Origin: a virus
Taxonomy: Duplodnaviria > Caudoviricetes
Direction: 5' to 3' (one strand)
IMG/VR virus record: IMGVR_UViG_2894272399_000002
Span: 17,174-81,173 of that record
DNA: 64,000 nucleotides
The notes under the pieces are model-generated. The model was given only the letters and a program-made list of their open reading frames with translations, searched no databases and had not been told where the DNA came from. The position numbers were made by a program, and so were the translations under genes. Positions 1-64,000 of this stretch are shown here, in pieces (position 1 is the stretch's first letter; each line of letters begins with the position of its first letter).

Positions 1-3000
1 TCTTTCCCGTACAGCTTCCCTCCCCCCCTTTTAATCTCTGCAAGAAGGTTAATGTAGTCCTCAATATCTTGAAACCCGGATGTATCAACGCTTTCAAATT
101 GATACTCTATTTTGGTCTTCGCTTTTCCGCCAGTCATTAGATTTGTCCAGAAGCCGCCAAACCCTTTATTCTCAACTTTCGTATTGAACACTGGATCAAC
201 AAATATCTCTTTTTGGGAGGCAATGGTGTCAACTGTTAGCTGTTGTAGTCGAGTAAGCGCATCTTCCTGCTGTTTGGCATATTGATCATAGAGTGAAAGC
301 ACTCCTTCTGCCCTATCCACTCCTTTTAAATCGTCAAGCAAAACGCGTTGGCGCTCCAATAGATAATTGATACCTTCCAGCTCATTGGCCAAATTCTGGT
401 AATTCTCTACCTGGGCATCCATTGCGGTAGCCAAATCCGAAGCCTTCAACATGGCATCTCTGGCTGAAGTGATAGCGAAAGTGATTATCCCGACAATGCT
501 ACCGACCTGATCAGCAGTTGATGCGCTACTATCCATTAAGGTTGAAATGTCGTTGAGCGCAGCGCTGATCTGCTTGAAGGAAATAGAAAATGATTTGGAG
601 ATATTGATGCTAGTATCACCCAAAATTGAATCAAGGATGCCGGCAGCTTCTTTTAGCCCGTCGGACGTATCTTTGTTCAACTCTCGTTTGGTGTTGGCCA
701 ATAGCAATTCGAGCTTTTTCCGCTCTTCGATCGATAATTTTTCCTTTTTAAGGGCCTCGTCAATATCTGCAATCCTGGCTTTAATCTGCTTCCGACCATA
801 GTCAAGATATTGTTGATATATTTTCTTGTATGAATCCGACTGCTCAAATTCTACATCTTTGATCGCATCTAATTCCTCGTTTTTCTTTAGTTCTATTGCC
901 TTTAATTGTCCCTCCAGTTCGTCTCCACTAGAATTTTTCTGAGCCAACACCTTCAATTCCAAGTATCTTTTCTCGATTTGTAAGACCTTGGCTCCATTGG
1001 CATTTGCCTCGACCAGAAAATCACTCAGCATCAACTGCAATTCCCTTTTTATAGATTGTCTCATTTCGGAGACTTGCTTTAGTTTTTCGAAATCGTCCTC
1101 TGTTTTCGGAGTTCCAAGGCCCGATTGAATTGCGGCCAGATTATCTAAGGCCTCAGATAAAGAGCCTGCGCTTTGCTCAGCCTCGATCAACTGTTTGTTG
1201 AATAACTCAATCCCCGAATCCTTTCCTGTGACACGGTTTTTTTCGGTGTTAAGCAAATCGAGTTTGCTGCTATCTGCCTGGTTTAAAGGTGTAAAATCAT
1301 TCAGAGATTGTAGTTTTCTAATCTCTGAATTTATATAATCCAGATATGACTCATTCCCAGCAACCAAGTTTTTGAATTGCTCATCTGCGGCTTTCTTCCC
1401 GTAAGCATCGACCCAGCGCTGATAAAGTTCATACTGCTGTTTTTTCAGTGCGATTTCTTCCTCAAATGACTTGACAGCGTAAAGTTTCCGGATGTCCTCG
1501 GCCTTCTTCTCGGCTTCGGTTTTGATCTGCATTTGCTGAGAAAGGACACTGGTATTACTACCAGGCGTTTTGTCGATTACTTCCTGGGCTTTTCTGGCAA
1601 TTTCCTCCCAATACGAGATCGATCCGAACGGGCCAATTTTATCAGCGTCCTTTTTATACTTCTGCTGCTCTTTGGTTAACTCGCCAGTTATTGCCCGACG
1701 CTTGGCATCAAGAGCATCGATTTGCTTTTGAAGTTGTTTGTATTCTGAGTTCGAAGAAGCGGTTTCCTGTTGCTCTTGAAGTGACTTAATGGAATCTGTG
1801 TAGAATTTAACCGTTTGGTCGGCATCTGACTTCTCATCAGAGATTGCTTTTTGTCTCTGTTGCCTGCGCGCCTCAATTCCCTCCCGCGACTTTTGAACAA
1901 GTGTCTTTTCGTAGTCTTCTAGTTCTTTAATTGCTTGCTCCCTGTTTCGTCGGGTAATTACATCTGCCTCTTTTTGCAAGTCGACTTTGCCTCCTGAAAA
2001 GCTTTGAGCCAAAGCCAACCCCGTGCCCTCCAAAACAGAAGGGAGAAATTCTTTATCGGCGCTCCCTGACTTTAGTTCTTTGATCCGCTCCCTGGTCTTC
2101 TGTTTCTCGTCGTACAAATTCTGCTGAACCATCCGCTCTTTCATTGCTCGAACGGTTGCTTCAATTGCCTTTGTGCTTTCGTCTGTGGCGATGTTCTCCA
2201 AAGTAAGCGCACTTAAATGTCTGGGTGAAAGTGCGATGAGTTCCTGTAACTTTTGTTTCCGCTCTTCCTGTGATTTGGTTTCGTCCTGTATTGATTTCTT
2301 TAATTGATCAACCTTGATTTTCCGTTGGATATCGACCTTGTCCGACTTCTCGATTTCACCATTGAGACGCTGCTGGGCCTTTTGGGCTTCCGTGGCAGTA
2401 TCGCGGAACAGTGCAACCGCCGTCACCAAAGTAACCAGGGCCGTCGCAGCTATGACATAAGGATTGGCTTTGGTAACCAGATTGAAGAAAATCTGAGCAT
2501 CAGCAGCCGAATGAATTGAAAGAGCGAGATCGCGGTACATTTTCGCTGCGGCGATAGCAGCTGGCAAGGCTTGAACAGCGGCAGTTGCGATAATAGCTGC
2601 GCGGTACGCACCATAGGTAGCGACGATCGTCGTCAGAACATCCAACAGTGGTTCATAATTCTGAACTATCAGAGTGGCAAATTTGATTGAATCTCCCAAT
2701 ACTGCTTCTTGCGATTTCCCTATGTCGTTAAACATTATTTCAATCGCATCCTTTAACTGCGAAGTGAGGCCAGTGAGTGATTTGCTCTGTTTTTCCATTA
2801 AATTGAAAAACATCCCCCCTTCACCAGTCATGTTTTTAAACGCCTTTTCGACTTCCGGAAATCCTACTTTCCCTTGCTCAACAAACTCATTGACCTTATC
2901 GACATTCGTTCCAAGAACCTTAGCCAGCTCTGCATAAATTGGTATTCCTCGTCCAGCAAATTGTCTTATATCAACGGCATACGCTCGACCTTGCGACCTC

Positions 3001-3482
3001 AATGTTCCGTACAGATAGGTGAGATCACCAATGGGAACGGAGATGCCTGCGGACACATCACCAAGCATCCGGAGTTCTTTGACAACATCTTGCGAGGCAG
3101 ATCCATAGGCTAAAAGCTGTTTTGTTGCATTTGCCGCGTCTTTTAGTCCAAAAGGAGTTTGAGCCGCGAGTTGGACGACTTCCCCTAAAAGCTTATCGGC
3201 TTTAGCCTTGTTCCCCAACATAGTGGTAAAGGCAATTTCCAATTGCTGGAATTCGCCTCTGACCTGAATAAGCTTTTGGGGAAGTTGTGAAAGCTCAGTG
3301 AAAGCAAAATAACCGGCGGCGGCCCTACCAAGCTTTGAAAATGTGTCGTCAATCTTTTGAGATTCCTTTACCGCTGTATTACTTAGGCCCTGAACATCCC
3401 GAATCATTTCATTGATCCCGGCACGAAACTTGGCGTTTGCAAGGATGGCTTCGTAAGAGAGCGCCCCGTCGGTAGTATTCAT
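1..3482 (-). CDS. Tail tape measure protein, 3'-truncated by the window edge (>1150 aa)
   Basis: Absent from the ORF track because it has no stop in the window. Manual translation from ATG 3482 (TAATG overlap): MNTTDGALSYEAILANAKF...RGEFQQLEIAFTTMLG...AAQTPF...LGDVSAG...DIRQFAGRGIPI, a typical TMP domain. Same frame is open at position 1; the middle was only spot-checked. Confidence 0.92.
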   Translation of the reverse strand, partial: MNTTDGALSYEAILANAKFRAGINEMIRDVQGLSNTAVKESQKIDDTFSKLGRAAAGYFAFTELSQLPQKLIQVRGEFQQLEIAFTTMLGNKAKADKLLGEVVQLAAQTPFGLKDAANATKQLLAYGSASQDVVKELRMLGDVSAGISVPIGDLTYLYGTLRSQGRAYAVDIRQFAGRGIPIYAELAKVLGTNVDKVNEFVEQGKVGFPEVEKAFKNMTGEGGMFFNLMEKQSKSLTGLTSQLKDAIEIMFNDIGKSQEAVLGDSIKFATLIVQNYEPLLDVLTTIVATYGAYRAAIIATAAVQALPAAIAAAKMYRDLALSIHSAADAQIFFNLVTKANPYVIAATALVTLVTAVALFRDTATEAQKAQQRLNGEIEKSDKVDIQRKIKVDQLKKSIQDETKSQEERKQKLQELIALSPRHLSALTLENIATDESTKAIEATVRAMKERMVQQNLYDEKQKTRERIKELKSGSADKEFLPSVLEGTGLALAQSFSGGKVDLQKEADVITRRNREQAIKELEDYEKTLVQKSREGIEARRQQRQKAISDEKSDADQTVKFYTDSIKSLQEQQETASSNSEYKQLQKQIDALDAKRRAITGELTKEQQKYKKDADKIGPFGSISYWEEIARKAQEVIDKTPGSNTSVLSQQMQIKTEAEKKAEDIRKLYAVKSFEEEIALKKQQYELYQRWVDAYGKKAADEQFKNLVAGNESYLDYINSEIRKLQSLNDFTPLNQADSSKLDLLNTEKNRVTGKDSGIELFNKQLIEAEQSAGSLSEALDNLAAIQSGLGTPKTEDDFEKLKQVSEMRQSIKRELQLMLSDFLVEANANGAKVLQIEKRYLELKVLAQKNSSGDELEGQLKAIELKKNEELDAIKDVEFEQSDSYKKIYQQYLDYGRKQIKARIADIDEALKKEKLSIEERKKLELLLANTKRELNKDTSDGLKEAAGILDSILGDTSINISKSFSISFKQISAALNDISTLMDSSASTADQVGSIVGIITFAITSARDAMLKASDLATAMDAQVENYQNLANELEGINYLLERQRVLLDDLKGVDRAEGVLSLYDQYAKQQEDALTRLQQLTVDTIASQKEIFVDPVFNTKVENKGFGGFWTNLMTGGKAKTKIEYQFESVDTSGFQDIEDYINLLAEIKRGGGKLYGK

Positions 3483-3667
3483 TATCGTTCTAGTGTGCCG
3501 TGGTAGTTCATTAATTGTTTCATCAGGCCCTCATGCGATAGCATCTTGCCCTTTTCCGAATCCGCCTCTTTATTCTTTTTGGATTTGTAGGTAGGAGCAT
3601 CGATGAGCATTCTCTGGATGACTGCCCAAGGAATCTCCCACATCAATTCATGGTAAGTGATTTTCAT
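3482..3667 (-). CDS. Tail assembly chaperone, gpT-like part (probably reached by -1 frameshift)
   Basis: Lies between the gpG-like gene and TMP, in the -1 frame of 3706..4227; that frame is open from about 3843. Confidence 0.7.
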   Translation of the reverse strand: MKITYHELMWEIPWAVIQRMLIDAPTYKSKKNKEADSEKGKMLSHEGLMKQLMNYHGTLER

Positions 3668-3705
3668 GTGGGTAAGGATAGAGCCGCGCGAACCGTAAGG
3701 ACTGT

Positions 3706-4227
3706 TTAGTCCTCGATGTTCAGATCCTCCATCAGCTGCGTCTCCGGCATTTGAGGGGTCGTCGTCCTCCTCGCTGCGCTCAGGTATCTGATAGAGTTTA
3801 TAAAATCCCCATAGTAGCTCATCTGAAGAATGATCAGCGTAAGTTTAAAGAGCATGCGCGAATTGATTCGCCAATAGAAGTAATCAGCCAGGAAAGGGAA
3901 GATAAACCGGAAGAGCGGGCTATTGCCAAGCACTGCGATTGCCACGATCCGCGCGCACCGTTTTGTATGCTTTTTGGTCAGGTTTTTAGCCTCTTTCAGA
4001 TAGGGGTCTTTTTCAAGCAACTCCTCATCCAGATCAAGCTTGATATATTCGTCCGAAAGCCTGTCCATGACTCCCAGGGGCGGGCTTTTAATGTGGAATT
4101 TGCGGAGTTTGGTTTTACTCAGTGAACCCGTCCAGCGCTTGGGAACTTCAAAAAACATCCCGCGACTATTGAGAAGGTCAAGTTCTTTCTGTTCTGCTTC
4201 CCTGGGATCAAATGGCTGTTCTTCCAT
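3706..4227 (-). CDS. Tail assembly chaperone, gpG-like
   Basis: 173 aa, positioned between major tail protein and TMP. Confidence 0.72.
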   Translation of the reverse strand: MEEQPFDPREAEQKELDLLNSRGMFFEVPKRWTGSLSKTKLRKFHIKSPPLGVMDRLSDEYIKLDLDEELLEKDPYLKEAKNLTKKHTKRCARIVAIAVLGNSPLFRFIFPFLADYFYWRINSRMLFKLTLIILQMSYYGDFINSIRYLSAARRTTTPQMPETQLMEDLNIED

Positions 4228-4241
4228 AGTGTGTATTGAAT

Positions 4242-4265
4242 AAAAGCCTCAACTGGGAGGCTTTT
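4242..4265 (-). terminator. Intrinsic terminator/attenuator after the major tail protein gene
   Basis: AAAAGCCTC-AACTGG-GAGGCTTTT inverted repeat with T tracts on both strands. Confidence 0.7.
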
Positions 4266-4292
4266 ATGTCTGTTATGATGTGAATTACAGTA

Positions 4293-4799
4293 TTACGCGA
4301 CTTTCGGCCCGAATTTCCATGGCCCTGTATTCGCTTTATCAGGCTTGAGAACCGAAAGCAAAAGCTGAGCAGTGAACAATCCGTCTTTCTGAAGATTGTA
4401 AGCAGCCTTTGCGGAGATCTGAACGCGAACGAAAGTGAGGTAAAATCCTTTTTTGGGAACAATACGAATTGACTTTTCAATGGTCTGCGCCTGCAAAGGT
4501 GCCTCCCAAACTTTGGCGTCTCCGGAACCGGTTACGGCCCCACCGAAATAATCAACCATTTTATCAGGTGTCATATCCATGACGGACATGTTCAAAGTAA
4601 GCGCTCCCTGAGTCACATCCTTGTCGAGTGGTTGATCTGACTGGATGGACATAAAATCTTTTGTCGTCGGATCAGCCTGGGTCAATGATGCAGTTTCATC
4701 CGCATAAACCGCCCCGACTGTTTCCCAGACGGTTGCAACACCGCCATCTTCGGCTATATCGCCAAATTCGACATCACTGGTACCCCTGGTTACTGCCAT
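4293..4799 (-). CDS. Major tail (tube) protein
   Basis: 168 aa, beta-rich; canonical position upstream of chaperones and TMP. Confidence 0.8.
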   Translation of the reverse strand: MAVTRGTSDVEFGDIAEDGGVATVWETVGAVYADETASLTQADPTTKDFMSIQSDQPLDKDVTQGALTLNMSVMDMTPDKMVDYFGGAVTGSGDAKVWEAPLQAQTIEKSIRIVPKKGFYLTFVRVQISAKAAYNLQKDGLFTAQLLLSVLKPDKANTGPWKFGPKVA

Positions 4800-4846
4800 T
4801 GTCGTGTGTGTTTATTATTAGTGTGTGTGATTACCGGTTACCCGGC

Positions 4847-5251
4847 TTATGCATTATAAATCGTATGATCAATTCTGAAATTGATATAGTGTTGTCCTAT
4901 ATCCGGCTCTTGAAACACTCCCTGACCGGCAACCCAAAAATCATGATCATCAGTACTGAATTCTTTCAAGAGCTCAATAGCCAAATCGGAGAGAACCTTT
5001 ATCCTTCCCGAGTCCTTGATATTGTGGTTCGAAGAGCCTGGAACGGAAACGTCCTTTACATAAATGTTGACATTAGCAACCGCTCTCTGAATTCCTCCTA
5101 CCGTGATGGTCAGCGAATTGATGACAATGTCCTCGAGTTCAGACCCTGCGGCCCTTTCTCCCATCCAAACCCCGCCATTACAAGCCAAATCCAGATCACT
5201 ACCTTTGATATGTTCAAACAGAATGGACTCAACATCGGAAGTGGTTCTCAT
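4847..5251 (-). CDS. Tail terminator/completion protein
   Basis: 134 aa; synteny; VNIYV and HYINFRI strands. Confidence 0.65.
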   Translation of the reverse strand: MRTTSDVESILFEHIKGSDLDLACNGGVWMGERAAGSELEDIVINSLTITVGGIQRAVANVNIYVKDVSVPGSSNHNIKDSGRIKVLSDLAIELLKEFSTDDHDFWVAGQGVFQEPDIGQHYINFRIDHTIYNA

Positions 5252-5754
5252 GTCATTCGGTTAATATTGGCCTTCAACTGCGAAACCATTCGAGGCAAAT
5301 GTTCTTTGGCGTAAAGCTCTGAGCTCGTCAGAACGTCCTTGCCTTTCGATTCGACCGCCGCAGCGTAATTCATTCCTGCAACGACGATCAGCACGTAACC
5401 TCTGGGATATCCTTTTGCCAGACTTTCCGCGAAGCTTTTCCCGGTTTGTACCCCGTCGGCAGATCCTTTGGTCGTCTTTGTTTTTCCAGCCTTGGTTGTG
5501 CTGGTCACTGATGCCGACCGTTTGAAATCCCCTTTTATGATCACCCCGTCTTTCAACAGGACATAACCAATCGAATTTCTAAGGTTTCCCGTTTGGTCTT
5601 TGTAAGTATCCAGTGAGCGGGCAACGTTGACACATTGTTCTCCCAGGTACTGCAGCCGGTTTACAATCGCTTTGTCGATCCTTGCCATCCGGTCCTCCAA
5701 GGACTTTCGGATATCGCCGATCTTGAAAGTTGGTCTTAGGCCCATATCCTGCAA
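5248..5754 (-). CDS. HK97 gp10-like neck/tail completion protein
   Basis: DQTGNLRNSIGY and YAAAVE motifs; synteny. Confidence 0.75.
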   Translation of the reverse strand: MQDMGLRPTFKIGDIRKSLEDRMARIDKAIVNRLQYLGEQCVNVARSLDTYKDQTGNLRNSIGYVLLKDGVIIKGDFKRSASVTSTTKAGKTKTTKGSADGVQTGKSFAESLAKGYPRGYVLIVVAGMNYAAAVESKGKDVLTSSELYAKEHLPRMVSQLKANINRMT

Positions 5755-6056
5755 TTGAAAAGACCTTCTGAAAACAATTTAACCGTACCTTTCAACCTGA
5801 CCTCTGCCCCATTTCTGACCTCGATTGTATCCCCGTTATTGAGCTTTGGACAGTTCTTTGGCGTGTAAATGATCGATGAATAGTCATAGAAACTACCGTC
5901 GTTCAGATCATGCTTTGTACCGTTTTCAGTCTCATCCCGGCAAGCCGAAACGTTGATCCATGAATCAGTGCCTGGTATGATATGCCCATGCGCATTCTGA
6001 TAGCCGCCTTCGGTCGTCTTTACGAAAAGCTGATATGGATACTGGGGCATTACCAT
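5736..6056 (-). CDS. Head closure (stopper) protein
   Basis: 106 aa, beta-rich; synteny. Confidence 0.6.
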   Translation of the reverse strand: MVMPQYPYQLFVKTTEGGYQNAHGHIIPGTDSWINVSACRDETENGTKHDLNDGSFYDYSSIIYTPKNCPKLNNGDTIEVRNGAEVRLKGTVKLFSEGLFNCRIWA

Positions 6057-6379
6057 CGGTTACTGACGTTTTTAAGCGTTGGCTTTGGAAAGTGCTGCTC
6101 GATAAGCTGAGCGCAGCCGCTTTGTTTTACCAAAAGACCGATAGCGCCGGACGAAACCGGATCTGAGTACTCAATACTGTAATTGCCCTCCGAAACCCTT
6201 TTTACGCTTTGTGCGGTTTGGATTTCAGATATCACCAAGCCATAAATCGCGCAGTTGTTTGCTGGATTGTAATCTTGATCAAGATCGATCCCGGCAAGCT
6301 CGGCGGCAATGGCTAAACGTTCATCAGAAACGCTCGCATTGCTGCCGATCAAATGCTTTATGGCTTGGAGGTTGGTCAT
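6050..6379 (-). CDS. Head-tail adaptor/connector
   Basis: 109 aa with VSEGNYSIEY motif; synteny. Confidence 0.65.
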   Translation of the reverse strand: MTNLQAIKHLIGSNASVSDERLAIAAELAGIDLDQDYNPANNCAIYGLVISEIQTAQSVKRVSEGNYSIEYSDPVSSGAIGLLVKQSGCAQLIEQHFPKPTLKNVSNRW

Positions 6380-6708
6380 TACTGTTTCTGATTTTCAGCA
6401 GCAGCTTTCGCTTCCTGTTCAGCTTTCAGTTTTGCAGCGGCATCGGCCTCTTGCGCGGCCTTCTCAGCAGCAGCTTTCGCAGCATCGTCAGTAGGCTCTG
6501 ATTTTGGTTTAACGGTCTTCTTTGGCGCCTCAATCAAGCCACGGCTCACAAGGCTTTCGAGCAATGCTTCGTCAAAATGACTCACATCATCACCTTCTTC
6601 ATAAGCCTTCTCAAAGTTGTCCCTGTCGCGAAACGGAGACAAAACCAGGTACCCGGATGAGACTTCCTGAGCCTCATCCGGGGTTTTGGTGGTGTTTTTC
6701 TTAGCCAT
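6379..6708 (-). CDS. Small capsid-adjacent hypothetical protein with Ala/Glu/Lys-rich tail
   Basis: TAATG-coupled on both sides. Confidence 0.65.
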   Translation of the reverse strand: MAKKNTTKTPDEAQEVSSGYLVLSPFRDRDNFEKAYEEGDDVSHFDEALLESLVSRGLIEAPKKTVKPKSEPTDDAAKAAAEKAAQEADAAAKLKAEQEAKAAAENQKQ

Positions 6709-7796
6709 TATGCTTGAACTGTTTTAGAATCCAAAAGGTAGATCTGGTCTACGTTGGTCAGAACCGGCAGGGCCATCGCTTGTGAAGTGGTAAATTCCGC
6801 GAGTGAAGGCTGGTTGGTGCGATATTTCGATACCAAAACAAACTCATCGGCAACCTGATATTCTACACCAGCTACCGGAGCGTCAATTTCGGCTAGAGTC
6901 GTCCATGTAAGTGTTCCTACAGTTTCACCGGGCAAGAAGGCTACTTGTCCATCAACCCATGGTTTATAGTTGCTTCGAACCCCATTTCTTTCGATCCGGA
7001 TAGTCCTATCAACAACCTCTACCGTGAATTGGTATTTCTTGCGAAGCACTGTATTTAATTGATCAATGTCAGGTGCAAAAAGTGTAGTTCCTGATGGTTG
7101 GTTTATTGAATTCGCGTATGCTTCTTTAACCTGAGTGGTAGCAACAAGGTTGTCAAATGCCGTGTTGTCGAGCATCACTTTTCCAATTGCATTCCCATCC
7201 CCGCTCACTTTCTTCCGTAGCCTTTGAATGTCGTCTAACGGAGTCGCCGAAGCGGCGTTTGACCATACTACAGCTACACCAAATTTATTCGCTGATGGAA
7301 TACCATAATCAACCCGAATTCCAGCACCGACATTCTCCATATCTTCGATAACGGTCATTCCTGAGGAGATTGCCTCAAGTAAGTTGCCTTCAAGCCTCTC
7401 AGATACCCCGGCAATGCATCGTGGTGTGTCAGCAAATAGCTTCTTAAGCAATTGCGGAATTGTGCTGTTTTGCAATCTCAATATTTGCAACTGCTTTAAT
7501 TGACTTTCATTCAAAGCAAGCCTCATACCGATTTTTGGAATATCTCCACTAGCTTTACTTACGACGTCGCGCATTTTTAATGGCAATGGCGAATCCATTG
7601 CAACAATATCAGCGGCCACGATTGAGCTTGCGGCGGAAATGGACTCCCATTTGCCCGTAGCAGAAAAATCACGCGTCAGCATCGTACGATAGCGATACGT
7701 CAAAGGATTTTTCGTGTTATTTAGCGTTTCTACATAAGCCGCAACTAATGGGCCAAAATTGCGCTTGATATACTCGATGAACTGTGACTGTTCCAT
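6708..7796 (-). CDS. Major capsid protein (lambda gpE-like family)
   Basis: 362 aa; AADIVAMDSPLP, GDIPKI and RVDYGIP motifs; downstream of scaffold and decoration genes. Confidence 0.88.
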   Translation of the reverse strand: MEQSQFIEYIKRNFGPLVAAYVETLNNTKNPLTYRYRTMLTRDFSATGKWESISAASSIVAADIVAMDSPLPLKMRDVVSKASGDIPKIGMRLALNESQLKQLQILRLQNSTIPQLLKKLFADTPRCIAGVSERLEGNLLEAISSGMTVIEDMENVGAGIRVDYGIPSANKFGVAVVWSNAASATPLDDIQRLRKKVSGDGNAIGKVMLDNTAFDNLVATTQVKEAYANSINQPSGTTLFAPDIDQLNTVLRKKYQFTVEVVDRTIRIERNGVRSNYKPWVDGQVAFLPGETVGTLTWTTLAEIDAPVAGVEYQVADEFVLVSKYRTNQPSLAEFTTSQAMALPVLTNVDQIYLLDSKTVQA

Positions 7797-7833
7797 TTTC
7801 TAGTGTGTGTTTCAAATGTTATTTAATGGAAGC

Positions 7834-8232
7834 TTAGTCTGCCCTCCAAGTGATCGTCGGAACTGCCGTCTTGAATGCCGACAAAATAGACGTCATCGAA
7901 AATGGAGTTGCTTCGGGGTTGACCGTACCATTAGTAAGGATGCCTGCCATGGGGAGAGACTTCAAGACCGATGCCCTTAATACACCAACATAGACGTGGT
8001 TTGCCGGCAAAGAGCCATAGACAGTGTCATTGGTAGTAAGAGGCATAGGTTTAAAATCTTTCGAAACCGTGTCTTGAATTATGACATGTCCAGCATAGAT
8101 TACTGCCGGGCCAAAGCCAGTTACATCCAGAGATCGGCCTCCCTCGATGCCATCAAGAGCAAGCTTGATAACCACCGATTCTTTACCAGTATTAATTTGA
8201 ACACTGGCGCCATTCAGAGTTGTTGTAGCCAT
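7834..8232 (-). CDS. Head decoration protein (gpD-like)
   Basis: 132 aa between scaffold and MCP; IEGGRSLD..AGHVII..YVGVL. Confidence 0.7.
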   Translation of the reverse strand: MATTTLNGASVQINTGKESVVIKLALDGIEGGRSLDVTGFGPAVIYAGHVIIQDTVSKDFKPMPLTTNDTVYGSLPANHVYVGVLRASVLKSLPMAGILTNGTVNPEATPFSMTSILSAFKTAVPTITWRAD

Positions 8233-8239
8233 TTTTTTA

Positions 8240-8932
8240 TTATGGAAGTATGCTTTTTAACAATGCAGATGCTTCCTCCTTGGAAGCCTCCTTTCCGGCC
8301 GCGCCACCTGTCGGAGTGTATGGCCTTTGAGATTGACCCAAACCCTGATCATTAATGGACTGGGAAATTTCAGCTAAATCAGCCTCGGTTTCAGTGATGT
8401 AAGTGTCAAAGTCTTCATCCTTTTCGAATGAGATCCGTCCAAAGTCTTTCAGGATCTTCGCTTTGATCTTTTCAGGAGCGTCCTTAATTTTTGATTCAAG
8501 AATTTGTTTCCTTGACTCGGAAGTTTTGCCGGATTCGATGGCTGTTAGCTTGTCAGAGAGTTTTTTATTTTCCTCAGCTTGCGCTTTCTGGCTCTCAATC
8601 AAAGCTTTTGCCCACTCTGGCACCTCGTCTGAATCTTTTTTTGTAGTCTTTTTGGCGGTTTCGGATTCGACCCCGTCAGATTTCGCTTTTTCAGCGGCTG
8701 TTTTGTCTTCTTCCTCTTTATCCTTTTTAGCTTTTTCAGCAGCGGCGATGCGAGCATCGATTTCGGATTGGAAAACTTTCAATATCGGACCGACCCCGTC
8801 AACAGCTTCTTCGATTTCGGTTTCTTCTTTTACGCTTTTCTCTAAATAGTCGAGAACCGCATTGATGGCTTTTTGGCTGTACCCAAGCGATTTATACTTG
8901 TTTACGAGAACCACTTTGATTTTTTCTTTCAT
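8240..8932 (-). CDS. Capsid scaffolding protein
   Basis: Charged and helical, with VPEWAKAL motif; start placed at ATG 8932. Confidence 0.72.
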   Translation of the reverse strand: MKEKIKVVLVNKYKSLGYSQKAINAVLDYLEKSVKEETEIEEAVDGVGPILKVFQSEIDARIAAAEKAKKDKEEEDKTAAEKAKSDGVESETAKKTTKKDSDEVPEWAKALIESQKAQAEENKKLSDKLTAIESGKTSESRKQILESKIKDAPEKIKAKILKDFGRISFEKDEDFDTYITETEADLAEISQSINDQGLGQSQRPYTPTGGAAGKEASKEEASALLKSILP

Positions 8933-8970
8933 GAAAACCTCATGTGTGTATAGCGTGTGTGTTGAATGCA

Positions 8971-9113
8971 CAAATATAAAAATAAATATATTCTAAAAAC
9001 AAATGTATTTAAATCATTAAAGAAAATATTTTATTGTCATTTGATGACATTAAAGAATAATATTAAAATGAATATCAATTTATATATGTTTTATTTCAGA
9101 ATGTATATATTTG
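8971..9113. promoter_or_regulatory. Divergent late promoter region
   Basis: TATATTTG (-7 consensus TAnnTTTG) at 8971-8978 on minus and 9106-9113 on plus. Leftward -33 TTTG with 21-nt spacer. Central palindrome TGTCAT-TTG-ATGACA at 9035-9049. Confidence 0.75.
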
Positions 9114-9140
9114 CATAATAACACACACTAAGAGAAGGTA

Positions 9141-9590
9141 ATGCGATTGATCAGCACAGTGCTCACACTACTGTTAATGTTGTCAACCCTGGGATCACTT
9201 CAGGCGCAGACTACATTCACCATTACCATCCCTCAGGACGTAGCCACTAAAGAGTGGGTTCAGGATTACGTCAAAAAGAAGATTGATAGCCTGAACGCTA
9301 TTCAGCATGCCCCATTCCCGCCCTGCACTCAAGGCCCCGAGATACGCGAGATAATAACTGCATCGAAAGACTACCTAACCGTAAAATTCCACGGTGTGAA
9401 TGTCACCTCGCTGGACTACATCATTTTCAATAACGCCCAAATCAGAACGGGGCGATTAAAGCCTGAGTCAAGCACAATCAAATTCAGCTTTAAAGAACTT
9501 CCAACCGGGACGTATTCACTGACCCTGAGCGGCGGAATGTGCACAGGTTCAGACACAAAGACATTTAAGATTAAGAACAACACACTATAA
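9141..9590 (+). CDS. Signal-peptide protein with ATxxWV motif and one Cys-pair Ig-like domain
   Basis: Signal ends LQA|Q; VATKEWVQDY; C-x2-GP...G-x2-C domain. Confidence 0.75.
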   Translation: MRLISTVLTLLLMLSTLGSLQAQTTFTITIPQDVATKEWVQDYVKKKIDSLNAIQHAPFPPCTQGPEIREIITASKDYLTVKFHGVNVTSLDYIIFNNAQIRTGRLKPESSTIKFSFKELPTGTYSLTLSGGMCTGSDTKTFKIKNNTL

Positions 9591-9591
9591 A

Positions 9592-12168
9592 ATGAAGGGC
9601 ATATTTCGTTTACTTCTCTTACTGATATCGCTGCCTGCGCTGAGCCAGTCGACAATCACAGTGCCTTCTTCGGGTACGGTCGCGACCGAGGCATGGGTAA
9701 AAGAATACTTCTTCGAGCAGCTTGAAAAGTATGCAATCTCTGATTGTGACCTCAAAGCTGTCGACGTTACTCATGACGGTACGTCGCTTGAATTTGGACT
9801 GTCGGGCACACCTCCGGATCTGAACAATTATTCCGTCCGAATCACCAAAGGCTCGCAGATCTGGTATTGGAATGATATCCCATATGTTGCAGGTGAACGA
9901 CTAAGGATCGAAAACGTACCAAGCATTGATTCAGCTAGGGTAACGATCCGCCCGGTCATTCGACCTACCTGTTACTATTCTTTTGGTTATAATCTTGGAG
10001 GGGGTGAAAATCCGGATCCCGGGGAAGATACGACTGTCGTCACTCCTGTTTGTCAGGCTGGCCCGACGATCCTGTCTGTATATAATGTAACAGCATCAGG
10101 TCTTACTACCCAGTTTCACGGTAACGGCGTAACCCTTTTACAATATAAGGTAAAAGATGGTACCGGTGCGACCATACGCACAGGTCAGATAGCGCCATCT
10201 TCTTCCATTCTGAATATTGGTTTCTCTTCTGACATTACGGCCGGAAGCTACACGCTCAGGCTTGAAGGTGTTTCCTGTATTGGATTTAGTGAAAAACAGT
10301 TTACCCTTGAAGTTGGCGGTGGTGGGCCGCCCCCTTCCGGTAATGTCGTAGCCAAACAGGTAACCAAAGGTCTGCCCGAACACATGAACCTGGTGATTAC
10401 CGGGACAGGTGCAGACAAGAAGATCACAGACCTTGCCACAATCACTCCTCCCGACGGATACGAATTCCGTTATTTTATCAACGACCAAGTTGTTAAGCAG
10501 TCGACAAGGCTTATCAACTACCCCTGGCCTTCCGAAGTCCCTCTTGCAGTCTACAAGTTCCAGATCCGGCCAGATGTAAACAGCATTTATACATGGGGTT
10601 ACGATGAAGGCTGGAAAGACCCGAACGCGGGACGGACATTCAGCTACAATACAACTTGCGCTTTTGCCACGTTCGTTTTCGACGACGAAGCATCAGGATA
10701 TAATTCTTCCAAGCGGGTTCCGCAATGGATGGATTACCTGCCCGATATGCCCGCAACAGACGGGAAGATCTGGGTTATGCCAAAAGGCCCGATCAACACG
10801 ATCGATCAGCTCACCTCAAAGGGAGTAACCAACTTTTCAAACTACGAGATTGCCAGTCTTTCAAGTGCGGAGATTAACGCGCTTGCGAATGCAGGGAGGA
10901 CGTACGACGAAGTACCTCAAACTCAAAGCCAATTAAGCCTACCTGATCGCGGTGCTGGTCAATGGAAACCTGACGGTGTTGGTTGGCCTGGCAACTGGAA
11001 TACAAGGTTCTTCGATTACACGCCAGGTCAAAGCGAACCTCTTACCAATGAACAAGGGGCAGCCAAAGGCAATCAATACTCCGTCACCCATAGGCTTGTT
11101 GTATTTGAAAACAGCGAGCAGGATCACGCGATTGGTACTCAGTGGAGCTTCTGGAAACCTTACTACCAAAACTATACTGCCCGGCATAACTCAAGATTTC
11201 CGGGAACGGCACGGGTTGCACATAATTACTTCACCGGCCCCATCAATCAATATCCTGACGGTTCATCCTGGGATAGCAAGAAAGCGGCTTACGGCTCAAA
11301 TCCTTCTGTATTAGGATATGCGAACAGGTTACAGACAAAGAACTTACTGATTGCTCCGGTTTCAGATTGGCCTCCTTCCAATATGCTTCCGGGCAACAAT
11401 ATGGAGGATGTCAATTCTGCATGCTACGGGTTGTACTTTAATGATATCGGCGATACGCCCAACAATCCTTACCGGATGATCTATAAGGCGCATTTAACCC
11501 ACAAGGTCAATAAATACCTGTTGGGATTCATGCAGACCTTTTACGAGTGGAACCCTAACAACCTGCAAGAAACCGTCTTTCCGGAAGGCAAATTCTATAA
11601 GTATGTGAAGATGCCGCATAGCCCGGCGCAGGTCATTACATACGCCTTTATCAGCCGCGTATTCCTGGATGGATTTATCCCCTTTACCGCCGCCTCGAAA
11701 ACAGACGGAAATTTCCGCTACGACAAACAATGGTGGGGAAATAGCCTCTGGTATCCCAACGGAGCCACAAGCCCACAGAATAACGATTCATTCCCATACT
11801 GGAAACAGCCGGGACAAAACGAAGCCTTTGCAACGTCAGGCTTTGAGGATGCGGTGGGGATCGGGATGTATGAATACTACAAAACATTCATGCAGACGGC
11901 TGGCGGGACTCGTCAATTCCTCCGGTACCGATTAGATGGCGGGGCATGGGTTGAAGCACAAAACAACAATCTATATGATGTTGTCGATGCTTTCTACGAC
12001 AAAAGGGCAATCGTTTTCAGTGAGGTCAAAGCCGGAAAACTGGCGGTTATGTACCTGAACCCCTATGCTGACGGAGCAGTCCGGAATCTTGAATACCAAT
12101 ACAATGGAGTCACTTATTCAATGCCTGTCGCCTCGGTGATGGTGCATGCTAAACTGCATAATTTATGA
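9592..12168 (+). CDS. Large signal-peptide protein: ATxxWV motif, Ig-like domains, aromatic-rich C-terminal domain (possible glycan binding or hydrolase)
   Basis: 858 aa; signal ends ALS|Q; VATEAWVKEY; shares the Cys-pair domain with its neighbours. Confidence 0.7.
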   Translation: MKGIFRLLLLLISLPALSQSTITVPSSGTVATEAWVKEYFFEQLEKYAISDCDLKAVDVTHDGTSLEFGLSGTPPDLNNYSVRITKGSQIWYWNDIPYVAGERLRIENVPSIDSARVTIRPVIRPTCYYSFGYNLGGGENPDPGEDTTVVTPVCQAGPTILSVYNVTASGLTTQFHGNGVTLLQYKVKDGTGATIRTGQIAPSSSILNIGFSSDITAGSYTLRLEGVSCIGFSEKQFTLEVGGGGPPPSGNVVAKQVTKGLPEHMNLVITGTGADKKITDLATITPPDGYEFRYFINDQVVKQSTRLINYPWPSEVPLAVYKFQIRPDVNSIYTWGYDEGWKDPNAGRTFSYNTTCAFATFVFDDEASGYNSSKRVPQWMDYLPDMPATDGKIWVMPKGPINTIDQLTSKGVTNFSNYEIASLSSAEINALANAGRTYDEVPQTQSQLSLPDRGAGQWKPDGVGWPGNWNTRFFDYTPGQSEPLTNEQGAAKGNQYSVTHRLVVFENSEQDHAIGTQWSFWKPYYQNYTARHNSRFPGTARVAHNYFTGPINQYPDGSSWDSKKAAYGSNPSVLGYANRLQTKNLLIAPVSDWPPSNMLPGNNMEDVNSACYGLYFNDIGDTPNNPYRMIYKAHLTHKVNKYLLGFMQTFYEWNPNNLQETVFPEGKFYKYVKMPHSPAQVITYAFISRVFLDGFIPFTAASKTDGNFRYDKQWWGNSLWYPNGATSPQNNDSFPYWKQPGQNEAFATSGFEDAVGIGMYEYYKTFMQTAGGTRQFLRYRLDGGAWVEAQNNNLYDVVDAFYDKRAIVFSEVKAGKLAVMYLNPYADGAVRNLEYQYNGVTYSMPVASVMVHAKLHNL

Positions 12169-12428
12169 AAATTGGATTCAAAATTGAAGCGGCAGATACA
12201 AATCGTATGAATCCTTGGAATGGACATAAGCACACGGATGGATGTTGGTGTCGATTAACGTACGGTTTTTGGACGGTGGATGCTGGTCGGTACTCACTGA
12301 TTGATTTTGTTCTACTCTCTGAAATGCCAAGACGCAAGTTCCACTTTTCCAATACAGTGTTCTTTTCACATCGCTACATAAGGTTGAAAATTGGAAAAAT
12401 ATTCATCGAGATCTCATTACCAGTATGA
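12165..12428 (+). CDS. Hypothetical protein
   Basis: ATGA-coupled to the previous gene. Confidence 0.5.
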   Translation: MKIGFKIEAADTNRMNPWNGHKHTDGCWCRLTYGFWTVDAGRYSLIDFVLLSEMPRRKFHFSNTVFFSHRYIRLKIGKIFIEISLPV

Positions 12429-12553
12429 CTAAAATCGAAAAAGCAATCCTCCTTGGACTTGTAGCGATCACAGCAGCCGGTATGCTGACACTTTGCTACG
12501 GAGCTTATCAAAACCAAAAAAACAGAGAAACGCATGAAGAACCCTGGGGTTAA
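12425..12553 (+). CDS. 42-aa single-pass membrane peptide
   Basis: Manual translation MTKIEKAILLGLVAITAAGMLTLCYGAYQNQKNRETHEEPWG; ATGA-coupled. Confidence 0.5.
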   Translation: MTKIEKAILLGLVAITAAGMLTLCYGAYQNQKNRETHEEPWG

Positions 12554-12762
12554 GAAAGCAACCAGTAAGCCCTGCCAGAGTTGCAAGATAAAATGTGCAA
12601 GGCCAAGGGATCCGAGGCGACCAAAGAAAGAAGATAACGAATTACCATAGTTCTTATTGTGCGGTTAATGGTGAGCAAAAGGTGTCGGAAGGTTTTCTGA
12701 CATCTTTTTAAAAGACCAAAACCCCGATCAAGAAGTAAGAATACCAAAGTACACACACGATA

Positions 12763-14829
12763 ATGAGATTCAAACACACACTATTATCCTTATTGCTTTC
12801 ATTCTCCTGCTTTGCTCAGGTAGATCTGCATATCCCAAACGCTGGCAACGCAGCTACAAGGGAGTGGGTAAAGGTGTATTTGGATGAGTGGCTTACCCGC
12901 GTGCCCCCACCGGTTATCAATCCTCCCGCCGACACTGCGAGCGGGCTTCCTGCATGCACATCCGGGCCGATTATCAATTCAGTAAGCAATGTCACGAAGA
13001 CGAGCCTCAAAGCTTCTCTTTCCTTCACGGGCGTCACGAGCCTTAACTGGGCAATCTATAAATCTTCGGCGCCTGGTTTGATTTTAAAATCCGGCAACAT
13101 CTCGCCACTGAACGGTACAAACAATATTAATTGGGTGGGTGACCTCGTTCCGGGCGAACATGTATTGAAAGTTTACGGTGTCAATTGCACAGGTGGTTCG
13201 ACTTCCAATTTCATTTTAAGCTCAACTCCTACCCCTCTGCCTTGTACTGCTGGGCCGGTTATTCTGAACCTATTCAATGCAACTAGAACTGGATTAATCT
13301 TTGAATGGTCGGGGCTCAATGTCCCTGAAATTGTTTGGACAATCAAGCAGGGGGCGACCACAATCCGGTCAGGTTCGTTTGTGACTTCCGGAGCGCAGAC
13401 TATCAATATCAGCTACACGCAGCTTGGGTTTGGAACGTACGACCTGCAGTTGAACGGGCTTACCTGCCCTACCCAGACAGCAGCAAGGTCATTTACGCTG
13501 ATTGACAACACTCCTACCCCAACAACGGCAAGAGCATTTTATCTGAACCTGACAGGTTACGGATGGGATCAGGAAGACCCTACTGGCATTCGAGTTGACA
13601 ATCGAAACATGATTGACGCCTTTGTCAACATGAATTACCAGGGAACCAACTTTAAAGGGATTCAGGGCCTTCGCATAAACATCAAATGGTACGAGTACGA
13701 GCCATCAGAAGGAAACTTTCAGGACTCCCGGTTGCTGGCAATATTGAACTGGTGCAAATCCCGTGGAATTAAACTTTCGGTAGCTCTCATTCCATGGAGA
13801 CGCGAGGGAGATAACATGATCCCAAATGGACACAAATCAACGCTGATCAATGACCGTATCTGGTATGCAGAAGGTTCGTTGCAAGATTTGACCACCTACA
13901 AAACCTATCAACCAAGCACCCAGAGCCCTATTGGACGGGAGAAGTTCAGACGCGTCGCACGGCACATGGCCCAAACGCTAAATCAGTTCCCTAATGATGT
14001 CGACTACATCTCCACGGCAACCGCGCTTACGGAAGAGTATCAGTTGATCCGCGATGAAAGCCCTATGCTGATGACTGGATACAGCCAGATCGATAAGGAA
14101 GCTTGGAACACGTTCGCGGGAGGACTGCCTGTCCCATATCCTGCTAGTTACTCGGATGTTTCAAGCATCGAATCAATGATGTCGACTAGTAACGGTCGAA
14201 AATGGTACGAATTCCAGACAAAAGGGCTCAAAGATTTTCATGCTGAATTCGTCGCAGGCGTCAAAGAAGGTGGACTCAGGGCTTGCGGAATGTATGCTGG
14301 TGCAGGGGCCCCTTCCGCTGTTTATGATTTCACTTACAAGCTCAACGAGATATACAGCGCCGGGCAACCCAATCAGCCGAACATCATCTATTCATCCGAA
14401 GGTGATGCCGGTAGCCAAGGAAGCAAGCTCATGGCAACTGACCTGAACATGGGCACATTCCCAGCGTCGAACTATGCAATTGAATTTGACCCAGAAGACA
14501 TCGCTGCGAATCAGGTGCACAATCCGCCCTACGGAATCGATTTGAACGGGAACCTCCTTTATCAATATGCATCATCATTTTTCCGGAGAGGTGGCAACAT
14601 CGTTCATTTCGCAATGTCTTTCGCCCCGAACAAGCTTCATCAGATTTATGAGGCAATGTTCAATCTGCGAAACCAATTCATCGACACTAACTCGGGAATG
14701 ACCGGAATTGATCAAGGAACACCATTCAACTTCCCGATCACAAATTATACAGGAATGCAAGGATATCGCGGACAATGGTCGGCAAACGGAGGCGGGTTGA
14801 ACAAACAAGTCAAATTCACATTGCAATGA
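12763..14829 (+). CDS. Signal-peptide glycoside hydrolase (TIM-barrel, GH42/GH35/GH14-like) with two Cys-pair Ig-like domains
   Basis: Signal ends CFA|Q; AATREWVKVY; LRINIKWYEYEPSEGNF...L...GIK motif. Confidence 0.7.
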   Translation: MRFKHTLLSLLLSFSCFAQVDLHIPNAGNAATREWVKVYLDEWLTRVPPPVINPPADTASGLPACTSGPIINSVSNVTKTSLKASLSFTGVTSLNWAIYKSSAPGLILKSGNISPLNGTNNINWVGDLVPGEHVLKVYGVNCTGGSTSNFILSSTPTPLPCTAGPVILNLFNATRTGLIFEWSGLNVPEIVWTIKQGATTIRSGSFVTSGAQTINISYTQLGFGTYDLQLNGLTCPTQTAARSFTLIDNTPTPTTARAFYLNLTGYGWDQEDPTGIRVDNRNMIDAFVNMNYQGTNFKGIQGLRINIKWYEYEPSEGNFQDSRLLAILNWCKSRGIKLSVALIPWRREGDNMIPNGHKSTLINDRIWYAEGSLQDLTTYKTYQPSTQSPIGREKFRRVARHMAQTLNQFPNDVDYISTATALTEEYQLIRDESPMLMTGYSQIDKEAWNTFAGGLPVPYPASYSDVSSIESMMSTSNGRKWYEFQTKGLKDFHAEFVAGVKEGGLRACGMYAGAGAPSAVYDFTYKLNEIYSAGQPNQPNIIYSSEGDAGSQGSKLMATDLNMGTFPASNYAIEFDPEDIAANQVHNPPYGIDLNGNLLYQYASSFFRRGGNIVHFAMSFAPNKLHQIYEAMFNLRNQFIDTNSGMTGIDQGTPFNFPITNYTGMQGYRGQWSANGGGLNKQVKFTLQ

Positions 14830-14866
14830 CTTCCCTTCCACACATGAACATTTTAAAAGAAGACCA

Positions 14867-15193
14867 ATGGAAGAATTATTAAGGAACCTGGGGGTTAAGG
14901 CCGAAAATATGCTCATGTCATTTTTTGCCGCCACCATATTTGTGATTATCAGGATCTACGAGCCCGAAGTGCCCCTATCCCGAAGAAAGGTGATATACGT
15001 GATCACTTCCGGAGCGGCTACGGCTTTGTTAGTCCCTGGCTTAGTGGTGTATTGGTTTAAAGTCGATAATGCATTCATGGCCGGGTTTGCTACCGCCGTG
15101 GTAGTGCTCTCATTCGAGTTTATCGTGCAGATAATTAGGGAAAAAGTAATCAGAAAGCTAAAAGACAAAGATGATGGAACTACAATTCATTGA
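14867..15193 (+). CDS. Holin-like protein (3 TM)
   Basis: Three hydrophobic segments and a basic C-terminus; upstream of endolysin. Confidence 0.7.
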   Translation: MEELLRNLGVKAENMLMSFFAATIFVIIRIYEPEVPLSRRKVIYVITSGAATALLVPGLVVYWFKVDNAFMAGFATAVVVLSFEFIVQIIREKVIRKLKDKDDGTTIH

Positions 15194-15512
15194 ATGGATC
15201 GTAAAGGGAGTAACTGTGTTGCTTTGCGGCGGAGTCCTTGCTATTACGCTCATATCGCACAACACATTAAAGACGAAGAACCGGGATGCAGTGAAAGAGC
15301 AAATCCGTCGGTCTAACGGAGATACCCTGGGAGGTAAGATATTTTTTTACTGCATCATCCTGTTTTGCCTGAATGGGTTCTATTGGGGGTTGACGGTGTT
15401 TACGCAAGGCTTTTTAACTGCTGCGATTGTAGCCGAAAGACTTATCACTTACAGGATTTGCAGAGCAAACAAGGACGGGTTAGGGCGGTTTTTGGCTCGT
15501 ATTGATTGGTAA
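15171..15512 (+). CDS. Second lysis-cassette membrane protein (holin/antiholin-like)
   Basis: 2-3 TM segments; overlaps holin and endolysin. Confidence 0.55.
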   Translation: MMELQFIEWIVKGVTVLLCGGVLAITLISHNTLKTKNRDAVKEQIRRSNGDTLGGKIFFYCIILFCLNGFYWGLTVFTQGFLTAAIVAERLITYRICRANKDGLGRFLARIDW

Positions 15513-15955
15513 TGAAGACACAAAAGCAGTTAATCGAGAAGTTCGGCAACCCGGCGGTAGATAACATCACATTTGAAAGAAAATGGATGACATTATGGCA
15601 TGTTCCGGAAGCTATCGGTGATCATATTCCGGCTATTCCTGGTAAGATATACCTCAATAATCTGATCAAAGAACGCCTTGAAACGACTTTGTTCGCATTG
15701 ATAGAAGCTGACCTTCATTCGGAGATTAAAACATTTGACGGCTGCTTCAACATACGCAAGAAACGGGGACTAGAAACACTTTCCTTACACGCCTTTGGGA
15801 TAGCAGTAGATCTTAACGCGGCCTGGAACCAATTAGGCAAGCCAAGTACCTGGAGTAATGATTTTATTGAAGTATGGCGGCGCAATGGATGGGAATGTGG
15901 CGCAGACTGGAAGGGACGGATTGATGCAATGCACTTCCAATGGGATAATTTTTAA
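15506..15955 (+). CDS. Endolysin, M15 family zinc peptidase
   Basis: SLHAFGIAVD (SxHxxGxAxD) and DAMHFQ motifs. Confidence 0.88.
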   Translation: MVMKTQKQLIEKFGNPAVDNITFERKWMTLWHVPEAIGDHIPAIPGKIYLNNLIKERLETTLFALIEADLHSEIKTFDGCFNIRKKRGLETLSLHAFGIAVDLNAAWNQLGKPSTWSNDFIEVWRRNGWECGADWKGRIDAMHFQWDNF

Positions 15956-15961
15956 CACACT

Positions 15962-17023
15962 ATGAATAAGGTTAAACACGCTTTTTGCTTCCCTGGTGGT
16001 GGTTTTAAAGGGGCCACGCAAGTAGGCTTTCTGAAAGCTGCCATAGAGCACAATATCCATGCAGACATTATCAGCGGCACTTCCGTCGGAACGCTGGTAG
16101 GAGCTTTTGCGGCTATGCGCAAGTACAATTTACTTTTCGACCTATGGGATCATGTAGGTAAAACGAATGGTTCTATCATCACAAAAACCTATCTGGCTGA
16201 GCTTCGTGACGGAGGTGTTTATCCAAACATCGACCAGATTAAAGACATTCTTACAAATGGGATTGGCTTCAAAGACAAGATCGGGTTAATCACCAAAAAA
16301 GGCCAGCAGAAGTTTATCCAGAAAGTAATCGAGAACGGTAAATCCATCGATAAAATCATGGACAACAGCCCGCTCTTCGACTTACTGACACAACACGTAT
16401 TCAAAAAAGACTTTCAGGCTGACTTCCATTTCACGCTGGTGAGCCTTTATGACGGGAAGTTGTACAAGGTCAATCAAAACAGCTTTGCCGATGATCATAA
16501 CCTTCGTCTTGGCATGCTGGCAAGTACCGCAATGCCCGGAGTATGGGCTCCGATTCCATGGATCAGGTTAGCCGACGGAACATTTATCCGGGACGCGGTG
16601 GACGGTGGACTCAGAATGTCCAGCCCGCTTCCGCTGATTATGTCAAAGCTCACAAAAGGAAATCCATGGAAGGTTTACACTCCGAACGCAAATAGTATCT
16701 ATCAGTCAATCAATGATCAGAAAAAGAATCTGGTCACCCAGGCGGCTTCTGCTATTGATATACTTCTCAATGAGGGGCTTCAACGGGATATCAAAATGAC
16801 CGAGAAGATCAACGAATGGGCTTTGAAGTATCCGGAATGGGCAGAGAAGGAAGGGATTGTATATGCCGAGCTCTTCAACATCGAAGTGCCGCTCAACGAG
16901 AGAGGCGAAAGTTTGCTCGGTCGAACACTTGACCCGCGGGCAGAATGGATTGAAAAGCGGATCCAGATCGGGTACGAAAGCGCGACTAAGATTTTCCAAA
17001 ACCTTTCAACTCAGGCGGCATAA
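15962..17023 (+). CDS. Patatin-like phospholipase
   Basis: GGGFKG, GTSVG (GxSxG) and DGG motifs. Confidence 0.9.
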   Translation: MNKVKHAFCFPGGGFKGATQVGFLKAAIEHNIHADIISGTSVGTLVGAFAAMRKYNLLFDLWDHVGKTNGSIITKTYLAELRDGGVYPNIDQIKDILTNGIGFKDKIGLITKKGQQKFIQKVIENGKSIDKIMDNSPLFDLLTQHVFKKDFQADFHFTLVSLYDGKLYKVNQNSFADDHNLRLGMLASTAMPGVWAPIPWIRLADGTFIRDAVDGGLRMSSPLPLIMSKLTKGNPWKVYTPNANSIYQSINDQKKNLVTQAASAIDILLNEGLQRDIKMTEKINEWALKYPEWAEKEGIVYAELFNIEVPLNERGESLLGRTLDPRAEWIEKRIQIGYESATKIFQNLSTQAA

Positions 17024-17313
17024 TGGGCATTTTAATAGGCATGGGCAACATCAACACAGGGTCATTTAAAGCGATGATCAATTCTATGCTTGGCATCCCA
17101 TCAGGGATTACGAAGGCCCAGCTTCGCTCGACCGATATGGATACATCGAGTATTGTCTCTGTGACTGACATCGGTGATAATTCGGTTGCGATCTTTCTGC
17201 CTGACGACACGGAAAGCGAAGACGACGGAGAAACAATATTGGTCGACTCGGTAGGCAAACGATTTGAAATTAAGCCCTTAAAAGACGTAGTACTTAATTC
17301 CCCGTATCAATAA
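17023..17313 (+). CDS. Small fibre/tailspike-adaptor-like protein without signal peptide
   Basis: N-terminus MGILIGMG; LR...DDTESEDDGETILVD..GKRF resembles the N-domain of the next gene. Confidence 0.55.
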   Translation: MGILIGMGNINTGSFKAMINSMLGIPSGITKAQLRSTDMDTSSIVSVTDIGDNSVAIFLPDDTESEDDGETILVDSVGKRFEIKPLKDVVLNSPYQ

Positions 17314-17321
17314 ACACACTA

Positions 17322-19502
17322 ATGAAAAAGACACTCACACTATTTTGTTTTTTACTGAATAGCCTTTCCGCTTTCTCTCAAACAACACCCGAGGCGAAAG
17401 CAAAAGCTTCGATTGCCAAGATATCAGACAACACAATCAAGGCTATAAAGCCATCTGACTTCAGGAATGCATACACCGACATCCTGAACTTGGCTATTTC
17501 CCGGGCACCCTTTCTTTCAATGAAAGATCTCCGCCTGGGCAAAGCTGATACCGCCCGGGTAGTATTGATCAATGAAGGCGGAAGATCAGGACAGTTCATT
17601 TATGACCCAACGGACACCACAAGCCCTGACGATTCAGCAATGGTGATCAGGTATGGCGCAAGAAGGTATAAACGCCCATTACAGGAGTATGTGACACCTC
17701 TGTCATTCGGCGCTGTTGGGGATAGCGCCACTGATGACGCATCGGCAGTCCGCAAAGCCGCGGCATTTGCCACTGCCAAGAAACGCACATTGCTCATTGA
17801 AGCAGGATATGTGTTTACCCTTAATTCGACTGTGCTTTTTGGTTGCAATGTCGATGGTTACGGCACAATAAAAACTCGTAACAGCGCGTCATTTACAGCG
17901 AATGCAAGTAATATGACAATTAAAAATATTACGATAACGGGTAAACACGCTAACGTAATCGCGGGCCGTGGCTTGTACATCAGTTACGCTTCAAATGTGG
18001 TCGTTGACAATGTCAAGGCAGTCAGCACCATCAGTCAGGGCATATATTTTCTTGGGGGCGTAAATATTAAAGCTGTCAATTGCCGAACAGCAGAGCAGAG
18101 AGGGGAGTATGGTGATGGGATTTATTTTGGCGCTGCCACGAACCCGTCCGCTGCAAACTGTTTCGTTCGTGATTTTCAACGCGTAGGGATTGTTTTTGAA
18201 CAAGGCTGCACCAGTGCTATTGCGATAGGCAACACTGTCAAAGATAGCTATCCCGCATGGTCTTCACAGTTCAATGGGGGGATATGGGGTGAGAAAATCA
18301 AGGGAGCGATATTCGCAAACAACTACATTGAAAATGTAAGGGATAAATCGCTTACCCTCTCACCGAACTCAACCACTACTGCCGGCAAAACTTATAGTTA
18401 TATCGTTTCCGGAAATACAATGGTCAAGAGCGCCGAAGGATTTGGGTTTGCCTTTTCAGAGGACCAGATTTTAAATTACAGTGACAACACAACGATCGAT
18501 GTTCGACGGGGAACAGAAATTGGCCCTTGCCTTGAAGCCACGCTTTCCAACTCCACATTTGCTCTGAGAGATTCATCAGCGAGCTGGTTTTCTGAGCTAG
18601 TCCGGTTTGTCCCGATCACTACAACCGGCAAAAAGACGAAGCTGACCATAGACAACTGTAAGAATTATATTAATGGAGGTGCCGCAGTTTTAATTACAAA
18701 CGTTGCAGCCCACAAAGGCGATTTGACAGTTCAGAATTGCCGAACCGGAAACTGGGCTTTCCTGCAACAGCCGGTAACACTTGAAGGAGACGTCAATTTC
18801 TTCAATTCGAATGCAGACTTTACAGTACTCGGCAGTACTCAGCGATATTTGACGAACAGTATAAATGCCACCTTCCGGGAAAGCAATTTAAAAATAGACA
18901 AAACCAACACTCTCTTGTTGCAGGGGGCAAAAGTTGAGTTCATCAACTGCAATATTACAGCTGATTCGACCAGTCAAATACAATTTGGAGTGTTTGGAGC
19001 GGAAAACGTTCGGTTCGAAAGTTGCAAAATTGATAAAGTGAAGCTTTACAATATACGCAAGAACGTTACAAAGCTGTACTTGATCAATAACGAGTTCACA
19101 GACTACCAGTCCGAAGGGATTTTTAATACAGTCGTCGTATCACTCAACACCCTGGACGTGCGAGGCAACAAGTTCAGCAGCACACTAACGACCAACGCCC
19201 CGATCCAGCTTTTCAACGGCGCAGTAAACACAGCCTTTGGAATCAATTCATTCACGAGCTCCACCTTGGTGACTCAGTTTTCTCCGAAATATGATTTCGC
19301 GGCCAGGTTGACGAATACATCCACTAGTGTCCCGAACAAAACATCGTTGAATACATCTTATGGGGGATATAAAGGCGGAACAAAGGTTGTTTATCGATTC
19401 ATTTCGACCGGCGCAAGAAGCTATGAAAAAAACGACGATTCGGCGACGTCAGATTGGGAGGAAACCATCTATTCAACAGGCATAAAAAGCTTTTTGCCTT
19501 AG
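17322..19502 (+). CDS. Signal-peptide tailspike-like right-handed beta-helix depolymerase (pectate lyase 3-like)
   Basis: Signal ends AFS|Q; FIYDPTDTTSPDD tailspike N-domain; FGAVGDSATDDASA motif; beta-helix repeats. Confidence 0.82.
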   Translation: MKKTLTLFCFLLNSLSAFSQTTPEAKAKASIAKISDNTIKAIKPSDFRNAYTDILNLAISRAPFLSMKDLRLGKADTARVVLINEGGRSGQFIYDPTDTTSPDDSAMVIRYGARRYKRPLQEYVTPLSFGAVGDSATDDASAVRKAAAFATAKKRTLLIEAGYVFTLNSTVLFGCNVDGYGTIKTRNSASFTANASNMTIKNITITGKHANVIAGRGLYISYASNVVVDNVKAVSTISQGIYFLGGVNIKAVNCRTAEQRGEYGDGIYFGAATNPSAANCFVRDFQRVGIVFEQGCTSAIAIGNTVKDSYPAWSSQFNGGIWGEKIKGAIFANNYIENVRDKSLTLSPNSTTTAGKTYSYIVSGNTMVKSAEGFGFAFSEDQILNYSDNTTIDVRRGTEIGPCLEATLSNSTFALRDSSASWFSELVRFVPITTTGKKTKLTIDNCKNYINGGAAVLITNVAAHKGDLTVQNCRTGNWAFLQQPVTLEGDVNFFNSNADFTVLGSTQRYLTNSINATFRESNLKIDKTNTLLLQGAKVEFINCNITADSTSQIQFGVFGAENVRFESCKIDKVKLYNIRKNVTKLYLINNEFTDYQSEGIFNTVVVSLNTLDVRGNKFSSTLTTNAPIQLFNGAVNTAFGINSFTSSTLVTQFSPKYDFAARLTNTSTSVPNKTSLNTSYGGYKGGTKVVYRFISTGARSYEKNDDSATSDWEETIYSTGIKSFLP

Positions 19503-19548
19503 GAATCGCAGTCGCTTAAAAAAGTAACAAACACACACGCTATATAAA

Positions 19549-21585
19549 ATGAAAAAAATGCTTTTGTGGCTTGTCCTGATCCTTTCAGGCCTTGCCGGTG
19601 AAGTTCAAGGTCAAAACCCGGAGGGATACATCCGGAAGATCCTCAAAGACGGACGTATAATTACTGCCGTACGGGTTGATTCTTACGCTGAAATGCAGGG
19701 TCAATGTTTTGTTGGAAGCCCGAAGCAATTTGTTGTGGAGACAGATGAGCATTCTGAGGGAAATAATGTATTGTATTACTGGGACGGATATTTGCTTCAT
19801 ACTGGGGGCCCAGGTACGGGTGGCGGTGGAAGCCAAGGCCCACCGGGGATTCAGGGTATTCAAGGCCCACAAGGGATTCAAGGGTTAAAAGGCGACAAGG
19901 GTGATCCAGGGGAACGCGGCCCGCAAGGGATTCAGGGCCCCACGGGTCTGACAGGAGCGACGGGGCCTGCTGGAATCGCTGGGGCTGCCGGAACAGCTGG
20001 GGTGAAAGGGGATAAGGGGGATACGGGAGCCACGGGGGCTACCGGTCCTACTGGCGCAACCGGACCTGCCAACACGAATGCTTCCGCACTCGAATCCGGA
20101 ACGGTACCGCTGGCAAGATTGCACTCAAGTGTACTCACTGAAACCAACGCCTTAGCTCTATCCAATAAAACGATCGATGGGAACAACAATGCTTTGAATG
20201 TACTTCAAAGCCAAATTCAAGGCTGGGCAGCAGCGATGGCTGCAAAAGTCAGCACGACCGGGGACGAGTCAGTAGCAGGCATAAAAACATGGTCGAAAAC
20301 ACAAAGGTTTACCGATACTTGGGCAAATAAGCCGCTGATCGTCGGTGTAACAGGCCAGTCTGGCGTAATTGCTTTCGCAAGGGGTTCGGATGGTTCTACA
20401 CAGGCGCGGTTTGGATATAAGTCTCAGGGCGAGAATAATATCATTGAAGCGTTTGCACCTGGTGGATCTGGCGCATTTGAAATAAACACGAACGGCGGAA
20501 CAGGCCTAAAAGTATTTTCGGACGGAAGGACAGTCGTAGGCCGGGGTATAACCTTAACCAATGATGCTCATTACGATTTTCAATCAAAGGGGCCAACCTA
20601 CGTGGGCTCTGCATTGAAAGTAGCAGGTAGTTTTGAAACCAACTCAGACAGTATAAAGGTATTCGCCAATAATGACGCAGCTATTGCTGGAGGGGTGAAG
20701 GTTAACCAGTGGTATTATCAGGTACTTCCTGACGGGGAGTGGGCGCCAAGGATCGCACACGCCGTTAACACTGAACCTATCTTTGGAGAGAAGGCAAGTA
20801 GTGGCACAACTCGGATATTTTGGGAGGGCTCTACGATGGAGCAGTCCTACAAGGCTCAATCTCCTAATTTAGACCACAATATAAGAAGGGCTACCAATAA
20901 AACTTCCCCGGTATATAGGTTTGAAATAAGGAGATTTGAAAACTGGGCCACAGACTCTGTAAACAATAATACTCAGAATGGGCAGTACAAGGAGCGTACA
21001 GAAATGTATCAAGAGGGGGTATCTATCCCCTTCAATCAGGATGTCTGGGTGTCTTATTCTGTTTACATAGAGCCAGGTGGAGATATATCCTATGGAGGAA
21101 ACCAGGATTTCTACTGCATGTTGGGGCAGTGGCATCCTGGCGATGGAGTCCCGAGCGGGGGTCCTTCCTGGGGTATTGAATTACTGGGGCAGGGAAGTCT
21201 TAATCTTTTCACAAGAGGTCAGGATACATTGGTCCCCCCATTCTCTGGTGGAAGACCTTGGGCGGTGGACAGAGCCAATATTACCGTATCAAGAGGTGCG
21301 TGGCATAATATCGTAGTCCGGGCGAGACACAATAAAAGTGTGGGTCAGATTGACTGGTGGGTTGATAACAACCCTACCCCAGTTTATTCGGGAACAAACA
21401 TTCCGATAGGAAATAATCACACTACAATTGGATACTGGAAGTTCGGGATTTATCGGACAACCAATGTGAATGCGTTGGCAGTGAGGTACGCCAACGTGGA
21501 AGTAAAAGTCGACGCTACCAACAGTAACGCCGTCAATGGCAACACCCTCAAAGGAAGAGTTGCTTCGCCATTACCAATCAATTAA
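19549..21585 (+). CDS. Signal-peptide collagen-like fibre with C-terminal polysaccharide lyase-like domain
   Basis: Signal ends VQG|Q; 27 Gly-X-Y triplets; RFEIR, ERTE, GQWH and YWKFGIYR motifs. Confidence 0.8.
19828..20070 (+). repeat. Collagen-like Gly-X-Y repeat, 27 triplets
   Basis: Counted in the translation, GSQGPPGIQ...GATGPA. Confidence 0.9.
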
Positions 21586-21597
21586 CCATACACACAC

Positions 21598-21981
21598 ATG
21601 AAAAATCTCATTATAGTATTCTCACTATTGTTAATGGCGACCGTTTCACAGGCCCAGACAATCCGAAAAGGCTTGGTTACTTCCATTATGGCGGCCGGCC
21701 GCATTACAGATGGACAAGAGGTAGTCGCGGCAGACCTTCCATACTTCAAAAGCCAGGGAGCATTCTTTTCGATTATGATTGTTCCCAAGGACGTGGAAAA
21801 TGTTAAAGAAATTGAGATTATCAAAGCGCGGTATTACCAGGGGGAAGCTATTCGTAACATTCCATTGATGGTCAACTCTTGGAATACGGTGATGCTCGTG
21901 GAGATCGACGACGACAACGAGGCCTTGTTCGAAGACTATAATGTTTACGTTGGCTTCGGCGATGATGTGCCAGGCTTGTAA
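21598..21981 (+). CDS. Small signal-peptide protein, possible head-spike base or fibre adaptor
   Basis: Signal ends SQA|Q; beta-rich, ending YNVYVGFG; precedes a fibre gene. Confidence 0.6.
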   Translation: MKNLIIVFSLLLMATVSQAQTIRKGLVTSIMAAGRITDGQEVVAADLPYFKSQGAFFSIMIVPKDVENVKEIEIIKARYYQGEAIRNIPLMVNSWNTVMLVEIDDDNEALFEDYNVYVGFGDDVPGL

Positions 21982-21996
21982 AATACACACTAAAAT

Positions 21997-23808
21997 ATGA
22001 AAAAGATACTTCTATTGCTGCTTCTGGCAGCCAATGTCACACATGGTCAGTTTATTGGGGCACCAAGGAGGGGTTTGTCAACTTCCGGCAGTGGTGGCGG
22101 ATCTGAAACTGATCCTGTTTTTTCCGCGTCTCCCGCTGCTGGGATAACGTCGCCAAACATTACAAATTGGCTTTCCGCTTATAGCTGGGGAAATCATGCA
22201 TCCGCTGGTTATCAAATTACATCAAACCTAAGTACTGACTTAACACCCAATGCGAGCAAGTATCCCAATGTTAATGCTGTAAATACCGGCCTTGGGCTAA
22301 AGGCGAACCTTGCTGGAGGTGCTACATTTTCAGGTACTATTATAATGCCGTCTACTTTCTCCGTTGGGACGGTGTCGGCAACAGAGATATCTTATCTTGA
22401 TGGCGTTACTACATCGATCCAGGCGAATATTGATTCCAGGGCCCCAAACAACCTAAATGGGTATGTGTCTGGCGCTGGAACGGTCACTTCCACCGACACC
22501 CCGCTTCAAGGTATACAGAAGCTTAATGGTAACGACGCGTTAAAAGCGAATTTAGCCGGTGGCAATACATTTACTGGTACACAGTCTTTTCCCTCGACGA
22601 CATCGATCGGAAATGTATCTTCTACCGAAATTGGCTACGTTGATGGAGTAACGTCATCAATTCAAACCCAACTTGATTCAAAGGCATCGGCGAACAATGG
22701 AACCTTGACAGGCACGACGACAACAGCGAACCTTGTGCCTGCATCTAACGGGACCTCCGACTTAGGAACGATATCAACCAGGTATTTAAACGGCTATTTC
22801 AACCGTATCAATGCAGGGGGAACACTCACGCTTATATCTGCTGGCACGAGCGCTATGCAGTTCAGTAATACTTCAACGACGTCGGGATTATTTGCTCAAT
22901 TCGCGCCGATTACTAACGAATTGATGTTGCAATCCCCTGGGACTTCTTTTGGAACCAACTCTGGTCATAGATTTCAAAACTTTGGAACATCCCGGTTTGC
23001 GGGTAATGCACTGTTTGAGTCGAATATTCAAATGTCGGCGTTGCCTGCCATGGGTACAAAACCCGCAGGTGTTCTGGTTGCAGACGGATCGGGTAACATC
23101 AGCAGCCGGACAAATGCCCAGCATTTCGCTGACATCAATGAAATCCAAAACTTCAAAAGGGTAGCGGGATGGGAAGCCCAGGGTAATGGATCGACCGTAA
23201 ACTCTGCTGGTCTGGCCGTAACAGCAGAAGGAACAGCCACGGCTCGAAGTGTGGCAACTACCAACTTTTATACAGGCATGCGTCGCCTGAATTACGTAGG
23301 AGCGACGACCGCAAACGCACCAGCAGGGATACGAGGCAACAACGCACAGTTCCAGGTCGCTCGGGGATTCTCGTTCCGTGCAGTTTTTGGTATTCGAGCG
23401 TACAACGCCGGACATAGGTATTATGTAGGCATGGGCGAGGACGCGGATAATACAGTCGATCCTTCTGCTCTCGTGAACAGGCTCAACATGTACGCAGATC
23501 CAGGCGATGTCACATGGAAAATACGTGGAGCGAATGCGTCACAAGGAACCGCCATCGATCTGGGCGCAAACTTCCCAGTTAACACGTCCGAAACAGATTT
23601 TTATGATGTGACCTTCAATTGTGAGCCAGGCGCGACTACGGCCACCTATTTGGTAAGAAGACTAAACACCGGAGATACCGCATCCGGAACTATCAGCACA
23701 GTTCCATCCGCTGTCTTAATCCGTCCGCAGGTGATCGCTGGTAACGCGGCAACGGGAACAGCCGCAAGTATTGACATTGCGAGGGTGGTGGTTATAACAG
23801 AGAATTGA
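21997..23808 (+). CDS. Signal-peptide tail/head fibre-like protein
   Basis: Signal ends THG|Q; ETDPVF..AYSWGNHA motif; two KANLAGG...TEIxYxDGVTxSIQ fibre repeats. Confidence 0.75.
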   Translation: MKKILLLLLLAANVTHGQFIGAPRRGLSTSGSGGGSETDPVFSASPAAGITSPNITNWLSAYSWGNHASAGYQITSNLSTDLTPNASKYPNVNAVNTGLGLKANLAGGATFSGTIIMPSTFSVGTVSATEISYLDGVTTSIQANIDSRAPNNLNGYVSGAGTVTSTDTPLQGIQKLNGNDALKANLAGGNTFTGTQSFPSTTSIGNVSSTEIGYVDGVTSSIQTQLDSKASANNGTLTGTTTTANLVPASNGTSDLGTISTRYLNGYFNRINAGGTLTLISAGTSAMQFSNTSTTSGLFAQFAPITNELMLQSPGTSFGTNSGHRFQNFGTSRFAGNALFESNIQMSALPAMGTKPAGVLVADGSGNISSRTNAQHFADINEIQNFKRVAGWEAQGNGSTVNSAGLAVTAEGTATARSVATTNFYTGMRRLNYVGATTANAPAGIRGNNAQFQVARGFSFRAVFGIRAYNAGHRYYVGMGEDADNTVDPSALVNRLNMYADPGDVTWKIRGANASQGTAIDLGANFPVNTSETDFYDVTFNCEPGATTATYLVRRLNTGDTASGTISTVPSAVLIRPQVIAGNAATGTAASIDIARVVVITEN

Positions 23809-23812
23809 TTTC

Positions 23813-24346
23813 ATGAAACAGACGATCAAAATACACCTCCTCGAATACAACACGGGACAAATTGAAGGACTTCCGGCGAATCCTCGGTTTATCAAGGACG
23901 ATAAATACGAAAAGCTTAAAATGAGCCTTCAGGAAGATCCCGAGATGCTTGAATTACGGGAATTGCTGGTTGTGCCTCTGGACAAAATCTTCGTGGTGAT
24001 CGCAGGAAACATGAGGCTCCGTGCTGCCAGTGAGCTCGGAATAAAAGAACTACCCTGTAAGGTGATCGCTGCAGGAACTGATCCTGCAACACTTCGTGCG
24101 ATATCGATCAAAGACAACATCAGCTATGGAAACCACGATTGGGATATGCTCGCCAACGAATGGGAGGTTGAAGAACTCGAACATTGGGGGCTGGACATCC
24201 CGGATCTTGGAGCCGACGAAGAAGAAGCACCCAACACTGAAAAGATCCTGTCAAAAAAGCTGATCATCGAGTGTGGCGATCTGAACGAACTTGAAAAACT
24301 ATACGGCGAATTGCAGGATAGAGGTTTTGTCTGCTCGCTTAAATAA
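23813..24346 (+). CDS. ParB/Srx N-terminal domain protein
   Basis: NPR, VIAGNMRLRA and KDN motifs; typical position before terminase. Confidence 0.85.
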   Translation: MKQTIKIHLLEYNTGQIEGLPANPRFIKDDKYEKLKMSLQEDPEMLELRELLVVPLDKIFVVIAGNMRLRAASELGIKELPCKVIAAGTDPATLRAISIKDNISYGNHDWDMLANEWEVEELEHWGLDIPDLGADEEEAPNTEKILSKKLIIECGDLNELEKLYGELQDRGFVCSLK

Positions 24347-24988
24347 TTGACCATGACCGACCCACGAAGAAAAGATAAACAGATCGCAGAAGCCAGACGC
24401 GTGATCGTCGCCGAGTGCTATAAAAGGGGCATGACGATCCGGCAAACCTGCGAGGCTGTCATGAAACAAATGAGTTTGGATGGGCCGCCCAGCACCAAAA
24501 CGATTTTCAACGATCGGGACTTCCTTCTCAAAGAATGGAAGAAGGAAAGGATTCAAGATGTGGATGACATGCTCCAACTTGAACTAACCCGGATTGACGA
24601 TATCATCATTGAGCTTTGGGAGGCCTGGAAAAAGTCAAAAACCGATTACAAATCAAAATTCTCCAAACAAAAAGGCGAACTGCCCGCGGGTGTTTCTCAC
24701 GATAGGGATATCGATAAGGAGGAAAGGAAGCGCATTAAAGCAACGTATGCAGAGCGCGGAGAAAGGGAAGAAATTATGTTCGGAGATCCGAGGTATTTAT
24801 CAGAGATACGCTTCCAGCTCATAGAAAGAAGAAAGCTTTTGGGGCTATACGCTCCGGAGAAAAAAGAAGTAACAGGAGCGGGAGGAAAAGACCTTCTACC
24901 AGAGAGGACACAGGATATCAGCATGCTTACAGCCGAAGAGAAAGCCATCCTTTTAGACATTGCACGGAAAGTTGATAGAACAAAGTAG
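24347..24988 (+). CDS. terS: Terminase small subunit
   Basis: N-terminal HTH; RRKLLGLYAPEKKEVTGAGGK; upstream of terL. Confidence 0.75.
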   Translation: MTMTDPRRKDKQIAEARRVIVAECYKRGMTIRQTCEAVMKQMSLDGPPSTKTIFNDRDFLLKEWKKERIQDVDDMLQLELTRIDDIIIELWEAWKKSKTDYKSKFSKQKGELPAGVSHDRDIDKEERKRIKATYAERGEREEIMFGDPRYLSEIRFQLIERRKLLGLYAPEKKEVTGAGGKDLLPERTQDISMLTAEEKAILLDIARKVDRTK

Positions 24989-26441
24989 CATATCGTATTA
25001 CCAACTCCTCGATGATATTGAACGTGAAGCATGTAGGGATTCTTTTTACGAGTTTTTGCAGTCTTTTTGGGACGTGATCATCAAAGAAACCCCTGTATTC
25101 AATTGGCACATTAAATTTCTATGCGACGAGCTGCAAGAACTATCTAAAAGCATTGTGAGAAGAGAGGCAAAACCATACGATCTGATTGTAAACATCCCGC
25201 CTGGAACGACAAAATCCACGGTGACAACGATCATGTGGCCTGCATGGTTATGGACTCAGGATCCGACGATCCGGATTATCACAAATTCCTACTCCATGGA
25301 CTTGTCGATAGAGCATGCGGTTAAATCGCGCGATATTCTCACTTCCGAAAAGTTTAAACGCCTTTTTCCTGAAGTAAAGATCCGGAAAGACAAAGGGGCC
25401 AAGTCCTCCTATGAGAACACAAACACCGGCGCCCGTTACACTACATCTACCGGCGGTACGATTACAGGTAAGCATGCGCACATCCTGATCAGTGATGACC
25501 CGTTAAATCCAAGCCAGGCCGCATCCGACGCAGACAGGAAGGCCGCTAACGAGCACACTAAAACTTTGTCGTCGCGTAAGGTCGATAAAGCCAATACGCC
25601 AGTGATTACCATCATGCAGCGACTTCATGAGGAAGACGTGACGGGATATCTTCTCAAAAAGAAGGGCGAAAAGATCCGGCATTTGAACCTGCCCGCCGAA
25701 GACAGTGAAAAAGTTCTTCCCGCGGAAGTACGGGCAAAGTATATTTCTGGCTTGCTGGATCCTGTTCGCTTAAACAGGTCGGTTCTGGATGAAGCGCTGA
25801 CCGATCTTGGATCTATGGGCTATGCCGGTCAGTACGATCAATCGCCGACTGCGAAAGGCGGGAACATCGTAAAAGCAACCTGGTTCAAATACATGTCCTC
25901 CGCCAGCTTTCAGTCGATACGGACACCACAGAACCCGGTAGTTTTCTTCATGGACACGGCCTACACGGACAAAGACCAGGACAATGACCCAACTGGCATA
26001 ATTGCCACATGCAAAATCGGAGCAGACTTATACATCACCAAAGCGGCTAAGGTTTACAAAGAATTTCCAGAGCTCATCAAATTCGTCCCGGATTGGGTTC
26101 GGGCCAATGGCTACTCCAACCAAAGTACATTGCGAATTGAACCGAAAGCGTCGGGGTTGTCGGTTGTTCAGCAACTGAAAAGAACGACCGATATCAACAT
26201 CACGACAACGCCGACACCGAAGGACGATAAGAAAACCAGGCTAACCGCGTCGTCTCCAAAGATCGAATGCGGCCGTGTGATCCTGATAACCGACACATGG
26301 AACGAAGACTTCGTTGACGAAATATGCGGTTTCCCAAACAAAACACACGATGAATACGTGGATTTGATCGCCTACGCGGTTGATTACCATTTGAACACAC
26401 CCAAGACTCAGTCACACGCTATACACAACGCTTTTAGATGA
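24960..26441 (+). CDS. terL: Terminase large subunit
   Basis: NIPPGTTKS Walker A, ISDDP Walker B, MQRLH, and nuclease motifs DTAY...HDEYVD. Confidence 0.93.
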   Translation: MHGKLIEQSSISYYQLLDDIEREACRDSFYEFLQSFWDVIIKETPVFNWHIKFLCDELQELSKSIVRREAKPYDLIVNIPPGTTKSTVTTIMWPAWLWTQDPTIRIITNSYSMDLSIEHAVKSRDILTSEKFKRLFPEVKIRKDKGAKSSYENTNTGARYTTSTGGTITGKHAHILISDDPLNPSQAASDADRKAANEHTKTLSSRKVDKANTPVITIMQRLHEEDVTGYLLKKKGEKIRHLNLPAEDSEKVLPAEVRAKYISGLLDPVRLNRSVLDEALTDLGSMGYAGQYDQSPTAKGGNIVKATWFKYMSSASFQSIRTPQNPVVFFMDTAYTDKDQDNDPTGIIATCKIGADLYITKAAKVYKEFPELIKFVPDWVRANGYSNQSTLRIEPKASGLSVVQQLKRTTDINITTTPTPKDDKKTRLTASSPKIECGRVILITDTWNEDFVDEICGFPNKTHDEYVDLIAYAVDYHLNTPKTQSHAIHNAFR

Positions 26442-27856
26442 AAAACATCAATGAAATTCTTGCTCAAGGGTCGACTACGGACATCATTGACGAATTAAAA
26501 AAGAAAAATATTGTCGTTCCTAAATGGGAGGAATTGGTCAAGGAATACGAGCCAAAGTTGCATGCTATTATTGCTGACAAGGCAAAGTATCCGGACAAAC
26601 CGATTTACGACAATAACGACAACATCATTAAGACTGAACCAATCACTCGGGTGGCGATTGGCTTACAGAAACTTGCGGTGAAAAGGATGTCTGAGTTTAT
26701 GTTCACTATCCCGGCAAACCCTATTTGTGAGGACGCGGACACTGACAAGCAGATTGAAGAGCAGTTCACAGCTTTGAAAAAAGTTTTGAAAAAGAACAAG
26801 TGGAAGACGCTCAATAAAAAACGGTGCAAAATAATCTCTTCGCAGTGCGAGCAGGCCACTTATTGGTATGTCGTTCAGGGCAAGGAGAAGCACAACCTTT
26901 ATGGGTTCGAAACTACATTCAAACTCAAATGTGCAGTCTTCTGCCCAGAAAATGGCGACACCTTATTTCCTCTTTTTGATGAAATGGGTGATATGATCGC
27001 ATTCAGCCGGGAGTTTGCAATTCAGGATGGCGACAAGAAAACACAATACTTCGAAACCTGGACAAGTGACAAGTACATTCGATGGAGACAGGAGTCTGGC
27101 AGCGAATGGACAGTTGACACACCACCTACCGTGATACAAATAGGCAAAATCCCCCTTGTGTACGGGTATCGAAAAAACCCAATCTGGGACGATGCCGACA
27201 ATGGCAAAGTCTCAGAGATTGAACTGCTGCTTTCCCGTAATGGTGACATCATTGCCTACCACGCGGCCCCAGTACTTATCATCAAAGGCGAACTTGCCGG
27301 TGCGCCGAGCAAGAGCGAAGCGAACAAAGTGTTCACTACTGATACCGGCGGTGGCGCTGAATACGTATCATGGCAACAGTCGCCCGAATCGGTGAAATTC
27401 CAATTCGAAACGCTTCTTCGCATGTACTTTACTGAATTGCAGCTACCCGACCTTTCGTTCGAAAACATTAAGGGCCTGGGCGCAGCTTCCGGAGAAGCCC
27501 GCAAATGGCTCCTTGCTGATGCTCACTTAAAGGTTGGTGACGAGTCTGAAATTTACGAGGATATTATTGACCGCGAATACAGCATCATTAAGGCCTACCT
27601 CGGTGCAATGAATACGAGGTGGAAGGACTCGATCAACGATTTGGAAATCGAGACCGAGATCACACCTTTTATTATTTCCGATGAGAAAACGAAGGTCGAA
27701 GTGCTTGTGGCGGCCAACGGAGGCAAGCCTCTGGTTTCTCAGGAGCGTAGCGTAGAACTGGCTGGCTTCTCTGAAAAACCAGGTGATGATTTCATCAAGA
27801 TCAAAGCCGAATACGCCGAAGAGAACGTGAAAGACATCCTCGAACCAACTTTTTAA
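26438..27856 (+). CDS. Portal protein (SPP1 gp6-like)
   Basis: 472 aa after terL; GKIPLVY and SGEA motifs. Confidence 0.9.
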   Translation: MKNINEILAQGSTTDIIDELKKKNIVVPKWEELVKEYEPKLHAIIADKAKYPDKPIYDNNDNIIKTEPITRVAIGLQKLAVKRMSEFMFTIPANPICEDADTDKQIEEQFTALKKVLKKNKWKTLNKKRCKIISSQCEQATYWYVVQGKEKHNLYGFETTFKLKCAVFCPENGDTLFPLFDEMGDMIAFSREFAIQDGDKKTQYFETWTSDKYIRWRQESGSEWTVDTPPTVIQIGKIPLVYGYRKNPIWDDADNGKVSEIELLLSRNGDIIAYHAAPVLIIKGELAGAPSKSEANKVFTTDTGGGAEYVSWQQSPESVKFQFETLLRMYFTELQLPDLSFENIKGLGAASGEARKWLLADAHLKVGDESEIYEDIIDREYSIIKAYLGAMNTRWKDSINDLEIETEITPFIISDEKTKVEVLVAANGGKPLVSQERSVELAGFSEKPGDDFIKIKAEYAEENVKDILEPTF

Positions 27857-27859
27857 GCC

Positions 27860-28048
27860 ATGGACGATCTCGTATTACAGATAATCAACGCCTGCATCCA
27901 GCAAAGAAAAGATTCCGGTCTTACACCGCATCATGTGACTTTGATCAACCTTGACAGAAGCATAAAAGACTCGCTGAACCGGCTTTATTCTGCCGGTAAA
28001 ATCAAGGTTGGGGATACAATTAACGATAAATACATTGATGTTTTATGA
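27860..28048 (+). CDS. Small hypothetical protein (winged-helix-like)
   Basis: LNRLYSAGKIKVGDTIND; coupled in the operon. Confidence 0.55.
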   Translation: MDDLVLQIINACIQQRKDSGLTPHHVTLINLDRSIKDSLNRLYSAGKIKVGDTINDKYIDVL

Positions 28049-28569
28049 GTGATAAAAAAATAGTGGCAGCTCCTGAATTAAAGAAATTAGAGAATAATCT
28101 AAATAGCATCACCGAGTTATGTACAATTTCTGGACTTGCGTCGGTCTCCGCTGATCTCATCACGTGCCTTGTTGCCGAAAAGATCGGAAGCGGTTGCTAT
28201 CGATCCGTTTACGAGTACAACCTAGATCCAAAATATGTTATTAAGATCGAGCCATTAAACACTAACTGTAATATCACAGAGTACTTATTGTGGAATGAAA
28301 TACGCGGATTAACAGGGGATCTTGCATGGGTTAAGGACTGGTTCGCCCCAGTGAAATGGATGTCCCCAAACGGACGCGTTCTTGTCATGGAACGTACAAA
28401 GCAAAACTACAAAAAGAAGAAGCCAACTGAGATTCCTAAGTTCATGTGGGATGTAAAGGAGGATAACTTCGGATGGATTGGCAAAAAATATGTTTGCCAC
28501 GACTATGGTCAGTTTTACAACTTCATTCATTACTCGAAGGCAATGCAAAAGGTCGGCAATCGGTGGTAG
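28045..28569 (+). CDS. Minimal protein-kinase-fold enzyme
   Basis: IGSGCYRSVY Gly-loop, VIK lysine, LVME hinge, DVKEDN catalytic loop, HDYG in place of DFG. Confidence 0.72.
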   Translation: MSDKKIVAAPELKKLENNLNSITELCTISGLASVSADLITCLVAEKIGSGCYRSVYEYNLDPKYVIKIEPLNTNCNITEYLLWNEIRGLTGDLAWVKDWFAPVKWMSPNGRVLVMERTKQNYKKKKPTEIPKFMWDVKEDNFGWIGKKYVCHDYGQFYNFIHYSKAMQKVGNRW

Positions 28570-28642
28570 CCGTCCGTCTAAGAATAAATGACGTTTATCT
28601 AAGCAATGACTTAGATCTCTGTCTAAACACACAACACACACT

Positions 28643-30328
28643 ATGCCAAAGTTTTCAGTCGAAGGCTGGGACGGCGAACATTTCAAAAGGACGGAGGTTT
28701 TCGCCAAACAGGTTCGGAATATTTACCTTGCTGCAATCCGGGAAGCAATCCGTATGGGGTTGTCTGTTAATTACGACCCGAGCAAACCGTTCTCGTTCTC
28801 CAAATTCCCAGTCTTAAATCAGCGGGTCAAAAAGCTCTTTGGTGACCTATCCGATAAGATCGAAGCTGTCATAACCGATGGCATCAACTCCGAATGGGAG
28901 TTTGCCAACGACAAAAACGACTCGTTTCTTAATAGTGTCCTGAAAACCGACAAGATGCCTGAGCGGGCGCTGGCCAGGTTAACGGGACGAAACAATGAAG
29001 CACTCGTTCAGTTCCAGCAGCGACGGACAAACGGACTCGGCTTATCCGACCGGGTATGGAACACGAACCAGCAATTCCGGTCCGAGTTAGAAATGGCCTT
29101 GGAGCTTGGCATTGCCGACGGACGATCAGCTGATCAACTCAGCCGTGATATCCGTTCTTACCTGGAAGACCCAGACAAGCTTTTTCGAAGAATAAGGGAG
29201 CGAGAGAACGGGCCGCTGCGATTGTCCCAACATGCCAAGAATTACAAGCCCGGACGCGGTGTTTACCGAAGCTCGTATAAAAACGCTCTTCGCCTGACTC
29301 GTACGGAGATCAATATGGCTTACAGGGAGTCCGATTTTGCCCGCTGGAAGAACTTTGACTTCGTTGTTGGGATAGAGGTTAGGCGTAGTAATAACCCCTA
29401 CCCTTGCATTGTTTGCGAGAGTTTAAAAGGCCGCTACCCAAAAACATTCAAGTTCAGATCCTGGCATCCGCAATGCCGCTGTCATGCCATTTCAATTCTG
29501 GCCACGGAGAAGGAGATCAATGAGATGGAGTTGAAAATGCTCAATGGGGAAGATACTTCGGAATTTGTCAGTAAAAATGAGGTTAGGGAAATGCCCGCCG
29601 GACTTACCAGCTGGATTAACGACAATAAGCAACGACTTCTTTCCTCAGCAAGTCAGCCGTATTTTATACAGGACAACTTTAAAGGCGGGCATCTTTCCGG
29701 AGGATTAAAATTAACGTTGCCCGGCGATCCAATTGATCCATACATCAAAGCAACCAGATCGAAAGAAAACGTTTTTGCGAGACGATCCACCGATATTGCG
29801 AAAGCACTGAGAGTGAAAGTTACTGACGTGAACAAGAAATCGATCAGTCGAATTGTGGAGAAAGCGAATGCGGACTACGGCGGCGATATAACCCAAGTTC
29901 ACGACATCATTAGAAATACCTTTATCTCATCAACTCTGGTTTCTCCTGAGGATATCCTCGACAAAGTCAATGAAGAATTCCAGGTAATCAAAGTGAAAGA
30001 ACAATCAGCAAGTAAAGATCCTATGGGATATAGCGGGATTCTTGTTCAAGTCCTTTTAGAAAAGAACATTTTTGCAGAAATCCAGATCAATACACCGCAG
30101 ATGATTTACGCAAAAGAAGCAAATGCAAAAGAAATTCTCGGGGATGACTTATTCGAGGAAATTCAAGCCGCTTCAGGACTGGAACACGGCCTTGGACATG
30201 CTTATTATGAAGAATACCGAACCATTGACCAGTCCACAAGTAAAGGGAAAGAATTGGCTCTTAAAGTGATGGACAAATCGAAAAAATACTATGAGAAGCT
30301 TCGATCCGCGGCATTAAAATCAAAATGA
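28643..30328 (+). CDS. MuF/SPP1 gp7-like head morphogenesis protein with C-terminal RelA/SpoT-type synthetase toxin domain (Apk2-like)
   Basis: MuF motifs RLTRTE...C..C..L.G.Y...WHPQCRC; C-domain KS..RIVEK, DIIR, GYSG, EIQINT, GH..YE. Confidence 0.85.
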   Translation: MPKFSVEGWDGEHFKRTEVFAKQVRNIYLAAIREAIRMGLSVNYDPSKPFSFSKFPVLNQRVKKLFGDLSDKIEAVITDGINSEWEFANDKNDSFLNSVLKTDKMPERALARLTGRNNEALVQFQQRRTNGLGLSDRVWNTNQQFRSELEMALELGIADGRSADQLSRDIRSYLEDPDKLFRRIRERENGPLRLSQHAKNYKPGRGVYRSSYKNALRLTRTEINMAYRESDFARWKNFDFVVGIEVRRSNNPYPCIVCESLKGRYPKTFKFRSWHPQCRCHAISILATEKEINEMELKMLNGEDTSEFVSKNEVREMPAGLTSWINDNKQRLLSSASQPYFIQDNFKGGHLSGGLKLTLPGDPIDPYIKATRSKENVFARRSTDIAKALRVKVTDVNKKSISRIVEKANADYGGDITQVHDIIRNTFISSTLVSPEDILDKVNEEFQVIKVKEQSASKDPMGYSGILVQVLLEKNIFAEIQINTPQMIYAKEANAKEILGDDLFEEIQAASGLEHGLGHAYYEEYRTIDQSTSKGKELALKVMDKSKKYYEKLRSAALKSK

Positions 30329-30556
30329 ATCGTACGCAGACTTTTCAATTTCGTCCATTCCGAGAATAGCATCAAACACAATCCTGTTGCTGCGCTCTGT
30401 GGGGAATTCTTTCTTGCCTTTAAATTTTCGAAAGTATTGTCGCGTACCATTCTCGGTAATCCACCGGATCGCCGCGTCTTCGTAATCGTTTAAGAGGTAA
30501 GCTTCTGGCTTGTCTTCTAACTCCAAAACCGCCTCACTCGGGTCTTTTATCTTCAT
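30320..30556 (-). CDS. Putative immunity protein for the MuF toxin
   Basis: 78 aa abutting the toxin 3' end with a 9-bp convergent overlap. YLLNDYEDAAIR...ILG..EI.KS.YD resembles, from memory, small proteins downstream of Bacteroidota MuF-Apk2 genes. Confidence 0.55.
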   Translation of the reverse strand: MKIKDPSEAVLELEDKPEAYLLNDYEDAAIRWITENGTRQYFRKFKGKKEFPTERSNRIVFDAILGMDEIEKSAYDSF

Positions 30557-30576
30557 GACTTAAAGTTAATGAATTT

Positions 30577-30783
30577 TCATTTTTTTTTCGAAAATAGATG
30601 CGCCCACTGTTTCCGGTATTCATCCATTTTCTCAAAGGTAATACCATAATCGTTGAGCCTGTCATCGGTTATCGGCAGCCCGTCTCGCTCCATTTCCAAC
30701 AGGGATAGTGCGCGCAGGCTTCTGTCAGTTTCTTCTGAAACTTTGAATTCAGCATGCATGGCGGTGGTTAGTTCTTCTTTCAT
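30577..30783 (-). CDS. Hypothetical protein
   Basis: ORF in a leftward run of small genes. Confidence 0.55.
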   Translation of the reverse strand: MKEELTTAMHAEFKVSEETDRSLRALSLLEMERDGLPITDDRLNDYGITFEKMDEYRKQWAHLFSKKK

Positions 30784-30812
30784 TTATTAAGATTGTGGAC
30801 ATAAGTCCTTTT

Positions 30813-31133
30813 TTATTCGTTGATTATTTCCAGAATCCTCTCCAGTTGCGAATCGTTAAGCTTTTCAAAATTACAAATCCGGATATCCCGCAAGTTTATC
30901 GTCCGAAGGTGTTTCTGTTTCAACTCGTCAGTAGGCAGAAAAAAAGATCCATCAAAAGGTGATCCACCGATCTGAGACAAATATTTCCCGTTGTGCTCTC
31001 TTTTGAATTTAAAATGATTCGCAAATGCCGATTTATCCGTGACCCTATCAATAGTAATCACTCTGACAACCTCTCTGGAACCGACTTGGTAAATATCGTC
31101 CCCTACGTTGAGTAAAAGCTTTTCTGCTACCAT
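30813..31133 (-). CDS. Hypothetical phage protein
   Basis: SH3-like N-terminus (LNVGDDIY); ends L.DSQLERI. Confidence 0.6.
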   Translation of the reverse strand: MVAEKLLLNVGDDIYQVGSREVVRVITIDRVTDKSAFANHFKFKREHNGKYLSQIGGSPFDGSFFLPTDELKQKHLRTINLRDIRICNFEKLNDSQLERILEIINE

Positions 31134-31171
31134 GATGAAAATGTGTAAATGATATTATCCGAATCTCATTT

Positions 31172-31450
31172 TTAAATAAACTGCTCCTCCCGGATAACCG
31201 GCCGAAACTCTCCAAAGAAATCCCCGAACGTGGCATATTTCGAACCTCCTGCTTCCTTTTCCTCCTTTGCCGCTTCAAAGCAAAACAGCGCGTCGTCGTC
31301 CCCGTAATAGTACTGCTTCACTCCGGGAGTTTCGACTATCTCGGGCACCCAGACTTCCGAAACTGCTTCTTCCAGCGTCGAACCCGGGTACAATTGGGCG
31401 TAATTGAAAATCCTTTCAAGTGTTTCGAGTGGGAATAGTGTGGTGTTCAT
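31172..31450 (-). CDS. Hypothetical protein
   Basis: ORF in leftward run. Confidence 0.55.
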   Translation of the reverse strand: MNTTLFPLETLERIFNYAQLYPGSTLEEAVSEVWVPEIVETPGVKQYYYGDDDALFCFEAAKEEKEAGGSKYATFGDFFGEFRPVIREEQFI

Positions 31451-31474
31451 ATGATTATTTAGGTTGAAAGTGTT

Positions 31475-31777
31475 TTAGAATACGATGTCAAAATCTCCTT
31501 CAATAATCTTATAATCGTTATGAAGAATTTTTTCCGTTATTAATCTCCTGATACGATCTACAGCGGCCTCATAAGAAAGATTTTGATTTTTTGGTGGTAA
31601 CGGAAGCGACACCAAATAGACGGATTGTTCGATACTCGCCGCAAGAAGTCCGCGGTTGACGACTTTAAATACGACGTCCACATGTGAATCTTTAAATAAC
31701 ACCTGTAAAACCAACAATTTAACCTCTTCTCGCGTGATTCGATTAAAAAACTTCAATGGTATTGTTATAGAGTTCAT
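31475..31777 (-). CDS. Hypothetical protein
   Basis: ORF in leftward run. Confidence 0.5.
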   Translation of the reverse strand: MNSITIPLKFFNRITREEVKLLVLQVLFKDSHVDVVFKVVNRGLLAASIEQSVYLVSLPLPPKNQNLSYEAAVDRIRRLITEKILHNDYKIIEGDFDIVF

Positions 31778-31806
31778 AATTTAGTCGATCGTTTTTAAAC
31801 TGTAAT

Positions 31807-32214
31807 ATGCCTGGAACCGAAACCATCATCAAGATTGAACGAACTGTCTTCAAGACTATGAAATTCAGCGCGACTGAATATATTGGATACTTGATTCAGA
31901 CTTCCGACCAACTGATCAAAATTGGAATCCTGAATGACCCGGAAGACCTGTATCGTTCCGGATGTCAAGCCTCATCTGATGATCTCGCCGAGTTTATCGG
32001 TTCTCCCCTGCTCTCAATTTCCGTTTCAGAACAAGAAGTAATGCCAATCGCACTACCAGAGATAGAAGATTTCGAATTGGCAAATTTTAAACACGTTAAC
32101 ATTGAAACGTCCCTCGGATTACTTCAAATCACCTTTTACAACGTATCTAATAAATATTTAGACCGGGAGTTTGTCATACTGAGTAAACAAGTCAATATCC
32201 AGGATACGATTTAA
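31807..32214 (+). CDS. Hypothetical protein
   Basis: 135-aa ORF filling the gap on the plus strand. Confidence 0.55.
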   Translation: MPGTETIIKIERTVFKTMKFSATEYIGYLIQTSDQLIKIGILNDPEDLYRSGCQASSDDLAEFIGSPLLSISVSEQEVMPIALPEIEDFELANFKHVNIETSLGLLQITFYNVSNKYLDREFVILSKQVNIQDTI

Positions 32215-32224
32215 TGAAGTTAAT

Positions 32225-32584
32225 TTATGTCTTCACCGGCACCCCAATCAATACCTCTCTTGTGCAATCTCCATTCAAATAATCCACCGCAAGAACCGCA
32301 ATCGCCCGGCCTTGAACAGTTCGCAAAGTCGGTGAAATGTCTGTGTAATTCCTTTTATCATCAACCAGGATGTCGATTGCCTCCTCGTAACCTTCCTTGA
32401 TCGCCGCGTTTTTCAACAACTTCATTTCTGGTTTGTTAAGCTTGTCATAGATCAAAGTGATGGTTTCCTCGATCTGGTCCTCCGTCGGCACCGTGTTCGC
32501 CCATTTTTCGAGATTTTCGGCTGTCCATTGCTCTAACTTGTCGTGGTACTGATTTTCTGGTGCCTTCATATTATGTGTGTTCAT
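32225..32584 (-). CDS. Hypothetical protein (start may be 32569)
   Basis: Helical acidic ORF. Confidence 0.6.
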   Translation of the reverse strand: MNTHNMKAPENQYHDKLEQWTAENLEKWANTVPTEDQIEETITLIYDKLNKPEMKLLKNAAIKEGYEEAIDILVDDKRNYTDISPTLRTVQGRAIAVLAVDYLNGDCTREVLIGVPVKT

Positions 32585-32588
32585 GCCC

Positions 32589-33017
32589 TCACTTTATGGA
32601 AAGATATAGTTGATACAATTGATCGTCATCCAGCTCTTCCAATTTCCATTTTTTCCACTGGAAGTTGGGTATGCTGTGTCCACCACCTCCATTCTCCATG
32701 TAACCCAACTCCGAAAGCCTATTGCTGTGGTTCATTGATGGCACTGTGCCCGCGACCATGTTTACCAGGTCAGATTTATTAACCCCTAACGTTAGAATTT
32801 CTGCAAAATCATCAAAAACTCTCGTCTTAGCGACTTCGATCAAAACCCATTTTTCGATCTCTGACAATTCAATTCGCCCGTTGCAATCATCTGAGAAATA
32901 AACTTGTCCGCTTTCCCACTGGAAATACCCGGTGCACACTGTGCCATCTTTAAACAAGGCAAAGATCTCTTTATCGATTGGCAATCCGGTTTGTAAAACT
33001 TCACCTTGTGTGCTCAT
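32589..33017 (-). CDS. Hypothetical protein
   Basis: 142-aa ORF. Confidence 0.55.
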   Translation of the reverse strand: MSTQGEVLQTGLPIDKEIFALFKDGTVCTGYFQWESGQVYFSDDCNGRIELSEIEKWVLIEVAKTRVFDDFAEILTLGVNKSDLVNMVAGTVPSMNHSNRLSELGYMENGGGGHSIPNFQWKKWKLEELDDDQLYQLYLSIK

Positions 33018-33042
33018 AGTGGTATATCAAATATTTGAATTG

Positions 33043-33486
33043 TCACGATATCGGCAAATCATTAAAATCATCCGGAATTTCCAGCTGACCCTTCAAACTA
33101 CCAAGCGATACCCCGCCCTCGTTTTTCACTTTCTCAATCTCCTCCTTCAAATACGCAATGTAATTGTTCCGAGACGCCAACACTTCCCTGCCTTGCTCCT
33201 CTGTCAATTCAAAACGGCCGCGCTTGTCCGGATCATCAAGCAAAAAGAACTCAACTTTGTAACTTGAATCCGAATGTTCGAACCGGTGAGGGTGGATTCC
33301 TAGATCGTGGAACAACGGCATCAGAAAAGGTGATGTTACTGGGCCAGATGCATCCCCACCGAATCTCTTGTAAAATTCAGCAAGAGCGAGCTTGTATTCC
33401 GTCTCGAAAACATTCTCCACCTGAAAGACATCGGACTTGAAAAACTCAAGAAGTTCCTTAGGAGGTATCGCATCTGTAAATCTCAT
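33043..33486 (-). CDS. Hypothetical protein with DUF2281-antitoxin-like C-terminal motif
   Basis: Ends LGSLKGQLEIPDDFNDLP. Confidence 0.5.
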   Translation of the reverse strand: MRFTDAIPPKELLEFFKSDVFQVENVFETEYKLALAEFYKRFGGDASGPVTSPFLMPLFHDLGIHPHRFEHSDSSYKVEFFLLDDPDKRGRFELTEEQGREVLASRNNYIAYLKEEIEKVKNEGGVSLGSLKGQLEIPDDFNDLPIS

Positions 33487-33521
33487 TTTTAGCTAAGGCG
33501 GTTTAATTCAAAGATAAGGAA

Positions 33522-35108
33522 TTAACAAACTGGTTCTTTGCTCGACTTTCTTTTTGCGAAACCTTTCCAGGTCTCAGCAGGTAATGGATTACCCTTTGCT
33601 TTGCTGTATGCCTGGTTTAGCCTTGCCCAATCCTCAATATTCAAGAATTCAAAGTGACCTGTCCCTTTCTTGAAAACTTTAAACCGAAAGAAGCCCCACT
33701 CGTACCAAGTGTTGGGCTTAAAATACCCGTAACCTGATGGTTTTGGGTATGGAAGGGTTTGTCGATTATACTTCCCCGTCCGTCGCTCTTCAGCAGCCCG
33801 CATTTCCAGAATTTCCGTCTGGGTATCTTGGGGCAATGAAGAATCCCCGATTGGGGGCATTCTGTTGTAATCCTTACCAGTTAGGAAGCACAGTGCTTTA
33901 ACAAGATCAATTATCTGAGAAAATTTGCCCTGGTGAGTATTTATTTTCACTCCATTATTCCCTTCCCAAGCATATTGGTATTCACAAATATAGGGCGTGA
34001 TAAATTTCTGGTTCAATAGGTTACCTGCGTTCGTTTTCCACCCTGGCAAGTTGAATCTGTTCTCATCAGTATACATTGTAAAGTTGTCTACGGCCTCGAC
34101 AATAGCTTTTTCCATATTCTCCCCGGAAGTTCCCACGATCGTCTCTACCATCCGAAAAATATTTTTCATGGTGAATGGGTAATTCAATCGACTTTCAACG
34201 TATTCGTTCACCTTTGACATCACTCCTCTTGTCAGGTATTTTTCAAGATCAAACTTTGCGAAAACAATCTTCCAGCACTTCTTCTGCAGGGTTCTGGCAA
34301 ATGTGGCTTTGTCGACTATCTCGCCCTTATCATGCCCCCTGTCATCGATATCAGTGCTTGACACCTTGTAATTAAAACCTCCGTGGGTACCAAACCCCAC
34401 CGCCTTACATATTCCATTTAGTTCGTTTCCCACGTCGGCGAATTTATCAAAACACCGCACTGCGCCTGTATAATTATTGACTAGCGCTTGAATTTCGTTG
34501 TAACGGATCACACCGGAGACATCGTTCAGTTCCGGCATATCGTAGTAGAATCCTTCAAAGGCTTCATTGCTCGCAGATACCGGCTTGAATAACCTGATAA
34601 TCGCAATCGACACATCCGTTACTCGCTCAGCTCGTTTGTAAGCCCCGTCGTAATGCTCCACACCCCCATAGCTTGCAATCAACGATTTAAGCTCTTTGCG
34701 CTTTTGACTGTACGGGTTGTTGATGGTTTCTGCGTTGCATTGGGAAACGATTTCGCACCCTTCCGGCGCAATATTCCACGCATGTAAGATGTGTTGATCT
34801 GCATTTGAATAGGGTGGGTTCATAAGTATCATCTGCACATGGCTAATGCTTTCTGATGTTGCCTGGAACCAATCAGAACCGATTACAGGATATTTTGTGG
34901 ATAACAGGGCACGGAGCTCGTCGTTTTTTTCAATGCCTTCAACAGAATAAGCCCCTGAAGCGAAAGCATATCTTAAAATATTCCCTTTCCCTGCCGACGG
35001 ATCAAGAACCCTTTTTCCGTAACAATCAACATTCATCGCCTCCCAGGCTTCTTTACTACAAGGATAAAATTCAGGATCAAACATAACACTCTTCATTTGC
35101 GACATCAT
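33522..35108 (-). CDS. N6-adenine DNA methyltransferase with DUF4942-like C-terminal domain
   Basis: EFYP, VLDPSAGKG (motif I), NPPY (motif IV); GWKTN and FKKGTGHFEF. Confidence 0.85.
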   Translation of the reverse strand: MMSQMKSVMFDPEFYPCSKEAWEAMNVDCYGKRVLDPSAGKGNILRYAFASGAYSVEGIEKNDELRALLSTKYPVIGSDWFQATSESISHVQMILMNPPYSNADQHILHAWNIAPEGCEIVSQCNAETINNPYSQKRKELKSLIASYGGVEHYDGAYKRAERVTDVSIAIIRLFKPVSASNEAFEGFYYDMPELNDVSGVIRYNEIQALVNNYTGAVRCFDKFADVGNELNGICKAVGFGTHGGFNYKVSSTDIDDRGHDKGEIVDKATFARTLQKKCWKIVFAKFDLEKYLTRGVMSKVNEYVESRLNYPFTMKNIFRMVETIVGTSGENMEKAIVEAVDNFTMYTDENRFNLPGWKTNAGNLLNQKFITPYICEYQYAWEGNNGVKINTHQGKFSQIIDLVKALCFLTGKDYNRMPPIGDSSLPQDTQTEILEMRAAEERRTGKYNRQTLPYPKPSGYGYFKPNTWYEWGFFRFKVFKKGTGHFEFLNIEDWARLNQAYSKAKGNPLPAETWKGFAKRKSSKEPVC

Positions 35109-35113
35109 AAAAG

Positions 35114-35163
35114 TACAACAATAGTTTTACTTATACAACTTTTGTTTTACTTTCTTATCTTTG
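35114..35163 (+). promoter_or_regulatory. Tandem operators plus -7 element for the HTH gene
   Basis: TACAACAATAGTTTTACTT (35114) and TACAACTTTTGTTTTACTT (35134); TATCTTTG at 35156-35163. Confidence 0.6.
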
Positions 35164-35167
35164 GAGC

Positions 35168-35383
35168 ATGAAAATGGAGGAATATCTGAAAAGTGGGTTA
35201 TCTATCAACCTCAATGAAGTTGCAAAACGCATGTGGCCTAACAACCCGAGCGCAAAAACTTATATGAGTGCTAAATTGAATGGTAAAGAGAAAAAGTGGA
35301 CACCAAAGGATACCGAAAAGGCTAAACAAGTTTTACGGGAGCTTTATCAAAGTGGACTTAATCAAATCGACAACTTAAAGTAA
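35168..35383 (+). CDS. Small HTH transcriptional regulator
   Basis: NLNEVAKRMW...TYMSAKLNG XRE-like HTH. Confidence 0.7.
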   Translation: MKMEEYLKSGLSINLNEVAKRMWPNNPSAKTYMSAKLNGKEKKWTPKDTEKAKQVLRELYQSGLNQIDNLK

Positions 35384-35384
35384 C

Positions 35385-35603
35385 CTACCTCTCCCCTTCC
35401 AAGATCCGCTTCACCTCCATCAAATGCGGATAGTAATTCGTCCCCTTCCCGCCATCCGGATTAATTTTCATCAACCGTATCCGATCGTTGACCCATTGCT
35501 TGGATATTTCGGTGGTGTAACCCATCATTTGTACCCACTGGGTTGTAATCTCCAATTTCTCAAAATACCGCTCCAACTCCAAAATATCTTTCAACGTAGC
35601 CAT
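35385..35603 (-). CDS. Hypothetical protein
   Basis: 72-aa ORF divergent from umuD. Confidence 0.55.
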   Translation of the reverse strand: MATLKDILELERYFEKLEITTQWVQMMGYTTEISKQWVNDRIRLMKINPDGGKGTNYYPHLMEVKRILEGER

Positions 35604-35649
35604 CTCACATTTCCTTTTTCATTTCAACACGCAAAATTTAACATCATTT

Positions 35650-35679
35650 GGATCATTTCCAAATTTTAGGAATTATTCC
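35650..35679. promoter_or_regulatory. Two GGA-N5-TCC SOS boxes (Bacteroidota non-canonical LexA-type)
   Basis: GGATCATTTCC at 35650-35660 (within TTTG...CAAA) and GGAATTATTCC at 35669-35679, upstream of umuD. Confidence 0.72.
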
Positions 35680-35738
35680 ATTTTTTTCTTGACAAGTTGG
35701 CTCAAGCTTGTTCACCTTTGCATAAAATCAGCGAGGAC

Positions 35739-36203
35739 ATGGGAGCGTTAGCCATTATTGAAACCGAGAACTTAGATGTGTTTGCCTGCCCACAGCAGCG
35801 ACCTATTATTTTACCACTAATTCCGGGCATCAGTGCCGGATTCCCCTCCCCCGCGGCTGATTTCATTGATTTAAACATCGATCTCTCAAAAGAAATCGTC
35901 AAAAACCCTTCATCAACATTCTTTGGTCGTGTTAAAGGCGACAGCATGCACGGGGCTGGCATCGACGACGGTGATATCATGGTCGTCGATAAAAGCCTTT
36001 CGTGTAAAGAAGGCGACATTGCTGTTTGCTTTGTGGACGGCGAATTCACGGTTAAACGGATCCGTTTCGAAAAAGACGCATGCTGGCTGATTGCCGAAAA
36101 CGACAAATACCCTCCTATCCGAGTAACCGATGATAACGAAATGGTAATCTGGGGAATAGTAATCAGCGTAATTAAATTCTTCGGACATGTTCGCCCTCGT
36201 TGA
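35739..36203 (+). CDS. umuD: UmuD-like S24 autoprotease (Pol V accessory)
   Basis: SAGFPSPA cleavage site, GDSM serine, FTVKR lysine. Confidence 0.93.
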   Translation: MGALAIIETENLDVFACPQQRPIILPLIPGISAGFPSPAADFIDLNIDLSKEIVKNPSSTFFGRVKGDSMHGAGIDDGDIMVVDKSLSCKEGDIAVCFVDGEFTVKRIRFEKDACWLIAENDKYPPIRVTDDNEMVIWGIVISVIKFFGHVRPR

Positions 36204-37449
36204 CTGCAATAATTTTTACGCTAGTTGTGAGCGGTTGTTTCGGCCTGAACTGAACGGTAAGCCGGTGGTGGTGCTTTCCAACAATGACGGGTGCGTGATT
36301 GCGCGGAGCAACGAAGCGAAAGCCCTGGGCATTGAAATGGGTGCGCCCGCGTTTCTGTTTGAAAAAAAGTTCAAAGAGCAGCACATCAACGTGTTCAGCA
36401 GCAACTATGCACTTTACGGTGATATGAGCAGCCGGGTAATGACTATTCTTTCCAAATACTCACCAGATGTCGAAGTCTATTCGATTGACGAAGCGTTTTT
36501 GAAGTTCGACGGCTTTAAGCTCTTCGATCTTAAAAAGATCGGCGAGCAAATGAGAAAGGAAGTCACAAAAAGCACAGGGATACCTATCAGTGTCGGCATT
36601 GCCCCGACAAAAGCGCTGGCCAAGCTTGCAAACAAGATCGCCAAGAAGTTCCCTAAGCAGACCGGTGGGGTTCACGCGATCGATACGCAGGATAAACTGA
36701 TCAGAGCAATCGCCTTTTTCAAAATCGGGGACGTTTGGGGCATTGGCCGACAGCACGAGAAGCGGTTAAAAGCAGTGGGGGTTGAATCGATTTTAGATTT
36801 CACGCTCTTGCCGGAAGATTGGGTTAAAAAACAGATGTCGGTTGTAGGGCTCAGGCTTCAAAAGGAACTTGCCGGGATCCGCACACTTGACCTAGAAGAC
36901 ACAAAGGACAAAAAGAACATCGCTGTTACCAGGTCTTTCGATGAGAACTATACAGAATACGGGAAAGTAAAGGAGCGGGTAATCACATTTGCCACGATTT
37001 GCGGGGAAAGGCTCAGAAAACAGGATAGTTGTTGTAATGTGATACAGGTCTTTGTGCACACAAATACGTTCAGGCCGGAACAGCCTCAATATAGTCGCTC
37101 CGTCACAATTGACCTTCCATACCCCACAAATAGCAGCATGGAGCTTGCCCATTTTGCCGTGGATGCTTTGCAACGAATCTACAAAGATGGTTACGGCTAC
37201 AAAAAGGCTGGAGTGATCGTGATGGAATTTACCCCGGCAGATAGCAAACAGCAAATGCTGTTTGAAAACTCCGACCCGAAACAGGGCAATTTGATGGCCG
37301 TGCTCGATAAATTAAACAAAGCACTCGGGCAGCAGAAGGTGAAGCTTGCCTCCCAGGATCTTGACAAAGTATGGAAGATGAAACGGGCGAAACTTTCTCC
37401 CAGGTATACCACTCGACTTGATGAAATCATAACGGTGCACTGCCGGTAG
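36187..37449 (+). CDS. umuC: Y-family DNA polymerase V catalytic subunit
   Basis: DCNNFYASCE, SNNDGC, YSIDE; C-terminal W.MKR..LSPRYTT. Confidence 0.95.
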   Translation: MFALVDCNNFYASCERLFRPELNGKPVVVLSNNDGCVIARSNEAKALGIEMGAPAFLFEKKFKEQHINVFSSNYALYGDMSSRVMTILSKYSPDVEVYSIDEAFLKFDGFKLFDLKKIGEQMRKEVTKSTGIPISVGIAPTKALAKLANKIAKKFPKQTGGVHAIDTQDKLIRAIAFFKIGDVWGIGRQHEKRLKAVGVESILDFTLLPEDWVKKQMSVVGLRLQKELAGIRTLDLEDTKDKKNIAVTRSFDENYTEYGKVKERVITFATICGERLRKQDSCCNVIQVFVHTNTFRPEQPQYSRSVTIDLPYPTNSSMELAHFAVDALQRIYKDGYGYKKAGVIVMEFTPADSKQQMLFENSDPKQGNLMAVLDKLNKALGQQKVKLASQDLDKVWKMKRAKLSPRYTTRLDEIITVHCR

Positions 37450-37538
37450 TTTCTCTCTGGCATAATTCTGTTCAATAATTTCTATCAAATAGATTTTTTT
37501 GATAAGTTTATCCAGGGACATTACTCAGACAGATCACT

Positions 37539-38261
37539 ATGTGCTATCACGTTTCAAATGAGAGCAGTGCGGAAGAAATCCAACGGGAATTCAAACTGCC
37601 AATGGACAAAGTTGAGAAGTTTAAGGAGAGGTATGATTTTGTCGGTTTTGAAAAGCCTTACCTGCCGGTTATATCGAAAGAAAACCCGAAAATGATCGAT
37701 ATGTACCGCTGGCGGCTGGTTCCTGAATGGGTAAAGGATGAGAAAGACTGGAAGGCGAACACACTGAATGCCAGAAATGACGAGCTTTTTGAAAAGCCGT
37801 CGTACAGAAACTATTGGCAAAACAGGTGCCTGATTATCTGTACAGGATTTTTCGAACCACACTATCCGGATTTGAGCGGGAAAGAACATGAGTCTTGGTA
37901 CATCAAACCAAAAAACAAAAAGTTCTTTGTGCTGGGCGGGATATATTCAAATTGGAAAAACGAAAAGACATTCAGCATTGTGACAACGGATGCCAGCCCG
38001 AAAATGGAGGAAGTCCATAATGATGGGAAGCGGCAACCACTGGTATTGACCGGTGATGCTGCGCTGGCTTGGCTGGTGCCGGATCTAACAAAAGACGAAA
38101 TGAAAAACTTAATGTTGTTCCAGTACCCTGATGATGATTTGATTGCTTACAGAACGGTCGATGGTATCTACAATTCAAGGCTGGATACAAATGTTCCGGC
38201 AGCTATTAAACCTTATGAAAGGCCACCATTCAACGTGTTGGATATGTTTGGAGTTAACTAA
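37539..38261 (+). CDS. SOS response-associated peptidase (SRAP/YedK family), intact
   Basis: Cys2, NAR, GFFE and VHN catalytic residues. Confidence 0.92.
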   Translation: MCYHVSNESSAEEIQREFKLPMDKVEKFKERYDFVGFEKPYLPVISKENPKMIDMYRWRLVPEWVKDEKDWKANTLNARNDELFEKPSYRNYWQNRCLIICTGFFEPHYPDLSGKEHESWYIKPKNKKFFVLGGIYSNWKNEKTFSIVTTDASPKMEEVHNDGKRQPLVLTGDAALAWLVPDLTKDEMKNLMLFQYPDDDLIAYRTVDGIYNSRLDTNVPAAIKPYERPPFNVLDMFGVN

Positions 38262-38265
38262 TCGG

Positions 38266-38625
38266 TTACTCGTTTGCAGCATTTGTCCCTTTTTCGATTA
38301 ACACGAAATCTTGACCTGGGTAAAACCAATAGTCGTTATGAGCCGCACAGATCCCGGAAATATAACTCTCATTCAAGCGGACTTTGATTAGCTTTTCCAC
38401 CATTTCGCTAGCCTTGTCAACACCGGTAACTTGTAAGCAACGAAGCAGGAATTGTCCGAAGAAATTGACTTCGCCGGTGGCCGGAGAAGCGAAGAGGTCC
38501 CGACCACCGAATAAAAACACGTCGCCGTTAATTTCGATTTTTAACGCAGCTGATAAGTATTCGTTCTCGATAAGGTAAATATCAACGCCAATGATTTCAC
38601 CGGTAGTAACAATTGAGTCTTCCAT
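38266..38625 (-). CDS. Hypothetical protein
   Basis: 119-aa ORF filling the gap. Confidence 0.55.
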   Translation of the reverse strand: MEDSIVTTGEIIGVDIYLIENEYLSAALKIEINGDVFLFGGRDLFASPATGEVNFFGQFLLRCLQVTGVDKASEMVEKLIKVRLNESYISGICAAHNDYWFYPGQDFVLIEKGTNAANE

Positions 38626-38670
38626 GTAGTTGAGTTATAATGCAAAACAATTATATAAATAAAGTATGCC

Positions 38671-39453
38671 ATGCCCGAAATTCCAGAACTAAATGTTTTA
38701 AAAAACAATCTGTTGAAGAGATTCAAGGGGAAGAAGGTTGAAGAATTCCGGATCCTTTGGAAGAAAAACATCAAAACACCGGAAGAAGAATTTGCAAAAA
38801 CATTTCAGGGCGCCAAATTGATGGATATAACCAGGGAAGGAAAGATACTGTTACTCCGCTTTGACAATGATCAGATCTTGGGGATACATCTACGATTGAC
38901 TGGCAGGGCTTTTTTGATACCAGAAGAAGAAGACACGAAGTTCCCGATCATGATGATGCTATTCAAAAAGGATGGCTTCGGCATAAATGATTTTATGGGC
39001 CAGGCTCAACCCGAGATCAATCCTACGATTCCAGATGTCCCTGACGTGTTATCGAAAGATTTTACCCTTGACTATTTGAAGGCGATTATTGCAAAACGGA
39101 GCAACAAAGCCATAAAGACAGTATTGACGGAGCAAAAACTTCTTCGGGGAATGGGGAATGCCTATACTGATGAATCACTTTGGGCGGCAAAAATAGATCC
39201 TCGATCTATTGCTTCGAAAATTCCGGATGCAAAGTTGAAGGAGTTTTTAGACTGCCTCCATGAAGTGTACTCGGATGCCGAGAATGAAATCGATATAGCC
39301 ACAGGCAAAGATTCACTGATGATAGAAAAGCGCGAGTTCATGAAAGTGCACAATAGCAAGCGCAAGCAGGATCCGGAAGGGAATGACATTGAGAAGGGAG
39401 AGGTCGCGAAAGCTAAAACGTATTGGAGCAAAGCACAGCAGCTTTATGAGTAG
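38671..39453 (+). CDS. Fpg/Nei family DNA glycosylase (zincless finger)
   Basis: MPEIPE, REGK, HLRLTG and GMGNAYTDE; no C-terminal Cys4. Confidence 0.9.
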   Translation: MPEIPELNVLKNNLLKRFKGKKVEEFRILWKKNIKTPEEEFAKTFQGAKLMDITREGKILLLRFDNDQILGIHLRLTGRAFLIPEEEDTKFPIMMMLFKKDGFGINDFMGQAQPEINPTIPDVPDVLSKDFTLDYLKAIIAKRSNKAIKTVLTEQKLLRGMGNAYTDESLWAAKIDPRSIASKIPDAKLKEFLDCLHEVYSDAENEIDIATGKDSLMIEKREFMKVHNSKRKQDPEGNDIEKGEVAKAKTYWSKAQQLYE

Positions 39454-39506
39454 AAGACACGGCGTATATATTTTTTATTAAAGACTTAATGCAAACCTGA
39501 TATGTT

Positions 39507-40151
39507 GTGAGACTGACAAAAGCTCTATCTGAAATCGAGGCAGAATATGGGGCTAAATTTCAGGATCCAAAGTCCTACGTCGCTTTCGAGTGGTTTACTG
39601 GAACGGATTACCCACCCCTACCGATTATCGCAAATGATCAAATGAAAATCATTATGATAGCGTATTGGGGATTAAGCAGTGAAACAAAATCAGAATGGGC
39701 AAATGAATGGATCTGGAGAATCCAGCTTAATCAAGTTCATTCAAATGTAGCAGTTCGCTCAAATATTGCAAATAGGTGCCTAATTTTAGTCGATGGTTTC
39801 TTTCAGAACCGGTTAGTTGATAAAAAGATTCGGAGATGCCTAGTTACAAAGGCTAACAAGACGGTTTTCGCTTGCGCAGGAATCTACGAAGACCAGACTG
39901 ACCACCAAACCGGTGAAAAGATCCGGAAATTTACTATTTTGACGACCGGAGCCAACGGCTTGATGGCCATCGTCGACAATCGACAAAAACGAATGCCTAT
40001 TGTATTAGATAAGGACGAAGAATCGAAATGGCTGGATCCTAAAAGCGACATAATGGACTTTTCAGACAGAAGGAAAATAGAGCTTGTTGCTGACTATGCC
40101 CCATCAGAGAAGATAGTAAAGCCTGGCTACTCGTACAATTTATTCGATTAA
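39507..40151 (+). pseudogene. Degenerate or catalytically dead SRAP paralogue
   Basis: SRAP motifs present (WGL, RCLILVDGFF, AGIY, FTILT, RMP). TGA at 39498 sits where Cys is expected; GFFQ replaces GFFE; catalytic His missing. Confidence 0.6.
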
Positions 40152-40205
40152 ACACCTTTCAACAGAGATCAACTCAACACCCGAGCATTCGATAAAAAAA
40201 TACCT

Positions 40206-40667
40206 ATGATTGATTATCCACAATTTTCGATCGTCAATGCTGACAATTTAAGTTTTGACATCGATCATTCAGTATTAGATAGAGTTAAAAGAAAAGAGTT
40301 TGGCCGTTACGTTGGAATTTCAGTATTATCCAGGTTTGAAGGATTCGATAAAGGACTGTTACCCATTGTTACCAATATCAAATTGGTTGGCCTTATCGGC
40401 GAAAACCAGTTCGAGGCGGTTGATTCCTTTTACGTATCAATTTTTCAGTTTTCCGACCAGCGGAGTATCCTTTTAGGAGTTAACGAAGATTCCGTGCGTA
40501 TTCTACAGAAATGCCACCAGTTAGCCCAAGCACACGCTTATTCAATATTTTCATTGCTTTGTAAAGAAAATGGCGTACCACAATCCGGTATGGAACTAAC
40601 ACCGGAAGAAAACTCAGTTGAAGGCATTGAGGAATTTTTAGAACAAATAGCCCTTCCGGCAGAATAA
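40206..40667 (+). CDS. Hypothetical protein, SecB-like pattern; paralogue 1
   Basis: Similar to the next gene (F.KG.L.I; VS.F.F; IL..C..LAQA..Y..FS). Confidence 0.6.
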   Translation: MIDYPQFSIVNADNLSFDIDHSVLDRVKRKEFGRYVGISVLSRFEGFDKGLLPIVTNIKLVGLIGENQFEAVDSFYVSIFQFSDQRSILLGVNEDSVRILQKCHQLAQAHAYSIFSLLCKENGVPQSGMELTPEENSVEGIEEFLEQIALPAE

Positions 40668-40676
40668 AGATATTTT

Positions 40677-41129
40677 ATGGATTATTTCATTTCAGGCACT
40701 GTGCCGGCTCCCATCGAATTCAATCAGAACTCTTATGGTCTGTATTTACTCGGAGAGTACGGGGAATCGAGTGCGATAGGATTTAAGTCAGGCATCAATG
40801 ATTTCAAAAAAGGGACATTGTCAATTAGCGTTCAAATCGAATTCTACGCGGATCGTGACGGTGACGGAATTTGGGTAGCTCGCGGCAGACAAGTGTCATT
40901 CTTCGAATTCGAGAATCCTGGTCTATTGAAGAGAGGCCCAACAAAGAAAGCTATTTCGATTTTGAAAGAGTGTACCGACTTAGCGCAGGCGTACTGTTAT
41001 GCAAACTTTTCTTTTGAAGGGTCAAGGAACAAACTACCGATGATGCCCTCAATAGTACAGCCGTTTATCGAGACCGAAAAGGCAATAATGGACTTTCTAG
41101 CAAAGCACAACGAATTGAAGAAAAAGTAG
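40677..41129 (+). CDS. Hypothetical protein, SecB-like pattern; paralogue 2
   Basis: Shares the motifs listed for the previous gene. Confidence 0.6.
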   Translation: MDYFISGTVPAPIEFNQNSYGLYLLGEYGESSAIGFKSGINDFKKGTLSISVQIEFYADRDGDGIWVARGRQVSFFEFENPGLLKRGPTKKAISILKECTDLAQAYCYANFSFEGSRNKLPMMPSIVQPFIETEKAIMDFLAKHNELKKK

Positions 41130-41197
41130 GCAATAGGAACATCAGGTAGTTAAATTCTAATAGTTTTTCTCGGGTGATGTTAATGGGGTTAGTTGGT

Positions 41198-41416
41198 TCA
41201 GCCAAGTGCAAACTTTTCCTCTTTCGTTAATTTACTAAGAGCCTTTTTTCGGAGCTCATCACCATTGTAGGGCATGCATTCTTCGAAAGTGTCGAAGATA
41301 ATAAATTCTAATCTTTCAGCCGGAATAGAACCACCATACCCGCCGGTTATATCAGCCAGCTTTGAATGGCTAAAAATTACTCTCTCGCGGCTCACCTTAT
41401 ACACTCTGGACTTCAA
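41198..41416 (-). CDS. Hypothetical phage protein
   Basis: Ends ALSKLTKEEK.ALG, a common phage tail motif. Confidence 0.5.
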   Translation of the reverse strand: MKSRVYKVSRERVIFSHSKLADITGGYGGSIPAERLEFIIFDTFEECMPYNGDELRKKALSKLTKEEKFALG

Positions 41417-41809
41417 ATGATCTGGAAGAGATTAAACATCCAAAGAAACAGATCTGCTGAGCGGGTGTATAGTGACAATCAGGTGATCTTTAAAAAGGTA
41501 GCGGCTTCTCTTATCCGGCAGTACGGTATCGAAGTCACCTTTGAAGATTACACAGCAGCAGCTGAAATGCTTATTTTTTCCCTGGCAGAAGATCCTGTTG
41601 TTTACTACCAAGTGATGCTGAGTACAGGACACACCCCAAGACCAGTTTCTTCCCCTGATGGTGGCGTAACAATCGTAGATGCTGATCCCTCTGAGAGAAT
41701 GACCCACACCCAGGCCGAAGAGCTCATGCATAACATCTGGAAGCATAGAGGTATGGCTTTAATGCATATCAGGGAGAGGTTTGCAAGGGATTTACCTCAG
41801 GCGGAGTAG
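41417..41809 (+). CDS. Hypothetical protein
   Basis: Start placed at ATG 41417. Confidence 0.5.
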   Translation: MIWKRLNIQRNRSAERVYSDNQVIFKKVAASLIRQYGIEVTFEDYTAAAEMLIFSLAEDPVVYYQVMLSTGHTPRPVSSPDGGVTIVDADPSERMTHTQAEELMHNIWKHRGMALMHIRERFARDLPQAE

Positions 41810-42111
41810 CCGAGTGAACGGATGAAATCGACCAATTTGAATGGGTTCTCAATACTTAACATTTTGTGATCGTAGCTTACCAAAATATTTCCATTGTACT
41901 CAATTGTCATGACCATTGGGATTCCAGAACTTCCTATTTTAATCTCATATTGAAGCTTTATAAATCCAAGATTTGACGTTATCCGAGGTGAATTCCGGCC
42001 TTGAAACTGGTAATTAAATATCTTCTCGCAGCTTTCCAGATCCCCTGCTAGTTCGCTAAGGGGTTTGTAGGTGGGTTTCTCGAATACAACTTCAATTGTT
42101 GGTGATTTCAT
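41797..42111 (-). CDS. Hypothetical protein
   Basis: Part of the tightly packed leftward small-gene array. Confidence 0.55.
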   Translation of the reverse strand: MKSPTIEVVFEKPTYKPLSELAGDLESCEKIFNYQFQGRNSPRITSNLGFIKLQYEIKIGSSGIPMVMTIEYNGNILVSYDHKMLSIENPFKLVDFIRSLGYSA

Positions 42112-42116
42112 TCTTT

Positions 42117-42401
42117 TTATAAAATAAGTGACTTGATCTCAATGAAATCATTGAACTCGATTGTAATTGGTTGCTCGGAGACATCTTTCAATATGCTTGT
42201 AAGAGTTCGAAGACTGCTGCCGTAATAGGTGTTTTGGAAATAAGGCTCCTTGCTTTCAACTGATAGCCTTTCACCGAAACCTCCAATGGTTAAATATCCA
42301 TTCTCAATCTTCGCAGAGTAAGCCCCTGTAACAGGTCGGAGGGCTTTAAGGAAATTGTACAGCATATCGCTGCTACAAATGATCTGGGTTTTATTATTCA
42401 T
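42117..42401 (-). CDS. Hypothetical protein
   Basis: Coupled ORF. Confidence 0.55.
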   Translation of the reverse strand: MNNKTQIICSSDMLYNFLKALRPVTGAYSAKIENGYLTIGGFGERLSVESKEPYFQNTYYGSSLRTLTSILKDVSEQPITIEFNDFIEIKSLIL

Positions 42402-42643
42402 TTTCTTCCAATTTTCTGTTTATACCATGTGATAGCAGACTCCCAAGATTCCTGAGTATTATTTCCTCCGTTTTCTTTGTACCAATCACTCCATGCATGG
42501 CTGATTTCTTCTTCGCTGGGATCGATACAGGAGAGGGCGTAGGCTTTCGCAACAGACTCAACGAGTTCTAATTGTTCGTTCGTGAGTGGTGCAACATGAG
42601 CTTTCCGCTTCTCGTCGGCAAAGATCTCTATGAATTTTTTCAT
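42398..42643 (-). CDS. Hypothetical protein
   Basis: ATGA-coupled ORF. Confidence 0.55.
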   Translation of the reverse strand: MKKFIEIFADEKRKAHVAPLTNEQLELVESVAKAYALSCIDPSEEEISHAWSDWYKENGGNNTQESWESAITWYKQKIGRK

Positions 42644-42843
42644 GGTAGTTCGATTGGTAGGTTTTCAAATATTTTTTCAAAAAATGCACTACCCTCTGCT
42701 ATTCTCTCCCTATCCGCTTTCACAGCTTCCCGGGCGTAGTGGTCGGCGAAAAGTTCGGCGGCTTCTTTATAAAACCGATATATTGCATTTGGGTATCTTT
42801 GTTCCAAGTACCAGAAAGAATCAAATCCGTGCGACTTTGCCAC
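42640..42843 (-). CDS. Hypothetical protein
   Basis: ATGA-coupled ORF. Confidence 0.5.
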   Translation of the reverse strand: MAKSHGFDSFWYLEQRYPNAIYRFYKEAAELFADHYAREAVKADRERIAEGSAFFEKIFENLPIELP

Positions 42844-42897
42844 GTCCTATTTGAAGTCGTCAAATGTTTTCTTTTTCATGTTCCGTTTGGTGAAGGG

Positions 42898-43194
42898 TTA
42901 AAGCCTAACTTTCTTAAAAAATTTCACCATTTCAATACAACGATCGCAAGTTATCTTCCCAATTTTATCCTCAAACTCAGCCGCTCCTTCCCCGAATCCA
43001 AATACCTCACCGCCGCATAATGTTCTGTGTGCATCTCCGAATGAATTTACTAAATGCCATTCACTCCCCCATATAGGATCTCCTTGTTCATTTGTTTCAA
43101 CGGCCTCGCCATCGTCTGTTGTTAAAAATCTTACTACGTGACTCATAGGGGACGGGTTAAAATTTTGGATCTTCATGATATGTGACAACAGCAC
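42898..43194 (-). CDS. Hypothetical zinc-binding protein (start probably 43147)
   Basis: WH...TLCG...ITCxxC motif. Confidence 0.6.
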   Translation of the reverse strand: MLLSHIMKIQNFNPSPMSHVVRFLTTDDGEAVETNEQGDPIWGSEWHLVNSFGDAHRTLCGGEVFGFGEGAAEFEDKIGKITCDRCIEMVKFFKKVRL

Positions 43195-43462
43195 GTTTTT
43201 CTTTTTTTATTGGCTGATATTTCTCTGGCAGAAACTCTCCAAATTCCTCAATAAATCTGTATTTCAATATTGAATGATACGATTTGTTGACATTAAACTC
43301 TCCACACTTAAACATATTCCAAAACTTTCCACGACTAAAAATCGGATTGGCTTTTGCTGGCTTCTCCCAATCTTTAACCTCTGTTTTTGCTTTTAAAAGC
43401 ATATCTGAAATAGCCTCGTTGCTGATCGTTTCAGATAGTTCTCTTGCTCTTGTTTTGTTCAT
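43157..43462 (-). CDS. Hypothetical protein
   Basis: ORF in the array. Confidence 0.6.
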   Translation of the reverse strand: MNKTRARELSETISNEAISDMLLKAKTEVKDWEKPAKANPIFSRGKFWNMFKCGEFNVNKSYHSILKYRFIEEFGEFLPEKYQPIKKEKRAVVTYHEDPKF

Positions 43463-43493
43463 CTGTATTATCTATTTAGTGTTTAACCCTGCA

Positions 43494-43877
43494 TCATTGA
43501 GGCGGGGAGGATTGAACTGTTACTTCGCGTACGAAGTTTGGATTGTTGTGTGAATTGACGAACTGCAAAACCACTTTCCACACTGCTTCGATTTTAGTAT
43601 CGCCTACTGACCTGAATATCAAAACTCCACCGGGATGACCAGATAGTTTTTTAATCTGAGCAACATTTGCGTAACTATGAACTACAAACGAATCCTCGCC
43701 TATTGCTTCGATCTTTTCAACTACTGACATGAGCCAGTTCCAGTCCGAATGATATTTCAATCCATTGTTTTGATACGCATGTTCCATAGCGTATAAATAC
43801 GGGTCTTTCGATTCCCTGGCTTTTTCTAGGTACCGATTAAAATCGGCAAGTAGCTTATTTCCTTCAATTGTGTCCAT
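43494..43877 (-). CDS. Hypothetical phage protein
   Basis: YHSDWNWLMSVVEKIE motif, common in Bacteroidota phages. Confidence 0.65.
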   Translation of the reverse strand: MDTIEGNKLLADFNRYLEKARESKDPYLYAMEHAYQNNGLKYHSDWNWLMSVVEKIEAIGEDSFVVHSYANVAQIKKLSGHPGGVLIFRSVGDTKIEAVWKVVLQFVNSHNNPNFVREVTVQSSPPQ

Positions 43878-43890
43878 ACCTTTCTTTTGT

Positions 43891-44016
43891 TTAACCCTGT
43901 GATACAGGGAGGGGGTTAGTAATAAATTTGGTAGCTATATCGGTAGCAAAAACTACAATGTCAGTTAGTTCATATTCATACTTGATCCCTTCGATTATTA
44001 AAGAATATCTTTCCAT
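43891..44016 (-). CDS. 41-aa hypothetical protein
   Basis: Manual translation MERYSLIIEGIKYEYELTDIVVFATDIATKFITNPLPVSQG fills the gap. Confidence 0.35.
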   Translation of the reverse strand: MERYSLIIEGIKYEYELTDIVVFATDIATKFITNPLPVSQG

Positions 44017-44053
44017 AATAGTTTTTGTGGTTTGGTTTAATATCCGGAGGTGA

Positions 44054-44260
44054 TTAAAGGTCTTGCCAGTGAGTGGGAGTGTAGTATACGTACATATTGC
44101 ATGTCAGATCAGTAAACCACAAACGGCCTTGCCGTACTAATCTTTGCTCATTTCTATCGCCACGTTCATCGCTGATTTTGGTTTTAATCAAGCGACCTTC
44201 GGGTGCTGTTTGGATTGGTTGCCACTCGCATCTCTTTGCTTCTTGTGCTATTGTCTCCAT
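44054..44260 (-). CDS. DUF551-like phage protein
   Basis: WQPIQTAP...PTHW. Confidence 0.7.
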   Translation of the reverse strand: METIAQEAKRCEWQPIQTAPEGRLIKTKISDERGDRNEQRLVRQGRLWFTDLTCNMYVYYTPTHWQDL

Positions 44261-44286
44261 AACTCAGGATTGGGGTTGATTGGTTG

Positions 44287-44937
44287 TCATATTTCAGTAA
44301 CACGGGTATAACCATCGCTAATCAGGCATCCCATGGCTAATATTTCAATTTCATTATAGGTGAAAACAAGAGCCTTTTCGCTCTTTTTGGAAACAATCCA
44401 TTCTTGATCTAGGAGGCCCAATAACTCTACCACATCTGAAACCTGGCTTACCATATCCATAAGAAATGAAACGCCATGTATTAAGTAGTACACATCGCTA
44501 TTGTAAACCTTGATTGGCTTTGGCAGTTTCTTGCCGGGCACTTCTCCCATTCCATTACAGACATCACATGGGTGCTCATGCTTACACTCCCCACATTCAA
44601 CATAACCTTCTCCTGAACAGGAAGAACAATCAACGGATTCGCGTTCAATTACTTCTTGGACATATTCATCCGTCATGAATTCACGCAAGAATTGAAAGTT
44701 GACTGAAACCGGACTGCATGGAATCAATTTCTCTAAAACTGGAATGAACTTGTCAGATTCTAGTCCGGTGTAATAATCAGCACAGTCCACTCGATCATGT
44801 GGCGCGCTTACGATCATGTGATAGTCTGTAACTAGATATCTTCCATGAAGAACACAAGGCTTACTTGCCCATTCGTGGGGGTTCTGGTCTACTTTAAGGA
44901 GATTCCTTAATGCTAAATCATCAATCAATGTCTCCAT
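44287..44937 (-). CDS. Phage protein with DnaJ-type zinc finger
   Basis: CSSCSGEG..C..C...CDVCNGMG. Confidence 0.7.
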   Translation of the reverse strand: METLIDDLALRNLLKVDQNPHEWASKPCVLHGRYLVTDYHMIVSAPHDRVDCADYYTGLESDKFIPVLEKLIPCSPVSVNFQFLREFMTDEYVQEVIERESVDCSSCSGEGYVECGECKHEHPCDVCNGMGEVPGKKLPKPIKVYNSDVYYLIHGVSFLMDMVSQVSDVVELLGLLDQEWIVSKKSEKALVFTYNEIEILAMGCLISDGYTRVTEI

Positions 44938-44981
44938 AACTCTTATGTTTAAACGTTTACTCTTTTTGTCTCCTCTAAAAT

Positions 44982-45182
44982 TTAATCACGGTTCTGAGTG
45001 ATTCTCGTGAGTGCAACTTTCAGATCAAGGGCGGCTCTCTTAACTGCGCCCGATTTATAAGTGCCTTCGACGTACTGATATTTCTGATCTTTTTGATTGA
45101 TCACTTCGGCCTTCAAATCGAGTAAGCGGGACATAAACCTTTGCACTTCACTTTCGATTGATTCTATTTTTTCTATTTTCAT
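44982..45182 (-). CDS. Hypothetical protein
   Basis: GAVKRAALDL motif. Confidence 0.55.
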   Translation of the reverse strand: MKIEKIESIESEVQRFMSRLLDLKAEVINQKDQKYQYVEGTYKSGAVKRAALDLKVALTRITQNRD

Positions 45183-45251
45183 TGTCTGATATGTTTAATG
45201 GTTATAGTCTTTTTGTCTCCTGGATCACTGTTCCACAATTGCGGATGAAGT

Positions 45252-45482
45252 CTAGTGGTACAGCTCCAACTTCGACCGATTGTACGCCTTCTTCCTTCTC
45301 ACCTCGTCATTGTAAGCCGCCACGATGTCCTCAACGATCTTACACTTCACACCCGGATCATACGAACGGCGTAGTTTAGTTTCCCACCCATTTGTTTCTT
45401 TGCGCTGATACTGAGCCTGGTTCTGCCCTTCCTGACGGGTGATTATTACCCGCTCGTTATTGGAAATTGATACGTTTGTCAT
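45252..45482 (-). CDS. Hypothetical protein
   Basis: ORF in the array. Confidence 0.5.
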   Translation of the reverse strand: MTNVSISNNERVIITRQEGQNQAQYQRKETNGWETKLRRSYDPGVKCKIVEDIVAAYNDEVRRKKAYNRSKLELYH

Positions 45483-45543
45483 GATGTAACTTTTGGTTAA
45501 TTAGGTAAATCGATCTGTGGATAAGCGCTTGTTCACCATCCAT

Positions 45544-45834
45544 TTAAAACTGCTTTCGATTGATCCTTTCTTTTAATCTCGAAAGTTTTTGGTCAATAAA
45601 AACCTGAACATCTTCCTCGCCGACGATGAAGTTTGCTTGCTGGATCATGATATTCACATCAGCGACTTCCGATCTTAGATTGTTCAAGTTTTCCGGATTG
45701 TAAGGGTCGTTTCTCTCTAAATATTTGCCGATAGCCATGGCCAACTCTAAACATTCCTCTCGAACCATTTGAAGCTGTTTTTTCTCACCCCAGGTAATAA
45801 TTGCCAAGTCTGTTATCTCTTTGTCGATAGTCAT
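45544..45834 (-). CDS. MazG-like NTP pyrophosphohydrolase
   Basis: EECLEL...EVADV (EExxE/ExxD). Confidence 0.75.
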   Translation of the reverse strand: MTIDKEITDLAIITWGEKKQLQMVREECLELAMAIGKYLERNDPYNPENLNNLRSEVADVNIMIQQANFIVGEEDVQVFIDQKLSRLKERINRKQF

Positions 45835-45856
45835 TGTTCTTCTTTTGATTGTGTAA

Positions 45857-46291
45857 CTAATTCAAATCCGCATACTTCAAACTCAGCACCCTCGACCAGA
45901 TCAATCCGAGCTGCTTCGCCCTCTTCGGCTGCATCTTGCACATATCATGGTGCTCTCGGCAAAGCGGGATCATGAATTTCTTCTGGTTTATCAAAATCCC
46001 CCGACCACCTGAATGATGACAATCAACTGCTTCGCTTTCACATCCTGGATACACACAAATTGAATTTTCTGCTTTCCATCCCGGAAGCTCTTTGCTGTAC
46101 TTCCGATTCGCCGCGGCTACCTTTTTACTTTCTTTCCTGATCGGCTGACGTGGCTGCTTTGCTTTCTCCTTCCGTTTTGCCTGGGCCTTCAAATACTTCT
46201 CATCCGTTCTCAGCGCCTGATGCCAAGCAAGTTTACAATACCCACCACCGAACACGGGAAGAGTACAGTCAGGATGTTTGCAGGTTTTCAT
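45857..46291 (-). CDS. HNH-like nuclease
   Basis: C..PGC...DCHH..GRG...PLCREHH. Confidence 0.65.
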   Translation of the reverse strand: MKTCKHPDCTLPVFGGGYCKLAWHQALRTDEKYLKAQAKRKEKAKQPRQPIRKESKKVAAANRKYSKELPGWKAENSICVYPGCESEAVDCHHSGGRGILINQKKFMIPLCREHHDMCKMQPKRAKQLGLIWSRVLSLKYADLN

Positions 46292-46743
46292 TGTGCAGGA
46301 ACAGTCCTTTCCACAAACTGCAAATCCCCATCATGCGAGATCCTGAGCGGTATGTCGAACCGTTTGAAGTTCTTTGCGATTTCCAGCCAGAACAACTCCC
46401 TTTGACCGGCCGGAATCTCACCGCAAGCCATAGCCAGAACCAGTAGGTTGTGAAACAAATCTGTGATGCCCTCCATTTGTTCAGCTGCGGCACCGATATC
46501 TGAACCTTCTACCGATACATCCCAAACCGTCTGTTTTGCATGCTTTTCAAGCTCAGCCAGGAAACTATTGCCGGTTTGTTTAAGCTTCCTGCGGAACATG
46601 TTGGTGTGCTGCAATTGGTCGAGCATTCTGATCAGATAATGGACGGCGGCCGAAGTCGTTAGCGCTATACCCTTTTCGGTTTCAGTGAAGGGGCGGAGTT
46701 GTTGGGTTTGTTGCATGATGGATGTGTTAGTCTTCGGTTTCAC
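46288..46743 (-). CDS. Hypothetical protein
   Basis: Coupled ORF in the replication operon. Confidence 0.6.
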   Translation of the reverse strand: MKPKTNTSIMQQTQQLRPFTETEKGIALTTSAAVHYLIRMLDQLQHTNMFRRKLKQTGNSFLAELEKHAKQTVWDVSVEGSDIGAAAEQMEGITDLFHNLLVLAMACGEIPAGQRELFWLEIAKNFKRFDIPLRISHDGDLQFVERTVPAQ

Positions 46744-47623
46744 TTTTCAAAACCTCCAAGAAGTCAGAGACTTTCGCGGTAATATTATCCATGAAATCAT
46801 TGGCGTCTTCAAGTGTCTGACAGATATCTTTTAGCTTATCATGGACGATTAACCGCTGGGCCGTGGAGATTACAGATTCATCTTTCACCCCCGATTTCGT
46901 TGATTTCAGCAGCTCTGACATCGACCGGATCTTCCCTGAATCTTTTGCATCGATCGCGTCCTGCAGCATGATCTGGTTCGCCTTGAACATGTACCCCCAC
47001 TTCTGCTCCTTGGTCAAATTCAGGTAGTCGAAGTCATTGAGAAGACTGTAAACAATTCCTCCGTAATCCTGGAATCCCGGCCCATCCGGCCCAGATCTTT
47101 CAAGCGCTAATTTGAGGGCCGAGAGTTTACTTGCAAACTCCTCCTCTACCGTCAACTCCCTGACTTCTTCCACTTGGTGGGACAATTGGGCCAGCTTTTT
47201 CATAACCGGCTTCTTCGTTTCTTCGATGTAGGCTTTGATCCACTGGACAAAGTTCGAAGGTGTGAAGATTACAGGCTGTCCCTGAGCGGTGTACTGTCCG
47301 TCCAATCCGTTTTCAAGCGCCCGGAAGATCTCCGATGATGTCAGGTTCGGGAACTTCATCAAATCTCCGTTCAGCTCACGGTTGATGACCTTTTGCTCGT
47401 CTTCGTCCTTGGGTTTGCTTCCCAATCGCGTACTAGCTTTAAGCACAATCGAAGGTATCATCCGGGCCATTTGCTCACTGGTCATCTGGCAGATCTTTGG
47501 GTTCTTATCCGCAGTCAGAGAAGCGGAAACGATTGAAATCTCCGACTGGCTCAGCTTACGAGCGACCTGCTCCGGGACAGTATTCTCAAATGCATCCCTG
47601 ATCGTTAAATTGCTCATCTTCAA
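46727..47623 (-). CDS. Replication-associated protein (helicase-loader position)
   Basis: ATGA-coupled directly after the initiator; helical. Confidence 0.55.
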   Translation of the reverse strand: MKMSNLTIRDAFENTVPEQVARKLSQSEISIVSASLTADKNPKICQMTSEQMARMIPSIVLKASTRLGSKPKDEDEQKVINRELNGDLMKFPNLTSSEIFRALENGLDGQYTAQGQPVIFTPSNFVQWIKAYIEETKKPVMKKLAQLSHQVEEVRELTVEEEFASKLSALKLALERSGPDGPGFQDYGGIVYSLLNDFDYLNLTKEQKWGYMFKANQIMLQDAIDAKDSGKIRSMSELLKSTKSGVKDESVISTAQRLIVHDKLKDICQTLEDANDFMDNITAKVSDFLEVLKSETED

Positions 47624-48591
47624 GTACTATTTAAAATATCCTGATAGGTCAAATACCCTCCTTCGTCCTGGATTTTCTGGTTGGCAGCCATCACTGAATC
47701 GTAGGTTTGTCCGATCTTTCCTCTGGGCTTTTCACTCTGGCTGTTCTGTTTCTCCCGAGTGATTTTTTGCTTCCAGCTTGGTAGCCAGTACAGAAAGTGC
47801 TTCTTGACGTCGGATTCGGAATGGACGACATAATTCACGGCTTTTTTATCCCTGACGAACGTGTCAATCGCGTCAAAATAATCCGATTGGCTGATTTTGT
47901 TCCCAATACATGCAGCCTCCATCAGCGTACTTGATGCCTTCAAAATTTCCTCCAACTCATCCAGAGTCGGGAGGGTCTCGCGCAACTGGGGGGGATTTTG
48001 TTTTATTTCTTCCCGGAAATCATCCCTGTTTTTTTTTATGAAATCAGGCAATGGATCATTTTCAGGTGTCGTCGTCGAATCAACTTCGTTTCGCGCTTCA
48101 GTAACTAGTTTGTTATCTACGTCTTCAGTTAATTCTTTACTTTCCTTTACTTTACTTTCTTCTTTTTTACTTTGTGGTATTTCTGTCACAGAAACTCCGG
48201 TTGATTCCTGTTTTTGTTGCTTTTTAGCTTGATTCTGCGCCATTAACTTCGCTTTATTCCGCTTCTCATAAACCGAACGAAGGTTGTTATCAAGGGTTTT
48301 GCTAAAAACTTGATCATTTTCAGAAAACAAAAGTCCCAATTTGACGCAGTAATCGATCACATCTTTTATTTCTGTCACAGAAACTCCGAAGTCCCCAGAA
48401 AGCAGCTCTAATTCCAACTCGTTGTCATTCCACCTGTTTTCCTCCGACGCAGTCAGCACTTCCAGAAACATGACCCATATTGCATAACCTGCTATTCCGA
48501 ACTTTGATCTTATAGCTCTGACCTTTCGATGATTTCTCATATCGTTGTCATGGCTGAAATAATCAGCGTTATTTTTTGACGGTCTAGCCAT
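47620..48591 (-). CDS. Replication initiator (DUF4373/Lin1244-like N-terminus)
   Basis: MARP.K..ADYFSHD, FGIAGYAIW, KVKESK linker; carries internal iteron-like repeats. Confidence 0.8.
   Translation of the reverse strand: MARPSKNNADYFSHDNDMRNHRKVRAIRSKFGIAGYAIWVMFLEVLTASEENRWNDNELELELLSGDFGVSVTEIKDVIDYCVKLGLLFSENDQVFSKTLDNNLRSVYEKRNKAKLMAQNQAKKQQKQESTGVSVTEIPQSKKEESKVKESKELTEDVDNKLVTEARNEVDSTTTPENDPLPDFIKKNRDDFREEIKQNPPQLRETLPTLDELEEILKASSTLMEAACIGNKISQSDYFDAIDTFVRDKKAVNYVVHSESDVKKHFLYWLPSWKQKITREKQNSQSEKPRGKIGQTYDSVMAANQKIQDEGGYLTYQDILNST
48178..48388. repeat. 22-bp exact direct repeat (candidate ori iterons)
   Basis: TATTTCTGTCACAGAAACTCCG at 48178-48199 and 48367-48388. Confidence 0.75.
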
Positions 48592-48645
48592 AAAAGGTGA
48601 CTTATACTAAGGGAAAGCAGACAAACGATTATAACTATACGTAAC

Positions 48646-48936
48646 TCAAAACTGCCAGTTCAACAAGGGCTCAATGACCTGAACCGACTCGACTATCGAC
48701 AATGGAATGGTCTGCGTTTTCAAACCGGCAGTCGTTCCAACAACCTTTCCGTGGTAATCCTGAATGCTCTTCTCTCCTTCGTATTCAATCTCAATCATTC
48801 CTCCGAAACTTCCGGAGCCTATGACTTCGCTTTTCAGGTTACCTTGGAAGACCAGCGGAGGGGCTGCATTGGGCGGGTTGCCTCCTTTGGTACTGACCTG
48901 AACCTTCTGCCCTACTTCAATTCGAGATGTAAACAT
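48646..48936 (-). CDS. Hypothetical protein
   Basis: 96-aa beta-rich ORF. Confidence 0.55.
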   Translation of the reverse strand: MFTSRIEVGQKVQVSTKGGNPPNAAPPLVFQGNLKSEVIGSGSFGGMIEIEYEGEKSIQDYHGKVVGTTAGLKTQTIPLSIVESVQVIEPLLNWQF

Positions 48937-49055
48937 ATTTATATTTTGTTTTAGAATATCTTTAAACTATTAAAAAAATTCAATGTAATAACCGAACACG
49001 AATTAATGCACCTTATTACCTGTTAATGACTATTAATCATTCAAAAAATAGGAGT

Positions 49056-49093
49056 CAAATATAAATTAAATATATTCTGTTTTCAAATGTATT
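49056..49093 (-). promoter_or_regulatory. Leftward promoter for replication genes; near-copy of 8971-9009
   Basis: TTTG-N20-TATATTTG on the minus strand. Confidence 0.7.
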
Positions 49094-49130
49094 AATTTCT
49101 ATTTTTTTCGATATCTAGCAGGATCGTTTT

Positions 49131-49625
49131 TTAAGACCCGGCTGCGGCTAGTACTTCTGACAGAGGCCGCAAATTCGCGGGTACCTCCTCGGCTTCCTCT
49201 TGTGAAACATGTGGGAACACTTCGAGAATTGTCGTAAGAGCGACCGATTCGACATCGTACGGGATCAGGAAGTTTCTCATGTTCTCTGTGATCCGGTCAA
49301 GGGCCTGTTGGACGCTGTCTGCGTTGACCAGCATGTTATTCACAATTCGTTTTTCTTTTCCATTGCGCTCATCGACTGAATGGTAGATAACCTTCGCTTT
49401 GAACCACTTTTCGCCTTCTTCATAGGTGAATATGTCTGCGAGTGGCATTCTCGTGATTCCGGTGACGGAAAAGTCACTTGCTCCGGTAGTGATCAGCTTG
49501 TAGGCTTTCGCCTCCGCTTCGGTGAAGGACACAGAATCTATCAGAAAGCACTCTGTGATTGTCTTTAACGCTCCGGCTTCATCCTCCTTTTGATAGCGGA
49601 TGTTGGTTTTGTACCAGGTAGGCAT
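49131..49625 (-). CDS. DUF4494-like protein
   Basis: W..T.IRY.K...FTEAEA...KWFKAKV, typical of Bacteroidota. Confidence 0.78.
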   Translation of the reverse strand: MPTWYKTNIRYQKEDEAGALKTITECFLIDSVSFTEAEAKAYKLITTGASDFSVTGITRMPLADIFTYEEGEKWFKAKVIYHSVDERNGKEKRIVNNMLVNADSVQQALDRITENMRNFLIPYDVESVALTTILEVFPHVSQEEAEEVPANLRPLSEVLAAAGS

Positions 49626-49693
49626 GGTTGTGATTGGTTATGGTTAAGAAACAAATGTGTTGGTATAGGATTCGACGCTGTTAAAGTGTTGTA

Positions 49694-50794
49694 TTAGTTA
49701 TGTTCCTCAAATAGTGAGGTTTGGCAGTATCGACGAAATGGCTTATATGTAATTTCCATCCATTCCAACATCTCACCAATTCCGCATTTATTAACCATTA
49801 CATTATAGAAAATCGGGTGACTTACTGCAAGCCGTTGAATACGATTGGGCTTGCCTTTCGGTTCGAGGTGTAGCCCGAAAAGACAGATAGTGCAACCCGT
49901 TTGCCTCTCGGCTGGAAGGTTCCGCATTGCGAGTGATCCGTCCAGCTGTTTCACTTCGACAGTTCTGTCATAATACACAGAGCAGAACCGGATTAAATGC
50001 AAGTCAGCGTAATCCCAAATGTCCTTTTCAGTCCAAATTGACAGCGGCCTGCAAGACTCTTTCCCTCTATCCCAAGTAATACAACCCGTTTTCATGTAGC
50101 TGACAGTTCTCTGATCAGATTCTTCAGCTAGCGTACCGACGATGGGAACGCGTCCGGTTTCCTTTTCATACCGTCTGAAAGGCTCCTTTTTAAAAATATC
50201 GCAGCATTTATCACTGACCAGAAAAGGCGCGTCCAATACTTTCAGCCAGCGATCCGGAATTTTGGACGCCTTGCTCACCGTCCCGTCTCGTTTGATTCCG
50301 GTAGTGTAAAGCCTCAATGTCGCTTCGTTTTTCGGATTGGGATTCGACAAATAACCTTTTGCCCTTCGGATCATCATAGCAATTTTCTTACTACCAATTG
50401 CCGCGCCCACTTCCTTTATCACCCTGGTAAATCCCATTTTCGGTTTCAGGATGATCACGCCATCGAACGTTTTTACATGTTCATCTATTTCAGGGAATTC
50501 TATGCCGGTTTTGCAATGCACATCAGGCGGTGACGGTTTTCCCTCAATCAGCGTCCGGTAAAGCAAACGGTATTCCATTCGAAGAAACTCACCCATCCGA
50601 CCATCATGCAGGTCATCGATGATATGTTTCATAACCTGGCTATCCTTGCCGCCTGAAAACGCTTTGTAAACCCCGCGCTGCCCGAATATCTCAACGTAAT
50701 CAATATATCGTTCAATAGCCCATTGAACCTTGTCCCAAAGCGGGAGCGCTTTTCGTTCATTAAGTTCTTTCCGGGATACCTTGTAATTGATCAT
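49694..50794 (-). CDS. PAPS reductase family (PP-loop) protein
   Basis: FSGGKDS, CCDIFKKEP, PLSIW and TGCTICLFG. Confidence 0.85.
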   Translation of the reverse strand: MINYKVSRKELNERKALPLWDKVQWAIERYIDYVEIFGQRGVYKAFSGGKDSQVMKHIIDDLHDGRMGEFLRMEYRLLYRTLIEGKPSPPDVHCKTGIEFPEIDEHVKTFDGVIILKPKMGFTRVIKEVGAAIGSKKIAMMIRRAKGYLSNPNPKNEATLRLYTTGIKRDGTVSKASKIPDRWLKVLDAPFLVSDKCCDIFKKEPFRRYEKETGRVPIVGTLAEESDQRTVSYMKTGCITWDRGKESCRPLSIWTEKDIWDYADLHLIRFCSVYYDRTVEVKQLDGSLAMRNLPAERQTGCTICLFGLHLEPKGKPNRIQRLAVSHPIFYNVMVNKCGIGEMLEWMEITYKPFRRYCQTSLFEEHN

Positions 50795-50928
50795 AATGGT
50801 TCGACTCTGTTAAGGTTTATGATCTATTATTTTAAAAAGCCATTCAACCAAAAGCACCGGAGACAAGAAGATACATACAACTCCACCGGCAGCAAGCCAG
50901 ATGAGCCCCAAAACGAATCTTACAAACT

Positions 50929-51372
50929 TTACCATGGGTTTTGAATAGTTAAAGGTTGAATACGCTCCCAGTTCCAAAAGCTCAGCGCACCTTTTGCTGG
51001 TATGGGTGCAGGAAACACAAACGGGTTCTCACATTTCCAGTAATACCGGTTTTCGCTGAAGTCTCCGAGCATTCGTTCCAGGGATTCGATTTGCATCGGT
51101 TCGTTAGTCGAGAACGTATCGGTGATATTCACACTTCCGATTACCATCCCCTGTTGGCTGCAAATTGTATGATACTCGCTGCCTGGGAAGAACTTGTCAG
51201 GGAATTCCTTTGTCAGCCAATTAAGCCAGAAAAGTCCGTCTGGTGTTATCCGGGCCGATGCGTGGATTGCGATCTCTCCTCGGTATTTGGTATTCCACGA
51301 CCGGGTTTCGAATTTCTTAATGCCCAAGATGAGTAGGCCGGCATAGGGTTGTTGGATGGAGATGGCTTTCAT
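50929..51372 (-). CDS. ASCH domain protein
   Basis: AISIQQPYA..I..GIK.FETRSW...IHAS. Confidence 0.88.
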   Translation of the reverse strand: MKAISIQQPYAGLLILGIKKFETRSWNTKYRGEIAIHASARITPDGLFWLNWLTKEFPDKFFPGSEYHTICSQQGMVIGSVNITDTFSTNEPMQIESLERMLGDFSENRYYWKCENPFVFPAPIPAKGALSFWNWERIQPLTIQNPW

Positions 51373-51590
51373 GATTCGACGGATTCGGTTAAATTGAAAT
51401 ACTCCTTAACCCGCTCAATTCCGATTACATCGAGAAATTTATCATCGTCGATCCACTTTAGAATATTCTGGATTGTGAATTGATCGAGGATTTCTCCATC
51501 GCTGTGCCCTTGAATTTCCAGTCTGATTTGGCTACGACCAGCTGTCTCTATGTTCGCTTTCTCGCAATCAATTGATATTGTTCTCGGCAT
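51369..51590 (-). CDS. Hypothetical protein
   Basis: ATGA-coupled ORF. Confidence 0.55.
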   Translation of the reverse strand: MPRTISIDCEKANIETAGRSQIRLEIQGHSDGEILDQFTIQNILKWIDDDKFLDVIGIERVKEYFNLTESVES

Positions 51591-51616
51591 GATTTCTCTG
51601 TTTAACTGTTTACTTC

Positions 51617-51638
51617 AAAAACTCCCGAAGCCTCGGGG
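51617..51638 (-). terminator. Possible intrinsic terminator
   Basis: Minus strand CCCGAGGCTTCGGGAGTTTT hairpin plus U tract. Confidence 0.45.
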
Positions 51639-51770
51639 CCAGATGCCTTGTGAGCATGTCTGACAACATCAGATTACTTCCTAAACCCTTAACCTTTTCT
51701 TTTGAGGTCGTTAGCCAATCGGCTGCCCGAAGTATGTCGGGACATGTACTACTACTCAACGTTCGTTATT

Positions 51771-52520
51771 TCAGAAGGGAACACTCCCAAAATTTTCGAT
51801 CACAAGCCCGGGTATTGCCACGTAAGTTTTCTTCCCGGTCATTTCCTGTACTTCCTTCTCAAATCTTCCTGCATGGCTGTTACTATCAGATAAGTGAATC
51901 AGGACAATATTGTTGACCTTCGATAAATCGTTCGCTTGAAGCAACTCTTTGCACGTTCTCAGACTCATGTGCGATTGAATGACCCGATCCCGCAAGAACT
52001 TCGGTGATACTCCGGCAGCAACTTTGTCCCGTAAGATCTGTTCGCAATAATTCGCCTCTATCATGATGTTGGTTAATCCCGGGAAAGTGTACTGACAGTA
52101 GTATGTGTCAGTCAAAAACAGCATGGTTCCTAATTCCTTGTGACGGATCAAAAATCCCAGTGGCTCGGCGGCATCGTGATTGACATCAAAAGCTTTTATA
52201 GAAAATTCACCGAAGCAGACCATGTTTCTATTTGAATTAAATGATACCGCATTATGGTGAACCCGAACACCCTCTGCATTTAATGTCCCGTCGGAGGCTG
52301 CGACTTTTATTCCTGAACTCAAAACTTCATGAACCGCTTTCGAGTGATCTTTGTGGTTGTGGGTTAGTGCGCAGCCAACAATCTTGTTCACTTTAAACCC
52401 GACTGCCTGTAATACTTGCTGAAACCTCACGCCACATTCCACCATTAATATTTCACCTGTTGACGATTCAAGAAGGTAACAGTTACCGGATGATCCGCTG
52501 TTGATTACTGTCAGCCTCAT
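51771..52520 (-). CDS. Metallo-beta-lactamase-fold nuclease
   Basis: SGSSGNCY, THNHKDH, HDA and HLS. Confidence 0.88.
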   Translation of the reverse strand: MRLTVINSGSSGNCYLLESSTGEILMVECGVRFQQVLQAVGFKVNKIVGCALTHNHKDHSKAVHEVLSSGIKVAASDGTLNAEGVRVHHNAVSFNSNRNMVCFGEFSIKAFDVNHDAAEPLGFLIRHKELGTMLFLTDTYYCQYTFPGLTNIMIEANYCEQILRDKVAAGVSPKFLRDRVIQSHMSLRTCKELLQANDLSKVNNIVLIHLSDSNSHAGRFEKEVQEMTGKKTYVAIPGLVIENFGSVPF

Positions 52521-53482
52521 TAGAAACCAGGTCCGTCAATCGTCGCTTGCGCAGGCTCAGGCCTCCTTGAATTGTTGTTGACTGGTATCCCCTCTTGTTG
52601 CGTAACCTGGATCGTAACTGGCTCGGATCCTTGCGGCAATTGTTGTTGAGCTGATGGAATCTCTGAATATTCATCAAACTTGATTTCTTTCCTGTTGGCG
52701 CTTTGTTTGATTTCGGCCTTTACTCCTTCGCCTACCTGATCAATGTCTGAATCTTCTTTGTCGAAAAGGATGCTGTCATCCGAACTCCTGATCAAGAGCT
52801 TGCAGGCCCGGTTGATAACCGATTTTTGGGCCATCTGATCTGAGAATTTTGTATGTGCTGGCGAGTTCCCCTTTGCGGCGCCCTGCCCCCAGGCATTCAG
52901 TACCTGCTCCTTGCTCATTATTTCAACGTCACGCGTTCCATCTTCCAACTCGAATATGGCGTATACACCTTTAAAGGATGATGTTCCAAATTTTTCGAGA
53001 GATTGTGCATGCCGCAAAACCTTTCTTCTACCAGTTTCCGGGTTAACTTCCCATTCAAATTCGTCTCCTTCAAAAATAGTGTTGGCTTTGATCCATTTCA
53101 GGCTACCATACCTTTTTGCAAGGGCTATATTTCCTGTATACTCCGGATCACATGAAAGAGTATTCCCGTAGACGATAAAGTCGCATTGCTTTTTGAGTGG
53201 AGACAAGCCCCATACGACCATTTTTAATAGAGCGTTTGCAATGCTTGCCTGTGAGCAGACTTCAAGGGCCAATTTCCCATTTCTATCCTTAACCTCCTGA
53301 ATGATGATCCAGGCGGCCTTCAAAGCGTTTCCCACACTGTAGTCTTTCGGAAGTTGAAGTTCACCCGATTCGGTAAAGGCTTCAATTTTGGTCATTACTG
53401 CACCGGTAATATCTTTTTCGGTCGGTTTTGCTACCGGCGCAGGTGTTTGGGGCGCCGGCGTATTTTGTGGTTGACTTGACAT
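52520..53482 (-). CDS. recT: RecT-family single-strand annealing protein
   Basis: GLSP.K.QC, FEGDEF and F.DQMA.KSVINRA. Confidence 0.85.
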   Translation of the reverse strand: MSSQPQNTPAPQTPAPVAKPTEKDITGAVMTKIEAFTESGELQLPKDYSVGNALKAAWIIIQEVKDRNGKLALEVCSQASIANALLKMVVWGLSPLKKQCDFIVYGNTLSCDPEYTGNIALAKRYGSLKWIKANTIFEGDEFEWEVNPETGRRKVLRHAQSLEKFGTSSFKGVYAIFELEDGTRDVEIMSKEQVLNAWGQGAAKGNSPAHTKFSDQMAQKSVINRACKLLIRSSDDSILFDKEDSDIDQVGEGVKAEIKQSANRKEIKFDEYSEIPSAQQQLPQGSEPVTIQVTQQEGIPVNNNSRRPEPAQATIDGPGF

Positions 53483-53513
53483 GATTGGTTAAAAGTTAAA
53501 TGTGATTATTTAT

Positions 53514-55532
53514 TTAAGCAGTTTGAAATTTTGATGCACCCGAGTGAACTGTCAGGGTGGCCCCTCCTTTCACAATCAGGTTGATGATCTGCGAATCCGT
53601 TTCAGGGATTTGAACTGTGGATTCCCGGTTGTCAATCCAGATTGGAGCGTTGACCGAATAGAACTCTGAGAGCGCGTTGATGATGTCAATACCCACCTGG
53701 ATTTTCCCGGCTGTGTTTAAATCAGACCATGGCACGCCGTTGAAAGTGGTATCGCAGGTTTCTTCCTCACCCCCATTCACCTGCGGTTTGAACATCCGGA
53801 ACCTTGCAAGTTTGAATCTGCTGTTGATACGCTCTTCAAGCATGTTCATCTTCGACTTGGTGAATGCATCAATGACAAACTCAGATCCTTCATATTCGGC
53901 GATAATCTGGGCCAGCGAACGTTCAGACTCTTTAAGCTCATCAATTCTGGCATCCGTTCTTTTTATTTGCTCCTCTCCTGCCAACTTTTGGTTTAGCTCA
54001 GCGATTTGCGAAGAAAGAGTTGCTTTCTGCGATTTAAGCCCGCTGTCCTCGGGGATAGATTCATCCGGTTTATTTGATTCCTCCAAATCTGATTGAAGGT
54101 CATTGATGCGAATGAGAAGTTGGGCATAATCCGAGTTGGACTCCAACAGCGATTTCAATTCATCCTTTTCATCCTGACGATCATTCCGAGAGGTGGCCAG
54201 TTTCTGAAACTCTTTTTTTGCTGCTTCTAGCTTGGATGTGATCTCTGATTTTTCTTCGTCTCTTTGTTGAATAAGCGTGTTATTCGATTCGATTTCCACT
54301 TTTGCCTGAATTCCTTTATTGCGGATTACTTCCAGTCTTTTGACTTTATCAGCATTGAAATTTTCTGTTAAAATCTTCCTCGACTCTTCTATGTCGTCGG
54401 ATTCGTAAGCCCGTTTACATGTGGGGCAACTCATTTCCAAATCGTCGAATACCGGTTGCTTTTCATTTTCGCTCGCCCATTGATCCCGGGTAGGCTGCAA
54501 CGAAGCCTCTAATTCCGCATTTTTCCTGGTGAGAATGTCTATTTTAGTTTGAACCGTGGACAATTCAAGTTCAAGCGATGATATCTCTCGGCGAATTTTG
54601 AGAGGCTGTTCATCCTGCGTCCGGTTTCTTTCACGGATTTCCTCTTTAAACCTGAACTCGATAGCGGTTAAATCAGACTTTAAACTGTAAAATTGGTTTT
54701 GCTTGCTTTGTATGAGTTGCAAGCGGCTTTCATTTGCCCTCGCTTTATCACTGATTTGCTCATCGAGTTTTGCCACCTCTCCGGTAAGCCTCTTGATTGA
54801 AGCGCGGATAGCGTCGTAATTCTCAGGTTGTGGCTTTGATCTTTCTGCCTCATCAATACGAGAGGGAATCATTTTCAGATCATCGTTAGCCTTCTTGCGT
54901 TTTGCCGCAATTTCCTTTTTGTATTCTGCGAGCGTTTTCCCCTGGTTGAGAATACTCGTAAGGTTCATAATCTCCTGCTTATTCGAAAGTGTCGAAATGG
55001 AGTCCAGCACGTCCGAATCGTTGATATGCCCAGCAATCGAAAGTAGCGCAGCCCTGCGATCTTGCCACTTCAGAGAATTGAAATAGAGCGGGTTTGTGAT
55101 CAGCTTGAATACTTGCTCATCCAGAAGTGTCTCAATTTTGGACATGTATTCTTTTTGCTGCATAGGAACATCGTTCCAGTAATATAGCGTTTCATTGCCG
55201 ACGAACTCGGGCTGCTCCGCTCCTTTTACTTTCTGCCACTTTTCTTGAAACACCCTTTTCAAGATCATTTCAACGCCACTTGCTATCAACACGGCCGAAA
55301 CTTCGCAGGATACTTTTTCTTTTGACTTGCCGACAAAATCCAATGGCTTGATATTGAAGTCCTTCCTGTCAGCGCTGTCCTTACCGAAAAGCAGCCATGT
55401 GAATGAATCGAAGAGCGTTGTTTTTCCGGTAGCATTATCACCGTAGATGAATGTTTCATCCGAGAAATCAAATGATTTACTCTTGATCCCTTTGAAGTTT
55501 GTGAGGCTTAGGTGCCTTAATTTAATATCCAT
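53514..55532 (-). CDS. Rad50/SbcC-like AAA ATPase
   Basis: GDNATGKTT Walker A, CPTC hook, coiled coils, IWIDN Walker B. Confidence 0.9.
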   Translation of the reverse strand: MDIKLRHLSLTNFKGIKSKSFDFSDETFIYGDNATGKTTLFDSFTWLLFGKDSADRKDFNIKPLDFVGKSKEKVSCEVSAVLIASGVEMILKRVFQEKWQKVKGAEQPEFVGNETLYYWNDVPMQQKEYMSKIETLLDEQVFKLITNPLYFNSLKWQDRRAALLSIAGHINDSDVLDSISTLSNKQEIMNLTSILNQGKTLAEYKKEIAAKRKKANDDLKMIPSRIDEAERSKPQPENYDAIRASIKRLTGEVAKLDEQISDKARANESRLQLIQSKQNQFYSLKSDLTAIEFRFKEEIRERNRTQDEQPLKIRREISSLELELSTVQTKIDILTRKNAELEASLQPTRDQWASENEKQPVFDDLEMSCPTCKRAYESDDIEESRKILTENFNADKVKRLEVIRNKGIQAKVEIESNNTLIQQRDEEKSEITSKLEAAKKEFQKLATSRNDRQDEKDELKSLLESNSDYAQLLIRINDLQSDLEESNKPDESIPEDSGLKSQKATLSSQIAELNQKLAGEEQIKRTDARIDELKESERSLAQIIAEYEGSEFVIDAFTKSKMNMLEERINSRFKLARFRMFKPQVNGGEEETCDTTFNGVPWSDLNTAGKIQVGIDIINALSEFYSVNAPIWIDNRESTVQIPETDSQIINLIVKGGATLTVHSGASKFQTA

Positions 55533-55744
55533 TTTTATAATGATTTGCGGTATAGATAATAATTACGTTAAATGCTATACGTCTCAAACTTTCGTGTTCT
55601 TCGCTGCGAGAAATCCGGCTGCAATCGCGCATGCAAGGCAAAAAATGAAGATTGCGACGAAGTTTGAGTAGGTGAAATGTTTGTAATAGAATGCAGTTGC
55701 CGGGCTGACCATTTCGGTCAGAAACAAATGGTTGAATTTCATGA

Positions 55745-55927
55745 CTACAGGTGTTTTCTGATTTTAGGGATTAGAAAAGCAAAGGCGACAATCAAGACTA
55801 TTGGGAGATATCCAAGCTCCTTAGTCCAAAGGGTGGGATTCTGGGCAACCCAGCTGATAATCCCGGCAGCGTATTCGTTCAGTGTGACCGCCAGCGCGAG
55901 ACAGGCGAGTAAAGCTAGTTTCTCCAT
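55745..55927 (-). CDS. Small 2-TM membrane protein
   Basis: Two hydrophobic segments. Confidence 0.5.
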   Translation of the reverse strand: MEKLALLACLALAVTLNEYAAGIISWVAQNPTLWTKELGYLPIVLIVAFAFLIPKIRKHL

Positions 55928-56079
55928 TTTGGGCCCCTGAATCTTTGAAAGTGAATGTATGCGTAGATTAAAAAGTTTGGCGTCACTGCGATTACCCCGA
56001 GGATGCTGACGAGTGACCAGATGAGCTTTGAAGGCGATAACCTTTCAATAATTTTCGTTTTCATTTCATATAGGAGGAG

Positions 56080-56382
56080 TTAAGTTGGTTTACGTTTGTG
56101 GATCCGGTTGTCGGAAAGAAACTGATCAAGGTCTTTTTTACGGTACGTGATCTTTTTCCCGTACTGGGAGAATGGGATCACGTGGTTATTTTTCAAAACA
56201 TGCAGCCGGCCGGTTGAATAGCCCAGGTACAATGCAGCTTCCTTGTGAGTGAAAACATTAGGGTCTCGTTCCTGTTCGTCCACTTTCTGCTTCATTCCTT
56301 TGACATCCTTTTGAATGTTGATAAGCATTTCAGTCCACTGGCTCCAAACGGCCCTGTCGAGAATGATTACGGAATCTGACAT
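56080..56382 (-). CDS. Excisionase-like HTH protein
   Basis: THKEAALYLG...IPFSQ.GKKI.YRKKDL. Confidence 0.8.
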   Translation of the reverse strand: MSDSVIILDRAVWSQWTEMLINIQKDVKGMKQKVDEQERDPNVFTHKEAALYLGYSTGRLHVLKNNHVIPFSQYGKKITYRKKDLDQFLSDNRIHKRKPT

Positions 56383-56618
56383 TGTTTTTCGATTTTAACC
56401 TGTTTACGGTACTTATCCATTGCCTCAATCAAATCATCGATAGATTTGTAAAATGCTGCCCTTTCGCGGGGATCTTCTTCTGGTTCCAAAAGACTGTCAG
56501 CGAACATGCTGAACAACCTGGCTTTGTTTACTTTCTTACCACCGTCGTTGTAATACAGAAACTCGGCAACTGCTTTTTCGAGGATCTTTACCGATTTGGG
56601 ATGAGTCTGCATTTTCAT
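56367..56618 (-). CDS. Hypothetical protein; paralogue of the next gene
   Basis: L..MF.DSL motif. Confidence 0.6.
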   Translation of the reverse strand: MKMQTHPKSVKILEKAVAEFLYYNDGGKKVNKARLFSMFADSLLEPEEDPRERAAFYKSIDDLIEAMDKYRKQVKIEKQCQIP

Positions 56619-56641
56619 TTATTGGTGGGTTGATGAATTCT

Positions 56642-56854
56642 TTAAGCCAATCCGCTGGATGTATCGATCATTTCAAGTATTCCGTTGACTAGGTCGAGTC
56701 TTCCTGCAGGTGGGTGTTCTGGGCTTGCTTTCAAACTGTCCTGGAACATGAGCCACAGCTGCATTTTCAATTCATTTTTCTGGCCCAGGCGGAAGAGCTC
56801 AGCGATTGAAGTTAAAAGCGGGTCTTCTGGGAAGTGGTTTAGGGAAGTTGTCAT
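56642..56854 (-). CDS. Hypothetical protein; paralogue of the previous gene
   Basis: L..MF.DSL motif; start placed at ATG 56854. Confidence 0.6.
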   Translation of the reverse strand: MTTSLNHFPEDPLLTSIAELFRLGQKNELKMQLWLMFQDSLKASPEHPPAGRLDLVNGILEMIDTSSGLA

Positions 56855-56855
56855 G

Positions 56856-57626
56856 TTACTGAGCGGATAGAAACTTATGAATGAAGTACTGTTGTCCTTT
56901 ACCATTGACCTTTACCGTGGGTTTCAAAAAGGCACTGGCTGATCCTTCGTGTATTACTGTCTCCTTTACCCGGAACACTTTAAGATCAATTGCCCGCTGC
57001 GTTGGCCAGTACTGGATCTCGTACTTATTTTTCTTGGTGCTCCAACGTTTGCGTCTTTCCAGATAACCGCCTACCACCATCCATTCGTACAGCCGGTGTT
57101 CACCGATCACAAATCCGTTTTGAGCAATCAGCTTTGCCAAGTCCCTCATTAAGATGTCGGTTTCGCTTGTGGAAACGGCATCGGCGAAGGCAACTTTTGG
57201 TTTGTCGGCTTCAATTTGCTTGGTGGCTTCGTTTAATTGGAGAATTGCTTTTTCCTTTTCAGTTTCGGCTTCCAGTGCCATTTGCAAAATTTCCCTCCGA
57301 GACAGCTCTTTCGATGTGACAATTTCTTTCAATCGCTTTTCGCAAGCGATAAAGTACTGGCGGGCCTGTTTTCCTTTTTCTGAACGTTGGATCATCGCGA
57401 TTTCCTTGGCACAATCCAGTGTCAGTATAAAGTCATGCTTCATAACCCCTTGACTTACAGTCGTCTCTTTTTTGAGATAGTCAACATCCTTTTGGAATCC
57501 GTAATCAAACATTCGGTGAATCCAGTCAATGAAATTCGATTTGGGACCAAGAAAACTGTAAAGTTCCCGACCGTCTACAACTTGATTCCCTTTGGGAGTG
57601 CAACTCACTTTGATCAGCTCGTCCAT
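56856..57626 (-). CDS. Phage antirepressor (AntA/AntB plus KilAC domain)
   Basis: VDGRELY.FL, AKEIAM, ARQYFI.CE, PKVAFADAV and GKGQQYF. Confidence 0.92.
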   Translation of the reverse strand: MDELIKVSCTPKGNQVVDGRELYSFLGPKSNFIDWIHRMFDYGFQKDVDYLKKETTVSQGVMKHDFILTLDCAKEIAMIQRSEKGKQARQYFIACEKRLKEIVTSKELSRREILQMALEAETEKEKAILQLNEATKQIEADKPKVAFADAVSTSETDILMRDLAKLIAQNGFVIGEHRLYEWMVVGGYLERRKRWSTKKNKYEIQYWPTQRAIDLKVFRVKETVIHEGSASAFLKPTVKVNGKGQQYFIHKFLSAQ

Positions 57627-57631
57627 TGTTC

Positions 57632-57850
57632 TTAAACAAGTTGAAGTTTGGTTTTTGTCAATTCAAGTACTTTGGCCTGAGCCTTCAAAATATCCATCAT
57701 CGTCGTTGCTCGGACGTACTTTTTGCCGTTAACCGCTCGTGCATAGGTCATACGCGACACACCGCTCATTGTAACCGCTTCTGTAACTTTTCCAAGACTC
57801 TTCAACTCCTGGTGCCGCTGACGTATATTTTCCTTAAAATCGATGTCCAT
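57632..57850 (-). CDS. Cro-like HTH protein
   Basis: EAVTMSGVSRMTYARAVNG HTH; divergent from the repressor. Confidence 0.65.
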   Translation of the reverse strand: MDIDFKENIRQRHQELKSLGKVTEAVTMSGVSRMTYARAVNGKKYVRATTMMDILKAQAKVLELTKTKLQLV

Positions 57851-57898
57851 TTGGCTACCTTTGTTAGTATAATTTGTGTATAATTGAATTAACATGTA

Positions 57899-58092
57899 CA
57901 AAGATATGCGAGATTTCTCGCATTTGCAAATAAATATGCAAGAAAAATCGCAAATAAAACGAAATATCTTGCAATTCCTTGAATATAAAGGGATTGGAAA
58001 ATCAGAGTTTTATCGACAAACAGGGATAACACGCAGTGTGCTAGACCAAAACAACGGAATGAGCGAAGATAATCTTGCGAGATTTCTTGTAA
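57899..58092. promoter_or_regulatory. Early leftward promoter and repressor operators
   Basis: Minus strand TTTG (57927-30)-N20-TATCTTTG (57899-906). Palindrome ATGCGAGA-TT-TCTCGCAT at 57906-57923, with variants at 57936, 57957 and 58075. Confidence 0.8.
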
Positions 58093-58409
58093 AGTTCCCC
58101 GAGGTGAGAGCTGAGTGGCTTATACTTGGAGAAGGGGAAATGTTGAAAGCAGAAAATAATTCAGAAAATGCTGCAACCACAATAGAAAAAAAATCGAACC
58201 AAGTCGAGGTATTAAAAACCGAGTTGCTCGCCGCGAATGACTCAATCAAATTGATGCAGCGCCAGATAGTTACATACTTAGATATTATAGATGATCTTAA
58301 AAAAGAGAATAAGGAGCAGCAGGACAAATTCTCTCAATTACAGGAAACCGCATCCAAGTTGGCCGAGGAAATACAAAAGTCACAAAAGCTCAAAATGCTT
58401 AAATTATAG
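57936..58409 (+). CDS. CI-like repressor (XRE HTH plus coiled coil, no S24 protease domain)
   Basis: IK..ILQFLE.KGI.KSEFYRQTGI...EWLILGEGEM; start placed at ATG 57936. Confidence 0.8.
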   Translation: MQEKSQIKRNILQFLEYKGIGKSEFYRQTGITRSVLDQNNGMSEDNLARFLVKFPEVRAEWLILGEGEMLKAENNSENAATTIEKKSNQVEVLKTELLAANDSIKLMQRQIVTYLDIIDDLKKENKEQQDKFSQLQETASKLAEEIQKSQKLKMLKL

Positions 58410-58612
58410 TGGATGATTTATCAGTTAGATATCATGAGTCCAACGAAAGGATAAAACTCATGGAACGGCAAATTTCTGGGTATCTTGATGAGATTGAAAG
58501 ACTCAGAGCAAAGGTTGAGATTGAAGAAAAAGCCTATGCCGCATTAAATGGATTATTCACGAAACTCATAGATCAAAAGATGGCAAAAGGGCAGTTTGGC
58601 TCACTTTCATAA
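58409..58612 (+). CDS. Stand-alone copy of the repressor coiled-coil domain
   Basis: NERIKLMERQISGYLDEIERL versus repressor NDSIKLMQRQIVTYLDIIDDL. Confidence 0.7.
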   Translation: MDDLSVRYHESNERIKLMERQISGYLDEIERLRAKVEIEEKAYAALNGLFTKLIDQKMAKGQFGSLS

Positions 58613-58655
58613 TTTAGAATTCAATAAATAGCTCACAATAAACCCTAATCTATCA

Positions 58656-58802
58656 ATGGAAACAAATGAAACTATTAAACAGATGCAACGCCAGATCTCA
58701 TGTCACATGGATATTATTGAGCGACTGAAGCGCGAGAACCAGGAGCTCCGAAAGAGTAACACCAATCTAAAAAATACTCCGATGGTTTTTTCTGAAATGT
58801 AG
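58656..58802 (+). CDS. 48-aa second stand-alone copy of the repressor coiled coil
   Basis: Manual translation METNETIKQMQRQISCHMDIIERLKRENQELRKSNTNLKNTPMVFSEM. Confidence 0.65.
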   Translation: METNETIKQMQRQISCHMDIIERLKRENQELRKSNTNLKNTPMVFSEM

Positions 58803-59010
58803 TTTGCCCTTCTGGAATTTAGTTTGGTTGCTGTGAAACGGAAATAGAACTATATCGACTTAGATCGTAATAAAACATCAAAAACAAAATAACAATTGAA
58901 TAACCCACTAGTTTAAAATCAGTTACATTATACACCGATAAGAATAATTATACTTGAAATTGTACCATTTGACATTTTCATATTTACCCCCTCTCAATAC
59001 TTATACGCGC

Positions 59011-59550
59011 ATGAAGAATTTAATCTACTTAGCAATCACTCTAACCATATTAGGTGCCGGAGGTTACTATTACTGGTCGACACAAAAGGTAAAAAAATAC
59101 GAGCAAGGTGCTCAGGAGTCTGTACAAACCATGTTACTGACAGCTCAGTTAGGGGAATCGGTTATCGATCTGTACTCGACTGTTTGGAGAAACGCTATTT
59201 ATAAAGAGGGTGGATATTTTAATAGGGAAAGCGAGTACTATTTAAAAGATTTCAATGAAGCATTGTCGGCTGCCCAGGCAAATTCTGTCAAGAGTACTGA
59301 CATGATACTGAAAAGCACAATGCACATTGACTCGTTGGTAAAATCTCTAAATGACCCTCCGGCAAAATACCAAGCTCTCCACGTCAAACTGATTGATTTA
59401 TATGGGATCTATAATGAGTATGTTTCATTAGCTATCGCCCCAAAAGGTTCGTTAACCAGCTTTAATGATAAGACCAACGAACTTTCAAGTGCCTTACTGA
59501 AGGTTAGAAAGGAAATACTGGTCCAGATGCCAGATCAAAAAATTGAGTAA
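59011..59550 (+). CDS. N-terminally membrane-anchored helical protein (superinfection-exclusion position)
   Basis: Single TM then a helical domain; downstream of the repressor. Confidence 0.65.
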   Translation: MKNLIYLAITLTILGAGGYYYWSTQKVKKYEQGAQESVQTMLLTAQLGESVIDLYSTVWRNAIYKEGGYFNRESEYYLKDFNEALSAAQANSVKSTDMILKSTMHIDSLVKSLNDPPAKYQALHVKLIDLYGIYNEYVSLAIAPKGSLTSFNDKTNELSSALLKVRKEILVQMPDQKIE

Positions 59551-59554
59551 TCAC

Positions 59555-60603
59555 TCCTTAAACCGATCCGTAACAGTATTGAAATCCCTGAGAACAAATA
59601 GATTTCTAAATAAAAATATTTCCTAAAATGCCAGAACCCTCTCCCAGTCTATCAGCAATAAAAGATGCCCTAAGCAAAATAAATATCGACGACTTGCAGA
59701 TTCAATATGATAAAGTGACCAAAGGACAGCTTACGAAGACCAGGTTCAGCAATTTGAATCATTTTAAACAGGCCATTGATAGCATTGAGTCCTTGGGGTT
59801 AAGATTTCATTTTATCAATCTATTAAAAGAGTCAGAAGTATATCTAACTAATTATGATAGTTTCTCGGTGGAGGGATTATCTGGACAAGGAATAATAGAT
59901 TCATCGTACATGCTACATAGCCAGATAGCTTCAATATTAGATTTCTTGAACCAAACGATAAAAGCCGACCCACCCGAAGCCATTCGAATCAAGATCCCAG
60001 AATCGGACGATTTCCAAGAGATGGCTGTGCATTTAAATGATTTCAAAAAAGCTATTTCGATACCGATTCTTCACCCGGATGTTAACGGGCAAGTGAAAAT
60101 TTTAAGAGGAGAACCGGGCTCGGTTTTGCTAGTCGTTTGGCTTGGAACATTAAAAGCCTGTAAAATGGTCGCCGAGCTATGTTGGTCAACAATGGTGATC
60201 ATTCAAAAAAAGGAGGAGATAGAACGATACAAGGAGCACACCCGCACACTAGAACTTGAAAATGATTACAAAGAGGCAATTTTAAGAGCCCAACAAAAGC
60301 AATTAGATAAGTTCACTGAAATAGAAATTACAGGGATTTTGGATAGAGAAGATATCACTCCTAATCCTGAATATATTCAAACCTTGAAGATGTCTATTAA
60401 TACACTCGACCATCTATTCAGAAAAGGAGCAGAAATTCAACCAGCATTAGGTGCACCGCAAGATGTGATCAAGCAATTCCCCAAGATGGAAAAGATGTAT
60501 CAAATCGAATCGAAGGTCAAGCAAATAGCTGAAATAGCAACCCCGGAGGCGGAAGTTAAAAAAACGAGAAAAAAGAAAGGAGTTAATCCTTAAACCGATC
60601 CGT
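59555..60603. repeat. 17-bp direct repeat flanking one gene
   Basis: TCCTTAAACCGATCCGT at 59555-59571 and 60587-60603. Confidence 0.8.
59628..60593 (+). CDS. Uncharacterised moron protein; paralogue 1
   Basis: IRIK.PE..DF, RGEPGSV and AELCW shared with the next gene. Confidence 0.75.
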   Translation: MPEPSPSLSAIKDALSKINIDDLQIQYDKVTKGQLTKTRFSNLNHFKQAIDSIESLGLRFHFINLLKESEVYLTNYDSFSVEGLSGQGIIDSSYMLHSQIASILDFLNQTIKADPPEAIRIKIPESDDFQEMAVHLNDFKKAISIPILHPDVNGQVKILRGEPGSVLLVVWLGTLKACKMVAELCWSTMVIIQKKEEIERYKEHTRTLELENDYKEAILRAQQKQLDKFTEIEITGILDREDITPNPEYIQTLKMSINTLDHLFRKGAEIQPALGAPQDVIKQFPKMEKMYQIESKVKQIAEIATPEAEVKKTRKKKGVNP

Positions 60604-60772
60604 CCAGGGAGGCTGAACTATCCAAAGTCCGACAAGAGCCGCGCAGCAAATGATAAGTATACATTGAGCAGGAGCGCTCAGCTTAAAAAATAAGGATGTA
60701 AGATCTTCCATAGTGTGAGAAAATTGATCTCAAAGTTAATAGGATTTTAGAATATATGTATTTCCTGGTATT

Positions 60773-61690
60773 ATGAACATAATTGAGTTCAAGAATGAAC
60801 TAAGCCGAATTAACTTCGGCCCACATAACTTCGCAATTGATAGGTACTTCGACCCGAAAAAATCAACCAATATGGTGAAGGTGTCGGGATTTAAAAATTT
60901 CCGGTGGTCATTGGACGAGTTAGAAAGAACTGGAGCATTCAACTCTATAATCAACGCGCTCAAAGGGACCACGTTGCTAACAATTGAAGACGACACCTTC
61001 TCCCTCCCAGAGGAGGTCTATTCAGTGAGTGTCCCGTACTTAAATGACCTAAATAATTCCTACAAAGCATTTGTCGAGTTTCTGGAGCACAATTTCCCTG
61101 AACCAGAGGGTGAATCAATTAGAATTAAGCTTCCAGAAACAGAAGATTTCGACGAATTAGAGAAAACCGCCAATCTTTTAAAACACGCACTTTCAACTCC
61201 GTTAAAACTGCCTGAGATTAACGGATCATTAAGGATAATCAGAGGTGAACCCGGATCGGTCTGGCTGTTGGTAGGGATAGGCGGTTTGATAGCTATGAAA
61301 TTGATTGCTGAATTGTGCTGGGCTGCCGCAGTTGTTAGAAAAAAGAAACTAGAAGGGGACTTTCTTGCACAGCAAGTCAGGGAACTTGAAATGAATGTCG
61401 ATCAAAAGGAAGTCGTCTTCGAGGCGCAGAAGGTTTATATTAACAAACTTATCGAGTCTGAGGGGGAGGCGCTTCTAACGAAAATGGACCTCCCAGAAGG
61501 ACACATAAAGTCCATAACTCATGCAATAATTTGTTTAGAAGAAATTTTCAAAAAAGGTGGCGAGGTACATCCAAGTTTAACGACCTCTGAAAGTGTCGCA
61601 AATTTATTTCCATCTAATTCAAATTTCCACATTCTCGAGTCTCATATAAAGCAACTTGGAGACCGTACCAACTCCGAATCTAACATATAA
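60773..61690 (+). CDS. Uncharacterised moron protein; paralogue 2
   Basis: Shares the motifs listed for the previous gene. Confidence 0.75.
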   Translation: MNIIEFKNELSRINFGPHNFAIDRYFDPKKSTNMVKVSGFKNFRWSLDELERTGAFNSIINALKGTTLLTIEDDTFSLPEEVYSVSVPYLNDLNNSYKAFVEFLEHNFPEPEGESIRIKLPETEDFDELEKTANLLKHALSTPLKLPEINGSLRIIRGEPGSVWLLVGIGGLIAMKLIAELCWAAAVVRKKKLEGDFLAQQVRELEMNVDQKEVVFEAQKVYINKLIESEGEALLTKMDLPEGHIKSITHAIICLEEIFKKGGEVHPSLTTSESVANLFPSNSNFHILESHIKQLGDRTNSESNI

Positions 61691-61697
61691 TCCACAC

Positions 61698-62558
61698 ATG
61701 GCAGAAGAAGTACCAAAGGATCAACCTACTGAACCAAAGAAAAAAAGATTCCGCAGATCAACCACACCGAAGAAGAAGCCGGTAAAGACTGCGGATCTGC
61801 CCGATTCGATTGAAATTTTTGAAAGGTTTAACCAGGTAGTCGATTACTTATTGAAGGAGAAAATAATGAAGAGTAAATATTACTTCACAAATAAGTATGG
61901 CCTGGGTGCTACGATCTTCAGTTTAAAATCAAACAGTAAAACCGCGTCCTTAGTGCCGGCCGCGTTCCTGGCGCTTTTAGTGAAAGAATTCGGGGTTTCT
62001 GCTCATTGGCTTTTGACAGGTGAGGGCCCGATGACCTACAAAACAATAAAACCTGAAGATCAGGAGGAATATACTTTCCTGAATGAGGTCAAAGAATTTG
62101 ACTTAGATGCACTCATACCGCACCATGCGACGCTATGGATCAATAAACCTTTAAAGATCTATAAAAGGGAAGGCTCCAAAAATTATTTCCTTTACGATAG
62201 CGAGACCAAAAAGCTTTTTGAATTTGAGTCTGGGGAGTTCAACCCGTTGACAAGAGCAAATGAATACAAAAAAGTCTTGAAAGCGTTTCGGGAGAAATTT
62301 AAACCAATATTGGATTACAACTTTACCAGAGAAGTAACAGATTTCAATATCGATGAGTACAGGCAAGTAGCAAGTTGGATCAGGATAAAGTTTTTCACAA
62401 TATATAGCAAACCAGGTCTATCTACTTTCTTTCTGTTGGATCAGAAACAAAACAGACTGTTTGAGTTTATCGCTCTCAATCATTTCAAACTTGACGACGA
62501 GAAAGAGCAGCGCAAAGTTGTTAAAGAATTCCGCTTGATGAACTTCGATAATAATTGA
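61698..62558 (+). CDS. HTH regulator-like protein with a tandemly duplicated C-terminal domain
   Basis: FGVSAHWLLTGEGPM ends an XRE-type domain; two ~78-aa repeats follow. Confidence 0.65.
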   Translation: MAEEVPKDQPTEPKKKRFRRSTTPKKKPVKTADLPDSIEIFERFNQVVDYLLKEKIMKSKYYFTNKYGLGATIFSLKSNSKTASLVPAAFLALLVKEFGVSAHWLLTGEGPMTYKTIKPEDQEEYTFLNEVKEFDLDALIPHHATLWINKPLKIYKREGSKNYFLYDSETKKLFEFESGEFNPLTRANEYKKVLKAFREKFKPILDYNFTREVTDFNIDEYRQVASWIRIKFFTIYSKPGLSTFFLLDQKQNRLFEFIALNHFKLDDEKEQRKVVKEFRLMNFDNN

Positions 62559-62704
62559 ATTAGGACTGGATAACGGGCTCCCGAGTGGACTTTCAGTGTC
62601 TATTATTTTGAATTTTACTTTCGGAAAACAGTTTGTTAGCTAACTGATTGAACAAAATGACCCTAAGCATTTAAAAGTATTGGAAACCAAAAATCAATCA
62701 AGAA

Positions 62705-64000
62705 ATGGTTGCTTTACTAATATTCCTTCTGGTAATCTCGATTCTCAACCTTATTTTGTCTGTCGCTGTTTTACGGGCTGTATCCATATTTTTTCGTTCA
62801 AGGCCTGCCGACACGCATTATATTCTGGCATCTGCCAAAAGGTCTAAGTACATTGAAGTTTTAGTTGATGGTTTAGAATATGGCGAAACTAAACGGATAG
62901 TTTACAATGCGCGGCCAAGAACAAGCGAGGATGACATATTCACATGGTATAATGATCTTAATAAAGATAAGCCCACAATCAAAGAATTATTGTTTGTGAC
63001 AGACAGAAAATTTGTTGCTGATCCAGAAAGCAAGTCGACTATTTCTGAGCGGCCAAATCTTTACATTCATGCAAAAAAATATTACGGCACAGAGGGGGTG
63101 GATTATCCTATGGGATATGAGTTAGGCCGATGTTGGGTATCCATTCCCAAGAGCCATAAATACGGAGGCTTGGAAAAACCTTTCAGCGTCTTTGGCTTGC
63201 AGCTGGAAGCGGAATCGGACCAGGATCATATCGTCTTTAAAGGGTTGGAAAAATTTACTTATGAATATTTTTGCGACTATCTAAAAAGCCACGGAGGAAT
63301 ATCGAAAAGCGCCTTGGTCTATATTCATGGATACAACACGAGTTTTGACGACGCCGCAAAACGAACAGCGCAAATGGTTTATGATTTAAATTTCGGCGGT
63401 ATTGGGATGTTCTATTCGTGGCCATCGCAAGAAAAGACAGTCGCCTATCCAGTCGACTCTGCAAATATCCCCTGGACGGAGATTCACTTAACAAATTTTC
63501 TACAACATTTCAGCAATATCGAAGCTATCGAGAATTTATACATTATTGCGCATAGTATGGGCACCCGACTAGTAGAAAACGCTTTGACGGCACGCAAACA
63601 GCGGGGTAACCCAAAACAAGTTATTAGGGAATTAATACTCGCCGCACCTGATATAGACGAAAGGATTTTTAAAGAGAAGATTGCTCCAATACTCCCAGGA
63701 GTTGCAGAGAGAACGACTGTCTACCGATCCGGCGACGACGTCGCGCTACTTGCCTCCCACAAGTTCAATGGTTTTGCCAGACTGGGCGATGTTCGTAATG
63801 GCATCAACACATATAAGCAGATTGATATGATCGATGCGACCGGGTTCAAAACCGACTTTCTTGGTCATAGCGACTATGCGTCTTCTCCTGAGTTATTATA
63901 CGACATTAACGGGGTTCTGGCAGGCAAGCCGATTTCAGAAAGACCGCGGCTATTAAAAGAGGAACATGATCCTGTCCCTTATTGGAGAATTTACAAATAG
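62705..64000 (+). CDS. Alpha/beta hydrolase (DUF900-like) with N-terminal TM
   Basis: FVTDR, YIHGYN, SWPS, AHSMG, LAAPDID and GH..Y. Confidence 0.88.
   Translation: MVALLIFLLVISILNLILSVAVLRAVSIFFRSRPADTHYILASAKRSKYIEVLVDGLEYGETKRIVYNARPRTSEDDIFTWYNDLNKDKPTIKELLFVTDRKFVADPESKSTISERPNLYIHAKKYYGTEGVDYPMGYELGRCWVSIPKSHKYGGLEKPFSVFGLQLEAESDQDHIVFKGLEKFTYEYFCDYLKSHGGISKSALVYIHGYNTSFDDAAKRTAQMVYDLNFGGIGMFYSWPSQEKTVAYPVDSANIPWTEIHLTNFLQHFSNIEAIENLYIIAHSMGTRLVENALTARKQRGNPKQVIRELILAAPDIDERIFKEKIAPILPGVAERTTVYRSGDDVALLASHKFNGFARLGDVRNGINTYKQIDMIDATGFKTDFLGHSDYASSPELLYDINGVLAGKPISERPRLLKEEHDPVPYWRIYK

Follow-up and report, generated by a model that had tools for sequence, protein, structure and literature searches.

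The window, that is, the whole stretch of 64,000 nucleotides that was analyzed (G000:C37:135113-199112 within an 8.4-Mb genome), is phage DNA, as judged from its gene content. Structural genes encode a tape measure protein, the major capsid protein E, a terminase, and an SPP1-type portal, while replication and repair genes encode RecT, an SMC-like ATPase, a replication protein, and a UmuC-like polymerase. The latter, a Y-family enzyme with IMS, IMS_C, and DUF4113 domains, is found at 35697-37449 on the plus strand and is preceded by a 168-aa ORF. Two divergent gene sets meet near 57.9 kb. The leftward set comprises, in order, a cro-like small HTH gene heading the divergent early operon (57632-57850, minus strand, 72 aa from the ATG at 57850; weak LacI-HTH match in Pfam), directly followed by an antirepressor gene with AntA and KilAC domains (ant; 56856-57626, minus strand; PF08346 at 8e-20, PF03374 at 9e-22, and phrog_63 at 1.6e-55), and then a gene for an HTH_17 protein. 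The rightward set begins with a repressor gene (rep; 57936-58409, plus strand) and two small ORFs, orf67 (58409-58612, plus strand) and orf48 (58656-58802, plus strand), and continues with genes for a membrane protein, two tandem paralogs, a second CI-like HTH protein, and a DUF900 hydrolase. The first three ORFs of this set had been singled out in an initial annotation made from the sequence alone, and all three exist as described there.

The -7 element of Bacteroidota promoters has the consensus TAnnTTTG. Inside the divergent region, this pattern occurs once per strand, at 57856-57863 on the plus strand, suitably placed for a rightward rep-orf67-orf48 transcript, and at 57899-57906 on the minus strand, for a leftward cro-ant transcript. 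The next match on the plus strand is found only at 63266, and the pattern is not enriched over the window as a whole (39 matches versus 49 expected). As no -7 box lies between the repressor gene, orf67, and orf48, the three genes likely form one operon. A scan with a sigma-70 model, which is ill-suited to Bacteroidota, showed no enrichment and was discarded. Abutting the leftward -7-like box is a perfect 18-bp palindrome (57906-57923), the candidate main operator, and a motif scan revealed three degenerate operator-like copies at 57937-57952, 57958-57973, and 58076-58091. When matches with at most three mismatches were counted across the window, 4 of 12 fell within 185 bp (57908-58090), the perfect palindrome (57908-57921) included. 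Boxes and palindromes together fit a repressor that binds its operators as a dimer, with rep, orf67, and orf48 transcribed as one unit.

Positions 56000-64000 are missing from 40 genomes of the same genus, except for a 104-bp piece of ant in one of them, indicating that the whole stretch is accessory. The cro-like gene region (57632-57906) is present at 95-99% identity in contigs of four unrelated runs, all diverging just beyond it, and one of the four contigs runs into another member of the same repressor family; this indicates that immunity modules have been exchanged in a mosaic manner at the cro/repressor boundary. Matches to contigs of the four runs are confined to 57632-57997 at most and 58867-58967, and none extends over orf67 or orf48. 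The second of these segments is a non-coding stretch of ~100 bp between orf48 and the next gene, found at ~88% identity in the contig of another run with flanks that are unlike on both sides; no second copy exists in the genome and Rfam returned no match for it. Rfam likewise identified no family within the window, and no tRNA was found there. The tandem paralogs farther downstream (59628-60593 and 60773-61690, plus strand) encode proteins of 321 and 305 aa with 32% identity (E 5e-52) and a central hydrophobic segment, for which Pfam, PHROG, and PADLOC yielded no family. We regard them as an old tandem duplication which, like the helix copies described below, sits in the same accessory stretch. 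The second CI-like HTH protein (61656-62558, plus strand, 300 aa; phrog_9710 at 4e-14, weak Phage_CI_repr match) adjoins the DUF900 alpha/beta hydrolase (62705-64000, plus strand, 1.2e-39), and the two may constitute a regulatory or accessory pair of their own, rightward of the immunity region. PADLOC gave no defence-family match for orf67, orf48, or the five genes downstream.

The repressor is a 157-aa protein whose start was assigned to the ATG at 57936 because the MQEKS start is invariant across its family. It comprises an XRE-type HTH (residues 6-64), a disordered linker (65-78), and a single long helix (79-156). In the AF2 model, built on a 12-row alignment (pLDDT 87), the N-terminal domain forms five short helices, and the C-terminal helix extends over 78 residues with a pLDDT >90. 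Foldseek related the N-terminal domain to XRE/Cro-CI HTH proteins with probabilities of 0.9-0.99 but E values >0.07, and its weak matches include C.BclI, HipB, TP901-1 CI, P2 C, SinR, AimC, and the 434 repressor. A PDB sequence search gave nothing below E 0.18, and for the long helix PADLOC reported only a weak match to the JetC coiled coil (E 3e-4).

By its N-terminal domain, the protein belongs to a family of Bacteroidota phage XRE-type repressors with the signature MQEKS...LDQNNGMSE...WLLTG. We recovered 129 homologues at E<=1e-3, which have the N-terminal 70 residues in common and differ in their C-terminal parts, and a 12-sequence alignment of the family showed 26 invariant columns. In cultured or assembled phages of Porphyromonas, Flavobacterium, and Bacteroides, the tblastn matches fall under genes annotated as repressor. 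Peptidase_S24 (PF00717) was detected in 23 of the 120 N-terminal-domain homologues listed, and many of the others, 115-205 aa long, carry unrelated coiled-coil tails. Given that family members carry either S24 or some other coiled coil, the C-terminal module can be considered an oligomerization or induction module. In the window's repressor, Pfam found no PF00717 match at E<=0.1 and AF2 modeled the C-terminus as one helix, as expected from the initial annotation, whose term "protease-less repressor" is a fair description of a presumed repressor of the lytic promoter, a role to which the divergent cro-like gene, the perfect 18-bp palindrome, and its three degenerate copies point indirectly. Other arrangements also occur in the family. 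Two pairs of IMG/VR loci (L045/L046 and L056/L057) encode proteins of 265-276 aa that, judged from sequence, appear to combine an S24-like middle with an extra C-terminal coiled-coil tail. In Porphyromonas phage013a (L063) and Flavobacterium phage fF4 (L064), the repressor homologue is located no more than ~2 kb from the end of the genome, divergently from an operon leading to a transposase; from this layout, both appear to be Mu-like transposable phages. By contrast, we noticed no transposase in the window's phage, which encodes RecT and an SMC-like ATPase.

Both small ORFs encode paralogs of the repressor helix without the rest of the protein. BLASTP aligned the repressor with orf67 over 16/46 identical residues (E 5e-7) and with orf48, the copy closest to it, over 19/47 (E 7e-11), while orf67 and orf48 share 15 of 24 residues (E 2e-9); the alignment of the copies has 14 invariant columns. 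The recurrence of the repressor's C-terminal part in both ORFs, as first proposed, was thus recovered, with the refinement that the recurring stretch covers residues 101-125 of 157 and stops short of the extreme C-terminus. Its shared core of 24 codons lies at 58233-58304 on the plus strand (residues 100-123), with I, M, I, Y, I, and L at the heptad a/d positions followed by Asn125 at "a". Across the 8.4-Mb genome, the three proteins are each other's sole matches. A profile built from them was searched against 1.84 billion representative proteins and returned six matches at E<=1e-3, of which three were the window's own and the others were P0123, P0124, and a repetitive 568-aa protein that we took as noise. 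So few profile matches indicate that the shared motif is not a generic coiled-coil similarity. A Pfam scan found no HTH in orf67 or orf48, in line with the initial annotation, and their Pfam and PHROG matches amount to sub-threshold coiled-coil noise. One of them, ZapB (PF06005), scored 22.0 bits with orf48 and 13.7 bits with orf67 against a cut-off of 31.5, and was rejected as generic coiled-coil similarity. AF2 modeled orf67 as a helix over residues 3-59 (pLDDT 92) followed by a disordered GQFGSLS tail. In the ESM Atlas, the nearest clusters are small viral hypothetical proteins (scores 0.91-0.92), which we treat as a lead only. As for orf48, said earlier to be missing from the ORF track, it is present in the public protein collection as P0122 (source NCBI).

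The substitution pattern within the 24-codon core shows long-term purifying selection on its reading frame and excludes recent debris. Nucleotide identity between copies is only 51-60%, yet 13-14 of the 24 residues are identical, and the differences are concentrated at third codon positions (18/35, 15/29, and 17/30). Nei-Gojobori estimates over the core gave a pS of 0.87-1.03, i.e., saturated, versus a pN of 0.26-0.36, and with dS saturated, the share of constraint on any single branch is inseparable from that on the others. Random placement of an equal number of changes reached the observed amino acid identity in at most 0.035% of 20,000 trials (P <= 3.5e-4), and Fisher tests on the core gave P values from 1.3e-7 to 1.7e-4. 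Codons for Ile, Leu, Arg, and Gln vary between copies while the residue is unchanged. The signal also holds for the orf67-orf48 pair, in which the repressor is not involved.

Each small ORF also has one relative elsewhere. P0123, a 59-aa singleton from a 698-bp contig of an unrelated metagenome, is 56% identical to full-length orf67, including the C-terminal GQxGSLS tail. P0124, an 84-aa singleton from a 48-kb contig, matches orf48 over 17/30 identical residues (pairwise E 5e-10), and its predicted form bears a hydrophobic N-terminal extension. Together with the purifying selection, these relatives of orf67 and orf48 speak against unconserved duplication debris, an outcome that the initial annotation had named as fatal to its proposal. 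The start of orf67 was also reconsidered. Databases hold this protein as a 50-aa form beginning at Met18 (P0121), which would cut the motif, and a word-based search with orf67 retrieved only this form of itself. The longer form starting at GTG 58409 appears better supported, since the conserved motif extends to residues ahead of Met18, where the copies show synonymous differences, and since P0123 includes these residues as well; this GTG is the sole canonical start in the open frame. It overlaps the TAG stop codon of the repressor (TAGTG), suggesting translational coupling. We also weighed a frameshift fusion between the repressor and orf67 but rejected it, as the junction has no evident slippery site and the orf67 homologue is free-standing.

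We then asked how common the arrangement is. Among genomic loci, a repressor homologue could be translated in 21, and each was screened for another occurrence of its repressor's C-terminal part, after three further incomplete loci had been dropped. Only one of the 21 contained such a copy (L029, 13/16 identical, E 0.001), and it was rejected as a second example: the fragment has stop codons on both sides, is flanked by tandem duplicates of the gene that follows the repressor, and is debris. In this Bacteroidales locus (4594-5280), the repressor is followed by a tandem duplication that yielded ORFs of 120 and 82 aa with near-identical membrane C-termini, and the untranslatable 16-residue remnant of the repressor tail sits between the duplicated ORFs. 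The locus seems to capture a stage through which copies of the helix could originate. None of the 17 viral loci from IMG/VR showed a second copy at E<=0.05, with three pairs among them being duplicates and three loci running off the locus end. Of the conservation that the initial annotation had suggested checking in related phages, P0123 and P0124 are single relatives of the individual proteins, and the arrangement is not recurrent (0/17 viral and 1/21 genomic loci). orf67 was absent from 200 genomes of the family, where the best non-self match (E 0.002) falls inside a 269-aa frame, and from 400 genomes of the order, the INPHARED phages, and IMG/VR. Alignment-based scans of IMG/VR and metagenomes for relatives of the small ORFs found nothing, and a scan with P0124 returned only an unrelated coiled-coil ORF (L042). 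With relatives that are singletons and an arrangement that does not recur in the family, this rarity limits the generality of any conclusion.

The shared helix was next considered as a coiled coil, with heptads read from the alignments. Core a/d residues (I-M-I-Y/H-I-L) are alike in all copies, and the next "a" position is occupied by Asn in the repressor, orf48, and P0124, by Val in orf67, and by Ile in P0123. In coiled coils, beta-branched residues at "a", Leu at "d", and a buried Asn favor parallel in-register dimers. Both the alignments and the AF2 models show hydrophobic a/d heptads within a continuous helix, from which we infer that the helix is probably a parallel dimer. Positions g and e carry few charges, so that core packing would decide pairing. 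Since orf48 keeps Asn at the same core position, it is the likelier direct partner of the repressor. The Val of orf67, by the rules just mentioned, disfavors such pairing, and this copy may have shifted toward a different partner. Some exposed residues are also conserved in four to five of the five sequences, namely, Arg and Asp at "f" and Gln at "g". A plain coiled-coil partner would not need them, and their conservation points to a possible shared third partner or higher-order assembly.

The explanation that we tentatively favor, by analogy with SinI/SlrA-SinR or AimX-AimC, is that orf67 and orf48 titrate the dimerization helix of the repressor. In this model, rep, orf67, and orf48 would form one immunity operon of a Bacteroidota prophage, and the repressor would act as a dimer on palindromic operators, held together by a parallel coiled coil in place of the S24 domain of its relatives. 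The small proteins, ancient copies of the helix kept by selection and devoid of a DNA-binding domain, would most likely join the repressor in mixed coiled coils. Such a heteromer, having a single HTH, should bind DNA poorly; titration of the active dimer would thereby set the threshold and the steepness of the lysis-lysogeny switch. Within this model orf48 is the likelier direct partner, orf67 having Val instead of Asn and a conserved tail of its own. Several points count against titration. Translational coupling of an antagonist to its target implies constant production, which suits a tuner rather than an inducible trigger. The Val of orf67 and the conserved exposed residues also fit it poorly, the family shows no recurrence of the arrangement, and orf67 was absent from the genome and phage collections named above. 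A more elaborate version, in which the immunity operon carries its own titration buffer, two HTH-less helix paralogs produced along with the repressor, that turns a protease-free repressor into an ultrasensitive switch, with orf48 pairing with the repressor and orf67 docking a trigger (Ant or a host factor) through its tail, strikes us as rather unlikely. If true, this buffer with split roles would be the first sequence-evident case in which microproteins regulate lysis-lysogeny, and the first known from phages of Bacteroidota. The idea of a microprotein-type control put forward in the initial annotation is plausible, but less new than was implied, as SinI/SlrA-SinR and AimX-AimC precede it.

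Among the alternatives to titration, the one that survives best is that orf67 and orf48 are independent small coiled-coil proteins, real and translated, which self-associate or pair mutually and have a function unrelated to the repressor, e.g., an accessory role in the lysogen such as exclusion or host modulation, as for genes adjoining repressors in other prophages. We consider this doubtful while taking it seriously. Divergence between the paralogs is deep, their synonymous sites being saturated, orf67 has lost the core Asn and shares its C-terminal half and tail with P0123, and the genes downstream, including the tandem paralog pair, look accessory and are of unknown family; the ESM Atlas lead to small viral hypothetical proteins goes in the same direction. 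However, the part that was conserved is precisely the a/d core of the repressor together with the same surface residues, which is unexpected after a change of partner, and orf67 is predicted to be translationally coupled to the repressor.

In a second alternative, which we judge improbable, the motif docks a third protein (Ant or a host factor) and orf67 and orf48 act as decoys that compete with the repressor for this shared ligand, buffering induction. The solvent-exposed Arg and Asp at "f" and Gln at "g" conserved in four to five of five sequences would then be the docking surface, and an AntA/KilAC antirepressor is encoded on the opposite strand ~300 bp away. A repressor devoid of a self-cleavage domain should moreover need some protein partner for its induction, which also counts in favor of decoys. 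Against them, ant belongs to the repressed lytic operon behind cro and would be made only after derepression.

It is less probable still, and in our view quite unlikely, that the small proteins are positive cofactors, with a mixed bundle (e.g., of two repressor and two small helices) stabilizing the repressor or linking operator-bound dimers so that repression is strengthened. The hydrophobic face of the motif is widened, positions e and g being hydrophobic too (L/M and I), co-expression from one operon fits a stoichiometric subunit, and the four phased operator-like sites suggest cooperative binding; yet elsewhere in the repressor family no such partners are needed. Finally, it is highly improbable that the two ORFs are untranslated or decaying duplication remnants without function, for although they are very short, have singletons as their only relatives, and resemble a repressor-tail fragment in L029 that is clearly debris, all three pairs, orf67 versus orf48 among them, combine saturated synonymous sites with a pN/pS far below 1, the frames are intact, and P0123 matches orf67 along its entire length.

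Little is known of lysogeny control in temperate Bacteroidota phages, and the many members of this repressor family with coiled coils in place of S24 raise the question of how they are induced. The locus described here offers candidate regulators that are paralogs of the repressor's own helix, with a likely answer on induction readable from the sequence and a small, testable system of three proteins. Our literature searches brought up no case in which a phage repressor gene is followed by genes for paralogs of the repressor's coiled coil. Non-cleavable repressors as such are familiar from the Gifsy prophages and from systems of the P22 Ant type, where they are inactivated by protein antirepressors unrelated to them in sequence. 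Like these, the window's phage combines a repressor lacking S24 with an Ant-family gene in the same immunity region; unlike them, its repressor helix and small proteins are paralogous. Proteins reduced to the oligomerization domain of a DNA-binding paralog, and poisoning its oligomers, are also known as microProteins in eukaryotes, such as Id and LITTLE ZIPPER. In bacteria, truncated H-NS paralogs of the H-NST type are reported to be oligomerization-domain-only paralogs that poison the DNA-binding oligomer in the same manner (PMC7074111). H-NST, Id, and LITTLE ZIPPER all differ from the present case in their protein families and hosts, and none of them targets a phage lysis-lysogeny repressor.

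The closest parallels are SinR of Bacillus subtilis and AimC of arbitrium phages. The SinI domain, i.e., the helical hook, which we take to be PF08671, had no Pfam match at E<=0.1 in the repressor, orf67, or orf48, and SinR chains are among the weak fold matches of the repressor N-terminal domain. B. subtilis has two small SinR antagonists, SinI and SlrA, which share the helical hooks of SinR; sinI adjoins sinR and is partly bicistronic with it, and 1:1 heteromers block SinR tetramerization and DNA binding (PMC3917956). As in SinR, an XRE-type HTH repressor with a helical oligomerization module is accompanied here by two small HTH-less homologues of that module, in this case encoded adjacent to it. 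Unlike in SinR/SinI, the module is one long heptad-repeat helix and not two helical hooks, both small genes lie downstream with one of them apparently translationally coupled, the setting is a Bacteroidota prophage, and the heteromer is a prediction. The second parallel is AimX, a protein of 29-80 aa that, in the accessible text of the preprint, binds the oligomerization domain of the non-cleavable phage repressor AimC, prevents its dimerization and DNA binding, and is likened to SinI by the authors (bioRxiv 10.1101/2025.11.23.689978). Here too, small phage proteins are associated with a non-cleavable phage repressor, to which we propose by analogy that they bind, and the weak fold matches of the repressor N-terminal domain include an AimC structure, 9iaq (rank 16). 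The same text presents AimX as driven by AimR/AimP signaling from a gene opposite to or overlapping aimC, and does not, in that portion, describe it as a sequence paralog of AimC (bioRxiv 10.1101/2025.11.23.689978), whereas orf67 and orf48 are evident paralogs encoded in the same orientation as the repressor, and Pfam scans of the neighbors showed no arbitrium genes. By sequence, the rep-orf67-orf48 set thus belongs to neither the SinI nor the AimX family. If titration is confirmed, it would extend the principle of SinI-SinR and AimX-AimC to another phylum and would indicate that tandem duplication of an oligomerization module is one route by which antagonists of this kind emerge.
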